Positions 1 to 32,000 of a stretch of DNA of 32,000 nt are shown piece after piece. The translations under genes and the position numbers were made by a program. The stretch's first letter is position 1. Each line of letters begins with the position of its first letter. Below the pieces are notes generated by a model. It saw nothing but the letters and a program-made list of their open reading frames with translations, searched no databases and was not told where the DNA came from. The DNA lies in NCBI GenBank assembly GCA_031387975.1, contig JANNDV010000034.1:1-32000 (forward strand), read 5' to 3'. This DNA comes from Acaryochloridaceae cyanobacterium OTE_75_metabat_521 (GTDB lineage: Bacteria > Cyanobacteriota > Cyanobacteriia > Thermosynechococcales > Thermosynechococcaceae).

Positions 1-25
1 GCTCCAGAAACAGGAGATATTTTGT

Positions 26-808
26 ATGTCCCTAGAGAATCCGGCTACATGGACTGGTTTACCCAAAACCTTTATCGATTGGGAACCAAACCCTCCCCCA
101 ACAGATTTGATTTTTGACGACGGTGAACCCTTGGAGAGCAATCGCCACCGCATTGCAATGAATGTTTTGATCGATTCTGTCCTTGTGGCCTTTGAAGGAC
201 GGACGAACTACTTTGTCGGCGGCAATATGTTTGTCTACTACAGTCGCCACCAAGCCATGAATCGAGACTTCCGAGGGCCAGACTTTTTGGCGGTTTTGGA
301 TGTGGACGACAACCGCGAACGTCAGGGCTGGGTCGTGTGGGAAGAAGATGGACGCTACCCCAACGTCATTATTGAGCTGATGTCTCCAAGTACGGCAAAA
401 AATGACAAAACGATCAAAAAAGACCTGTACGAGCGCACCTTTAAGACCGCTGCCTATTACATCTACGATCCGTTTGATCCAGAGTCCCTTGAAGGCTGGG
501 CTTTAGATGCTTCGCAACGATATCAGCCCATTCAGCCCAATGAGCAAGGCTGGCTTTGGTGTGAACCTTTGGGGCTATGGCTAGGGAATTGGGAAGGCTG
601 TATTCGCAGAGAACCCATCAGTGGTTCTTGTCACTGGCTGCGGTTCTATGATGAGTCAGGACAGCTAGTCTTACTCCAAGACGAACTTGCCCAAGTGGCG
701 CAGCAGGAGGCTCAAGTGGCGCAGCAGGAGGCTCAGGCCGCGCAACGTAGAGCAGATCGATTAGCGGCTCGCTTAAAAGCGTTGGGAGAAGATCCTGAGG
801 CAGTTTAA
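26..808 (+). CDS. Uma2-family (DUF820) putative endonuclease with a helical Ala/Gln-rich C-terminal tail
   Basis: 260-aa ORF with ATG at 26. The pattern is typical of cyanobacterial Uma2 proteins (PPTDLIFDDGEPLESNRHR, GGNMFVYY, PDFLAVLDV, PNVIIELMSPST, KKDLYE). The tail is AQVAQQEAQVAQQEAQAAQRRADRLAARLKALG. Confidence 0.8.
   Translation: MSLENPATWTGLPKTFIDWEPNPPPTDLIFDDGEPLESNRHRIAMNVLIDSVLVAFEGRTNYFVGGNMFVYYSRHQAMNRDFRGPDFLAVLDVDDNRERQGWVVWEEDGRYPNVIIELMSPSTAKNDKTIKKDLYERTFKTAAYYIYDPFDPESLEGWALDASQRYQPIQPNEQGWLWCEPLGLWLGNWEGCIRREPISGSCHWLRFYDESGQLVLLQDELAQVAQQEAQVAQQEAQAAQRRADRLAARLKALGEDPEAV
689..730 (+). repeat. In-frame 21-bp tandem duplication (2 copies plus a partial third) encoding the AQVAQQE heptad
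   Basis: gcccaagtggcgcagcaggag / gctcaagtggcgcagcaggag, followed by gctcagg..., read directly inside the Uma2 ORF. Confidence 0.85.
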
Positions 809-899
809 GCGCAATGGAAGGGTGTTACGTAAAGTCTTGAGTAGATTCCTGGTTCTAAATTGAAGTTGGATTGGACTCAAAAGCTGATAAAGCTAGCTT

Positions 900-1715
900 A
901 TGCAAGACTCTAGACAAGACATAAATGCCAGATGTTCTTCAGATTTGGAGCAGCGCAGCAATTGGTATTCTCCTGTCGCTGATATCTACTACAATGCAAG
1001 ACCTCGCTACCCACAGAAACTGATTGATCGGTCTGTCGTTTTGGCTCAACTTTCCTCAGAGGCATCAATTCTTGAGGTCGGTTGTGGGCCAGGAAATGCG
1101 ACGGTGGCTTTTGCTCAATCTGGGTTTTTAATGACCTGTCTTGAGCCGAATCAGGATTTTTATCATTTGGCACAACGCCAATGTACGCCATATCCAAACG
1201 TGGCAATCCACAATATGTCATTTGAGGAGTGGGAACTGGAAGCAAAACAGTTCAATGCTGTTCTATCTGCCAATGCCTTTCACTGGATATCACCCAAGAT
1301 TCGGTATGCCAAGGCAGCACAGGCATTACGCGACAATGGGTTTCTCATCCTGCTATGGAATCTGACCCCTGAACCGAAACATGAAGTTTACCAAACGATC
1401 AAAGAAGTGTATCAAGCTTATGCGCCCTCTCTTGTTCGATATGAAGGTGCGGAAATTCAATCGGAGATTTTGAAGGGGTTTGGACAAGAGATTTTAGACT
1501 CCGGTTATTTTAGGGATTTGGTTGTTGAGCAAACTGCGTGTGAAGTGACCTATAGCATTGAAGATTACCTCAAGCTTTTGAGTACTCTTCGGAGGTTGGA
1601 GCCACAAACGAAAGCATTACTGTTTGCAGGATTGCGGGAAAAGCTAGAAAAATTTGGAGATAGCGTACAGCTCTCATACCTTTCTGCTGTTCATGTTGCT
1701 CGTAAAGACAGCTAA
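900..1715 (+). CDS. Class I SAM-dependent methyltransferase (substrate unknown)
   Basis: 271-aa ORF. Motif I of Rossmann-fold methyltransferases is present (ILEVGCGPGNATVAFAQSG), followed by the acidic motif II region (LEPNQD) and FNAVLSANAFHW. Confidence 0.8.
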   Translation: MQDSRQDINARCSSDLEQRSNWYSPVADIYYNARPRYPQKLIDRSVVLAQLSSEASILEVGCGPGNATVAFAQSGFLMTCLEPNQDFYHLAQRQCTPYPNVAIHNMSFEEWELEAKQFNAVLSANAFHWISPKIRYAKAAQALRDNGFLILLWNLTPEPKHEVYQTIKEVYQAYAPSLVRYEGAEIQSEILKGFGQEILDSGYFRDLVVEQTACEVTYSIEDYLKLLSTLRRLEPQTKALLFAGLREKLEKFGDSVQLSYLSAVHVARKDS

Positions 1716-1824
1716 ACTGTTGGGGTCGAACGCATCAGAACAACCTGGCTGGAACAGACGTGCAACGTTTATTCACCTATGGTTTAAATTGTCTGGTCGC
1801 TGCTCAAACGGAACGTTATGAATC

Positions 1825-2007
1825 ATGTCTTCATTTAAGCCGTCTTGGCTCACGCCGTTATTTTGGGGCACGTTGATTGCCGCCACTGTGATTTTGGGAC
1901 TACGCGGCCTTGCCATTTTGACGATGATTCCGGGTGCTATCGTGAGTGGTCTTTGGATTGTTGCAATTAGCTTGGGTATTTATTTGGCGATTGTTAGCTT
2001 ACGTTAA
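1825..2007 (+). CDS. Hypothetical small membrane protein (two predicted hydrophobic helices)
   Basis: 60-aa ORF, almost entirely hydrophobic (LTPLFWGTLIAATVILGL ... GLWIVAISLGIYLAIV). No family recognised, so it could be spurious. Confidence 0.35.
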   Translation: MSSFKPSWLTPLFWGTLIAATVILGLRGLAILTMIPGAIVSGLWIVAISLGIYLAIVSLR

Positions 2008-2031
2008 GGGGTTTACGCTAATGGATCTGCA

Positions 2032-3090
2032 CTAGGGCATAATTGCCGCCTTAATGGTTTTTCGCTGTTTCATGTCTTCAAAGACTTGCCCTAGGTTATG
2101 GAGAGGCTGTTGATCGTTGATCATCAGCTCCAAGGGCAGCACATGGCTAGCAATTAGATCTAGTGCCTGCTGGACGTAAAAGGGCGTGTTGTGAAATACG
2201 CCTTTAAGGGTAAGTTCGTTGTAATGAAGCTGCTCTGTATCGACGGAAATCTGCGTGTTGCGGGGGCAGCCGCCAAAAAGATTGACGGTTGCGCCAGGGC
2301 GACCACAGGTGATCGCCGTTTCCCAAACGCTGGGCACCCCTGTCGCTTCCACCACAATATCGGCTCCCATCCCTGCGGTGAGGCTTTTCACAACCATAGG
2401 TATGCTCTCTACCTCACGATGGTTAAAGGTGTGAGCCGCGCCAAATTTTTCTCCGATTTGCAAACGCTGATCGGATCCGCCAAACAAAGTCACTTCAGCG
2501 CCCTGATGCGCGAATACCCCCACAAACATTAAGCCGATCGCCCCGTCTCCAATCACCACAACCTTAGGTGCACAGCCCCAGCGCTGCAGTAGCTCTGGCG
2601 AAAACCCAGACCGCGCCACGCCGTGCAAAACACAGGCGAGAGGTTCTGTGAGGGCAGCAAGAGTCTCTGGTACGCTGTCGGGGATCCGCAGGAGGTTATG
2701 GCGGACAATGGGGGCCGGAATTTTAAGATATTGGGCAAAGGTGCCGTTGTTAAATGTGAGGTCGGGGCATAGCGAGTATTCTTGGCGATTGCAAAAGAAG
2801 CAGCTCATACAGGGGGCAGAGTTATTGGGCACCACGCGATCTCCAACATTCCACCCCGTTACCCCTGCGCCCAAAGCCACAATGCGTCCAGCGGCCTCGT
2901 GCCCAAACAGGGTAGGGGGCTTAAGCATCCGCGCATGACCTCCCCGTCGCCACACTTTGAGATCGGTGCCACAGGTGGTGGCGACTGAGATTTCAATCAC
3001 CACTTCCCCAGGGTTTGGCGTAGGGTCTTCGGCCTGCTCTAGGCGTAAATCTTCTTGACCATACAAAACGGCGGCAAGCACGGCGATCAT
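2032..3090 (-). CDS. Zinc-dependent alcohol/polyol dehydrogenase, MDR superfamily
   Basis: 352-aa ORF. It has the catalytic-Zn motif GHEAAGRIVALGAGV, a structural-Zn Cys cluster (CMSCFFCNRQEYSLC) and the NAD-binding VVIGDGAIGLM. Confidence 0.85.
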   Translation of the reverse strand: MIAVLAAVLYGQEDLRLEQAEDPTPNPGEVVIEISVATTCGTDLKVWRRGGHARMLKPPTLFGHEAAGRIVALGAGVTGWNVGDRVVPNNSAPCMSCFFCNRQEYSLCPDLTFNNGTFAQYLKIPAPIVRHNLLRIPDSVPETLAALTEPLACVLHGVARSGFSPELLQRWGCAPKVVVIGDGAIGLMFVGVFAHQGAEVTLFGGSDQRLQIGEKFGAAHTFNHREVESIPMVVKSLTAGMGADIVVEATGVPSVWETAITCGRPGATVNLFGGCPRNTQISVDTEQLHYNELTLKGVFHNTPFYVQQALDLIASHVLPLELMINDQQPLHNLGQVFEDMKQRKTIKAAIMP

Positions 3091-3130
3091 TGCTCAACTG
3101 AGAGGTTTACACAGGAGTTAGATTTTCAAT

Positions 3131-4225
3131 TCACGCAAGAATAAGCTCGAGATTCTTGCCGACATCAATATTAATAGTGTCCGATGTAGATACACCCAAT
3201 AGCGAATCTTTCACGCACTTTGCGACAACATTTGCAAGTCTACATGGCACTGCATTTCCAATCTGTGAATACACATTACTGCTTGATCCACAGAATATGT
3301 AGCTGGAAGGAAAAGTCTGAAGCAATGCAGCTTCATTGATTGTGAGTCGTCTTAAATATGAAGGAGCATCATGCATACCCTGAGGTTTACCCCCCGCCAT
3401 TAAGTGCCGATGGTATTCTTCAACCCATGCTGCACCACCATAATACAAATGGTTATTATCTATAATGGGCGTTCTATTTCCCCCCATACTTGCAGGTAAA
3501 GTACTCGCCCACCCATCTGGATTAAGTGGCCTACCTTGTCCATTGAATAACATACCAGCATAAGGAGATTTTCTCAGCACTGGTTTCACGGCGAGCGTAA
3601 CTTTTGCATTGCAAACTCGGTCATTACCTTTCGTACCTGGCTTGCCTAAAGGTATCAATATATCCCGTAGAGTCGGCGCTAATTTTTTGTGTTCTTGAAA
3701 ACTCGACGAAAAAATAGGTTTGAACTGATTTTTTAATCCGATAAAAAATACCCTCTCACGAGACTGAGGTACTCCAAAGTCCTTTGCATTAAGAATGTGT
3801 ATAGAAACGTTGTAACCAGCCCTCTGAAAGCGTGACATGAGGACAGCACGAATCCTTTCAAATTTGGCAAGTGAGCCAAGCGCTTTTACATTTTCCATAA
3901 CGAATGCTTTTGGTTGAATAAGCTCAACCATCGAACAGAAGCTAAAAATCAGTTTACTTCTAGGATCATCAGGGTTCATCTTACCTGCCACAGAAAACCC
4001 TTGGCAGGGAGGTCCTCCAAGAACCACATCCACCCCCTCAAAAGCGCTAAACTCGGCTCCGCACTCGTCAATATCACCTTCAAAAAGAACTGTCTCAGGA
4101 TGGTTAGCACGAAATGTATCACAAGCGTGCTTGTCTATCTCGTTTGCAGCGATGATTTCAAAGCCAGCAGCTTTGAACCCTACATCCATTCCGCCTGCAC
4201 CACTAAACAGAGAAACAGCCTTCAT
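3131..4225 (-). CDS. DNA (cytosine-5)-methyltransferase
   Basis: 364-aa ORF with the conserved m5C-MTase motifs in canonical order: I (LFSGAGGMDVGF), IV (GGPPCQGFSVAG), VI (ENV), VIII (QSRERVFFIG), IX (RRLTINEAALLQTFP), X (GNAVP). A variable target-recognition region lies between VIII and IX. Confidence 0.95.
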   Translation of the reverse strand: MKAVSLFSGAGGMDVGFKAAGFEIIAANEIDKHACDTFRANHPETVLFEGDIDECGAEFSAFEGVDVVLGGPPCQGFSVAGKMNPDDPRSKLIFSFCSMVELIQPKAFVMENVKALGSLAKFERIRAVLMSRFQRAGYNVSIHILNAKDFGVPQSRERVFFIGLKNQFKPIFSSSFQEHKKLAPTLRDILIPLGKPGTKGNDRVCNAKVTLAVKPVLRKSPYAGMLFNGQGRPLNPDGWASTLPASMGGNRTPIIDNNHLYYGGAAWVEEYHRHLMAGGKPQGMHDAPSYLRRLTINEAALLQTFPSSYIFCGSSSNVYSQIGNAVPCRLANVVAKCVKDSLLGVSTSDTINIDVGKNLELILA

Positions 4226-4257
4226 TTAAATTATTCCTGTTTCGAATATTTTAGCAA

Positions 4258-4273
4258 TCGTAGCATGATACGA
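4258..4273. promoter_or_regulatory. Candidate C-box/operator: 16-bp near-palindrome TCGTAGCATGATACGA in the divergent M/C intergenic region
   Basis: Seven of 8 symmetric base pairs match (one G/A mismatch). The site lies 22 bp upstream of the C-gene ATG at 4296 and 32 bp from the MTase start at 4225. The function is inferred only from its position. Confidence 0.35.
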
Positions 4274-4295
4274 GCGGTAGATAAAGGCGAAAATC

Positions 4296-4565
4296 ATGCA
4301 AGTCATGAATAAAAATAAAACAATCCACGATAAGCGCTATCGGTCGCTAATAACTGAACTCGCAAAAGAGCGAATTCGGCTCAGCATTTCACAAGGTGAA
4401 CTCGCAATTCATATTGGTTTGAACCAATCTGATGTTTCTAAGATTGAAAAATTTGAAAAGCGCTTAGATATACTCGAATTTTCTATGATCTTGGAAGCGC
4501 TTCGCATCGACGAAAATATTCGACTTCAGCATATCGTTAAAGAATTTACGGGAATTCCAGAATGA
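4296..4565 (+). CDS. XRE-family helix-turn-helix protein, probable R-M controller (C) protein
   Basis: 89-aa ORF with an HTH segment (LSISQGELAIHIGLNQSDVSKIEK). It is divergent from the MTase, and its stop overlaps the start of the downstream ORF (ATGA at 4562-4565), the classic C-R arrangement. An alternative ATG lies at 4305. Confidence 0.75.
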   Translation: MQVMNKNKTIHDKRYRSLITELAKERIRLSISQGELAIHIGLNQSDVSKIEKFEKRLDILEFSMILEALRIDENIRLQHIVKEFTGIPE

Positions 4566-5650
4566 ATAGTGTTGCCAAACGGAACAGCTCTGGCCAATAC
4601 TATGTGAATACAAGACTGGGCGTAGCAAAAACTAAAAGTTCAGAGGATTTCCCTGAATTCGACTCTTCTACCGAGGTTTACAAACTACTTACTGAGCTTA
4701 TAGAAGTGAATGCCAAAGGATTTCGTGGTGTAGTTGTCACTGCATTAACTGGATTGCACTTAGATGACAATTATGATCCGCTGAATAATTTTTACGGGTG
4801 TAGCCCACGGTCTATTTTTGAAGGTGGTATTTGGTATGCACTTCAAGATAACGGCATTCCTTGCGGCAAGTCGGATCCCCTCAATGTGGCAAAAAATGCC
4901 AATCAATTAAACGAGGACTGGGCAAAGGGTCGGCGGCCTCAATCAGCGGCAATGGCAGTGGTAAAATTTCTCAATATCGTAATGCAGTTGGGAAAGGCAA
5001 AAAGAGCAAAGTTAATCGACTATTTCTTTTTTCGCCTTTGGAAATATGCCGAAAGTGTAACAGGCTATCAGCTTGCTGAAATCAAATCATCGTCCGAGTC
5101 GAGGCAGACTTTAGGCAATAAACTCATAGCATTTACTCTCAAATATCCAGAGTCTGGCAACCTCCCTCAATTTCTTGTTTCGCAGTTCTTGTCTGGCGTA
5201 TTCCGTACCTCTGCGATAGATGTAGCGGGAGGGAGCGAAAGTGTTTTCGGAACAAATACTACATCCAAAAAGCCTGCTGACTTATGGCTTGAGATTGATG
5301 GACTAGAGACTAATTTATATGAGATTACCGTCAAGCCAGTATCGAAGAAGAGGTTAGATGATAGTTTAGAGGCGCTCAGATCCACTGGTCATCTGGATAA
5401 CTCTGTGACGTTTATATGCAGGCTGCAAACTGACGTGGCGGAGCTTGATGTTATGGAAGGTAGCTGTATCTATAAGGGTAAACGCTTTGATTTTGTGGAT
5501 TATCAATCATTCTGTTGTTCTCTTTGTGCGTTGCTGAGCGACGAAGAATTTACTACGGTTTTAAATAATGTTGCAAATTTTGTTCAAGATATGCATATTT
5601 CAATGAAAACAAAAGCAGGTTGGAATGAGTTCTTTTCGACAGAGATCTAA
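4562..5650 (+). CDS. Candidate type II restriction endonuclease (family not recognised)
   Basis: 362-aa ORF translationally coupled to the C gene and next to the m5C MTase. It is AT-rich like its partners. Only a non-canonical PD...(D/E)XK-like stretch is visible (PAD-x13-EITVK, nt 5273-5335). The call rests on context. Confidence 0.5.
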   Translation: MNSVAKRNSSGQYYVNTRLGVAKTKSSEDFPEFDSSTEVYKLLTELIEVNAKGFRGVVVTALTGLHLDDNYDPLNNFYGCSPRSIFEGGIWYALQDNGIPCGKSDPLNVAKNANQLNEDWAKGRRPQSAAMAVVKFLNIVMQLGKAKRAKLIDYFFFRLWKYAESVTGYQLAEIKSSSESRQTLGNKLIAFTLKYPESGNLPQFLVSQFLSGVFRTSAIDVAGGSESVFGTNTTSKKPADLWLEIDGLETNLYEITVKPVSKKRLDDSLEALRSTGHLDNSVTFICRLQTDVAELDVMEGSCIYKGKRFDFVDYQSFCCSLCALLSDEEFTTVLNNVANFVQDMHISMKTKAGWNEFFSTEI

Positions 5651-5730
5651 TATGCGGCTGCACTCAGAACTGAACTCTACTCCATCAGTGATGATGCAAA
5701 GTGTATCGCAGTCCGGTGAGCCGCAGGCCG

Positions 5731-7287
5731 TTATTCGTGAGTTTCTGAACCAGAATCCGTTGCACTGGTTTCCAGATCCAGCGGCGGAAGAGGGGCGTAG
5801 CGACCGTAGATTTCAGCCATTTCGAGGAGGCGATCGCCATACTCTGGGCGCAGCGCATCAGCCCGATACCGCCAGCGCCAATTGTTTGCGATAGTGCCTG
5901 GGGTATTCATGCGGGCATTGGTGCCCAAACAGCAAACATCCTGGAGGGGCACAATGGCCTGATTGGACACAGAACTCATGGCAACTCGAATCATGTCCCA
6001 CGCCACACCGTGGGGGCTAATGCCGCCTAGATACTTCGCAAACCGCTCTTTTTCGTAATCAGAGGCGGCCTCGTACCAGCCGAGGGTCGTATCGTTGTCG
6101 TGGGTGCCCGTATAAATCACGCTGTTGTGGATGGTGTTGTAGGGCAGATAAGGGTTGCCCCCATCACTGCCAAAGGCAAAGTGCAAAATTTTCATGCCTG
6201 GAAAACCGAACTGATCCCGCAGATCTAAAACGGCCTGGTCAATATCTCCTAAATCTTCCGCAATGATGGGCAAGCTGCCCAGGGCATCGCGCACGGCTGA
6301 GAACAGCTTTTCGCCAGGGCCGTAGAGCCACACCCCTTTAATAGCAGTTTCTTCTTCTGCCGGAATTGCCCAATAAGAGTCAAACCCTCGAAAGTGATCA
6401 ATCCGAATCAGATCGACCAGTTCTAGGCAATCTTTAAAGCGGTTTACCCACCAGGCAAAATCTGTAGCCTCAAGGTGCTTCCAATCGTAGAGGGGGTTGC
6501 CCCAACGCTGACCCGTGACGGCAAAGTAGTCAGGGGGCACGCCTGCGACAAAGATGGGCTGTTTTTCGTCATCGAGCTGAAATAGGTCTGGGTTCGCCCA
6601 CACGTCTGAGCTATTGAGGGACACATAAATGGGGATATCCCCAAAAATCTGAATATGGTTCTGGTTGGCGTACTGCTTGAGGGCGCTCCACTGCCGAAAG
6701 AATTCAAATTGCCAAAATTTCTGACAGTAGATTTCATCGGTGAGGTCTTCTTTCGCCGCTTGAAGCGCTTCAGGATGGCGATCGCGCAGGGGAATCGGCC
6801 AAGCACTCCACATGCCCTCGGGCTGGGTTTTGTGCAGCGCCATAAATAGCGCGTAGTCGTCTAGCCAGTGGGCTTTAGCGGCGCAGAAATTGGCAAAGGC
6901 CGTTTGCTTAAGGGGTGGTGCGGTGTCTCTAAACCGAAAGCTGGCCTTGTGCAGCAGCGGCATTTTCCAGTTTTCGACCCGCTCAAACTCAATGAAGTCG
7001 GGGTTAAAATCTGGCAGCCCCTGAAGTTCTTCACTAGACAGCAGCCCCTCGCTAACCAACACGTCCACGCTAATCAGCAGCGGGTTGCCTGCGGCTGCCG
7101 AAAAGCTCATGTAGGGCGAATTGCCGTAATCTGTGGGGCCAAGGGGCAAAATTTGCCAGAGCCGCTGACCGCTTTTGGCTAAAAAATCAATGAACTGTCG
7201 CGCCTGTCCCCCCAAGTCGCCCATCCCATAAGGCCCTGGAAAACTGGTGGGGTGAAGCAGAATCCCGCTGGTTCTTGGAAATGGCAT
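5731..7287 (-). CDS. malQ: 4-alpha-glucanotransferase (amylomaltase, GH77)
   Basis: The N-terminus MPFPRTSGILLHPTSFPGPYGMGDLG is typical of MalQ. GH77 catalytic regions are present (IRIDHFRGF, IIAEDLG, YTGTHDN). The ORF-track start at 7344 adds 19 residues upstream of this conserved Met, so I prefer ATG at 7287. Confidence 0.9.
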   Translation of the reverse strand: MPFPRTSGILLHPTSFPGPYGMGDLGGQARQFIDFLAKSGQRLWQILPLGPTDYGNSPYMSFSAAAGNPLLISVDVLVSEGLLSSEELQGLPDFNPDFIEFERVENWKMPLLHKASFRFRDTAPPLKQTAFANFCAAKAHWLDDYALFMALHKTQPEGMWSAWPIPLRDRHPEALQAAKEDLTDEIYCQKFWQFEFFRQWSALKQYANQNHIQIFGDIPIYVSLNSSDVWANPDLFQLDDEKQPIFVAGVPPDYFAVTGQRWGNPLYDWKHLEATDFAWWVNRFKDCLELVDLIRIDHFRGFDSYWAIPAEEETAIKGVWLYGPGEKLFSAVRDALGSLPIIAEDLGDIDQAVLDLRDQFGFPGMKILHFAFGSDGGNPYLPYNTIHNSVIYTGTHDNDTTLGWYEAASDYEKERFAKYLGGISPHGVAWDMIRVAMSSVSNQAIVPLQDVCCLGTNARMNTPGTIANNWRWRYRADALRPEYGDRLLEMAEIYGRYAPLPPLDLETSATDSGSETHE

Positions 7288-7353
7288 GGCTGCGAAATTC
7301 CTAAAAAAAGACTGAAGGCGCGGCTTGGAAAAGCCTAAGCGCATTATAGAAGT

Positions 7354-8490
7354 TTACAAGGCCGCTTCAAGATAAGCCTCAATCTTTTGAGCGGTAATGG
7401 GAGCCATCAAAACGCCGTTGCGGTAGTGCCCTGTGGCGATGAGTACGTTTTGATAGCCTGGAAGCCTCTCAATCACAGGAGCCGCCCGTTCCTCGGGTCG
7501 AGGGCGCAACCCTTGCCAAGTTCGCAGAATTTCGGCATGGGCGAGGGCGGGGTAGAGGGCGATCGCCTTCTGCTGCAATTCCTCCAACGCTAGGGGATCC
7601 GGCTCCAGAATAATCTTGTCATCGGGGAATTCAACGGATGCCCCTACCCAAAGTTCGTCTTCACTCAGGGGCACCAGATGGAGATCACTCGCATTAATGA
7701 CAGGGCTATTGATTCGCATGGCCTTAGGGCAGCGCAGATGCAGCGCCTGTCCTAACACAGGGCGAATCTGGATCGGCTGCGCTAGGGTTTGCGTTAAAGC
7801 CGCTGAGCCTAAGCCTGCTGAAACAATCACCCAATCTACGGTGATCGCATTTTTTCCGTTACACAAGTGCGTTACCCGCTGCTGGTCTTCACCTGCCTCA
7901 CTACGAAAGCCGGAAATCGAACGATTAAAGTGAAACTGCGCCCCATGTTGAGTCGCCCCCTGAATCAGCGCCTGGGTTAGGGCTACTGGGTCAAGCTGGC
8001 GATCTTGGGGAGAGTAGACTGCCCCCACGGCGATCGCCCCTGTTGTGTGTGATCGCGCTTCTGCCAGTTCTGGATAACGCTCAACAAGCTGCTCCCGTGA
8101 CCAATGCTCGAGGATAAACCCCTGCTGTTGACGCACCGATTGGGTTTTAGTCCACCGCGCAAAATCTTCAGCATCAAAAAATAGCTGCAAAATTCCGTGG
8201 CGATTGTAGGGAATACTCAGCCCCGTATCTTCAATTAACGCTGGAATCAGGGCTTCGTAAAGCCGTAAGCTCTCTAGCCCTAACTTGAGATGTTTGCCCT
8301 TGAGCTTGGAGCTAATGACCGCCGAGAGTACCCCTAGGGCAGCGCCCGTCGCTTCTAGGTGATGGGGAGGATTTTGTTCAAAGACCTGTATTTCTAGGTT
8401 CGGGTGGGTGCTGAGACGATGGGCGATCGCCGCCCCTACCACGCCCCCACCAATAATGCCAACATTCACAACAGCCGCTCCCCGACGCAA
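7354..8490 (-). CDS. FAD-dependent oxidoreductase of the DAO family, glycine oxidase (ThiO)-like
   Basis: It has the N-terminal dinucleotide-binding motif VGIIGGGVVGAAIA and a C-terminal ATGHYRNGVLMAP motif typical of ThiO/DAO enzymes. The maximal ORF starts at TTG 8490. GTG at 8469 (MNVGIIGGG) is an equally plausible start. Confidence 0.7.
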   Translation of the reverse strand: MRRGAAVVNVGIIGGGVVGAAIAHRLSTHPNLEIQVFEQNPPHHLEATGAALGVLSAVISSKLKGKHLKLGLESLRLYEALIPALIEDTGLSIPYNRHGILQLFFDAEDFARWTKTQSVRQQQGFILEHWSREQLVERYPELAEARSHTTGAIAVGAVYSPQDRQLDPVALTQALIQGATQHGAQFHFNRSISGFRSEAGEDQQRVTHLCNGKNAITVDWVIVSAGLGSAALTQTLAQPIQIRPVLGQALHLRCPKAMRINSPVINASDLHLVPLSEDELWVGASVEFPDDKIILEPDPLALEELQQKAIALYPALAHAEILRTWQGLRPRPEERAAPVIERLPGYQNVLIATGHYRNGVLMAPITAQKIEAYLEAAL

Positions 8491-8500
8491 AGTCTATCTT

Positions 8501-8542
8501 CAAAAAAGCGGATTCTGACCTCAAAATTGGTGCAGAATCCGC
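8501..8542 (-). terminator. Rho-independent terminator downstream of psbQ
   Basis: The minus strand reads GCGGATTCTG-(15 nt loop)-CAGAATCCGC followed by TTTTTT. A second small hairpin CCCCTG-taaaat-CAGGGG (8550-8567) precedes it. Confidence 0.75.
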
Positions 8543-8601
8543 GATTGCTCCCCTGATTTTACAGGGGTTATTTAGGGCGCGGGGGTTTTAAACCTCGTTG
8601 A

Positions 8602-9090
8602 TTAAGTCGCTTCAGCTTCGGCAGCCGCAGGGGCAGCAGCCGTCGGCATTTCAGGCAAACTACCCAAAAACGCATCAATATCCTTTGCGGCGCTCTCAAA
8701 GCCTCGCAAAGCAGCGTCCACGTTGGTGGCAACAGCGGCCTGGTCGATGTCAATAAAATCTTGGAAGATGCTGCGTGAAACATCCCGCGCAGCCTTTTGA
8801 TCGACTGGCAACAGATTGGAGGTGACATACTTCAAATCTTGAATCATTGATCCAAAAGGCCCTCGGATTGTACTCCGAACCTCCTGCCACTCTCGGTCTT
8901 GGATTGCAGCACCCAAAGCATCCAAGCGCCCGTAGGCATCCTGAATTTCAGGGAGATACTGCTGAATTTTCTGGAGCTGTGTCTCTGTATAGGTAGGAGC
9001 AACTGCGACCGTACTGGGGCCGCTACAGCTCACTAAAACAAAGGCAACCATCACAAACAAGCAAGACAACAATGCGCGAAATCTAAACAT
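8602..9090 (-). CDS. psbQ: Photosystem II extrinsic lipoprotein CyanoQ (PsbQ)
   Basis: 162-aa ORF with a lipoprotein signal and lipobox (VLVSC|S). The pattern matches cyanobacterial PsbQ as I recall it from Synechocystis CyanoQ (W..V...I.GP.G, LLP.DQ..A, DID.AA, DIDAFLGSLP). Confidence 0.85.
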   Translation of the reverse strand: MFRFRALLSCLFVMVAFVLVSCSGPSTVAVAPTYTETQLQKIQQYLPEIQDAYGRLDALGAAIQDREWQEVRSTIRGPFGSMIQDLKYVTSNLLPVDQKAARDVSRSIFQDFIDIDQAAVATNVDAALRGFESAAKDIDAFLGSLPEMPTAAAPAAAEAEAT

Positions 9091-9244
9091 AATGGCGTTA
9101 GACGGAACGATATAGCGAAAAAGATTTCTTCCGCCATTTTAGAATGAGTTGCCCGTCTGACTCCAATTTTGAGATAGATTTTTTTGAATCGTTAAGATGA
9201 TTGCCAACGTCTAAGGCCATTTCTTAGCTGAAAACGACTCAATA

Positions 9245-10033
9245 TCAAGCCCCTGGAAAACGAGTGATTTGGGCATATCCGCTAAACAAAAGCTGATTCT
9301 GCTTTGTCTCCACCCGATTGATCCGCGTTTCAACCCCATCTAGGCCAAACCGATCCAGGTCAACCATTCCGTTCAAAAGCTCTACAAAGTCAGCTGTCAC
9401 CTGCTTGGAAAGGTCTTGCTCGTCTTGGGGAATATCCTCTGCCAAAAACGTTGGCTCTGTAAAGATTAGCCTTCGCCGTCGCTCGACAGACAGCCCGGTC
9501 TTGACGGCAACGGGGATTGATCGATCTTGGCTCGGCACATTAACCTTGGCTCGAATTTCAACCTGGTTATTGGGCAAAAGCTTCATCGCAATGTCTTCAA
9601 AGGAGACAGGCTCATCAATTCCAGTGTTTTCTGATAGCCATACATCATCTAGGCGTTTTTTGACTAATTCTCCGTTAAACGCAAGATTTATACCCTCCTC
9701 TGACAGGATGATTTGGGCGATCGCCTGGGTCGGCTGCTTGAGCTGAATTTTGCCGCGCAGTACCGAGCCAAAATCAATGGCGATCGCGTCGGTTTCAAAG
9801 GACATTTCCTCCACCTGAAACTGACGCTTAATCACAAGGCCACGGCCCTGCATCTTAATGCTGTCTACATTCCCCTGAAGGAGCTTGCTTGAAGGAAAAC
9901 AACGGATACTCACGTCAACCGCGTCGCTCTGGCTAAACATCTGCCGGATCGACTGACTGGCCACCTTGTTGAGCATCTGCTCGCCAAAATCTGTCTGCAT
10001 TGAACCTTCAGCGCTAGCAAATCCACTAAACAT
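9245..10033 (-). CDS. DUF2993 (LmeA-like) domain protein
   Basis: It follows the pattern typical of cyanobacterial DUF2993 proteins (GEQMLNKVASQSIRQ...VDVSIR..PSSKLLQGNVDSIKMQGRGLV...FETDAIAIDF). ATG at 10033 is preferred over the ORF-track start at 10093. Confidence 0.7.
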   Translation of the reverse strand: MFSGFASAEGSMQTDFGEQMLNKVASQSIRQMFSQSDAVDVSIRCFPSSKLLQGNVDSIKMQGRGLVIKRQFQVEEMSFETDAIAIDFGSVLRGKIQLKQPTQAIAQIILSEEGINLAFNGELVKKRLDDVWLSENTGIDEPVSFEDIAMKLLPNNQVEIRAKVNVPSQDRSIPVAVKTGLSVERRRRLIFTEPTFLAEDIPQDEQDLSKQVTADFVELLNGMVDLDRFGLDGVETRINRVETKQNQLLFSGYAQITRFPGA

Positions 10034-10324
10034 GAAGCCTTTCCTCGGTCTTGCCTCTCCCTGGTTGTAACAGAATATTAAGCAATGTGACAACTTTGGG
10101 AGATTAGATTTTTCACAAGCGGTGATTAGATTTTTGTATGGGCACGTTGTTGGGCGCGTCAGCGCATCAGTAATTTTGACATCCTGTGTCCAATCCTCCC
10201 AGATTCTGGAGTACAGACTTGCATCGCTGGCTTGGCCTACTCCAAAGCATAAGGTTCTATGCCTATCATGGATAGTGCTGCTTATCTATTAAACGCTCAA
10301 CGCACAGGTTCGCCCTACTTCGGC

Positions 10325-11251
10325 ATGAGTCAAACCTATAAAGCGACAGGTATTAATCTTAAAAGCGTCCCGCTGGGGGAGGCTGATCGAATCGTGACGA
10401 TTCTCACCCGTGAGTTTGGTCTGGTACGAGCCGTTGCTGCGGGTGCCCGTAAGCCTAAGTCTAAGCTAGGCGGTCGGGGGGAGCTGTTTGTGGTAAACCA
10501 TTTGATGCTCAGCACAGGGCGATCGCTTGATAAAATTGCCCAAGCCGAAACCATCGAATCTTACCCAGCCCTCAGCCGAAACCTCGCAAAGCTGACGGTG
10601 GCACAATACTGGGCCGAGGTGATTCTAAACCAACCCCCTAATCACGACACCACCGCAGAAGTCTTTGATTGGCTTTGCCAGCGTCTGAGCGATCTCGCCG
10701 CCAGTGAAGCGGGTCTAGCACTCTTGGTTCATCTGCTCTACGGCATCGTGCAGTTGCTCCAGTTAGAGGGGATTTTGCCGCAGGTCAAGCAGTGTAGCCT
10801 GTCGGGTCAAGCCGTTAACCCCGAGAGAATGGGGAATGGGAAAGTAATCTTTAGCCCTGCTGCTGGCGGCATTGTTCTGTCGACGAATGAGGTCGCGGCG
10901 GATCTCTCAACAAACGACGGCTATGCCAAAGAACAAGCCTCAGCCTATGGACGATCCTCTAAACGGGCGCTCACCCTTTCTGCGCCAGAACTGATGCTTC
11001 TTCAGCAGATTGTTCGAGTACAAGAGGTGCTGCCCCAAGCCCACACCCCACCTTCAGAGCTGCTAAACCTAGCAGATTCTGCCCAAGAATGGCTTAAGGT
11101 AGAACAGGCGCTGCGAAACTATGTGCAGTACCATACCGATCGACCGATTCGTTCTGCCGCCTTACTTGAGAGCTGCTTTCTTCCCCATTTCGTTCCATCG
11201 CCCTCGGTTCAGTCTCAGCCCATTACCGTTTCTGCTGCTGTTTTCCCATGA
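10325..11251 (+). CDS. recO: DNA repair protein RecO
   Basis: From ATG 10325 the N-terminus MSQTYKATGINLKSVPLGEADRIVTILTREFGLVRAVAAGARKPKSKLGGRGELFVVN matches the conserved RecO OB-fold N-terminus. The ORF-track start at 10259 adds 22 non-conserved residues. Confidence 0.85.
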   Translation: MSQTYKATGINLKSVPLGEADRIVTILTREFGLVRAVAAGARKPKSKLGGRGELFVVNHLMLSTGRSLDKIAQAETIESYPALSRNLAKLTVAQYWAEVILNQPPNHDTTAEVFDWLCQRLSDLAASEAGLALLVHLLYGIVQLLQLEGILPQVKQCSLSGQAVNPERMGNGKVIFSPAAGGIVLSTNEVAADLSTNDGYAKEQASAYGRSSKRALTLSAPELMLLQQIVRVQEVLPQAHTPPSELLNLADSAQEWLKVEQALRNYVQYHTDRPIRSAALLESCFLPHFVPSPSVQSQPITVSAAVFP

Positions 11252-12795
11252 CTCGTGCGCCGGACTCTTCTTCCCAGCGAGATACGCTCAACTCACCCTT
11301 GCGAGCTTCTGGCGCGCCGCTATCGCCCAATAGTGCGCCAGGGGCATCTCGTCCTCCTTTTGCTGGCTCAGGCTCTACAAACGGCAGCGCCATAGCGGCG
11401 GCAGCAATTAAGACAGATGTGCCTCATAACGTCAGTGATGTGGCTGAAGAGACGGTTGGGGCTATGACGCTTGATTCTGAACTCAGCGAGAGTAAGCCTA
11501 GTTTTTGGAAAGTTCTTCAAAACCAAAACTTTTTGTTTCTATGGGCAGGTCAAGTCTTTTCACAGCTTGCAGATAAAGTCTATCTGGTGCTGATGATTGC
11601 GCTGATCACAACCCAGTTTCAAACCGAAGGCCAAACGGTCAGTGGCTGGGTGTCGTCGGTTATGGTGGCATTTACCATTCCGGCGGTGCTATTTGGCTCT
11701 TTTGCTGGGGTGTTGGTCGATCGCTGGTCTAAAAAATGGACGATGGTGCTGACCAATGTCCTCAGAGGTGGCTTGGTCTTACTATTGCCTTTGCTGCTGT
11801 GGGTTGTTAAGCCCTACGGCAATTTTTTGCAGGTGCCCCTCGGCTTTTGGATGGTCTTAGGCGTTACGTTTTTGGTCTCAACGCTCACTCAGTTTTTTGC
11901 CCCTGCCGAGCAGTCCACCATTCCGCTCATTGTCGATAAGCCCCAACTCCTTAGTGCTAACTCGCTCTACACCTTTACGATGATGCTGGCGGTGGTGGTG
12001 GGGTTTGCCGCAGGCGACCCGCTGTTAGAACTTTCGACGGCGCTGTTGGGTCATCTGCCTTGGGTGGGGTCTTTTAGTCGAGAGCTGGTGGTGGGGGGTA
12101 GCTATGCGATCGCCGGATTACTCCTCATGTTTTTATCGACCAACGAAGCCAGCCGCCCTCAAGTCACGGATATGGGTCAAGTTTGGGCAGATATTAAAGA
12201 CGGACTTCAGTTTATTAACGCGCATCGCCGCATTAAAGGCGCGCTGATACAGCTTGTGATTTTATTTTCAATCTTTGCGGCGCTGGCGGTTCTAGTTGTC
12301 CGAATGGCAGAGGTTTTGCCAGAGATAAAATCATCACAGTTTGGTTTACTGCTTGCCGCAGGGGGTGTGGGGATGGTGATTGGCATTGGTGTGCTGAACC
12401 GGATTGTCCATCATGTTTCCTACCGGATCTTGAGCCTGTACGGATCTTTAGGGATGGGGGTCGCGTTCTTTTCCCTTGCTTTTTCAACCCATCACCTTTG
12501 GCTTTCCTTGAGCTTGCTGTCTGCCATTGGTGTTTGTGCAGCGTTGGTGGGGGTACCTATGCAGACCACCATGCAAGAGCAAACCCCAGAAGATTTGCGG
12601 GGTAAAGTATTTGGTCTTCAGAACAATGCGGTCAATATTGCCCTGAGCTTACCCCTCGCGCTGGCAGGGGTTGCCGAGACCTTTTTTGGACTCCAGTGGG
12701 TGCTGCTGAGCTTAGCCACGCTGGTTGTGACAGGAGGACTCTTAACCTGGTATATTTCCGGTACTGCTGAATTAGCAGAACGTGAGTCTGCTTAA
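11248..12795 (+). CDS. MFS transporter (12-TM type) with a disordered N-terminal extension
   Basis: 515-aa ORF whose start overlaps the recO stop (ATGA). Multiple hydrophobic helices and the loop motif DRWSKK between TM2 and TM3 are typical of MFS. The first ~90 residues are Ser/Pro/Ala-rich, and an alternative ATG lies at 11464. Confidence 0.8.
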   Translation: MTRAPDSSSQRDTLNSPLRASGAPLSPNSAPGASRPPFAGSGSTNGSAIAAAAIKTDVPHNVSDVAEETVGAMTLDSELSESKPSFWKVLQNQNFLFLWAGQVFSQLADKVYLVLMIALITTQFQTEGQTVSGWVSSVMVAFTIPAVLFGSFAGVLVDRWSKKWTMVLTNVLRGGLVLLLPLLLWVVKPYGNFLQVPLGFWMVLGVTFLVSTLTQFFAPAEQSTIPLIVDKPQLLSANSLYTFTMMLAVVVGFAAGDPLLELSTALLGHLPWVGSFSRELVVGGSYAIAGLLLMFLSTNEASRPQVTDMGQVWADIKDGLQFINAHRRIKGALIQLVILFSIFAALAVLVVRMAEVLPEIKSSQFGLLLAAGGVGMVIGIGVLNRIVHHVSYRILSLYGSLGMGVAFFSLAFSTHHLWLSLSLLSAIGVCAALVGVPMQTTMQEQTPEDLRGKVFGLQNNAVNIALSLPLALAGVAETFFGLQWVLLSLATLVVTGGLLTWYISGTAELAERESA

Positions 12796-12817
12796 GGTTA
12801 ATCTGCTTAAGATTTAA

Positions 12818-13990
12818 ATGCACATTGCTTGGATTGGAAAACGATCGCCTGCCTGTGGCAATGTCACCTACAGTCGAGAAGTGACAAATGCCCTCTTAGA
12901 TCGGGGCTATCAGGTTAGCTTTCTCCACTTTGCTCAAGAAGAAGAGGTGGAATTTTCTGGCAATGATCCAGCGCCTCAGTCCCAGCAGGCCGAGTGTCAA
13001 GAAGTCACGCTGCCGTTTATCTATAAGTCTCAGATTTATACCATCCCTAGTCTGCGCTCTAGCAAGGTGTTATTCCAGGCTTTAAAAGATCTAAAGCCAG
13101 ATTTGGTTCATGCATCTTTAACGCTCTCTCCGCTAGATTTTGTCTTGCCAGAAATTTGTGAAGAGCTAGGGGTGCCCTTGGTCGCAACCTTTCACCCGCC
13201 CTTTAGCCATAAGCACCGCAATTTGTCATCGGGTACACAGCAGTTTATGTACCAGCTCTATGCGCCCTTTTTGGCAAACTATGATGCGGTCATCATTTTT
13301 TGTGAGGCTCAAAAAGAGCTATTGCATCGTTTGGGGGTGCCTTTAGATCGACTCATTATTATTCCCAATGGGGTGGATGTAGAAAAATATTCCCCAGGCT
13401 CCTCTCGGTTCAGAGATGAAATTGGCGCAAGTCGCGTCTTTGTTTACCAAGGGCGAATCGCAGTCGAAAAAAATGTGGAATCTTTGCTGAAGGCATGGCG
13501 ACAGGCGGAAATGCCCGATGACTGCAAGTTGGTGTTGGTGGGAGATGGTTCACTGCTTACCTCACTCATGCCTGCCTATGGCCCTGAACACAACATTTTA
13601 TGGATGGGCAATATCTTAGATGAGCATCGCCGGATTGATATTCTGCGCGGCTCAGACGTGTTTATTTTGCCCTCTTTTGTAGAAGGGCTGTCTTTATCGC
13701 TGTTAGAAGCAATGGGGTGTGGGGTTGCCTGTATGGCAACGGATGTGGGTGCAGATGGTGAGGTCTTGAGCGGCGGTGCTGGGGTGGTCTTAAATCCGCA
13801 GCGGGCGCGGAGTGAGCTGCAAACGTTGCTGCCTTTATTTGCACACCATCCAGAAATGTCTGCGCTGCTGGGGCAAAAAGCGCGAGCGCGAGTGGTCGAA
13901 AAATATTCTTTAAGGGCAAATATTGACTGTCTTGAGCAGTTTTATGACCAGATTTTTAAGATGCCAAAGACTGCCTTAATCTCTCAGTAA
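12818..13990 (+). CDS. Glycosyltransferase family 4 (GT-B fold)
   Basis: 390-aa ORF. It has the C-terminal nucleotide-sugar binding signature (LPSFVEGLSLSLLEAMGCGVACMATDVGADGEV) and the N-terminal MHIAWIG...G pattern. Confidence 0.85.
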   Translation: MHIAWIGKRSPACGNVTYSREVTNALLDRGYQVSFLHFAQEEEVEFSGNDPAPQSQQAECQEVTLPFIYKSQIYTIPSLRSSKVLFQALKDLKPDLVHASLTLSPLDFVLPEICEELGVPLVATFHPPFSHKHRNLSSGTQQFMYQLYAPFLANYDAVIIFCEAQKELLHRLGVPLDRLIIIPNGVDVEKYSPGSSRFRDEIGASRVFVYQGRIAVEKNVESLLKAWRQAEMPDDCKLVLVGDGSLLTSLMPAYGPEHNILWMGNILDEHRRIDILRGSDVFILPSFVEGLSLSLLEAMGCGVACMATDVGADGEVLSGGAGVVLNPQRARSELQTLLPLFAHHPEMSALLGQKARARVVEKYSLRANIDCLEQFYDQIFKMPKTALISQ

Positions 13991-14010
13991 CAATACTCCC
14001 GACACCTTTT

Positions 14011-14433
14011 CTATCCCTCAATCGCGGACATATAGGACTGGGCTGCGTACTCAATCAGCTTTCGATCTTTTGTCACCAGCGTTGCCTTCATGATACGGCT
14101 GGTCGCAGCTAAGATTCGGTCAGCAGGATCTCCATGCAGTCCTCCTGGCAATCTTGAACTCTCGACGGCAATTTCTGGCGTGAGAGGGATTAAACGTAGC
14201 CCTGGTGCAGATAAAGCCTCTCTGACCCAATCTAAGCAAACTTTTCCGCACTGAATCCGTCCCTTGGACTCGAGCATTCCTACTTCCCAAACTGAAATCG
14301 CACTTACACCCAATTGATTGTTTTGGCTCGCAATTTCAATAGCCTCAAGGCCCTCAGTTGAAAGACGAGCGATCTCGCCATTGATAGCCCAAATCCAGAT
14401 GTGAGTATCTAGGATTAGCAAGTTGGAAGTCAT
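14011..14433 (-). CDS. vapC: Type II toxin VapC (PIN-domain ribonuclease)
   Basis: 140-aa ORF. The acidic PIN residues are in the expected spacing (LILDTH, SVWEV, GDPADRIL, TKDRKL). Its start overlaps the upstream antitoxin stop by 4 nt. Confidence 0.85.
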   Translation of the reverse strand: MTSNLLILDTHIWIWAINGEIARLSTEGLEAIEIASQNNQLGVSAISVWEVGMLESKGRIQCGKVCLDWVREALSAPGLRLIPLTPEIAVESSRLPGGLHGDPADRILAATSRIMKATLVTKDRKLIEYAAQSYMSAIEG

Positions 14434-14663
14434 TCAGCACAAGCCTCCCAGTCTTCATTGACTGGAGTAATAATATCCCCGCTGACGACCACCGAACCTT
14501 TCATATATCCGATAAAGCTGGATAAATACTCGTCCTCCACAGGCACAAGCTTCGCTACAGGACGACCATGCTTCGTAATGACGATTTCTTCATGAGTCTG
14601 CTTAACCTGATCCATGAGCTGTAGACATTGAGCCTTGAACTGACCTGCGGCGATTTTTATCAA
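14430..14663 (-). CDS. Phd/YefM-family antitoxin
   Basis: 77-aa ORF with a typical antitoxin N-terminus (AGQFKAQCLQLMDQVKQTHEEIVITKHGRPVAKLVP). TTG at 14663 is the only start available, because an in-frame TAA lies at 14670-14672. Confidence 0.8.
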   Translation of the reverse strand: MIKIAAGQFKAQCLQLMDQVKQTHEEIVITKHGRPVAKLVPVEDEYLSSFIGYMKGSVVVSGDIITPVNEDWEACAE

Positions 14664-14681
14664 AAGTTTTTAGCAATGCAA

Positions 14682-14733
14682 TACCTCTAGTAAAACATAG
14701 TCATGTTAATATGACTATGTTTTACTAGAGGTA
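14682..14733. repeat. Perfect 23-bp inverted repeat with a 6-nt spacer; candidate operator of the phd-vapC promoter
   Basis: TACCTCTAGTAAAACATAGTCAT gttaat ATGACTATGTTTTACTAGAGGTA. The proximal arm ends 19 nt upstream of the antitoxin start. It lies between divergent genes, so a terminator role is unlikely. Confidence 0.9.
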
Positions 14734-14810
14734 AGCCTGAGAACTCTTTGATGAAGCCAAGGTCGTTCTCACGAATGACTTAAAATTGCTATAGTATTTG
14801 GACTTAAGCG

Positions 14811-15416
14811 TTGCTCAGGACTTTACCTTTGCTGGAACAGCCATCGCTTTTTTCAGATCTAGCGCTAAGAGACATTCGACATTCTAGTCTCAATGTTTCA
14901 CCGTTGCTGGAAATGAATTCAACCGCCCTTGATGATTGGAAACAGCGAATTTTTAAGTACCAGCAGCAGGTGATTCAAGAAACCCCACCTGCCCAAATTA
15001 TGCTGTTTGAGGGGCAGGGATTGGGGACTGACCTAGCAAACCTTGACCCGTTTAGGCTGCGATCGCAAAACATTGAATTCTGGCGCTGGCCTGCCGAAGA
15101 ACCAGGGTTAGCGGCTCTTTATTTTGTCATTGATCATAGGGAATCACCGCTGCTGCTCTACGTGGGTGAAACCTGCAAGTCAAACCAGCGCTGGAAAGGG
15201 GTTCATGACTGTAAACGGTACGTGCGCAACTATATTGCAGCCCACCGCATCCATCGCTTACCCGTCAGCGTCAGCATTGGCTTTTGGACTCACGCCCCAA
15301 CCGCTATGCGTCCCCGTCAGCAGATGGAGCGATCGCAGATTGAGAAATGGCGATCGCCCTTCAATAAAGAAAACTGGAGACATTGGGGCACCCCGTTTGT
15401 GGGTGGCAAGGGCTGA
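14811..15416 (+). CDS. Conserved hypothetical protein with a GIY-YIG-like segment
   Basis: 201-aa maximal ORF (TTG start; internal ATGs are possible starts). The segment LAALYFVIDHRESPLLLYVGET resembles the first GIY...YIG motif of GIY-YIG nucleases. The function is not established. Confidence 0.45.
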   Translation: MLRTLPLLEQPSLFSDLALRDIRHSSLNVSPLLEMNSTALDDWKQRIFKYQQQVIQETPPAQIMLFEGQGLGTDLANLDPFRLRSQNIEFWRWPAEEPGLAALYFVIDHRESPLLLYVGETCKSNQRWKGVHDCKRYVRNYIAAHRIHRLPVSVSIGFWTHAPTAMRPRQQMERSQIEKWRSPFNKENWRHWGTPFVGGKG

Positions 15417-15447
15417 GGAGTCAAGATGGCTCATATCGCAAGATCCT

Positions 15448-15477
15448 TAAAAGCCCCAAGGACTCTTGGGGCTTTTA
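15448..15477. terminator. Bidirectional rho-independent terminator between convergent genes
   Basis: TAAAAGCCCCAAG-gact-CTTGGGGCTTTTA is a perfect GC-rich stem flanked by an A-run and a T-run. It lies between the stop of the 14811-15416 ORF and the comEA-like stop. Confidence 0.8.
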
Positions 15478-15525
15478 GATTCTAGAGACTTAGGATTCTA
15501 AAGACTTAGGATTCTAAAGACTAAG
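15478..15525. repeat. 16-bp tandem repeat, 3 copies (GATTCTARAGACTTAG)
   Basis: gattctagagacttag / gattctaaagacttag / gattctaaagactaag. It abuts the terminator, and the third copy contains the comEA-like stop codon and last codons. Confidence 0.85.
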
Positions 15526-16026
15526 TTGAGATTTCAACTCAGTTAACTGCTTTTTCGTCAGGGCTTTTTTGGTCACTAGTTCCTCCATCGAAGCATAGGG
15601 ACGATACAGGATAATTTTCTTCGCCGTGGGGACTCCAATGCCCTTTACCTTTGTTAGTTCTTGAAGCGTTGAAGAATTGACATTGACTGTAACCGTCGTT
15701 GACTTGCCTGGTTTCTTGGGCGTAGTCGAAGAAGGGACAGACTTAAGACTAGGGGAAGGACTAGGCGTCATAACTGGAGCAGGCATATCCGTTGAAGCAG
15801 GGGTTGACCCTCCTCCAGTGCTTGGCATTGTCAAATCTTGGGCGTTAGGCGCTGGCATACCAGGGGGCGTAGAGGGCGATATGCCTCCGGGTGCAGAAGG
15901 TATACCGCCTGGGACAGGGGCTACGCTGCCTGGTGCTTGTGGCTTAGTCAATTGAGCTGACACAGCAAAGGGCAGAGCGACGCCCACTGAACAGCACAGG
16001 GCAAGAATAAACGTTTTGGAAACCAT
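15514..16026 (-). CDS. comEA: ComEA-family helix-hairpin-helix DNA-binding (competence) protein
   Basis: 170-aa ORF with a signal peptide (ALPFAVSA|Q), a long Pro/Ser/Thr-rich linker and a C-terminal HhH module (VNVNSSTLQELTKVKGIGVPTAKKIILYRPYASMEELV). Confidence 0.75.
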   Translation of the reverse strand: MVSKTFILALCCSVGVALPFAVSAQLTKPQAPGSVAPVPGGIPSAPGGISPSTPPGMPAPNAQDLTMPSTGGGSTPASTDMPAPVMTPSPSPSLKSVPSSTTPKKPGKSTTVTVNVNSSTLQELTKVKGIGVPTAKKIILYRPYASMEELVTKKALTKKQLTELKSQLSL

Positions 16027-16230
16027 TGCTCACTTTTCCTCATTAAATGAAAGTACAAGTCTGCAATAGGAGCGATCCAGATAGTCTATTGAATGAACCC
16101 GTGACTCTAATGCTGTTCAAGATGTTCCAGCTCCCAAATTTGACGGCGTTAGTGTTGATGCATACTCATACCGTAATGGCGCTACATTCAGCGCCCGTGC
16201 GGCGATCGCACCGCATGTACAAAACGTAAT

Positions 16231-18219
16231 CTATGGACTGGCCTTGAACAGTGATACACCCGGAAAAGCCGTGGGGTTTTGATGATCGTTGAGTCGCTTT
16301 TGGAGTGTCTCTAACATCGGGTTAGCGCGGGGGATATTTGCAGTGAGCTGATAGGGCAAAATATTTTGTTCGAGGGCAAAGGCTGCTGTGGTACCTGCTG
16401 CTGCGCCTGCCGACCATTCAAAACCATGTACTCGGTACGTTGCGGCACTAATGTGGCTGGTGGCGATATTTTTGCCCGTCACAATCAGGTTATCAATACG
16501 GGGTGGAATCATTGCCCTGAGCGGAATTTGGTAGGGATAGGTGACGCTTGCGCCCTGCCGTTCGCCCTGCCGCTCGGTATTCTCTGGCTTTTCTGGCGGG
16601 GCTTCTGCCATGCAGGGATGGAAGTCTATGGGGTAGTGCCCAATACCCACGCTATCGGGGTACAGCCGAGCACGCGATCGCAGTTTGACCTGCTCGAGCG
16701 AAACCTTGCCCGTAATTACATCAATGGTATTGAGTCCCGCTAGGGACGTAACAAGGTCGCGGTAGGCTCGACCCGATAGAGCCTCGCGGTAGTACGGTTG
16801 GCGATAGTCTTTGGCAGACACATCCGTTTCGCTAATGGTAAACCCGCCTGTATAAGCGTAGCTATCGCGCCCAATCAGACGACGACCTTCACGCATATAG
16901 GGGAATTTTGACAGTCCGTGGGCAGTTCCCATCGGGGAGTTTACCCCTTTGAGGTAGCGCAAGTTTGGCCAAGGCTTTTTGGCGCTGGAGCCAAGTTTTG
17001 AGTCGGTTGTACCTGCTAGCAGCCAATAAAAATAACCTTGAGCCAGTTCTTCTGCGCCCTTTAAGCTGCTGACCCGTAGGCCACCCTTCCAGCTATTGGG
17101 CGTGAGCTGACCCTGCTCACTGAGCTGCTGACGGGTATAGAGCAAATTGTCTGTAGCGGTGCCTGGGCCGTAGTCATTGCCCCCACCCCAGTTTTGCATC
17201 GAGATATCGCCCACATTGACGACAGAATATTGGTTTGTTTGGCGGTCTGTGCTCCAAATACGGCGGTAGGTGAAGACCAGGGCTGGGTCTTTGGCATAGC
17301 GATCGCCGTCGTAGCTATAAAATGGCTCGTACTGTTTGTAAAATGGCGGGGGCACAGCGGGTTCTGGCTGCGCGGTAGACTCCATTGCAAAAGTGTAGGT
17401 GAATGCCTGAGGGCAATAGGGATAGGCTGTTTTGCTAGAACTGGAAGGTTCTTGGTAGGTACGCGGGTCAACCCCCACGCGATAGGGTAAATCAGCCAGT
17501 GCTAAAAGTTCACCCGTTTCGGTGGCTTCTATCACCATCCACTGGCCTGAGGCGGGTGCAGTAAAATTTAGGATGGTTTTTGCCCAGCGCGGGGAATCGC
17601 TTTCTGTATAAAAGTCATCCCAACCCTGCGATAAAAAGTCTGAATTGAGCGGCTGCGTATTGGGCTGTACCTGGTGCTGAATGGCCTTCACCGCCAAAAT
17701 TTTGGCACCTGTAGACTGTGGGCTAACCTGAAGCGACTTAACGACTGTATTAGGGAAAAACAGCAGCTTCCCTTTGCCCTGTTTCTGGGCGCGCACCAGC
17801 ATCTCGCGCAAAATGTTATTGCCCATTGAGGGCAAAAAGCAGGCTGCGCTCACCCAGCAGTTGCCTGGGCTTTTCTGCTCAATCCGGTCGAAAATTGCAT
17901 TCCGAAATTCTAGGTATCCCTTAGGGAACAGAAGCCGCGATCGCTGAACCGTCGTCTCATCAAGTGCAGAAGTACCTTGAGATGAAATCTGTCCGCCCAC
18001 CCAATCCGTCAACTCTGTCATGCAGACGATACGCCCTGCGTAGAGTGCTTCATAGGCTGCGGCAGTACCTGCTAACCCGCCACCTACGATCAAAATGTCA
18101 CAGGCGATCGCCGTTTGAGTGCCGGGACGAACATCAATGGCCTCACTCTTTTGGGGTATCGCCAACAGCAGCAACCAGGCAGTCCGAGTCCCCCAAAGTA
18201 AGATTTGCCCTAAGTTCAT
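16231..18219 (-). CDS. Large FAD-dependent oxidoreductase with an N-terminal signal/anchor sequence
   Basis: 662-aa ORF. A hydrophobic N-terminus (TAWLLLLAIPQKSEA) precedes the dinucleotide-binding motif CDILIVGGGLAGTAAAYEA. The substrate is unknown. Confidence 0.75.
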   Translation of the reverse strand: MNLGQILLWGTRTAWLLLLAIPQKSEAIDVRPGTQTAIACDILIVGGGLAGTAAAYEALYAGRIVCMTELTDWVGGQISSQGTSALDETTVQRSRLLFPKGYLEFRNAIFDRIEQKSPGNCWVSAACFLPSMGNNILREMLVRAQKQGKGKLLFFPNTVVKSLQVSPQSTGAKILAVKAIQHQVQPNTQPLNSDFLSQGWDDFYTESDSPRWAKTILNFTAPASGQWMVIEATETGELLALADLPYRVGVDPRTYQEPSSSSKTAYPYCPQAFTYTFAMESTAQPEPAVPPPFYKQYEPFYSYDGDRYAKDPALVFTYRRIWSTDRQTNQYSVVNVGDISMQNWGGGNDYGPGTATDNLLYTRQQLSEQGQLTPNSWKGGLRVSSLKGAEELAQGYFYWLLAGTTDSKLGSSAKKPWPNLRYLKGVNSPMGTAHGLSKFPYMREGRRLIGRDSYAYTGGFTISETDVSAKDYRQPYYREALSGRAYRDLVTSLAGLNTIDVITGKVSLEQVKLRSRARLYPDSVGIGHYPIDFHPCMAEAPPEKPENTERQGERQGASVTYPYQIPLRAMIPPRIDNLIVTGKNIATSHISAATYRVHGFEWSAGAAAGTTAAFALEQNILPYQLTANIPRANPMLETLQKRLNDHQNPTAFPGVSLFKASP

Positions 18220-18291
18220 CCCCCATCTCCGAACGTTAGTTCATAAAACGTTAATTCACCGTTAGCGCTTAGATTAGCGCTTGATTAGCAC

Positions 18292-18702
18292 TTAATTAAT
18301 CGCCGATTCACAAGTCCCTAGCTTCAGCAAACGAGCCACTACGCGACGGGGCACACCCGCAAGGTTGCTTGCCTTCCCCAGGGCTTCCCCGCGTCGAAGG
18401 TTACGCACTACATTTTGAACTTTGTAGCTAAGAGACGCCGCATACGCAATTTCACCCGTGCGATTTGCCACCAGCAGCCCACGCACAATGGCATTGGCGA
18501 GAACGTAGGGCTGAATGCCTGTAGCACCATGATTAACCTCTACAGAAAGATGCTGCGGAAGCAGACTTTTTTCAAGGGGAATCATGGGAATCTCGGAGGT
18601 CTCTGCCGTCAAAATAGACCCTTGCAAGGGGTTTGCCTCTGCATAGGGGCTAATACCCACGCAAATTGCAGAAATCAGAGTAATACAGCTAAATGTTCTC
18701 AT
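18292..18702 (-). CDS. Hypothetical secreted protein
   Basis: 136-aa ORF with a signal peptide (ITLISAICVGISPYAEA|N). No family recognised. It lies on the same strand as, and 72 bp upstream of, the FAD oxidoreductase gene. Confidence 0.5.
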   Translation of the reverse strand: MRTFSCITLISAICVGISPYAEANPLQGSILTAETSEIPMIPLEKSLLPQHLSVEVNHGATGIQPYVLANAIVRGLLVANRTGEIAYAASLSYKVQNVVRNLRRGEALGKASNLAGVPRRVVARLLKLGTCESAIN

Positions 18703-18957
18703 AGAAGGATCAATCTGAGTGAATCATTGAGGCAGAAAACAGACAAAAAGTGGGGGCAAAAGTGGGGGCAAAATTTTTAGGGGAATACAAGCACCAAGGT
18801 CATGCATCACCACTAAACCCTGTTAGCGTCTGTTATACGACAATTTGACCGCTTTGTGTAAACAACTTCAACGGTAGATAGAAATCAACGCCCATTTCAT
18901 GCCTCGATTTTACGCCTCGACTTAACGCCGATCTACAGGGCTGTGGGGGTTAAGGCA

Positions 18958-19746
18958 CTACCGAGCATCTCGTAAACCCGTCCAGCCAATGGCAATAAAT
19001 CCAAGGGCAAGCAGCAAACTTCGTATTTCAGCGCGCCAACGATTGAGAGACACTTCTTTGCCCACTTGGTCAAGCGCCTGCTGCTTTTGCTTTTTCATTT
19101 CATCCAATTGTTGGGCGGCTTTCTTATCAAAAGCCTTTGGATCTTTTTTAAGTTCTTGCAAAATCGCTAATTTATCCGCTGGTAAATTTTTCTGCTGCAA
19201 AAGCTGGTCAAGCTGACCGCTGGCGAGTATAGACTGAATTTCTTGCTGCTGCTGCTGAATCTGAAACTTAATTTGAGCCTCTTGCTGATCGGCACGGGTG
19301 CTTGAAGCACTCAAAATCTGACCAGAGGTGCTGAAGTGAAACGGAATCAGCAGCAAAAAGATCAGACCCAGTAAGCTGGCAACAATAAAGGTCCAAAACT
19401 GAGAATTGTGCCAGGGTGCAGGGGCAGTTTCGGGTGCTGAATTGGGCACGGCTTTCGTCAGAATCTGGTTAATCCAAAATCCTGCATAGACCAATGCCAG
19501 CCCCAACAGGGCAATCACCCCTCGGTCAATCAGCTCATTGAGAAAGTTAAGCTGTAGATCTGGCTTATCTCCCGCAAGGGTAAACAGCCGTACGCCAAAA
19601 TCGTACACAACGGTGAGCAGCAGTACGATACCGACGATCGGCAATACCAAAGAAGTCTGTCGCAAGGGGCGATTTTCGCTCGCGTTCATGATGGGTAGAA
19701 AACCTGTAGTGGAATGGGGCGTGAAATAGTGCGTAAAAGGGGTCAA
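18958..19746 (-). CDS. Hypothetical membrane protein with a Gln-rich coiled coil (resembles the cyanobacterial HpsJ family from memory)
   Basis: 262-aa ORF with several TM helices and a Q-rich helical segment (QQEAQIKFQIQQQQQEIQSILASGQLDQLLQQ). The segment IDRGVIALLGLALVYAGFWI resembles HpsJ-type proteins, but this is unverified. An alternative start is MNASENRP. Confidence 0.5.
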   Translation of the reverse strand: MTPFTHYFTPHSTTGFLPIMNASENRPLRQTSLVLPIVGIVLLLTVVYDFGVRLFTLAGDKPDLQLNFLNELIDRGVIALLGLALVYAGFWINQILTKAVPNSAPETAPAPWHNSQFWTFIVASLLGLIFLLLIPFHFSTSGQILSASSTRADQQEAQIKFQIQQQQQEIQSILASGQLDQLLQQKNLPADKLAILQELKKDPKAFDKKAAQQLDEMKKQKQQALDQVGKEVSLNRWRAEIRSLLLALGFIAIGWTGLRDAR

Positions 19747-19813
19747 TGTAATGCCGCAAGAATATGCCGCAAATTCTGAAAAATCTTAGCACCTGATGGG
19801 GACACTTACGGTT

Positions 19814-21007
19814 CTAGGGGCGATCGCCGCTCAGTTCTTGAGGGTCTAGCTTACTTAAGGTGATGCGCAAGCTGCGTGGCTGCCCTTGCTGCTTAACCTG
19901 AACGGTAATCATGCCGCCAGGTCGAGCGGCCTCGACGGCCTGCTGCACATCATCGGTGGTGCGAATGGGCTGATCGTTAATAGATTGAACCAGATCGCCA
20001 GATTTTATGCCGCCTGTCGCCGCTGGCGAGTTAGGCATGACCTTGACGACCAAAACGCCTTTCTCAGCGTCAATTCTGCGCTTTTCCTGCTGATTAAATT
20101 GAGTGCGCAGTTCTGGCGTTAGGTCTACCATCTGCACCCCTAAGTAGGCATGCTCAACCTTGCCATTTTTGACCAACTGCTGGGCAATAAGCTGAGCCGA
20201 ATTAATGGGAATTGAAAACCCGAGTCCTTGAGCATTCTGGATAATCGCCGTATTAACTCCAATCACCTGCCCTGCTGCATTAAGGAGTGGCCCCCCAGAA
20301 TTGCCTGGGTTAATGGCTGCATCGGTTTGAATAAAACGCACCCGCCGATCCGATATGCCAATCTCAGAACCCGATCGCCCCGTAGCGCTAATAATGCCCA
20401 CTGTCACAGTGTTATCTAAGCCCAGGGGGTTGCCAATGGCGATCGCCCATTCCCCTGGCAGCAGCAGCTTAGAATTTCCAAGGCTAACCGTCGGTAAATT
20501 AGTTGCCTCAATCTTGATAACCGCAATATCTGTGAGAGTATCTTCCCCCAACACCTTGCCCTTAAACTGGCGACCATCTTTGAGCAAGACCGTCACCTGA
20601 TCGGCCTTATCGACCACATGGGCATTGGTCATAATTAAACCCTGGGCATCAAAAATAAAGCCTGAGCCTGTACCACGATCTACGCGTTCTGTGTTGCGGT
20701 TCTGCTGCGGCAGCTCAAAGAATTGTCCTAGGGGAGAATTGCTGCTGCTGTCTTGAACCGTGCGGGTAGAGTTAATTCTCACGACAGCGGGCCCTACCTT
20801 CTGAACCACATCCACCACGAAGTTAGAAGGCAATGCTTTACCGACAGCCGAGGATGTTGGCGGCAAGGGTGAGGATGTTTCAGCAACGGGACTCACCGCT
20901 GGTAGGGGAGATTTGATTGCTGTGCAGCCGCTCTGTAGTGCGAGGAGTGCGATCGCAAACCCACCCCATCGCAAGGTTTGAACCCTCCGTCGTTGTCCAT
21001 CCATCAT
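19814..21007 (-). CDS. HtrA/DegP-family periplasmic serine protease with a PDZ domain
   Basis: The catalytic triad contexts are present (TNAHVV, D in [16 protein letters not shown]), with a C-terminal PDZ domain ([24 protein letters not shown]). A lipoprotein-like signal is [14 protein letters not shown] at 21007 is preferred over the TTG at 21034. Confidence 0.9.
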
Positions 21008-21030
21008 CTTGTTCGCTCTGCTTCGCTGGA

Positions 21031-21063
21031 TCAAAGTGCAAGTTCAAAGTGCAAGTTCAAAAT
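21031..21063. repeat. 13-bp tandem repeat (about 2.4 copies of TCAAAGTGCAAGT) in the divergent htrA / M23-peptidase promoter region
   Basis: tcaaagtgcaagt / tcaaagtgcaagt / tcaaaat, read directly. Confidence 0.75.
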
Positions 21064-21106
21064 ACAGTTTGGCACAATAGAGAAGTTGAAGACCGTTAGG
21101 TGGCAC

Positions 21107-22057
21107 ATGACAACTTCCTCCTACGCTCCAGATTTTAGTGTAGAACAGCGCAGAATCATTTCTTATCAGCAAATAGTGCGCGTAGCGTTGAGCAGTATGG
21201 CAGGACTGGCGCTGGGGATAATTCAAGGACAGGCGATCGCAGCCCCTTTCGACACAAGCTGTCCTACCCGCCCTGCCTTAGAGCGTTTGCAAAAGCATCG
21301 GGTTAAGCCCAACGAGACACTCACCCAAATTGCCAATCGCTATGGGTTACTCAGTACAACCTTGATGGGCATGAACCCTCCCGTGCGAACGGGACAGGTT
21401 AGTCCAGGCCAAATCTTAGTGATTCCCCCCTACAACGGCATTATCGTTTCGCTGACAGCAGGTCAAACCCTCCAGTCGGCGGCTCGGGTTTATCGCGTCA
21501 AACCCGATGTTTTGTTTGAGGTGAATGGTTGTCAGAAAAACCCCAAAACCGTCTTTGTGCCAGGGGTAAATTGGTCGCCCATTAATGCAGCCGCAACAGT
21601 CGCCACATCCACTCAAATGGATGCATTTGTGCAGCAAGATCGATACCCACTTCCGCAACCCGCAGCCATTATGAGAGCCTATGGCTGGCAGCCCAACGGC
21701 TCTGGCAAGTCCATTGTCTTTTCAAGCGGGGTTGATTTAGCCACTGCATCCCAAACGCCCGTATATGCTGTCGCTGAAGGAACCGTTGCCTTTGCCGGAG
21801 AGCGGAAGCCTTGGGGCAATATGGTTGTCATTAACCATGCGCGGGGGCGTCAAACTCGCTATGGCTACCTAGGGTTGCTTAAAGTTAAGGTCGGTCAGTC
21901 TGTGCAGCGAGGTCAGGTGATTGCCAACGTGAAAGCAACGCCCTCCTCAGCACTTCGGTTTGAGCTGCGCTATCGATCTACGCTTGGCTGGGTTGCCCAA
22001 GATCCACAGCCCTATCTACAAGTCATTTCTGGCTCAAAAAAGCCACCGCAGATTTAA
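21107..22057 (+). CDS. LysM-domain M23-family metallopeptidase (peptidoglycan hydrolase)
   Basis: A LysM segment (HRVKPNETLTQIANRYGLLSTTLMGMN) is followed by M23 motifs (GVDLA, VVINHARGRQTRYGYL). ATG 21107 is preferred, because the ORF-track TTG at 20978 would overlap htrA. Confidence 0.85.
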   Translation: MTTSSYAPDFSVEQRRIISYQQIVRVALSSMAGLALGIIQGQAIAAPFDTSCPTRPALERLQKHRVKPNETLTQIANRYGLLSTTLMGMNPPVRTGQVSPGQILVIPPYNGIIVSLTAGQTLQSAARVYRVKPDVLFEVNGCQKNPKTVFVPGVNWSPINAAATVATSTQMDAFVQQDRYPLPQPAAIMRAYGWQPNGSGKSIVFSSGVDLATASQTPVYAVAEGTVAFAGERKPWGNMVVINHARGRQTRYGYLGLLKVKVGQSVQRGQVIANVKATPSSALRFELRYRSTLGWVAQDPQPYLQVISGSKKPPQI

Positions 22058-22080
22058 CTTTTATCAACTTGAGGCTATTT

Positions 22081-22497
22081 TTACTTAGGCCCACCACGTA
22101 TCATTGCAAGACAAAGCTCGGCACCCACCACAATGATGGGCAAACCAATACCCACTAAACCCAGCCAGCCGATAGATTGAGATAAGGTCACATAGAGCTG
22201 CTTATTGGCAACCTGTCGGTCAATTTTTTCCTGCGTCCACTTGACCCACCAAGAGCTAATGCCAATTAGAACCGCACCGATGATCCCGGATGGAATGGTG
22301 ATGGAAAGCCAGGTGGATAGTTTATTAGAACCCTGAATCAGTTGAAAGCTATTTGAAAAACTAGCCTGAATCATGAGGCTTAAGCCCTCTAGAAAAATCC
22401 AGACAATCAGCGCACTGAAGGTATCTTTGCGGGCTGACTGTAAATCTTGCTGTGACTCAGTAAGCTGAACGGTTTGCTGGCGACGACGTTGACTCAT
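22081..22497 (-). CDS. Hypothetical membrane protein
   Basis: 138-aa ORF with about 4 hydrophobic segments. No family recognised. Confidence 0.45.
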   Translation of the reverse strand: MSQRRRQQTVQLTESQQDLQSARKDTFSALIVWIFLEGLSLMIQASFSNSFQLIQGSNKLSTWLSITIPSGIIGAVLIGISSWWVKWTQEKIDRQVANKQLYVTLSQSIGWLGLVGIGLPIIVVGAELCLAMIRGGPK

Positions 22498-22772
22498 AGT
22501 TTGGGGATTGAACTCGTCGAAATATCAGCAAAATGAAAATCTGGATTGGCGTTCAATCTCTTTTCAAAGAAAATGTAGCGCACTGCCTGCACTCAACGAT
22601 GTCGCTGAGTTACTCGACCGTTGATAGGCCATTGTGAACTCAATGACCAAAAAATCCTGTCATAATCCAAGAAGGGCGACTGTGCTACATAGCATTCCCC
22701 TAATAGATAGCAAACATTTCATTTTGAAATGGATAAAGTTAAAGTTTAGGCCAGGAGCAACGCTTAACGTTT

Positions 22773-23057
22773 ATGACTACAGCAATTTGGCACGATACCG
22801 TATTGGCTGAAAGCGATCGCTGTGAAATTGTAGAAGGTAACTACTATTTCCCTGCTAGCGCCATCAACAAAGACTATTTTCAGCCCAGTGCCACCCACAC
22901 CACCTGCCCTTGGAAAGGGGTTGCAAGCTACTACAGCATTACGGTAGATGGCAAGGTGAACCCAGATGCAGCCTGGTACTATCCTAAGGCGAAGGATGCT
23001 GCCAAAAATATTGAGGGCTATATTGCATTTTGGCGGGGGGTGCAGGTAAATCCCTAG
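22773..23057 (+). CDS. DUF427 domain protein
   Basis: 94-aa ORF with the characteristic DUF427 pattern (VEGNYYFP, TTCPWKGVASYY, AAWYYP, IAFW). Confidence 0.85.
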   Translation: MTTAIWHDTVLAESDRCEIVEGNYYFPASAINKDYFQPSATHTTCPWKGVASYYSITVDGKVNPDAAWYYPKAKDAAKNIEGYIAFWRGVQVNP

Positions 23058-23186
23058 GCCAAACGATCAACACCCAAAAGTCAACAAATGTATCATTCGT
23101 ACCAGCTCACCCTTACAGAGTGTCCCCTCGGTTCTGTAAGCTGAGAAAAGTGTTTTAAGTCTCTATCTTCATTAGCTATTGTTGCC

Positions 23187-24158
23187 ATGTCTGCCGCTGT
23201 TGTAACGCCTCCCCGCACCATCCGTCTTGCCTCTCGCAAAAGCCAGTTGGCGCTGGTTCAGACCCACTGGGTTCAGGGGGAGTTTCAGCGGCTCTATCCA
23301 GATCGCACCTTTGAAGTGGTTACAATGACTACCCAGGGCGATAACATCTTGGATGTGGCGCTTGCCAAAATTGGAGATAAGGGTCTTTTTACCAAAGAAT
23401 TAGAGCTATCTATGCTGCGGCAAGATACAGACTTTGCGGTACATTCCCTCAAGGATTTGCCGACTCATCTGCCCGAAGGGCTAATGCTAGGGTGCATTAC
23501 CGAGCGCGAAAACCCGGCCGATGCACTGGTGGTTCACTCGAGCTGCAAAGATTACCAAATTGATACGCTGCCTGCGGGTACTGTCATCGGAACGTCTTCT
23601 CTCCGGCGACTGGCGCAGTTACGGCACCATTACCCCCACCTTGAGTTTAAGGATGTACGGGGCAACCTCAATACCCGTCTACAAAAGCTCGACAATGGCG
23701 AGTACGATGCCCTGATTTTGGCTTACGCTGGACTGCATCGTTTGGGATTTGGCGATCGCATTCATCAGGTCATCCCCGCTGAGATTTCGCTCCATGCGGT
23801 GGGGCAGGGTGCGCTAGGCATTGAGTGCCGCACCAATGACCCTGAAATTTTAGAACTACTTAAAAAAATTGAGCACACGCCGACTGCTCAACGGTGCTTA
23901 GCTGAGCGATCTTTTTTGCGAGAGCTAGAAGGCGGCTGTCAGGTACCCATTGGGGTCAATACAGTGATTGAGAACGAGCAGCTTACCCTGACGGGCATGG
24001 TCGCGAGTTTAGACGGTCTGCGCCTAATCAAAGATGTTGTGGCGGGTGCAGCAACAGCAGCAGAAGCTCTCGGCATCGAGTTGGCTGACAAGCTGAAAGC
24101 ACAAGGGGCACAGGAAATTCTCAACGAAATTATTGCTGAATTTCGACCCGAAGCCTAA
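23187..24158 (+). CDS. hemC: Hydroxymethylbilane synthase (porphobilinogen deaminase)
   Basis: 323-aa ORF with conserved HemC blocks ([50 protein letters not shown], and the cofactor Cys context GGCQVPIG). Confidence 0.95.
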
Positions 24159-24173
24159 CCTCCCCTTCTGCAG

Positions 24174-24193
24174 GGGTGCAAGGCCTTGCGCCC
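24174..24193 (+). terminator. Possible hemC terminator hairpin
   Basis: GGGTGCAA-ggcc-TTGCGCCC is an 8-bp stem including one G-U pair. It starts 16 nt after the hemC stop and is followed by a T-rich but interrupted tract (tcttctg). Confidence 0.4.
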
Positions 24194-24296
24194 TCTTCTG
24201 CATGTGGGAGATCTGAACCTAAAACAGAATTTCCCCAAACCTTTCTTTTAAGATAGAACTATTGCAAGATAGCTCACCTTAACGGAGGTAAACCCT

Positions 24297-25004
24297 ATGC
24301 TTACAGTCCGTCCTTCTGAAGAACGTGGTGCTGCAACCCTAGATTGGCTCGACAGTCGGCACACGTTCTCTTTTAGCAACTATTTCGACCCCAAACATAT
24401 CAGCTTTGGCCCTTTGCGGGTCATCAACGAAGATATTGTGCAGCCCACCAAAGGGTTTGGTACCCATGGTCACAAGGACATGGAGATTATCACCTATGTT
24501 TTGCAAGGGGAGCTAGAGCATAAAGACAGCCTTGGCAATGGCTCGGGGATGCGCTACGGGGATGTGCAGCGTATGTCTGCGGGGACGGGAATTCAGCACA
24601 GTGAGTTTAACCCGTCTACCACAAATCCTGTTCACTTACTCCAGATCTGGATTCTGCCCAATCAGCAGGGACTTGCCCCCAGCTACGAGCAGACCACCTT
24701 TAGTGAAATAGAGAAATGCGATCGCCTCCGTCTGATTGGCTCTGCGGATGGGCGCGAGGGTTCTGTCACCATTCACCAAGACGTGAATCTGTATGCAGCG
24801 GTTTTACAGCAGGGTGCCAGCGTCAGCCATGCCCTAGCAGCGGGCAGAATTGCTTGGCTTCAGGTGGCACGGGGCGCTGTGGTACTCAACGATCAGGCAT
24901 TGGTGGCGGGGGATGGCGTTGCGATTTCACAGGGCGATCGCCTGAACCTCCACAACAGCGAGACGGATCCGGCTGAAGTGCTGCTCTTTGATATGGCGGG
25001 CTAA
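24297..25004 (+). CDS. Pirin-family protein (bicupin, YhhW-like)
   Basis: 235-aa ORF with the pirin N-terminal cupin metal-ligand context ([29 protein letters not shown] ... H.E). Confidence 0.9.
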
Positions 25005-25265
25005 CTACGCATTTTCTTGGAGCTGCTGAATGAGCCAGTCTTCTACTGCCTGACCATCTTTGCGCTGTAGCTCTGTTTTAATCAGAAACGGCAGCTCAGA
25101 GCCAGTGGGTGCCGCCTCACGATTAAACGAAATCTTGTAGTTCTGCGGGTTTTCGCCCCGCTCTATTAGCCACTGCTCTACCTTAGCTGTGGCAAAAAAC
25201 GACTGCCCATCCTTAAACAGTCGGGTAATTTGTAGTTCCAAAGAATAGGGACTAAACCGAGCCAT
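25005..25265 (-). CDS. Hypothetical small protein
   Basis: 86-aa ORF 16 bp downstream of yjbQ on the same strand. No family recognised. Its stop directly abuts the pirin stop. Confidence 0.5.
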   Translation of the reverse strand: MARFSPYSLELQITRLFKDGQSFFATAKVEQWLIERGENPQNYKISFNREAAPTGSELPFLIKTELQRKDGQAVEDWLIQQLQENA

Positions 25266-25281
25266 TTTGACCTCCTTGTAC

Positions 25282-25698
25282 TTAATCGCCAGAGACGTGG
25301 ATCACAACTTCACGCAAAGAGCCATGCTGTCGATGCTCCCATAGATAGATGCCCTGCCAAGTGCCCAGTACCAAGCGGCCTCCATTCACCGGAATTTGCT
25401 CTGAGGTATGGGTGAGCACCGTGCGGATATGGGCAGGCATATCATCTGGGCCTTCGGTGCTGTGGCGATAGTGCACCCCTTCAGGGATCAGTTTTGCTAA
25501 AAAGGTTTCTAGATCGGCTAATACATCTGGGTCAGCATTTTCTTGAATGATGAGGCTGGCAGAGGTGTGCCGCAAAAATAAAGAACACAGACCCATTTGG
25601 ATGCCCGACTTCACGACTGCATCCCGAACCTGTCGCGTAATATTGCTGAGAGATTTACCGCTTGTCTTAACCTGGAGGAGCTGCTGACGGTGGGTCAT
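25282..25698 (-). CDS. yjbQ: YjbQ/UPF0047-family protein (secondary thiamine-phosphate synthase-like)
   Basis: The conserved UPF0047 pattern is present (LCSLFLRHTSASLIIQENADPDV, MPAHI, GRLVLGTWQGIYLWEHR). ATG at 25698 (MTHRQQ) is preferred over the ORF-track start at 25734. Confidence 0.85.
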   Translation of the reverse strand: MTHRQQLLQVKTSGKSLSNITRQVRDAVVKSGIQMGLCSLFLRHTSASLIIQENADPDVLADLETFLAKLIPEGVHYRHSTEGPDDMPAHIRTVLTHTSEQIPVNGGRLVLGTWQGIYLWEHRQHGSLREVVIHVSGD

Positions 25699-26065
25699 AA
25701 CTGACAAGACGAAGTAAAAGGTCAAGCACAACAATACTCAATTATTTCATGCCTTAGCCTTTGTCCTCCAATGAACTTTGATTGTATAGATCCAAGTTGG
25801 ACTTTATAGCGTAGTCAGCTTACAGGGCAGATCATATACATCTCCAAGCGCGAAAGACAGGTCTCTGAGCAGGGTGGGTTACTTATTACTCGATAGGCTA
25901 GACACTCTACGCCGTCTTGAAGCTAAGCAACTGTACGCTGTCTGGAACTGAAGAATAAAGAATGTAGCGATGAAGGTTAACTCTAGAAAGAAGGCTTTAG
26001 TTATGAAACATAAAATCAAATTTTTCCTCAAAAACTTGAGGGACAAACAAGGTGCTTTTATAGAA

Positions 26066-27235
26066 ATGCTCTCTAAAAACCTTACAAATACTTTTCGTAG
26101 AGCGGCAATCTATGCCGTAGCTTTACTGGTATTCCTGACTTCTTCAATTCTTCCTGTCTCAGCATCAGATCATCAGGACACTACTTTTCTTGCGACTCAA
26201 ATGACATCTGCAGATTTAACCGATCTGTATGTGTTTGAAAGTCCTAGAAACCCGACACAAATGGTTCTAGCAATGGACTTTGACCCCTTAATTGCTCGAG
26301 GTGAGGTGAGACCTTTTGACCCTGGTGTACTTTACCAATTCAAAATTGATAACACGGGAGATAACGTTGAAGACGTAGTGCTTCAATTTTTGGTCAATGG
26401 TCAAGGCAAAAATCAAACTGTTTCGGTATATGGCCCAGGTCGCCCCCTTCAAGTTGGCACCGAGTCAAGGCTGCTGAGAGAAGTGGGTAGAGGGCCAATT
26501 AACAGGACTTTTGCGCCTGGTGGCGCTTTGAAAGTTTTTGTGGGCGATCGCAAAGATCCGTTCTTTTTTGACCTAGAACAATTTTTCAAAATCCTGCCGG
26601 ATCGTAATTATTTAGTACAGCCCAATCCTAGCCCACCATTAACCGTTGTTTCATTTCGGCCACCTGGACAAGCAAAAGATACCCTTGCACCTTTTAATGT
26701 CCATTCAATTGTGGTTGAGCTGCCTAGAAGTCTTTTAGGCAGGGGGACAATTGGAGCTTGGATGACCACTAGTGTTCAGTCTCCCAAACAAAAGGAAGGC
26801 GTTTACTCGCAAATTGAGCGATTGGCAGTGCCAGCGCTGAATGAATTATTTATGAACTTCAAAGATCATAATGCCAGTAATCTTCAGACCCCAACCCAAG
26901 ATGCTTCAAACCAATCTGGGTTTATTCGCTCTTTTATTCAAACCATTGGGCGACCTAAAGGTATTGCTGATGCTGTGATATCTGTAGCTATCCCAGATGT
27001 TATTAAGGCTGACCTTTCAAAACAAAATGGTACCTACTTTGGTACGCAGCTAACCCAAAATTTTGGTGGCAGACGACCACAGGATGATGTCATTGATGTT
27101 ACGGCATCTGTTGTTTTTGGGGATGCCGTGACAGGCATTAAAGCTGGCGCAATTCCCGCGTTAACCAGCGATAATGTTGGGCCTAATAGGGCGAATTTTC
27201 GCGACACTTTTCCTTATTTAGGCGATCCGCTTTAA
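26066..27235 (+). CDS. Exported DUF4331-family protein
   Basis: A signal peptide (MLSKNLTNTFRRAAIYAVALLVFLTSSILPVSA|SDHQD) is followed by the DUF4331-type N-terminal signature as I remember it (S/A-D-H-x-D ... DLTDLYVF). In-frame upstream ATGs at 25970 and 26003 are also possible starts. Confidence 0.75.
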   Translation: MLSKNLTNTFRRAAIYAVALLVFLTSSILPVSASDHQDTTFLATQMTSADLTDLYVFESPRNPTQMVLAMDFDPLIARGEVRPFDPGVLYQFKIDNTGDNVEDVVLQFLVNGQGKNQTVSVYGPGRPLQVGTESRLLREVGRGPINRTFAPGGALKVFVGDRKDPFFFDLEQFFKILPDRNYLVQPNPSPPLTVVSFRPPGQAKDTLAPFNVHSIVVELPRSLLGRGTIGAWMTTSVQSPKQKEGVYSQIERLAVPALNELFMNFKDHNASNLQTPTQDASNQSGFIRSFIQTIGRPKGIADAVISVAIPDVIKADLSKQNGTYFGTQLTQNFGGRRPQDDVIDVTASVVFGDAVTGIKAGAIPALTSDNVGPNRANFRDTFPYLGDPL

Positions 27236-27240
27236 GACCT

Positions 27241-28626
27241 ATGAACTGGTACTGGCGAATACTGCGACCGTTATTAATTTTGGTCTGTCTTCTCTTGACC
27301 CTGGAGAATTCCCCTGCCTTAGCATTAACCGGCAAAGAATCATTCTCTGCGAGTCATATCCCAGTAGAAAAGGCTTCAGATCTGGTTTTTCCAGACTATT
27401 TACAGCGTTCCAAAATTATTAGCACCTATGAAGCAGAAATTCGTCAGTCTCCTGACTCCTCTTTGCTTTTGCGATTGCTAGCAGGGCAATACCTAAAGCG
27501 TTTTCGAGAACGTGCAGATGTTGAGGATTTATTGCGAACAGAGCAGGCATCTCGCCAAGCGCTCTCGCTTCAAAATTATCGAGATCGGTCATCTTCGATG
27601 ATTTTAGCCTCCACTCTATTGTCGCAGCATCGCTTTCAAGCGGCGCTGGAGGCGATCGCTGAGGCGCAGAAGTTTGCCCCTGATGATGTAAATCTTGCTG
27701 CTTTAAGCGCGTCGATTCAGATGGAGCTAGGGCGCTACGAAGCAACTCATGATCTGCTGCAAATGTTGACTCAGAACACAGAGGACTCAGGTCACAATGC
27801 AGTTCTCGCGCGTTACCTAGAGTTAACGGGGAACCTTGCCTCCGCACGGGATCTGATGAACTCAGCAATGCAGCAGATGGACGCATTTTATTCAAATTCA
27901 GCCGAAACCCGCGCCTGGTTTCATGTGCGGGCAGGGGATTTATCCTTTGCAGCAGGAGAACCAAATCTTGCTGAACAGCGCTATCACGAAGCCCTCAATC
28001 TCTTTCCTCAAGATATTGCTGCTTTTACAGGACTCGCTCGGCTCTACACCGCCCAACACCGTTGGCAAGAAGCCTTAGATGTCGCCAATCGCGGCATTGA
28101 GTGGGTGCCGTTACTAGAAACGCTGGCCTACAAAGCCGATGCCCAAACAGCATTGGGAGATTCTGAAGGGGTACTTGAAACTGAGGGTCTTATGGAGGTG
28201 GTGGCGCATTTGAGTAAGGTTCAGGGCATCTATGACCGAGCGTTAGCTGTTTACTACGTCGATCATGGCATTCACATCCCTGAGGCGCTTGAGATTGCAC
28301 GACGAGAGGTATCGGTGAGAGACGATATTTATGCAGAAGATACATTGGCTTGGGCTGCGGCAGCTAACCATCACTGGAAAGAAGCGCAGCAAGCGGCAAA
28401 ACGCGCCACTCGGCTGGGGACAGAAGATGCCCTAATTCTGTTTCATAGCGGCATGATTGCGCTCAACTGCGGTGATCGCCCCTCAGCCTTTCGTCATTTA
28501 ACCCAAGCCCTGAAGCTGAACCCTATATTCCATCATCGGTATGCAGAAGAAGCCCGTCAAGCATTGTCGAGCCTAGCTTCAGCCTTCGTTCAACCTAACC
28601 GCTCAATATCTTCTTATCATTCCTGA
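27241..28626 (+). CDS. Signal-anchored tetratricopeptide-repeat (TPR) protein
   Basis: 461-aa ORF starting 5 bp after the DUF4331 stop. It has a hydrophobic N-terminus (LLILVCLLLTLENSPALA) and repeated TPR-like helical pairs (e.g. AEQRYHEALNLFPQDIAAFTGLARLYTAQHRWQEALDVANRGI and SAFRHLTQALKLNP). Confidence 0.8.
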   Translation: MNWYWRILRPLLILVCLLLTLENSPALALTGKESFSASHIPVEKASDLVFPDYLQRSKIISTYEAEIRQSPDSSLLLRLLAGQYLKRFRERADVEDLLRTEQASRQALSLQNYRDRSSSMILASTLLSQHRFQAALEAIAEAQKFAPDDVNLAALSASIQMELGRYEATHDLLQMLTQNTEDSGHNAVLARYLELTGNLASARDLMNSAMQQMDAFYSNSAETRAWFHVRAGDLSFAAGEPNLAEQRYHEALNLFPQDIAAFTGLARLYTAQHRWQEALDVANRGIEWVPLLETLAYKADAQTALGDSEGVLETEGLMEVVAHLSKVQGIYDRALAVYYVDHGIHIPEALEIARREVSVRDDIYAEDTLAWAAAANHHWKEAQQAAKRATRLGTEDALILFHSGMIALNCGDRPSAFRHLTQALKLNPIFHHRYAEEARQALSSLASAFVQPNRSISSYHS

Positions 28627-28645
28627 TCAGAGTGACAACTCCACT

Positions 28646-30250
28646 ATGAGAATTCTGCTGCACAGCTCTACCTGGATTATCTTTTTTACGGCTTTATTGG
28701 GGCTTTGGATGCCGTTTGCCGAGGCTCATCCTTTGGGTAATTTCACCATTAATCAGTACTCAGGGCTACAGGTTTCCCGTGAGGGTTTAGGCGTTGACTA
28801 TGTGCTGGATATGGCTGAAATCCCTGCCTTTCAGGCCATAAACCGGATGGACATCAATCATAACCGTAAGCCTGACCCAGCCGAAATCATCGGTTATCCC
28901 GAAGCTAAATGTAGCGAAGTCGTCTCCAATCTCAGCCTAAAAATTGATCGGCAGCCACTGCCGCTTTCGGTAAAACGCTCAATCGTCGAATTTCCGCCGG
29001 GTGTCGGCGGATTAGCCACGTTGCGCCTTACCTGCGCCTTAGAAGGCAAAACGTCTGTCGTTGGCACCCATCAAAGGATTGAATTTGAAAACAAGCTTTA
29101 CCCTGAGCGTCTGGGTTGGCAAGAGATTACCGCTGTGGCGAAAGATGTCTCCATTCAAGGAGACTTTAAGACCGAGAGCATTACAAAGCGTCTAACCAAC
29201 TATCCCACCGATCTTCTGAGCAGCCCTCTCAACCAGCGTCAGCTTTCTCTTAACGTTAATCGACCTCAGACCCTGAGCCTAGAAAAGAAATTTGCTCCAG
29301 AATCGTCTGGCGTTTGGGGCTTTGCATTATTAGATCGGGGCAACAATGCGTTTACAAGCTTAGTGACGCAAGATCACCTCACGGCTTCAACGGTTTTGAT
29401 TGCGCTGCTCACTGCCTTTATCTGGGGCGGGTTTCATGCTTTGTCTCCAGGGCACGGTAAGACCATTGTTGGCAGTTATTTAGTAGGTTCTCGAGGCACC
29501 ATTAAACACGCTCTTTTCCTAGGGCTGACGGTGACAATTACTCATACGGCTGGCATTTTTACGTTGGGTTTAGTGATGTTAAGCACCTCTCGATTTATTT
29601 TAACAGAGCAGCTTTATCCCTGGCTAAGTTTACTGTCAGGTTTATTAGTAACGGGGATTGGTTTAAACCTTTTAATCGGTCGATTGAAAGGTTCCCAAAT
29701 TTTTCAGAACTGGATCTTAATGAAGAGGACAGCTAAGCGTGAGTTGGCTTTTTCTTCTCAACCTATGGCTTTAGTTCACAGTCATCAATCAGTCGTCAAA
29801 ATTGCTGATTCTACTCACAGTCACAATCACCATCATGAGCACAATTACCATAGTCACAGGCATCATCACTCTGAACATGAAAATCGCCACAAACATCACT
29901 CCCATCTGCCGCCACTAGGCGCGGATGAAACTCCCGTCACTTGGTCTAGTCTGTTAGCCCTAGGGATTTCAGGAGGACTATTGCCTTGTCCTTCAGCGTT
30001 GGTGGTTTTGCTAAGTGCGATCGCCTTAGGCCGCACTGGCTTCGGCCTGTTACTGGTGTCTGCTTTTAGCCTAGGACTTGCTGGGGTTCTGACTGGAATT
30101 GGCGTACTTCTAATCTACGCTAAAAAGCAATTTGAGCAGATGCCGCTTCAGCTTCCTGGAAGCACCCTGTTCCCTTCTATCAGTGCTCTATGCATCACTT
30201 TACTGGGCATAGGAATAGCTGTGAATGCGATCCCTGTCGCTATTTTTTAG
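28646..30250 (+). CDS. RcnA/NicO-family metal (Ni/Co-type) permease fused to an N-terminal extracytoplasmic domain, with a His-rich loop
   Basis: 534-aa ORF starting 19 bp after the TPR stop. It has a signal peptide (MPFAEA|HPLGNF) and a soluble domain of about 250 aa. The membrane core shares motifs I recall from E. coli RcnA: FHALSPGHGKT, GTIKHAL, TITHTAG, a His-rich loop (THSHNHHHEHNYHSHRHHHSEHENRHKHHSH, nt 29777-29905 including flanks) and GGLLPCPSALVVLL. Confidence 0.8.
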   Translation: MRILLHSSTWIIFFTALLGLWMPFAEAHPLGNFTINQYSGLQVSREGLGVDYVLDMAEIPAFQAINRMDINHNRKPDPAEIIGYPEAKCSEVVSNLSLKIDRQPLPLSVKRSIVEFPPGVGGLATLRLTCALEGKTSVVGTHQRIEFENKLYPERLGWQEITAVAKDVSIQGDFKTESITKRLTNYPTDLLSSPLNQRQLSLNVNRPQTLSLEKKFAPESSGVWGFALLDRGNNAFTSLVTQDHLTASTVLIALLTAFIWGGFHALSPGHGKTIVGSYLVGSRGTIKHALFLGLTVTITHTAGIFTLGLVMLSTSRFILTEQLYPWLSLLSGLLVTGIGLNLLIGRLKGSQIFQNWILMKRTAKRELAFSSQPMALVHSHQSVVKIADSTHSHNHHHEHNYHSHRHHHSEHENRHKHHSHLPPLGADETPVTWSSLLALGISGGLLPCPSALVVLLSAIALGRTGFGLLLVSAFSLGLAGVLTGIGVLLIYAKKQFEQMPLQLPGSTLFPSISALCITLLGIGIAVNAIPVAIF

Positions 30251-30518
30251 ATCGGCAATAGTCTAAAAATCACTTAATTTTGAAAAGCTGTAATAGATTA
30301 ACCAAAATGAAAAAATTTAGCCTACTTTTTGCAATAACGGCGCTAAGCGTCATTGGCTACTTTGAAATTAGCCTATTTCAAGCCGAAAAACTTTTTTGGC
30401 TGAAGTTAGGCATGTAGCAAAAATTCTTAAATGGAAGAGGCATATAAAATGACTCTAATTCTGTTTAATTGGCTGCGAAGCTGAAACTCTAAAGCCTGTG
30501 CTTTGATAAGAAGATTTT

Positions 30519-30534
30519 ACTCAATTTATTGAGT
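30519..30534. promoter_or_regulatory. AT-rich palindrome ACTCAAT-tt-ATTGAGT upstream of the porin gene (possible operator)
   Basis: It is a 7-bp perfect inverted repeat with a 2-bp centre, 43 nt upstream of the porin ATG at 30577. The function is purely positional inference. Confidence 0.3.
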
Positions 30535-30576
30535 GTTGAAGTGGTAATCAATTTAGTTGTGAGTGAGTTATTAACC

Positions 30577-32000
30577 ATGAAAAAATCATTTTTGTTGGCT
30601 GCAACCTTAAGTTCTCTGGGTTTTATGGCGCTAGGGCTTCCTGCATTAGCCGCAGCGCTTAGTCCTGACCCTCAGTTCATGTCTGCATCAGAGCAGGATG
30701 CGGACATCGCTCAGGTTACATCCGTGTCTCAGCTTTCCGACGTTCAGCCCACTGACTGGGCTTTTCAGGCACTTCAGTCTTTAGTTGAGCGCTACGGCTG
30801 TATTGCAGGGTATCCTGACGGCACCTTTCGAGGTAATCGTGCAGCGACCCGCTACGAATTAGCGGCGGCGCTCAATGCCTGCTTAGACCAAATTAGCGAT
30901 CGCTTTGCCACTAAAGAAGACTTGGCAACCGTCAAGGCTTTACAAGAAGAATTTAAAACAGAACTCGCCACCCTCAAGGGTCGCGTGGATGGCCTCGAAG
31001 CCCGCACCAAGACCCTCGAAGCGCAGCAGTTTTCAACAACCACTAAACTTCAGGGGGAAGTGGTGATGGCAGTTCAGTATGGTGGCGACACCGTTGATAC
31101 GCGCTTTGGTGCCCCGATCAAGGTGGATAGCCGCGCCACGGCGATCTCCCGAGTTCGCCTCAACTTCAACACCAGTTTTAGCGGCAGTGATCTGCTGCAA
31201 ACTCAGCTTGAAGTGGGCAATGGCGGCAGCGACCTATTTGGTGCGAGAGACGGTAATGGCAACCGTATTCTGACCGACGATGGCAGATCGCAAACAGGTT
31301 CTGCCCTGTATGACAGCGGTATTATTGACTATGCTGGTGTCCCCAGTACCGTAACGCTGCGACGCTTAGCGTACTCTTTTAAGCCATCCAAAAATCTGAC
31401 GCTCACTATTGGTTCGCGCCTGTTTCCAAGCGATTTTGTTGACTTCAACAGCTATGCTAATAACTCAGCCCAAGATTTTAGCTCTGGCTTCTTCATCAAT
31501 AATCCTCTCATCATCAACAATCTAGTTGACGGCCCTGGCGGCGCAGGAGCCGCAGTAGATTGGAAATTTGGCGGCGGCCCTCTTAGCTTCCGTGCCGCCT
31601 ATGTCGCTGCAAGCCCAACCAATTCTGTCGCGGCACCCTTAAGCTTTGGCGGTGGACTTTTTGGCGACCCCTATCAAGCAACGGCTGAAGTGGAGTACGC
31701 GAAGACCTTTGGCGCTAGCAAGAAAAACAATTTTGCTGTACGACTGCAATACACGCGCTCTTCCACCGAAGATTTCCATCAAAACGTCGTTGGCGTTAAT
31801 ACAGAACTCACTTTTGGTCGGTTTGGGGTATTTGGTAGAGCTGGCTATTCTATCGACCCACAGTTCATCAATGTTAGTGCGGGTAACATCATTACAAACG
31901 TTCCCATCGGCAAAAAAACGGATTACTTTTTGACCTGGCAAGCAGGCATTGGCATCAAGGATGTCTTTCTTCCTGGCTCTCTCTTTGCAGTGGCTGCAGG
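30577..32000 (+). CDS. SLH-domain / OprB-family outer-membrane porin (3' end truncated by the window)
   Basis: This ORF is not in the supplied track because it is open to the window end. My translation from ATG 30577 has no stop. It shows a signal peptide (MKKSFLLAATLSSLGFMALGLPALAAA), an SLH motif (VQPTDWAFQALQSLVERYGCIAGYPDGTFRGNRAATRYELAAALNACL), a coiled coil (LQEEFKTELATLKGRVDGLEARTKTLEAQQFSTTTKL) and beta-barrel-like alternating sequence (RLNFNTSFSG, LRRLAYSFKPS, AVRLQYTRS). Confidence 0.85.
   Translation, partial: MKKSFLLAATLSSLGFMALGLPALAAALSPDPQFMSASEQDADIAQVTSVSQLSDVQPTDWAFQALQSLVERYGCIAGYPDGTFRGNRAATRYELAAALNACLDQISDRFATKEDLATVKALQEEFKTELATLKGRVDGLEARTKTLEAQQFSTTTKLQGEVVMAVQYGGDTVDTRFGAPIKVDSRATAISRVRLNFNTSFSGSDLLQTQLEVGNGGSDLFGARDGNGNRILTDDGRSQTGSALYDSGIIDYAGVPSTVTLRRLAYSFKPSKNLTLTIGSRLFPSDFVDFNSYANNSAQDFSSGFFINNPLIINNLVDGPGGAGAAVDWKFGGGPLSFRAAYVAASPTNSVAAPLSFGGGLFGDPYQATAEVEYAKTFGASKKNNFAVRLQYTRSSTEDFHQNVVGVNTELTFGRFGVFGRAGYSIDPQFINVSAGNIITNVPIGKKTDYFLTWQAGIGIKDVFLPGSLFAVAA

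Follow-up and report, generated by a model that had tools for sequence, protein, structure and literature searches.

A widespread DUF4331–TPR–NicO permease operon from a cyanobacterium as a candidate module for extracytoplasmic metal capture and uptake

The described systems closest to the operon analysed here are the anglerase–permease fusions, in which an Ang-1/Ang-2 domain is joined to a HupE/UreJ-2 permease (Franco Cairo et al., Nat Commun 2025, PMC12537917; PDB 9gce). In anglerases His1 comes immediately after the signal peptide; the domain has an Ig-like beta-sandwich fold in which helices are inserted between strands 2 and 3, and it forms the N-terminal part of a fusion with a multi-helix metal permease, its proposed role being to capture metal and to feed the channel. 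Ang-1 binds Cu2+ with an affinity of 74 nM and Ni2+ with 220 nM (PMC12537917), and 9gce is copper bound. The main text of the same paper mentions neither TPR nor NicO, and DUF4331 is listed once in a supplementary table, with a count of 2 (PMC12537917). Periplasmic beta-sandwich metal binders serving an importer are also represented by ZrgA and PA4063 (PMC9820375). These belong to Zur-regulated importers and, as free-standing proteins, act together with ABC-type transporters; their zinc sites are made of internal His/Glu residues and His-rich loops, not of an N-terminal His. ZrgE was considered as a NicO-like component and rejected, as it is a small periplasmic protein.

Three further systems are relevant. 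E. coli RcnA is a NicO-family protein with a PGHGK motif and, following the third helix, a His-rich loop; the periplasmic accessory protein RcnB is encoded alongside it. Copper uptake by B. subtilis YcnI-YcnJ (CopC-CopD) is described as a two-step periplasmic relay in which an extracytoplasmic protein with an N-terminal His, the ‘mono-histidine brace’ YcnI, passes metal to a permease-fused metal-binding domain. CbiMNQO/NikMNQO are ATP-driven ECF importers of Ni/Co, whose membrane component binds the metal with its processed N-terminus. A 2014 review names only UreH/SodT, HupE and CbiMNQO-type nickel importers and states that NikR and Nur, the usual regulators of nickel import, are absent from cyanobacteria (PMC4284471).

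The operon was found in a 32,000-nucleotide stretch of a cyanobacterial contig (the window), and all features given below with a coordinate range are on its + strand. Gene 1 (25970–27235) encodes an exported DUF4331 protein of 421 aa, gene 2 (27241–28626) a 461-aa TPR protein that is exported or anchored and gene 3 (28646–30250) a two-domain permease of 534 aa. The intergenic gaps are 5 bp and 19 bp, and together with the synteny described below this spacing suggests that the three genes are co-transcribed. A hydrophobic segment and a small-x-small site open all three products (VSA/SDH, ALA/LTG and AEA/HPL). HIP1 sites are present at 26544, 27652 and 30017, a density comparable with that elsewhere in the window, which has 29 sites in 32 kb. 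The sequence-only reading that preceded this work is borne out on these points: three co-directional, tightly spaced genes, each starting with a signal or anchor sequence, in a resident operon. Its placement of an outer-membrane porin directly after the operon holds only in part. An SLH-OprB porin gene (30577–32000, PF04966 and PF00395, continuing past the window end) is indeed the next gene, but it starts 326 bp downstream of gene 3, and a porin stands beside the module only in loci L097/L098 and L121. As its adjacency is not conserved, the porin was rejected as a component of the system and probably lies outside the module; the suggested route from outer membrane through periplasm to inner membrane is not supported. 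Upstream of the operon are genes for UPF0047, an 86-aa ORF, pirin and hemC, and no Ni-dependent enzyme is encoded in the window. Exact-sequence look-ups of the window proteins gave no match, and sequence searches of the PDB with all three operon proteins gave no informative relative.

The C-terminal domain of gene 3 is a NicO transmembrane domain (29402–30199, residues 253–518), scoring 64.4 bits against the Pfam family PF03824 with a cut-off of 27.7. The core motifs HALSPGHGKT (264), GTIK (284), HTA (300) and GGLLPCP (443), as well as the loop with 16 His among 31 residues, are as had been read from the sequence. The loop (residues 390–420, 29813–29905) falls between the third and fourth helices, and its position after three predicted helices places it, by inferred topology, in the cytoplasm; its His-rich columns are conserved across phyla. 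The H-x4-D-H signature that NiCoT/UreH-type permeases have in one of their first transmembrane helices is absent from gene 3, where HALSPGHGKT stands in its place. HupE_UreJ_2 (PF13795), the anglerase permease, was not among the Pfam matches of gene 3 (E up to 0.01). A role in DsbD/CcdA-like thiol transport, to which a DsbD_2 match and the PCP motif pointed, was rejected, as Ser takes the place of the Cys outside cyanobacteria.

The resemblance of the NicO core and the His-rich loop to RcnA raises the possibility that gene 3 exports Ni/Co from the cytoplasm and that the exported metal is taken over or buffered by its periplasmic N-terminal domain, DUF4331 and the TPR protein, the accessories being perhaps an enlarged analogue of RcnB or CusF. 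The best curated NCBIfam match of gene 3 is likewise a Ni/Co efflux subfamily; this match is below the cut-off, as gene 3 scores 116.7 bits against the RcnA subfamily NF007454, whose curated whole-protein cut-off is 195. Membership of the NicO family as first proposed is therefore supported by the profile search, while assignment to RcnA itself is not. E. coli RcnA also has no periplasmic N-terminal domain, which gene 3 has, and the accessory proteins of the operon are unrelated to RcnB. It is important to note that the RcnA-type PGHGK motif in the transmembrane core of gene 3 speaks against an uptake model.

A feature that had been overlooked is a separate periplasmic domain of about 220 aa, residues 28–245 of gene 3. 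It is preceded by a signal peptide (residues 1–27, 28646–28726) ending in A-E-A and begins at His28 with HPLGNFTIN (28727–29380). Among 90 distinct N-termini of the gene-3 family, 89 have a small-x-small site before the His and 79 have A-x-A, cleavage being assessed by the −3/−1 rule only; a start of the type A/HPLGNFT is found in about 143 of 150 cluster representatives. The mature N-terminus of the family would thus be an almost invariant His. The domain matches 2393 clusters (50% identity), with the match nearly always starting right after the signal peptide, and H28, D55, E58 and E160 are invariant. Sequence and profile searches with this domain found no Pfam match and no PDB chain, 9gce included. 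The AF2 models are of moderate quality overall (pLDDT 60–63) and His28 itself is poorly modelled; 10-residue blocks from 31 to 170 have mean pLDDT of 70–92. In the model the order of elements is E35–44, E48–57, H59–68, H78–81, H84–94 and E96–100. The best Foldseek match in the PDB is 9gce (Ang-1; E 7.4e-5, probability 1.0), with a TM of 0.48 on the target for this model of moderate confidence, and PA4063 and ZrgA follow at ranks 2 and 3.

The likeness of this domain to Ang-1 is structural only: it is longer than the anglerase domains and has no detectable sequence similarity to them, and hhalign against HupE-linked N-domains gave a probability of 1%, i.e. no sequence relationship. Nevertheless, gene 3 shares with anglerases the signal peptide followed directly by His, the beta-sandwich with the succession strand 2, three helices, strand 3 that is known from Ang-1 (according to the AF2 model) and the N-terminal fusion to a multi-helix permease, and the Ang-1-like fold supports a role in metal capture. 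The operon differs from anglerases in its NicO/RcnA-type permease and its two dedicated partners, DUF4331 and TPR. Similarly, the domain resembles ZrgA and PA4063 in fold and differs from them in being fused to its transporter. YcnI-YcnJ would be similar in its order of events, from an N-terminal-His protein to a permease-fused binding domain; its folds and families (DUF1775, CopC, CopD) are unrelated, its metal is copper and it has no TPR partner. The nearest fold relatives of the gene-3 N-domain all come from uptake systems, which is a further point against efflux.

The order DUF4331–TPR–permease was found in 54 of the 62 informative loci from Actinomycetota, Chloroflexota, Acidobacteriota and Cyanobacteria, and relatives of gene 3 occur in at least 593 species-level genomes. 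Close cyanobacterial contigs have the triad whenever they are long enough to show three genes, and Nostoc sp. C052 carries it as well. Conservation thus reaches well beyond the cyanobacteria and actinobacteria in which it had been proposed to look for it, and this synteny supports the triad being a conserved functional unit. Among more distant DUF4331 genes the TPR partner is kept and the next gene varies. DUF4331-TPR is followed by CbiM, PDGLE and CbiQ in two loci (L103, L104), by an anglerase-type protein with signal peptide, His1 domain and HupE_UreJ_2 in three (L117, L118, L125), and by a TonB-dependent receptor in L142. Such importer-partner loci are few: CbiM stands directly after TPR in 2, HupE/UreJ-2 in 3–4 and a TonB-dependent receptor in 1. 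CbiM also adjoins gene-3 homologues in L008 and L041, although the window itself has no CbiM. In Acidobacteriota and Chloroflexota a small permease with the motif HAxEADH (HAVEADH) is fused to gene-3 homologues or follows them. Because the alternative partners of DUF4331-TPR are importers, RcnA-like efflux is less likely than uptake, and the gene context separates the operon from RcnA/RcnB in the same way. We therefore regard the RcnA/RcnB analogy of the sequence-only reading, taken as efflux, as the weaker interpretation.

Gene 1 matches PF14224 with an E-value of 2.5e-68 and 231.7 bits (gathering threshold 27). Its start could be at 25970, at 26003 (the 410-aa form in NCBI) or at 26066; ‘MKVN’ at the start aligns with ‘MRIN’ of the orthologues. 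With 70–91% identity across cyanobacteria it is the most conserved of the three operon proteins. A hydrophobic signal segment read from the sequence spans A45–A65 (26102–26164) and ends in V-S-A; the −3/−1 rule, the only criterion applied to cleavage, is satisfied in 124 of 127 distinct DUF4331 N-termini. The predicted mature N-terminus is S66-D67-H68 (26165–26173). His68 is invariant (69 of 69 sequences), and X-X-His (SSH, ASH, SDH or ADH) stands at the predicted mature start of all DUF4331 proteins examined, in the contexts SSHREAP, ASHREAP, SDHQDT, SDHADTP and ADHxDAP, always immediately after the signal peptide. If cleaved as predicted, this would be an ATCUN-type Cu(II)/Ni(II) motif, which is defined by a free N-terminus and X-X-His with a second residue other than Pro. 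A dozen Asp residues are also invariant and may indicate a hard cation or an enzymatic function. In distant DUF4331 genes an apparent frameshift was considered and rejected, since the split is a natural one that yields two genes, of which the second carries a lipoprotein signal of its own. The literature searched contained no paper naming DUF4331 or PF14224, in agreement with the earlier statement that the family has no established function.

An N-terminal X-X-His followed by His1 in the permease would also suit another cargo with the same architecture, either copper, as in Ang-1/Ang-2 and YcnI/YcnJ, or zinc, as in ZrgA/PA4063. ATCUN and His1 sites favour Cu(II), and both PA4063 and ZrgA are zinc proteins. 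For Ang-1 as for Ang-2, binding is tightest with Cu2+ (PMC12537917). On the other hand, all permease families that accompany DUF4331-TPR, i.e. NicO, HupE/UreJ, CbiM and the HX4DH-like small permease, are associated with Ni/Co, and no Cu or Zn homeostasis genes were found near the operon. A cargo other than nickel is possible, and we give it rather less than an even chance. Nickel is our best guess for the uptake module; cobalt or copper are possible.

Gene 2 scores above the Pfam cut-offs for TPR_2 (54.4 bits, cut-off 27), TPR_19 (37.8) and TPR_14 (36.5). In both scans nearly all loci have, directly downstream of DUF4331, a family-specific TPR orthologue, and gene 2 is therefore a dedicated partner of DUF4331. 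His130 (codon at 27628–27630) is invariant across phyla, being present in 86 of 86 sequences, and Phe132 in 85 of 86. Such a pair could also serve the maturation of a periplasmic metalloprotein, with DUF4331, as an exported metalloenzyme or metal store, being the client, TPR its assembly chaperone, and the neighbouring transporter merely serving the same metal economy. The strong conservation of DUF4331, with many invariant His and Arg besides the Asp, and the invariant His130 of the TPR protein would fit this, as would, by analogy, the TPR factors acting in cytochrome c and photosystem assembly. The pair also persists without an adjacent permease in marine Bacteroidota-like loci. However, DUF4331 matches no catalytic family and no fold, and in most lineages examined the third gene is some metal transporter, which fits a transport accessory better. 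We find the maturation scenario improbable.

The upstream intergenic region (25735–25969) is without a riboswitch or recognisable operator. No Rfam family reached the gathering threshold in the window and leader, where an E-value scan gave chance matches only, or in 19 related loci including CbiM-linked ones, and riboswitch control was rejected. The promoter and terminator scan was not above shuffled sequence. Upstream of the cyanobacterial orthologues there is no shared palindrome, only a ribosome-binding site and lineage-level conservation, and a conserved operator was rejected on this ground. No metal-sensor regulator gene flanks the operon or occurs elsewhere in the window. This absence had been noted before and is true here, but in other loci an ECF sigma/anti-sigma pair recurrently adjoins the module. 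By analogy such pairs recall cnrYXH, which controls Ni/Co efflux, whereas the absence of a NiCo riboswitch and of an RcnR/CsoR-type gene nearby is unfavourable to efflux. All evidence considered, we think export of metal by gene 3 unlikely.

In the model that we prefer, the operon is an extracytoplasmic metal-capture and uptake module with nickel as the most likely cargo, and we put its chances at about even. Removal of the signal peptide from exported DUF4331 would expose NH2-X-X-His, which could bind Ni(II)/Cu(II). The TPR protein would be the scaffold that always accompanies DUF4331, probably bridging it to the transporter. From there the metal would move to the gene-3 beta-sandwich, with an N-terminal His created by cleavage as in anglerase domains, and on through the NicO-type six-helix channel to the His-rich loop, its acceptor in the cytoplasm. 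We infer uptake of Ni/Co from the importer partners, the adjacency of CbiM, the HAxEADH permease and the conserved cytoplasmic His-rich loop. Besides the RcnA-type core and its best curated match, points against the model are that the window encodes neither a Ni-dependent enzyme nor a metal regulator, the moderate AF2 models, the purely structural match to Ang-1, the small number of loci with importer partners, the invariant Asp residues of DUF4331 and the marine Bacteroidota-like loci in which no permease adjoins the pair.

As in the initial description of an uncharacterised envelope metal-handling operon, the module is real and still uncharacterised; it is very widespread and most likely serves the uptake of a trace metal, probably nickel. 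It is present in major soil and freshwater phyla, yet DUF4331 has no literature among the papers searched. If our model is true, the anglerase idea of 2025 applies to a second permease superfamily besides HupE/UreJ-2, and a two-protein relay stands ahead of the permease, in which the hand-off of metal from X-X-His to His1 is simple, testable chemistry. A bolder and more tentative proposal is that DUF4331-TPR is an unrecognised, phylum-spanning pair of extracytoplasmic metallochaperones that captures Ni/Cu by an ATCUN-type site and serves at least four unrelated importer classes (anglerase-like NicO, anglerase-HupE/UreJ-2, CbiM ECF and TonB-dependent receptors). For filamentous cyanobacteria, Streptomyces, Chloroflexota and Acidobacteriota it may then be a missing high-affinity nickel route. 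The metal supply of urease, NiFe hydrogenase and Ni-SOD is where a new uptake route would matter.

The triad comprises three co-directional open reading frames on the forward strand, coding for a DUF4331 protein (gene 1, 25970-27235; Pfam PF14224, E 2.5e-68), a TPR protein (gene 2, 27241-28626; several Pfam TPR families) and a NicO-family permease (gene 3, 28646-30250; PF03824 on residues 253-518, scoring 64.4 bits where 27.7 is the cut-off). The gaps are 5 bp between genes 1 and 2 and 19 bp between genes 2 and 3. Thus the close spacing and the family assignments made in the sequence-only reading hold, and the RcnA/NicO motifs that it quoted are all found in gene 3, as is the His-rich loop (16 His in 31 residues). 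The three HIP1 sites claimed for the operon are present, at the same density as in the remainder of the window. Neighbouring genes in the window bear out that no regulator gene flanks the operon, and no riboswitch was detected in the window. A porin gene had been said to follow directly; an SLH-OprB gene is indeed the next one downstream (+), but it begins 326 bp after gene 3. This porin gene takes the place that in Nostocales-type loci belongs to a 230-244 aa protein directly 3' of gene 3, with a PEP-CTERM-like C-terminus and without a Pfam family (11534-12268 in L001, 9495-10184 in L073 and 4700-4927 in L071; L numbers denote related loci from our two neighbourhood scans). Where gene 1 starts is ambiguous, with in-frame ATG codons at 25970, 26003 and 26066; 'MKVN' at 25970 aligns with the orthologue start 'MRIN', and the NCBI protein begins at 26003. 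A putative Uma2-family restriction endonuclease gene at the window start (26-808), a C-5 cytosine DNA methylase gene (3131-4225, minus strand) and an adjoining 362-aa ORF without a Pfam family (4562-5650) may form a restriction-modification locus.

Comparison of gene neighbourhoods, which had been proposed from the sequence, found the triad conserved in four phyla. A scan with a profile of gene-3 relatives, using one genome per GTDB species, gave at least 593 confirmed loci; 80 were kept, and they represent Actinomycetota (many Streptomyces; Acidimicrobiia), Chloroflexota, Acidobacteriota and Cyanobacteria. Upstream sequence sufficed in 62 of these: DUF4331, the TPR orthologue and the permease follow one another in this order on one strand in 54, and three more keep the genes in a changed order. 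A second scan, of metagenomes and centred on DUF4331, found the triad in all close cyanobacterial contigs long enough for three genes; for remoter DUF4331 genes the TPR gene directly downstream is almost always kept, whereas NicO is not.

The NicO match is confined to the C-terminal half of gene 3. Residues 28-245, unnoticed in the sequence-only reading, form a distinct periplasmic domain that matches no Pfam family. An exhaustive search with this domain gave 2393 clusters (50% identity) with E no higher than 1e-3. For almost all of the best 150, the match starts directly after the signal peptide, at A|HPLGNFT(I/V)N, and the majority of them run on into a PGHGK-type permease. The -3/-1 signal-peptidase rule predicts a mature protein that begins with His for 89 of 90 distinct N-termini of the family, and H28, D55, E58 and E160 are invariant across phyla. 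The AF2 model of gene 3 is moderate overall (pLDDT 60.4) and better in the beta-sandwich, where 10-residue blocks of residues 31-170 average 70-92; three helices lie between strands 2 and 3. Within this helical insert most non-cyanobacterial homologues carry a canonical EF-hand-like D-x-D-G-D-G-x5-E loop, which is degenerate in the window (DINHNRKPDPAE, residues 68-80, 28847-28885). The top PDB match of the domain model is 9gce (E 7.4e-5, probability 1.0), a structure with bound Cu of the Ang-1 domain from a HupE/UreJ-2 protein, followed by PA4063 and ZrgA, which are zinc-binding uptake proteins. Anglerases are defined by a signal peptide, His1 and an Ig-like sandwich domain fused to a HupE/UreJ-2 permease, and the Ang domains are proposed to fish for metal ions and to supply the channel with them (PMC12537917). 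Gene 3 resembles them in architecture and fold only, since sequence comparison detects no kinship between its N-domain and Ang-type domains. The cargo could be copper or zinc instead of nickel, considering these fold relatives and the tighter binding of Cu2+ (74 nM) than of Ni2+ (220 nM) by Ang-1 (PMC12537917).

In all DUF4331 proteins examined, gene 1 included, the residues immediately after the signal peptide are SSHREAP, ASHREAP, SDHQDT, SDHADTP or ADHxDAP, with the His invariant (69/69). Histidine as the third residue of a free N-terminus makes up the ATCUN motif, which binds Cu(II) and Ni(II). The -3/-1 rule predicts X-X-His as the mature terminus in 124 of 127 distinct DUF4331 N-termini, from which we infer that signal-peptide cleavage exposes an ATCUN-type site. 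About 12 Asp residues are also invariant. No solved relative was found by sequence or by fold. In cyanobacteria an unusually long basic extension of about 40 residues precedes the hydrophobic signal segment (25970-26101 in the window). Streptomyces DUF4331 signal peptides carry twin arginines (RRSLA...; L011, L015, L022 and other loci), and the protein could possibly be exported there by Tat in a folded, perhaps pre-metallated form. Outside the cyanobacteria, two neighbouring genes encode DUF4331 in many lineages (475-1242 and 1270-1836 in L102, 5761-6654 and 6464-7219 in L117, 5836-6645 and 6629-7438 in L149); signal peptide and X-X-His belong to the N-half, and the C-half opens with a separate signal of lipoprotein type (LSGC in L102). 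DUF4331 therefore consists of two modules, and one of them can be anchored in the membrane.

In the TPR protein His130 (codon 27628-27630, +) is invariant in all 86 orthologues compared, which span all lineages, and Phe132 is kept in 85 of them; these residues may mark a functional site in a repeat protein whose sequence otherwise varies. In a rival to the transport reading, DUF4331 could be an exported metalloprotein client and the TPR protein its assembly factor. An ECF sigma factor gene adjoins the module in about 24 loci of Actinomycetota, Chloroflexota, Acidobacteriota and one cyanobacterial contig, accompanied in about half of them by an RskA-type anti-sigma gene (for example, all on the minus strand, 4029-4649 and 3214-4122 in L022, 5983-6618 in L049, 5183-5785 in L095). 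The window contains no such sigma factor gene. The arrangement could fit a resistance circuit of the cnr kind as well as an uptake circuit of the Fec kind.

The gene after DUF4331-TPR is not always NicO. It can be CbiM+PDGLE+CbiQ (L103, L104), a signal peptide-His1 domain fused to HupE_UreJ_2 (L117, L118, L125) or a TonB-dependent receptor (L142); CbiM also adjoins gene-3 homologues in L008 and L041. Acidobacteriota and Chloroflexota have a small second, NicO-related permease with an HAxEADH motif (HAVEADH; NiCoT-like H-x4-D-H), either 3' of the gene-3 homologue (L042 9501-10232; L052 9713-10498) or fused to it (L047 7800-10280; L074 7848-10313). The window DUF4331 is 46-50% identical to those of the CbiM- and HupE-linked loci and only 23-26% to those of the NicO-linked SSHREAP clade, while gene 3 is 47% identical to an Anaerolinea protein, which indicates reshuffling of partners. 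The invariant core is the DUF4331-TPR pair, attached to differing metal transporters. RcnA-like efflux by gene 3 is possible, as its core motif and its best curated match are RcnA-like, but its score against the curated RcnA-like profile is under the cut-off. CbiM-type ECF transporters, HupE/UreJ and TonB-dependent receptors are importers. Since the swapped partners are importers and the permease families found with the module are all Ni/Co-associated, uptake is favoured.

We consider it very likely that the triad is a module for metal transport whose accessories bind metal outside the cytoplasm, and import is the somewhat more probable direction. Nickel is our best single guess for the cargo, a tentative one that falls a little short of an even chance. 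For nickel uptake, the processed N-terminus of DUF4331 would capture the metal, the TPR protein with its invariant His130 would scaffold the hand-off, and the His1 domain of gene 3 would pass the ion on to the NicO channel, behind which the His-rich loop in the cytoplasm would receive it; the odds on this chain as a whole are about even.

A review of cyanobacterial Ni/Co homeostasis (2014) confines its list of importers to the UreH/SodT, HupE and CbiMNQO types and points out that the known Ni-import regulators are missing (PMC4284471). A search of the literature gave no description of these features of the triad, i.e. a NicO-borne capture domain, the DUF4331-TPR pair or its importer combinations. 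No paper in the literature searched names DUF4331 or PF14224, apart from a single entry (count 2) in the supplementary neighbourhood table of PMC12537917, whose main text mentions neither NicO nor TPR. As a metal transport system the triad is not categorically new, and the anglerase concept (2025) foreshadowed a capture domain fused to the permease. The new features are such a domain on a NicO-type permease, a dedicated DUF4331-TPR pair with an X-X-His terminus, and the combination of this pair with several importer classes.
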